Notes under the pieces: model-generated
The model's database searches: none
What the model saw: the letters and a program-made list of their open reading frames with translations, nothing else
What the model was told of the DNA's origin: nothing
Origin: Armatimonadia bacterium
GTDB lineage: Bacteria; Armatimonadota; Zipacnadia; Zipacnadales; UBA11051
Length of the DNA: 11,567 nucleotides
Assembly (NCBI GenBank): GCA_039683575.1
Contig: JBDKRC010000336.1
Location: 1 to 11,567 of the forward strand
Reading direction: 5' to 3'
Program-made: the position numbers and the translations under genes
Shown: in pieces, positions 1 through 11,567 of the stretch
How positions within the stretch are numbered: position 1 is the stretch's first letter
Layout: every line of letters starts with the position of its first letter

Positions 1-471
1 GGCGTTCGGGTTGGGCTGACGGTACTGCCGCATGACCTTGCCAAAGGCCAGACTGAGGTGTTCGCCGGTCCCGGCGTCGCCGCTGGCGGCAAAGTAGCCG
101 CTGATCACCACCCCGCAGAGCGTGGCGATGAAGTAGTCACCGGTGGGCGCGCCCTTGCCGGTCTTGCGCAAGGCCACTGCCGCATAATCGAACTTGCGGC
201 CCCTCGCGCAGGCATCCATGATGGCGGGTGACATGTCGTCGGTCGGCCTGGTGATCTCTACGGTGCTGCTGGGCATCAGCAGGCCGTCAGGCTCATGCAC
301 AATCGGGCATGAAAAGCTTCTGCCCTCGAACCAGCCCCGATGCTGAGCCTGGGTGCACAGCCCGGGCAGTCCATCCAATTTGAAGTACACGGTGTAGGCG
401 GCCCAGGCTTGGGCGCTTGGGACAAGGAAGAGCACCAACAGGGCGATGAGACTCAGATGACGTCGTTGCAT
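1..471 (-). CDS. Hcp-like (T6SS tube, PF05638-like) protein with N-terminal Sec signal peptide; 3' end runs off the window
   Basis: Manual translation from ATG 471 is open to base 1: MQRRHLSLIALLVLFLVPSAQAWA-AYTVYFKLDGLPGLCTQAQHRGWFEGRSFS...VEITRPTDDMSPAIMDACARGRKFDYAAVALRKTG...DYFIATLCGVVISGY...EHLSLAFGKVMRQY. This follows the Hcp pattern (F-K-DG-G---H--WI; D--SP-L--AC--G; V-ISS; E-VSL-F--I--EY). SD GAGGTG lies upstream. Confidence 0.85.
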   Translation of the reverse strand, partial: MQRRHLSLIALLVLFLVPSAQAWAAYTVYFKLDGLPGLCTQAQHRGWFEGRSFSCPIVHEPDGLLMPSSTVEITRPTDDMSPAIMDACARGRKFDYAAVALRKTGKGAPTGDYFIATLCGVVISGYFAASGDAGTGEHLSLAFGKVMRQYRQPNPNA

Positions 472-570
472 CAGAGCACCTCTTCCCGAATCATGCTTCA
501 GACCGGCTGAAATGGCCTCAGCGGCTGTGGAGGCCGATTACGGCGAGGCCTGGTTTGGGATGCCTTTCAC

Positions 571-999
571 TCACCTTGTGAGCTTATCCAAGCGAGTGAT
601 CCCATTCAGTGACGAGAGCTTGCGGTCAAATGAGTAGAGGCGCCCTTCGCACTCTGCCATCGCGAGAGCGCAGGCGCAGGCGTCGCCGAAGTGGGGAACA
701 TCTGTCGCAAACAGTGCGAGCGCCCTCAAGTACAGGTCTTTCCCCGGCATGAGGAGCCCAGGGGCCAGTAGCAAGTCGGTCAGGCCCTCGCTGATGCGTT
801 CGCGGGGAAGATGGTAGACGGAGCCTAGAACGAATACAACCTCCGACAGAATAACCGGATCGCACAGCAGACGCCGCTTACCCGTGCTGACGCCCCGCAT
901 GATGTCTTGGGCGGCCTTGTCGTGCCGAGGGTCATCCCGCACCAGATAACGAACAATCACATTAGCGTCGACGGCGCACACAGGCTCGGGGTCAGTCAC
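571..999 (-). CDS. vapC: PIN-domain toxin (VapC family ribonuclease)
   Basis: The four acidic PIN positions are present: VDANVIVRYL, LSEVVFVL, FGDACACALA, LYSFDRKL. GTG start with GGAGG upstream; overlaps the antitoxin gene by 8 nt. Confidence 0.9.
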   Translation of the reverse strand: MTDPEPVCAVDANVIVRYLVRDDPRHDKAAQDIMRGVSTGKRRLLCDPVILSEVVFVLGSVYHLPRERISEGLTDLLLAPGLLMPGKDLYLRALALFATDVPHFGDACACALAMAECEGRLYSFDRKLSSLNGITRLDKLTR

Positions 1000-1240
1000 T
1001 CATGGCCTCCTGTGCGACGGCTCTCTCCATGATCTCATGTTCCTTCTCATGCGTCATGCCAGGGATGGCATACTCTGCGAAGATACCGTGAAGTTCCTCT
1101 ACTGATCGCACTCGCCGAAGCACTACTTCATTGTCACGAACTTCAACTTCCATGCGCGACCGCGGCTTAATACCGAGTTTCTTACGGACGTCAACAGGTA
1201 GGGTCAGCTGTCCCTTTTCGGAAATTGCTATTGTAGTCAT
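992..1240 (-). CDS. AbrB/MazE/SpoVT-family antitoxin, 82 aa
   Basis: ISEKGQLTLPVDVRKKLGIKPRSRMEVEVRDNEVVL is a swapped-hairpin signature. Start moved to ATG 1240 because SD GAGGTG precedes it and the longer ORF overlaps the promoter. Confidence 0.92.
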   Translation of the reverse strand: MTTIAISEKGQLTLPVDVRKKLGIKPRSRMEVEVRDNEVVLRRVRSVEELHGIFAEYAIPGMTHEKEHEIMERAVAQEAMSD

Positions 1241-1262
1241 ACATCTCACCTCAATGACTACA
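1232..1262. promoter_or_regulatory. Inverted repeat, probable TA autorepression operator
   Basis: Perfect 9-bp arms TGTAGTCAT (1232-1240) and ATGACTACA (1254-1262) with a 13-bp spacer; spans the predicted transcription start, SD and start codon. Confidence 0.65.
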
Positions 1263-1289
1263 TTATACCCCATTTCCTACCTAATGCAA
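1262..1289 (-). promoter_or_regulatory. sigma70-type promoter of the TA operon
   Basis: Minus strand reads TTGCAT-N16-TATAAT, ending 21 nt upstream of the antitoxin ATG. Confidence 0.75.
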
Positions 1290-1310
1290 ACGTGCTTACA
1301 CGGACTGCAA

Positions 1311-1341
1311 ACGGAGGGCCAGCAAAGCGCCAGCCCTCCGT
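1311..1341 (-). terminator. Stem-loop downstream of the first aminotransferase (possible terminator)
   Basis: ACGGAGGGC / GCCCTCCGT 9-bp arms, extendable with G-U pairs on the minus strand. The U tail is short. Confidence 0.5.
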
Positions 1342-1342
1342 A

Positions 1343-1374
1343 CCTGATCCCTGAATCCTGAGACCTGATCCCTG
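1343..1374. repeat. Heptamer tandem repeat CCTGANN x4.5
   Basis: CCTGATC CCTGAAT CCTGAGA CCTGATC CCTG, abutting the stop codon at 1375. Confidence 0.8.
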
Positions 1375-2646
1375 CTACTTCGCGTAGTACCGGCCGACCT
1401 TCAGGATCGCCGCCGCAATGTCCTGCATGTCCTTGACCTCGTACGTCGGGTGGGTCGGGACGAAGAAGGTCTTGGGCTCTACGTCTGCGGCGTTTTCGCA
1501 CAGGACGTCCTCGTAGTGCGTCGCCTCGGGCCGGGCTGCCGGGTCGTTGAACGGGTAGTTCAGGCTGCCGAAGCCGTTGCGGTCCTGGAAGACGCGCTCC
1601 TTGTAGCACTGGGGCCACAGTACCGGACCGGCCGGGACGCCTTCCTTGGCGAGGGCCTTGAAGAAGTCCTTGCCGCCGATGCTGATCTTGTCGGTGTCCA
1701 GCACGATCGGGTACAGCCAGTACGCGTTCTTGCGGTACTCGTTGTTGACCGGCAGGGACGCGATCCACGCCTCGTCCTTGAGCGCCGCATCGAGGATACC
1801 GGCGTTGCGGACGCGGTTGGCGAGGTTCCAGTCATCGAAGATCTTCAGGCACTCAATGCCGATGGCCGACTGCATCTCGGTCATGCGGTAGTTGAAGCCG
1901 ATGGTGTTGTGGATGTACGGCAGCTTCTCTTCGAGTTCGAGCAGTCGGAGCCGCTCGCGGACGTCGTAGCCGTGGTCGCGGAAGGAGCGCATGGTCCAGA
2001 TGGCGTCCTCGTCGTTGGTGACGACCGCGCCGCCCTCGCCGCCGGTGGTGAAGTGCTTGGACTGGCAGAAGGAGAACGCGCCGAAGTGACCGATCGTGCC
2101 GGCCTTCTTGTCGCGGATCTGGCCGCCGTGGGCCTGGGCGCAGTCCTCAATGACCTTGAGGTTGTACTTCTCGGCCAGGGCCATGATCGGGTCCATGTCG
2201 CACATTACCCCATACAGGTGCACCGGGACGATCGCCTTGGTCTTCTCGGAGATCTTCGCCTCGACGCTCTTGGGGTCCATGGTGTGGCCGTTCTTCTCGA
2301 CATCCGCGAAGACGGGGATGGCGTTGGCCTGCAGGGCGCAGAAGCACGACGCAATGAAGCTGTAGGGGGTGCAGATGACCTCGTCGCCGGGGCCCACGCC
2401 CGCGCCGGCAAGGGCAGTGTGCAGGGCACTGGTGCCGTTGCTGGTGGTAACGGCGAACCTGGCGCCGGCCCACTTGGCAAACTCATCCTCAAACTTCATG
2501 CCGATGTCACCGGTCCAGTAGTTCACGCGACCGGTCTTGAGCGGCTCTACCGCGGCGTCAATCATCTCGGGCTGAAAATACGGCCAAGGGGGGAAAGCCT
2601 CGGAACGAATGGGGCTGCCACCTTCACATGCTGGTTTGTCGGACAT
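1375..2646 (-). CDS. DegT/DnrJ/EryC1/StrS family PLP-dependent aminotransferase, 423 aa
   Basis: Motifs SNGTSALH, GPGDEVI, PVHLYG, IEDCAQAHG, SFCQSKH (PLP lysine), GEGG and GFNYRMTE. ATG 2646 is preceded by AGGAGG. Confidence 0.95.
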   Translation of the reverse strand: MSDKPACEGGSPIRSEAFPPWPYFQPEMIDAAVEPLKTGRVNYWTGDIGMKFEDEFAKWAGARFAVTTSNGTSALHTALAGAGVGPGDEVICTPYSFIASCFCALQANAIPVFADVEKNGHTMDPKSVEAKISEKTKAIVPVHLYGVMCDMDPIMALAEKYNLKVIEDCAQAHGGQIRDKKAGTIGHFGAFSFCQSKHFTTGGEGGAVVTNDEDAIWTMRSFRDHGYDVRERLRLLELEEKLPYIHNTIGFNYRMTEMQSAIGIECLKIFDDWNLANRVRNAGILDAALKDEAWIASLPVNNEYRKNAYWLYPIVLDTDKISIGGKDFFKALAKEGVPAGPVLWPQCYKERVFQDRNGFGSLNYPFNDPAARPEATHYEDVLCENAADVEPKTFFVPTHPTYEVKDMQDIAAAILKVGRYYAK

Positions 2647-2677
2647 CTCTCTCGCCTCCTGAAGACATAATAGATCG

Positions 2678-2706
2678 AATATACACGTTAGGATGAAACT
2701 GAGCAA
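2678..2706 (-). promoter_or_regulatory. Possible sigma70-type promoter of the first aminotransferase
   Basis: TTGCTC-N17-TATATT in a locally AT-rich stretch. Confidence 0.5.
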
Positions 2707-2782
2707 GTCAGGTTCGCCGGAGGGAGGGGAGATACCTTCTGTCGGCGGACATAGGCAACACTAGCCAGCGGTATGGCGGGGC

Positions 2783-4282
2783 TTAACGCCTTGCGCCTTG
2801 CCGGCGGAGGAAGGTGACAATCTCATCAAAGTCCTGTGCCGCGCTGAGGGGCGACTGGCCCTTGTGTTTGTAGTTGACATCTGCGCCGAGTTTGACCAGC
2901 GCCCGGCAGGTCTGAAGGTCTCTGCAGGAGGCGGCGGCGATCAGCGCCTGATTGACATTGGCCCCGTGGGCAATGAGATACCGCAGCGAGCGCTCATCCT
3001 TACGCTCCAGCGCGATGCTCAACATTGACACACAGCCATCACAGCCGCTGGCTGCATTGACGTCAGCCCCGTGGTCAACCAGCCACTTTACCATCGGGAA
3101 GTTGCCGATAGCGGCCATTAGAGCGGTGTCAGTGGCGCAGTCGCCGCCGCTGCGCTCCTCGAGTTTGGCTCCGCGTGCCACGAGGTACTTTACTAACTCG
3201 AGATTTCCTGACCTGGCGGCGAGGTACAGCGGATGGTACTCCGCCCCATCCAGGTCGAGAGAGGCGTTAGGGCCAATGCCACGCGCAATGAGACGCTTGA
3301 CGGCCCTGAGGTCGCCGGCCGCTGCAGCCATGTGGATACTGTCATCGCGGCGCGCACCACGCTCGACCAGCAGCGCTGTCGCTTCCGGTTGCCACAGGAA
3401 GGCGTAGGATAGCGGGGAACGGCTGTGTTTGTCCTTTGCATTCGGGTCAACACCTTCGTCAAGACGTTGCTCCAGCACACGCAGGTCGCCCTCGCGAGCG
3501 GCCTCGAAGATGCTCTTTGAGGCTTGGCATCTGGCGTCTATCACGCGAGCATTGGCGTCCTTGCCTGCGTTTTTCGCGGCCCATATAGGGGTGGTACCCT
3601 CGTAATCCTCCACCATCAGGTCGGCTCCTGCATCGCAGATGATGGTGACCGCCTCTTTGGAGTCGGACATTGCTGCGTAGTGCAAGGCCGCCTTGCCACT
3701 ATTGTCGCGAGCCTTCACCTTGGCTCCAGCGGCCAGCAGCGCCTTGATAGTGGCCAGATTGGAATACTCACAAGCCAGGATGAGCGGTGTCTTGCCGTCG
3801 TTGTCAGCTTTGTTAGTGCTCGCTCCCGCGCCCAGCAGCAACTCGGCCACCTCCGAGCCGCCTGACCGGCACGCAATCATGAGCGGCGTCCGCTTCCAGC
3901 AGTCTGCCGCATCCACCGTGGCTCCTGCTTCGAGCAGCAACTCGCAAGCCGTTGCTGTCTTGCTCCCGGCTGCGGTGTGCAGAGGGGTAGAGTCCTCCCA
4001 TGCCCGTTGGTCCACAGGCGCGCCCCGACGCAGGAGCAGTGACAACACTCGGCGATTGGGGCGCTGTGCTTGTACCAACCTGTGAATTGGCGGCCCGCCG
4101 TTGCGATCAACAGCCGTTGGACTTGCCCCCAGGTACAGCAGCCCCAGCGCCAGACTGGGGTGGTCCCTCTCGATAGCCTTGTGCAGCAGCGTATCGCCCT
4201 TGATGCGCACCCTCGGCAGCACAACTGCCGCCAGGGCAACCGTAGCCAGCCCGATGATCACAACCAGTCTGCGTCGCTTCAT
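2783..4282 (-). CDS. Ankyrin-repeat protein with N-terminal signal/membrane anchor, 499 aa
   Basis: More than ten ANK-like repeats (TPLHTAA, TPLMIAC, TPLILAC, ALHYAA, PLYLAA, LVxxGAxVN). MKRRR is followed by hydrophobic LVVIIGLATVALAAVVL. Start chosen at ATG 4282 (GGGGGA upstream). Confidence 0.92.
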   Translation of the reverse strand: MKRRRLVVIIGLATVALAAVVLPRVRIKGDTLLHKAIERDHPSLALGLLYLGASPTAVDRNGGPPIHRLVQAQRPNRRVLSLLLRRGAPVDQRAWEDSTPLHTAAGSKTATACELLLEAGATVDAADCWKRTPLMIACRSGGSEVAELLLGAGASTNKADNDGKTPLILACEYSNLATIKALLAAGAKVKARDNSGKAALHYAAMSDSKEAVTIICDAGADLMVEDYEGTTPIWAAKNAGKDANARVIDARCQASKSIFEAAREGDLRVLEQRLDEGVDPNAKDKHSRSPLSYAFLWQPEATALLVERGARRDDSIHMAAAAGDLRAVKRLIARGIGPNASLDLDGAEYHPLYLAARSGNLELVKYLVARGAKLEERSGGDCATDTALMAAIGNFPMVKWLVDHGADVNAASGCDGCVSMLSIALERKDERSLRYLIAHGANVNQALIAAASCRDLQTCRALVKLGADVNYKHKGQSPLSAAQDFDEIVTFLRRQGARR

Positions 4283-4409
4283 CTGTAATCCCCCAGGTAT
4301 GCAAGCGTTTGCTTCTCTTGGTGCAAAATGCGCCAAGGGCGCAAGTTCTTCCCGTCTATGGTCTGCCATCGTCAGGCATTCCTTCCGCGCGGCGAGAGAC
4401 CTTCCGCTA

Positions 4410-4438
4410 TGGCAAAGCGCTGCGAAATGCTGTAGAAT
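4410..4438 (+). promoter_or_regulatory. Probable sigma70-type promoter of gltX
   Basis: TGGCAA-N17-TAGAAT, 65 nt upstream of the ATG. Confidence 0.5.
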
Positions 4439-4503
4439 GACCGCTCACCAATCCCACAGCCATTCTTCGCTTTTCACTCACTTACCCTTCGAGGAGCCTC
4501 ACC

Positions 4504-5985
4504 ATGTCCGACGAGATCAGAGTCCGTTTCGCCCCCTCACCGACGGGGTTTATGCATATCGGCAGCGTTCATACTGCGATGTTCAACTACCTCTTCGCCC
4601 GCAATGTGGGGGGGAAGTTCATACTGCGCATCGAGGACACCGATGAGGTACGCTCTACCGCGGAATCAGTAGGCGTCATCTATAGCGGGCTCAAGTGGAT
4701 GGAGATGGAGTGGGATGAGGGGCCGGACGTAGGCGGACCCTATGCTCCCTATGTACAGTCGGAGCGGCTGGACATCTACCGCAGGTACCTTGACCAACTT
4801 CTGGCCGAGGGCAAGGCGTATAAGTGCTACTGCACGCGCGAAGACCTGGAAGAGCAGCGCCAGATCATGCAGGCTCGCAACCTCCCGCCGCGCTATGAAG
4901 GTCGCTGCCGGACCGCCGAACCGCGGGAGGGGGCGGAGTACTGCATACGTCTCAAAGTGGCCGAGACCGGCAAGACGGCGTTCAATGACCTCATTCAGGG
5001 CGAAGTGGTCAATGAGAACGCCCTTATTGGCGATCCCGTGATCTGCAAAACCTCGGGGTTCCCGACATTCCACTTCGCAGTGGTCGTGGATGACTATCTG
5101 ATGCGGATCAGCCACGTAATTCGCGCTGCGGATCATGTTCCGAACACGCAGATCCACGTTCAGCTTCAGGACGCTCTGGGGTTCCCACACCCGCAGTATG
5201 CGCACCTGCCGCTGATCCTTGGCACCGACCGCACTAAGCTGGGCAAGCGCCACGGCTCGGTCAGCGTGGTCGAGTACCAGGAGAAGGGTTACCTGCCCGA
5301 GGCGCTCTTCAACTTCCTGGCGCTGTTGGGGTGGTCGCCGGGCAGCGAAGAGGAGATATTGTCCCGCGAGGAGATCGTCAAGCGGTTCACGCTGGAAGCA
5401 TGCAGCAAGTCTCCGGCGGTTTTCGACATTGAGAAGGCCGAGTGGATGAACGGTGAGTACATCAACCGAATGGTCGGCGAGGAACTGGCGGAGCGCGTGT
5501 TGCCGGTGCTCGTGGAGGAGGGGCTGTTTGAGGCGGAGCCGACCCCCGAGCGGCGGCAGTGGCTGGCGGCGGTATGTGAGCTCATGAAGGAGCGCGCGCG
5601 GCTGCTGACGACCTTCACTACGTGGGCGCGGTACTTCTTCAGCGACGAGTACGAGTACGAGAACCGGGCGCGGGAGAAGTGGCTGGGGCGCGAGGACACG
5701 CCGGAGAAGCTCGAAAGTATGGCTGACAGGCTCGCAGCGCTACCGGAGTGGACGGCGGAGGCGCTGGAGGCGGCGGTGCGGGGCGAGGCGGAGACGCGGG
5801 GCGTGAAGGCCGGGGAGATGATCCATCCGACGCGGGCGGCGGTCAGCGGCACGACCGTGGGGCCGAGCCTGTTTCACCTGCTGGAGCTACTGCCGCAGGA
5901 GACAGTGGTGGCCCGGCTGCGCAAGACGGCGGAACTGAGCCGGGCGGGGGAACTGGCGCCGCTGCCGGAAGAGGTCGCGGAGTAG
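4504..5985 (+). CDS. gltX: Glutamate--tRNA ligase
   Basis: RVRFAPSPTG, HIGS (HIGH motif), LRIEDTD, YKCYC, VVDD, KLGKR (KMSKS motif), LLGWS and a full C-terminal anticodon-binding domain (so not GluQ). SD GAGGAG. Confidence 0.97.
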   Translation: MSDEIRVRFAPSPTGFMHIGSVHTAMFNYLFARNVGGKFILRIEDTDEVRSTAESVGVIYSGLKWMEMEWDEGPDVGGPYAPYVQSERLDIYRRYLDQLLAEGKAYKCYCTREDLEEQRQIMQARNLPPRYEGRCRTAEPREGAEYCIRLKVAETGKTAFNDLIQGEVVNENALIGDPVICKTSGFPTFHFAVVVDDYLMRISHVIRAADHVPNTQIHVQLQDALGFPHPQYAHLPLILGTDRTKLGKRHGSVSVVEYQEKGYLPEALFNFLALLGWSPGSEEEILSREEIVKRFTLEACSKSPAVFDIEKAEWMNGEYINRMVGEELAERVLPVLVEEGLFEAEPTPERRQWLAAVCELMKERARLLTTFTTWARYFFSDEYEYENRAREKWLGREDTPEKLESMADRLAALPEWTAEALEAAVRGEAETRGVKAGEMIHPTRAAVSGTTVGPSLFHLLELLPQETVVARLRKTAELSRAGELAPLPEEVAE

Positions 5986-6000
5986 GCAGGTATGACCTGA

Positions 6001-6040
6001 AAATGAAAGTGCCCGGCAGATCCGCCGGGCACTTCTGATT
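6001..6040. terminator. Intrinsic terminator, probably bidirectional
   Basis: 11-bp arms AAGTGCCCGGC (6007-6017) and GCCGGGCACTT (6024-6034) with a 6-nt loop, between convergent genes. Minus-strand tail TTTCATTTT; weaker plus-strand tail. Confidence 0.85.
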
Positions 6041-6068
6041 CGTGACGAAAGAGATCAAGCCCCAGAGG

Positions 6069-6185
6069 TCACTTGATCTTCTTGGGCTCGCAGAGGTCTT
6101 TCTTCTTCTTTGAGGTCGCGCCGCACTTTTTGCACTTGAAATTGCCCGGCTCTTCCGGTGCGGTCTTCTTGCCTTTGAGGCACAT
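6069..6185 (-). CDS. 38-aa Cys/Lys-rich microprotein, putative metal-binding
   Basis: MCLKGKKTAPEEPGNFKCKKCGATSKKKKDLCEPKKIK*. It has a GAAGGG SD-like sequence, its own promoter upstream and a terminator downstream. Too short for the ORF track. Confidence 0.8.
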   Translation of the reverse strand: MCLKGKKTAPEEPGNFKCKKCGATSKKKKDLCEPKKIK

Positions 6186-6216
6186 GACGCTAGCCCTTCG
6201 CCTAAAGCATAACCAG

Positions 6217-6245
6217 ATTATAGACGGGTTCGGCCACGATGGCAA
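6217..6245 (-). promoter_or_regulatory. Near-consensus sigma70 promoter of the microprotein gene
   Basis: TTGCCA-N17-TATAAT (11 of 12 consensus positions). Confidence 0.85.
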
Positions 6246-6248
6246 TAC

Positions 6249-7406
6249 TCAGGCAAACTGCTCCAGCACCCCGCGCAGCTTCTCTGCGGTCTGCTGGTAG
6301 CCCGCGCGGTCGCCTCCGGTGCCGCTGAGGATGAGCCGCGGCATGAGGTATTCAGCGTTGGGGCATAGTGAGGCGTTGTAGTCTGGCTGGCGCGAGGCGA
6401 AGCCGCAGCCACGCGGGCAGTCCTTGCCGTAGGCAATCTGCTGGTTGATGGCCTGCTGGCGGTAGGCCGGCTGCTGGATGTAGCCGAAGTTGAGCGAGAG
6501 GCCCGCAGCGCTGCAGGCCCGCTTTAAGGTCTCCTGCTCTATCCCCACCTTGTCCCCCTCGTACCGAGCCGCCCAGATGTGGTAGGCGTGGGTTCTATTT
6601 GCCGGGTCTGGGTTCGCCTGTGGCCTGACGATCTCCTCAAATCCCCTCACAGCCTCGCTCAGCAGGTTCGCGTTCTCGATGCAAGTGTCCACATAGCCGC
6701 GGGCGCGCTTGAGCTGCACTCTGCCGATGGCGGCCACGACCTCATTCATGCGGTAGTTCCAGGACAGGCGGGCGGGACAGGTGCCGAAGGTGGTGAGATC
6801 GTACATGATCTGGCGCTTGGCCGGGTCGTGCATGAGGGTCATGCCGCCGTCGCCGAGGGCCATCTGCTTGGACTGCTGGAAGGAGAAGACGCCGATGTCG
6901 CCTACTGTGCCTGCGTAATGGCCCTTGTAGCTGGCATAGATGGCGTGGGCGCAGTCTTCGATCACGGTCAGGCCGTGCTTTCGAGCCAGGGCCATGATCG
7001 GGTCCATGTCGGCCATCAGGCCCCAGAGTTGGGTGACGATGATGGCGCGGGTGCGGTCGGTAAGGTTGGCTTCAAGGGAAGCGGGGTCAACGAGATGGGT
7101 GTCGGGGTCCACGTCGGCGAAAATCGGTATGGCGTTGTGGTACATGATGCCCAGGGCGCCAAAGACGACCATGGGGTCGCAGATGACCTCATCGCCGGGG
7201 CCGGCGCCGGAGGCTGCCACGCCGGCGTGCAGGCCCGCCATGGCATTGACGATGGTCAGGCCCAGCGGCGAGCCAAACTCCGCCGCAAACTCCTGCTCGA
7301 ACCTCTCGGAGAAGGTATCGGTGCCGATGGAGCAGAGGTTGCCGCGGTCAAGCACGTCCTTGACTGCGAGCAGATCCTCTTCATCGAAGACGTGGTAGCC
7401 AGCCAT
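6249..7406 (-). CDS. DegT/DnrJ/EryC1/StrS family PLP-dependent aminotransferase, 385 aa
   Basis: Motifs GAGPGDEVI, PIFADVD, IEDCAHA, SFQQSKQM (PLP lysine), GDGG and WNYRMNE. The true start is ATG 7406 after GGAGGA, not 7979. Confidence 0.93.
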   Translation of the reverse strand: MAGYHVFDEEDLLAVKDVLDRGNLCSIGTDTFSERFEQEFAAEFGSPLGLTIVNAMAGLHAGVAASGAGPGDEVICDPMVVFGALGIMYHNAIPIFADVDPDTHLVDPASLEANLTDRTRAIIVTQLWGLMADMDPIMALARKHGLTVIEDCAHAIYASYKGHYAGTVGDIGVFSFQQSKQMALGDGGMTLMHDPAKRQIMYDLTTFGTCPARLSWNYRMNEVVAAIGRVQLKRARGYVDTCIENANLLSEAVRGFEEIVRPQANPDPANRTHAYHIWAARYEGDKVGIEQETLKRACSAAGLSLNFGYIQQPAYRQQAINQQIAYGKDCPRGCGFASRQPDYNASLCPNAEYLMPRLILSGTGGDRAGYQQTAEKLRGVLEQFA

Positions 7407-7551
7407 GGGGTCCTCCGGTGTAACGACGGATTGGACGCTGCTGGTGCATTTCCGTCGCATCGGGTGGATTCCTGCCTGGGTGCACAAGGTAAAGCCGAAG
7501 CGAGTGTGCAATACATGAAGGTGTGTCTGCTGGATACCTGGAGGGCCTCTC

Positions 7552-9963
7552 ATGCGCTGGCGATTCCCTGTTGTCGTTGCCATCCTGGTCGGCGTAGCCT
7601 CATATGCCGCAGAGACCTCGCTGCCGTTGGTCAATGGCGGCTTTGACGAAGGTTCAAAGGGCTGGACCATGCCTGCGGATGGCATGGGGACGCTGTCCGA
7701 GGAGCAGGCGGCCAGCGGCAAGTGGTCGCTGAAGATCGTGGACGAGGACGACAAACGGGGCTCAAACGTGACGGCAGCGCGGGTGCCGATCCGCGGCGGG
7801 GGCGTGTATGACCTGCGCGGCAAGTACTTCGCGGTCTCCGGCGAAGGGCTGGGGATGTACCTGCGGACGTATGACGCCGCGGGCACGATGCTGAACGGGC
7901 CGGATTCGCATCTGGTGGGACTTGGCGGCACCGACCGCAAGTGGCGCTCCTTCGCGGGGCGCCTGTATGCGGAACCCAACGCGGCCTCGCTTGAGATAAT
8001 GGTCCACAGCTACAACGCCGCGAAGGTGACCGGCTATCTGGATGACTTGCAGTTGGTGGATGTGGGGATGGAGGGGCTGAAGCCGCCGTGGGAGGGACAG
8101 TACAAGCTGCGCCCGGCGGACAAGGAGAAGCTGACGGCGGCAGACGTGGTGGGGCCGGATGGGATTGTGTATCCGAACTGGACGCGGTGCGGCGTGCAGG
8201 GCGGCATCCCGCAGGTGAAGGAGTTTGCGACGCTGGAGCGCTATGGTGGCAAGGCGAATGATGGGCTGGACGACTCGGCGGCCCTGGACCGGGCTTGCGA
8301 GGAGGCAGGAAAGGCTGGCGGGGGAGCGATAGTGCTGGGGGCTGGGACCTATTATCTGGATCGCCCGGTGACTGTCCGGCAGGGCGGGGTGGTGATCCGC
8401 GGGGCTGGCGCGGGCAAGACGCGGGTGATGTTCCGGTACGCGGTGCCGCCGACTGGCGCGGCCTTCTTCACGCCCGCGGCAGGGGCCAAGGTGGGGAAGG
8501 GGACGCGGCTGGAGTTGCATTGCCGGCCTACCGAGCTGCAGCGCATGACGATGCTGGTGGATGATACGGTGATCGGGGAGTGGGGGAGAAGCACACATTC
8601 GGGCAACACGTTCAGCTTTGCACGTTACGGGCGCGACGCCATCGGCAAGGTGCCGGATGGGTCGCATGTGCTCAAAGGGACCGGAACGTACCTGGACGGT
8701 TCGAAGGTGAGCGCGGAAATACCAATCGTCCTTGACAGCACCTACAACGACGCGACGCCGGTACCCAACAGCCGGGCGGCCATCATGTTCGAGGGGCAGG
8801 GATATGCAGGGCCGAGGCTCAAGCTCGCGGAGGATGGCAAGCGGGGGAGCACGGTGCTCAAGCTGGAGAAGGCGGAAGGGTTGGCGGTTGGGGACTGCAT
8901 CCTGATTGAAGGTCCGGCCACCGAACGCTGGAAGACCCTGACGCAGAATATGTGCCTGTGGGGGACGTACCGGCGGTATGAGACCACGGTCAAGCGAATC
9001 GAGGGCAACACGGTCACCCTTGAGCAGCCGCTGCGCATCGAGTTCCCGGTAATTGACGGCTCATACGTGCAGAAGATCGTGCCGATACAGCGGTGTGGCG
9101 TCGAGGACCTGTATCTGGAACAGACCGAGAACCTGTGGATCAGCAGCATCGTGTTCTCACACGGCTGGAACTGCTGGGCCAAGGGCGTCACGATCAAGAA
9201 AATGGGGCGTTTCCCGGTCTACGGCTCGCACGCCAAGTGGTGTGAGATCCGCGACTGCGTCTTCGATGACGCCTGGTTCAAAGGCGGGGGCGGGACGGCC
9301 TACGCGGGTTGGGAGAACTCGTGGGACTGCTTGATGGATGGCATCGAGACCTTCAAACTACGCCACGCGCCGCTGTTTCAGTGGGCGGCCAGCGGCTGCG
9401 TCATCCGCCGGGGTGTGTTCCACGACAGCGACGCCCAGTGGCACTCCGGCTGGACCAACGAAAACCTCTTCGAACAGTGTGTGGTCGAATCGGTGATGGG
9501 CAACGGCGGCTACGGCTTCGGCATGTGGGCCTCCCCGCCCGAGGACAGCGCGCATGGGCCGAACGGGCCGCGGAATGTGGTCTACAACTGTGATGTGAAG
9601 TCGCCGAAGGCGGGGCTGTGGATGGGCGGGATGAACGAGAACTGGATCATCGCGTACAACCGTTTCGACGTGGGAGCCGGGCCCGGCATCTTCGCCAAGA
9701 CCGCCAGCTTCGACCACCTCATCAGCGACAACGTGTTCATCCTGCGTGACGGCAAGTCGGCGCTGCTGCAGCTTGCGACGCCGGACTGTATCGGGGTTGA
9801 GCTACGCGGCAACAAGCTCTATGGCGGCAGCGGGCAGTTAAGCAGTGGGATCGGCAAGCCCGAGGTCGTGGAGGGGAATGTGGCGCTGCCGCTGGGGGAG
9901 GCGGCGCGGCCGCAGCCGGCGGTGCCGTCTATCTATGAGTGGCAGCTAAGGAACGTGAAGTAG
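7552..9963 (+). CDS. Secreted multidomain protein: CBM4/9-like domain + pectate-lyase-3-like beta-helix with inserted Ig-like domain
   Basis: Signal peptide MRWRFPVVVAILVGVASYA. LVNGGFDEG..W..AASGKWSLKI..YLDDLQL is a CBM-like pattern. YGGKANDGLDDSAALDRA..GGGAIVLGAGTYYLDRPV..VVIRGAGAGKT is a beta-helix N-cap. Asn/Cys-ladder coils follow. SD GGAGGG. Confidence 0.85.
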   Translation: MRWRFPVVVAILVGVASYAAETSLPLVNGGFDEGSKGWTMPADGMGTLSEEQAASGKWSLKIVDEDDKRGSNVTAARVPIRGGGVYDLRGKYFAVSGEGLGMYLRTYDAAGTMLNGPDSHLVGLGGTDRKWRSFAGRLYAEPNAASLEIMVHSYNAAKVTGYLDDLQLVDVGMEGLKPPWEGQYKLRPADKEKLTAADVVGPDGIVYPNWTRCGVQGGIPQVKEFATLERYGGKANDGLDDSAALDRACEEAGKAGGGAIVLGAGTYYLDRPVTVRQGGVVIRGAGAGKTRVMFRYAVPPTGAAFFTPAAGAKVGKGTRLELHCRPTELQRMTMLVDDTVIGEWGRSTHSGNTFSFARYGRDAIGKVPDGSHVLKGTGTYLDGSKVSAEIPIVLDSTYNDATPVPNSRAAIMFEGQGYAGPRLKLAEDGKRGSTVLKLEKAEGLAVGDCILIEGPATERWKTLTQNMCLWGTYRRYETTVKRIEGNTVTLEQPLRIEFPVIDGSYVQKIVPIQRCGVEDLYLEQTENLWISSIVFSHGWNCWAKGVTIKKMGRFPVYGSHAKWCEIRDCVFDDAWFKGGGGTAYAGWENSWDCLMDGIETFKLRHAPLFQWAASGCVIRRGVFHDSDAQWHSGWTNENLFEQCVVESVMGNGGYGFGMWASPPEDSAHGPNGPRNVVYNCDVKSPKAGLWMGGMNENWIIAYNRFDVGAGPGIFAKTASFDHLISDNVFILRDGKSALLQLATPDCIGVELRGNKLYGGSGQLSSGIGKPEVVEGNVALPLGEAARPQPAVPSIYEWQLRNVK

Positions 9964-10002
9964 AAGGGGCGATGTGCCATACGTGAAGGGATGCGGTGAC
10001 CT

Positions 10003-10101
10003 GTATCGCGTGGGAGGCACGTATCGCGTGGGAGGCACACTCCGTGTGCCGGAACTTGTGATCGTGACTGGATCCGGCACACGGAGTGTGCCTCCCACGC
10101 G
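10003..10101. repeat. REP doublet (REPIN-like): 29-bp perfect inverted repeat plus 18-bp tandem duplication
   Basis: Arms at 10025-10053 and 10073-10101 with a 19-nt spacer. Each arm is GTGG + GA + palindrome GGCACAC-TCC-GTGTGCC. GTATCGCGTGGGAGGCAC occurs at 10003-10020 and 10021-10038. Confidence 0.85.
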
Positions 10102-10163
10102 TTCCAGAATGGGCTTGCGGTTGTGAGCGGTGATAATGGCGGGAGCGGGCGAGAGACCAGCCC

Positions 10164-11522
10164 TCAGTCGCTCCAGGAGCCCCGTTCGGCGGCTTCCTTG
10201 ATGGCGGTAAGGGCTTGGGTCGCTCCGAGGTTGCCAAGCGTCTTAGCGACGTCTGTGGTCAGCGGCGGCAGGGCGCCTACAGACTCGAAGAAGCGGTTCT
10301 TCTCCGCGATAGCTGTCGGTTCGGGACGAACCGACCTACGCGAGATGATATCATCCACGTATGACACGCCCGCGTAGCGCAGCAGGATCGTGTGGCCGAC
10401 CATGATCCGGGCTCCACGCAGGAAGCTGTCCTTGAAGCGGCTGAGGACCTCGCCGCCGAGGTCGTCCACGAACGGCAGCCCCGCCTTGTTCATCTCCGTG
10501 CCGATGTTGATCGGCAGCCCCATGTCGTCCGCCGCCTCCACCATTTCCGTCAATTTGGCGACCTTGAGCGCCTTCTTTTCAGGGTCGCTGTAGTTCCAGT
10601 TGCGGTCGGGGATGATGTTGAGCGCCGCGCAGCCCTTGGCGGTGAGGCATTCAAGCATCGCGCGGGCGTCGCTCTCACCGCTGCTGGTGCCGTCCAGCCA
10701 CGTTACCATCGGGATGGCGCGGCAGGACAGGACCCAGTTGACGAAATCATCCACGGCGGGGAAGGTGTCCTCAGACGGCTGGACGTAGCCGAAGCCGCCC
10801 TTCTTGGCGAGCCTGGAGCGGACGGCCTCCTCCAGCGACGGCTTGCCGAGCATCCCCTTGGCATCCTCCACTGACTTGCCCAGTAGCTCAGCCCAGTATG
10901 CCGCAATGGCGTCGGGCGTGCCGAAGCGCTCTTCGGCCTTGTTGACGTACGCGCGCATGATGTGGCGCTCCGTGGCGCCTTGCAGGGGTGTGAGGGGCAG
11001 GACGTCAGCGGCGTAGTCCACAGCGATGTCTGGCACGTGCGGGTTGATGCGGTCGATCAGCTCCACGTTACGCCTTCCGGCGGCGTCTTTGAGGTCCGCT
11101 AGGCCCTGGGCCTCGGGCGAACCAGGGGGCAGTTCGCGAGCGAAGCCGGCGCCCATGATGTAGGTCACGCCCGGCTCGCCGGGAGAGCTGATCTCATGGT
11201 CCGCGTACTCACGCAGGTAAGCGCGGGTCTCGAGGTTGACCGTCGAGCGCAGGCCGAGGAGCTCCCCAGCCTGCAGGAACTCCTCCAGACCATCCAGCAC
11301 GTCGAAGTCGCAGAGCCCGGCGGCATAGAGGCCGGCCTTGCGGGCGGCAACGGCGATGTGGGAGGGCGACCAGCCTTCGGCGTTGTAGGAGAAGAATGAG
11401 TGGAAGTGCAGGTTGACGTTGTCGGTCTGCGCCGGGGGAGAGGCCAGGAGGCCGGGCGCAAGCTGGGAGAGGGCCTGACGGCGAATGGCGGGGTCGAAGG
11501 CGTCTAATTGGTGGTCGGTCAT
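10164..11522 (-). CDS. PHP-domain-like protein with altered metal-binding motifs, 452 aa
   Basis: NLHFHSFFS..G.SP..IAVAARKAGL..AGLCDFDVLDG..E follows the PHP N-terminal pattern. Strong GC3 codon bias; GGAG SD. Confidence 0.78.
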   Translation of the reverse strand: MTDHQLDAFDPAIRRQALSQLAPGLLASPPAQTDNVNLHFHSFFSYNAEGWSPSHIAVAARKAGLYAAGLCDFDVLDGLEEFLQAGELLGLRSTVNLETRAYLREYADHEISSPGEPGVTYIMGAGFARELPPGSPEAQGLADLKDAAGRRNVELIDRINPHVPDIAVDYAADVLPLTPLQGATERHIMRAYVNKAEERFGTPDAIAAYWAELLGKSVEDAKGMLGKPSLEEAVRSRLAKKGGFGYVQPSEDTFPAVDDFVNWVLSCRAIPMVTWLDGTSSGESDARAMLECLTAKGCAALNIIPDRNWNYSDPEKKALKVAKLTEMVEAADDMGLPINIGTEMNKAGLPFVDDLGGEVLSRFKDSFLRGARIMVGHTILLRYAGVSYVDDIISRRSVRPEPTAIAEKNRFFESVGALPPLTTDVAKTLGNLGATQALTAIKEAAERGSWSD

Positions 11523-11541
11523 GAGTTGGTCTCCGGATGCT

Positions 11542-11566
11542 GTAGGGCGGGGGCTCGTACCCCGCC
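11542..11566. repeat. GTAG-type REP-like hairpin (any partner arm would lie outside the window)
   Basis: GTAG followed by GGCGGGG-GCTCGTA-CCCCGCC. Confidence 0.6.
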
Positions 11567-11567
11567 G

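Follow-up and report, generated by a model that had tools for sequence, protein, structure and literature searches.

The question raised by this locus is a testable one: what role a tail-tube ring may have where sheath, baseplate, and spike are all lacking. Type VI secretion systems (T6SS) are commonly recognized by Hcp, their standard marker and textbook substrate without a signal peptide, whereas the gene considered here, at the edge of a contig from an Armatimonadia genome, encodes an Hcp-like protein that opens with an apparent Sec signal peptide. The answer that we favor, with a probability of about 0.6, is that this Hcp is exported by Sec and likely forms a single ring, which may be a scaffold for binding, or a carrier, located either in the periplasm or at the cell surface.

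The Hcp-Like Gene and Its Predicted Product

The analyzed stretch of DNA (11,567 nt, hereafter the window) is the entire contig C336 of genome G000, a 6.2-Mb assembly that is 96% complete and consists of 352 contigs. The hcp-like frame occupies positions 1–471 of the minus strand, running from an ATG at 471 to base 1 through 157 codons and staying open at the contig edge, as described in the sequence-only reading that preceded this analysis. Using a near-identical relative as a query, the C-terminal codons and the stop were located in the same genome at the end of contig C259 (G000:C259:16117–15944, minus strand), which supplies residues 157–213 of the 213-codon gene. The join of C336 and C259 completes the predicted gene as a signal peptide, an Hcp domain, and a tail of approximately 45 residues; the extension toward the C-terminus that had been proposed thus returned a 213-aa protein with a short tail, followed on C259 by a Gfo/Idh/MocA oxidoreductase gene and no T6SS. 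Two full-length and near-identical cluster mates (213 and 214 aa) are labeled by NCBI as Hcp of Armatimonadia MAGs, under the name "type VI secretion system tube protein Hcp". Residues R148 and N156, close to the contig edge, are replaced by W and D in 97%-identical relatives, and would be either strain variants or contig-end errors.

A Shine-Dalgarno-like GAGG (479–482, minus strand) stands 7 nt ahead of the ATG, and none of the four alternative in-frame starts within the first 40 codons has a GAGG-like motif. Positions 1–471 were compared with a strain contig, and of the 11 substitutions listed there, 10 affect the third base of a codon, whereas the remaining one (A22S) leaves a small residue; this tally is a hand count, with 34 more rows over 1500 bases beyond it. 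The third-position bias suggests that the gene is under selection. The strain comparison used sequencing runs X1–X4, with X4 having no coverage of hcp; X4–X9 account for small shares each, and no RNA run turned up. Intact frames of 213–215 aa are present in strains and congeners, and G001, one of three additional genomes from this genus, lacks the gene. Neither tblastn nor three Hcp profiles returned a paralogue in the own genome. A homologue search by shared words confirmed 1 protein among 22 candidates, a metagenome scan found one locus, and an Atlas search returned Hcp clusters exclusively.

Residues 1–24 (400–471, minus strand) make up a predicted Sec signal peptide of the signal peptidase I type, beginning with MQRRH, continuing with a hydrophobic core, and ending in P-S-A-Q-A-W-A. 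The n-region has a net charge of +2, the best uncharged 11-residue segment reaches a Kyte–Doolittle mean of 3.25, and A-W-A stands directly before the domain; the rest of the protein has no long hydrophobic segment (best 19-mer, 1.5). Signal peptidase I demands small residues at positions −3 and −1, and by a heuristic assessment these are present together with the basic n-region and the hydrophobic h-region. Cleavage would most likely follow A24, and a cut after residue 22 is possibly compatible as well.

The signal test applied throughout was a fixed rule of our own, requiring any in-frame start, a positive n-region, and, ahead of the domain, an 11-mer that is free of charges and has a hydropathy of 1.8 or more. 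As a control, 79 Hcp loci were drawn from GTDB genomes, among the 80 best of 585 confirmed matches; of these, 64 were called T6SS-linked by tss genes in their flanks, one of them via tagJ alone. The test was passed by none of these 64 T6SS-linked loci, by none of 6 T6SS-linked Hcps from plasmids, and by 4 of the 15 control loci without tss neighbors, the other 11 being signal-less. The original claim of a 24-aa Sec signal fused directly to an Hcp domain withstood this comparison, in that the protein passes a rule failed by 64/64 T6SS-linked Hcps, and its closest homologues, at 43–52% identity, retain a similar signal-like N-terminal segment. We regard Sec export and cleavage of the protein as very likely.

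The Hcp/TssD domain (22–387, minus strand; residues 29–150) matches PF05638 along the full profile (positions 1–129) with 45.5 bits, as compared with a cut-off of 23.5, and scores below the cut-off for TIGR03344, the T6SS tube family (22.7 vs. 58.9 bits). In a phmmer comparison with solved structures, Hcp proteins came out on top and A25 was aligned with the first residues of the solved chains, which agrees with the earlier statement that the mature N-terminus is level with the canonical Hcp start. The structure model of a 213-aa relative (pLDDT 83, pTM 0.76) has the Hcp layout, a two-sheet barrel with one helix resembling solved Hcps, and a low-confidence tail. The 23 Foldseek matches listed for this model are, without exception, Hcp itself or chains that contain it, the top ones with TM-scores of 0.85–0.88 by target length and an E-value of 1e-12. 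The assignment to Hcp, for which a PF05638 search had been recommended, is therefore upheld by both profile and structure.

The single helix (205–231, minus strand; residues 81–89) corresponds to the element that binds the adjacent subunit in Hcp hexamers, according to PMC3925092. The loop after strand 2 (262–312, minus strand; approximately residues 54–70) is 8 residues shorter than in T6SS-context Hcps, as the first reading had noted: counted from the alignment, 28 residues separate two anchor columns, vs. 35–38 (median 36) in 70/70 T6SS-context Hcps, a fairly close-knit set with a mean identity of 52%. The same loop has 26 to 49 residues in the exported Hcp classes, and the mean identity of the protein to T6SS Hcps is 24%. 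The four cysteines pointed out earlier are present, and carry little weight, since T6SS-context Hcps have a median of two (four in 2/70), no position of the four is fully conserved in the four closest sequences, and one is the usual helix cysteine of the family; the cysteines were rejected as a sign of export. The tail of approximately 45 residues after the domain is private to the subfamily and conserved there. It was likewise rejected as a shared sorting tag, the tail profile matching subfamily members alone (next best in the genome, E = 0.025).

Insertion Site and Search for an Injection Machine

Upstream of hcp lies a pair of genes for an AbrB/MazE-type antitoxin and a PIN toxin (571–1273, minus strand), whose position relative to hcp varies among strains and relatives. 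The antitoxin gene has a low GC content (51%), and a near-consensus sigma-70 promoter (10/12) is found ahead of the pair at 1290–1262, from which hcp could be transcribed. Between the PIN gene and hcp, a decayed 50-nt copy (508–557, minus strand; 84%) of the 5′ end of the oxidoreductase gene (cf. G000:C259:15798–15847) marks a rearranged insertion site. One strain contig diverges at 559 and another carries 1177 extra bases between 1280 and 1311, which points to an insertion hotspot in the interval between the DegT aminotransferase gene and the oxidoreductase gene. This variable slot holds hcp, the toxin–antitoxin pair, and unrelated genes in changing order. The neighbors of hcp are thus the PIN/AbrB pair, the DegT aminotransferase, and the Gfo/Idh/MocA oxidoreductase, with no vgrG adjacent, and no neighbor common beyond the genus was found by locus comparison. 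The window also encodes an ankyrin-repeat protein whose N-terminus includes a hydrophobic segment (2783–4369), an 803-aa secreted-looking beta-helix protein (7552–9963), two DegT-family aminotransferases, and a PHP-like protein.

Scanning of the six other large ORFs of the window yielded no tss gene, in line with the initial observation for these 11 kb. A profile search of the 96%-complete assembly found no PF05943, PF05954, PF05591, PF05936, PF04984, or PF04717; TssC, TssB, and TssK thus gave no match, nor did the hub of VgrG/gp27, the OB domain of VgrG, or a sheath of the phage type, and the single Hcp is the only match to come out of the proposed genome-wide search for tss genes, vgrG, and paralogues. 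An E. coli control was positive in each T6SS profile search, and the search covered these six families together with Hcp. Within this scope, a T6SS cluster was found neither downstream of hcp nor elsewhere in the genome.

In the wider samples, which contain many incomplete genomes and non-independent kin, TssC is present in 0/61 genomes of the order and 0/401 of the phylum, vs. 19/61 and 60/401 for Hcp, and 341/401 genomes have no Hcp match at all. The NCBI annotation of such proteins as T6SS tube protein is therefore misleading. Among 64 Hcp-positive genomes (a weak match in G007 being excluded), a phage-type sheath gene occurs in 10 and a VgrG-type OB domain in 7, always on contigs other than the Hcp contig and never in G000. 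The absence of Hcp from most of the phylum, together with the variable site, suggests an accessory job.

Exported Relatives, Tat Partners, and Six-Domain Chains

The 85 Hcp matches of Armatimonadota include 48 that pass the signal test and 30 more that follow a twin-arginine three-Kelch gene; these and the following tallies are plain counts over non-independent kin. Within the order, all but two of the 30 matches pass (28, the window gene included), the exceptions being G024 (signal-like by eye) and G007 (the weak match); the signal-bearing Hcps of the order have a mean pairwise identity of 23%. Outside the order, 20 of 55 matches pass. Five of the 20 (L066, L079, L061, L067, and L073, from genomes G074, G087, and G100) have lipobox-like cysteines, judged by eye, and short hydrophobic C-terminal tails, and it is possible that they are membrane-tethered rings. 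The 35 non-passing matches comprise 27 located directly behind a twin-arginine three-Kelch gene of approximately 200 aa, 3 second copies in such units, and 5 (5/55) with neither signal nor Kelch partner (G349, G365, G310, G245, and G141), of which G245 is apparently broken and G141 is a weak match.

Both arginines of the Tat motif are invariant in 24/24 aligned Kelch partners. A reverse search of the 401 genomes, with a profile built from 24 of the 27 loci and at most the seven best candidates scored per genome, retrieved 27 full-length Tat-Kelch loci in 26 genomes, all of them upstream of a signal-less Hcp (L033:1426–2547, L036, L045, L078, L084, and 22 more). None of the signal-bearing Hcps has a Tat-Kelch neighbor, and the own genome of the window yielded no such partner (best E-value 0.0015; nothing at 1e-25). 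Export by hitchhiking, or piggy-back, through Tat carries signal-less subunits, and the placement of the signal-less Hcp directly behind the twin-arginine gene makes these relatives, as distinct from the window gene, a candidate Tat hitchhiker pair. A whole Hcp ring may exceed the width of Tat, so that subunits or part-rings would have to travel. In MAGs of Actinomycetota and Chloroflexota, three signal-less non-T6SS Hcps follow a dirigent/allene-oxide-cyclase-like gene identified by Pfam matches below cut-off (L118:4418–5480, L127:2–809, and L138:642–2781), with a twin-arginine segment in two and the third cut by the contig end; eight further signal-less loci without tss neighbors have no such upstream partner. 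The dirigent-like gene is possibly a second, independent Tat partner.

Signal-bearing Hcps were also observed in Nitrososphaerota archaea, one Verrucomicrobiota MAG, and one Saccharibacteria MAG (L143, L190, L173, and L178), and L190 and L173 each adjoin a second signal-bearing Hcp. Divergent signal-bearing paralogues also stand in tandem, two or three per array, at L024, L027, L029, and L030 (G032) and at L020 and L025 (G017), and are candidates for mixed rings.

The best 150 of 819 relatives from a 50%-clustered library, retrieved with a phmmer query that contained the signal peptide and hence enriches signal-bearing matches, comprise 69 single-domain proteins that pass the signal test, 34 single-domain proteins that do not, 13 with two domains, 27 with exactly six, and 7 with four, five, or seven. 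A Pfam scan of 36 library proteins identified six Hcp stretches in 24 of them. The six-Hcp chains include P0005–P0017, P0019–P0021, P0023–P0026, P0033, P0036, P0039, P0141, and others; the six copies are near-identical in P0026 and diverged in P0005 and P0009, and P0091 has seven domains. Modules of the Ig, PKD, Calx-beta, dockerin, cadherin, or RTX type are frequent on the six-Hcp chains, and a planctomycete export motif gives a sub-cut-off match to one of them and can be made out by eye in others. The model of one six-domain chain has a pTM of 0.80 over 1048 residues, which implies a defined and presumably ring-shaped packing.

In a quick tree of 110 sampled rows, where 64 of 107 inner branches are open and long branches meet, the window protein, its G002 orthologue, and P0004 form a small clade (SH-aLRT 97), with the window protein on a long branch. 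An interleaving of signal-bearing and Kelch-coupled Hcps is the only other arrangement that this tree supports.

Proposed Role and Rival Explanations

As we picture it, the Hcp-fold protein would cross the inner membrane via Sec and shed its signal peptide, leaving an N-terminus level with the canonical Hcp start, and six subunits would assemble into a single ring, a scaffold to which other proteins could bind within the periplasm or at the surface. The hexamer is suggested by the retained helix and barrel strands and by the exported multi-domain relatives, which mostly stop at six; the 24% identity to T6SS Hcps and the long branch mean that the ring could have been lost, and on balance we consider a hexameric ring of the window protein likely. 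Little or no stacking into tubes is expected, since neither VgrG nor a baseplate turned up and the protein has a shortened version of the loop that has a fixed length in T6SS Hcps. According to PMC3925092, Hcp alone does not build tubes, the tubes of EAEC Hcp in vivo require VgrG, and the stacking contacts tested are those of a different loop and the C-terminus; that the strand-2 loop aids stacking is our own inference, to be set beside those other contacts. A binding job of the window protein is proposed by analogy, because Hcp rings bind cargo and the Kelch-coupled relatives invariably occur with a single small exported partner.

The central claim of the sequence-only reading, a tube-fold protein repurposed for Sec export, has held up: profile and structure both match Hcp, the export signal passes the heuristic, and no neighboring T6SS came to light. 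Its further suggestion of a module in a larger surface protein fails for the window gene, with 213 aa and a short private tail, and applies to many of the relatives.

The exported subunits might instead stack into a sheath-less, non-contractile tube or fiber in the envelope or on the surface. The fold is after all that of a tail tube, and divergent tandem paralogues, as in fiber systems, are seen in G032 (7 matches) and in the arrays at L024, L029, and L030. We nevertheless judge stacking to be unlikely, given that no conserved initiator, tip, or anchor gene lies nearby, that the loop is 8 residues shorter and a tail of some 45 residues follows the domain, that six-domain chains with bulky modules suit one ring better, and that the EAEC tube depends on VgrG, according to PMC3925092. 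Lower in probability is a defensive decoy, whereby the rings would bind and neutralize incoming effectors or tail parts of the machines of competitors or of phages. Its patchy distribution (60/401 genomes), the fast divergence within the order (23% mean pairwise identity among signal-bearing Hcps), the site held jointly with a toxin–antitoxin pair, and the binding of effectors by Hcp rings (described in PMC5874247) would all agree with such a role. Against it, the neighbors are by eye chiefly genes of housekeeping or metabolism and not of defense islands, and the fixed pairing of relatives with a single partner suggests a dedicated complex.

It is improbable that the N-terminus is an uncleaved anchor or is untranslated, so that the protein would be cytoplasmic or would serve an injection system encoded in the unassembled part of the genome. 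The assembly does consist of 352 contigs at 96% completeness, there is an in-frame GTG at codon 28, and sheath and VgrG-type OB genes exist in 10/64 and 7/64 Hcp-positive genomes; however, that GTG lacks a ribosome-binding motif, homologues at 43–52% identity retain the signal-like segment, and the sheath and OB genes lie off the Hcp contigs, with none in the own genome and TssC in 0/401. A decaying remnant of a lost T6SS, at present functionless, would fit the low identity to T6SS Hcps and the absence of the gene from G001, and is hardly credible in view of the intact 213–215-aa frames, the third-position bias, and the conserved private tail.

Returning to the proposed exported ring, its relation to known systems is one of fold rather than of class. 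With T6SS Hcp/TssD (PF05638, TIGR03344; PDB 7fcf, 5xhh, 1y12, 3eaa, and 4w64) the window protein shares the whole-profile match, the strand–helix layout, the ring-contact helix, and the canonical mature start, and differs in the signal-like N-terminus, the shorter loop, the 45-residue tail, the sub-cut-off TIGR03344 score, and the lack of tss genes near it or found in its genome. Phage tail tubes and the tubes of extracellular contractile injection systems are related to Hcp and are put together in the cytoplasm from subunits that have no signal peptide; they have the tail-tube fold in common with the window protein, whose genome is without PF04984 sheath, PF05954 hub, and PF04717 OB spike. 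Orphan hcp genes of hcp/vgrG/PAAR effector islands, which lie beside vgrG, PAAR, or effector genes and serve a T6SS encoded elsewhere (as stated in PMC10433429), resemble the window hcp in standing alone in a variable site with no tss cluster; unlike them, the window protein has an export signal, and neither vgrG nor a T6SS was found in its genome. The protein appears to be Hcp-like in fold and probably ring-forming, yet falls outside the T6SS tube class, because TIGR03344 is below cut-off, the machine is lacking, and a signal is present.

Searches of the open literature, at the level of titles and abstract openings, found no description of signal-peptide Hcps, six-Hcp chains, or the Kelch pairing. 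A term search of a 2026 preprint on Hcp (10.64898/2026.06.15.732508) gave nothing relevant, and one of a 2023 review (PMC10433429) gave nothing on exported Hcp. The window gene probably belongs to a broad, undescribed class of exported Hcps with a job different from that in T6SS, and the phylum sample indicates that the Hcp fold also leads another life outside the cytoplasm. Naturally occurring rings of this kind, whether secreted or built from one chain, bear on the evolution of tail-tube proteins and on protein nanoring design, and the two-gene unit of Tat-Kelch and Hcp offers a minimal system for reconstituting export, ring assembly, and partner binding.

More tentatively, at somewhat less than even odds, the Hcp ring may have been domesticated many times as an envelope or surface module with no role in injection, a six-fold socket that reaches the outside by at least four routes. 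These would be an own Sec signal, as in the window gene; a lipoprotein signal; hitchhiking on a Tat partner, namely a three-blade Kelch half-propeller in Armatimonadota or, in Actinomycetota and Chloroflexota, a barrel of the dirigent-like kind; and incorporation into surface proteins of the RTX or planctomycete type, as six domains forming a ring within one chain. The ring would seat symmetric partners much as T6SS Hcp seats the VgrG trimer. Two three-blade Kelch chains would make one six-bladed propeller, and dirigent-type barrels are trimers, so that both partners would suit the ring symmetry, a match that we put forward as a hypothesis only. In one Tat-Kelch unit (L064:1529–2399, on G120:C371), the second signal-less Hcp carries what by eye is a C-terminal dockerin-like repeat.
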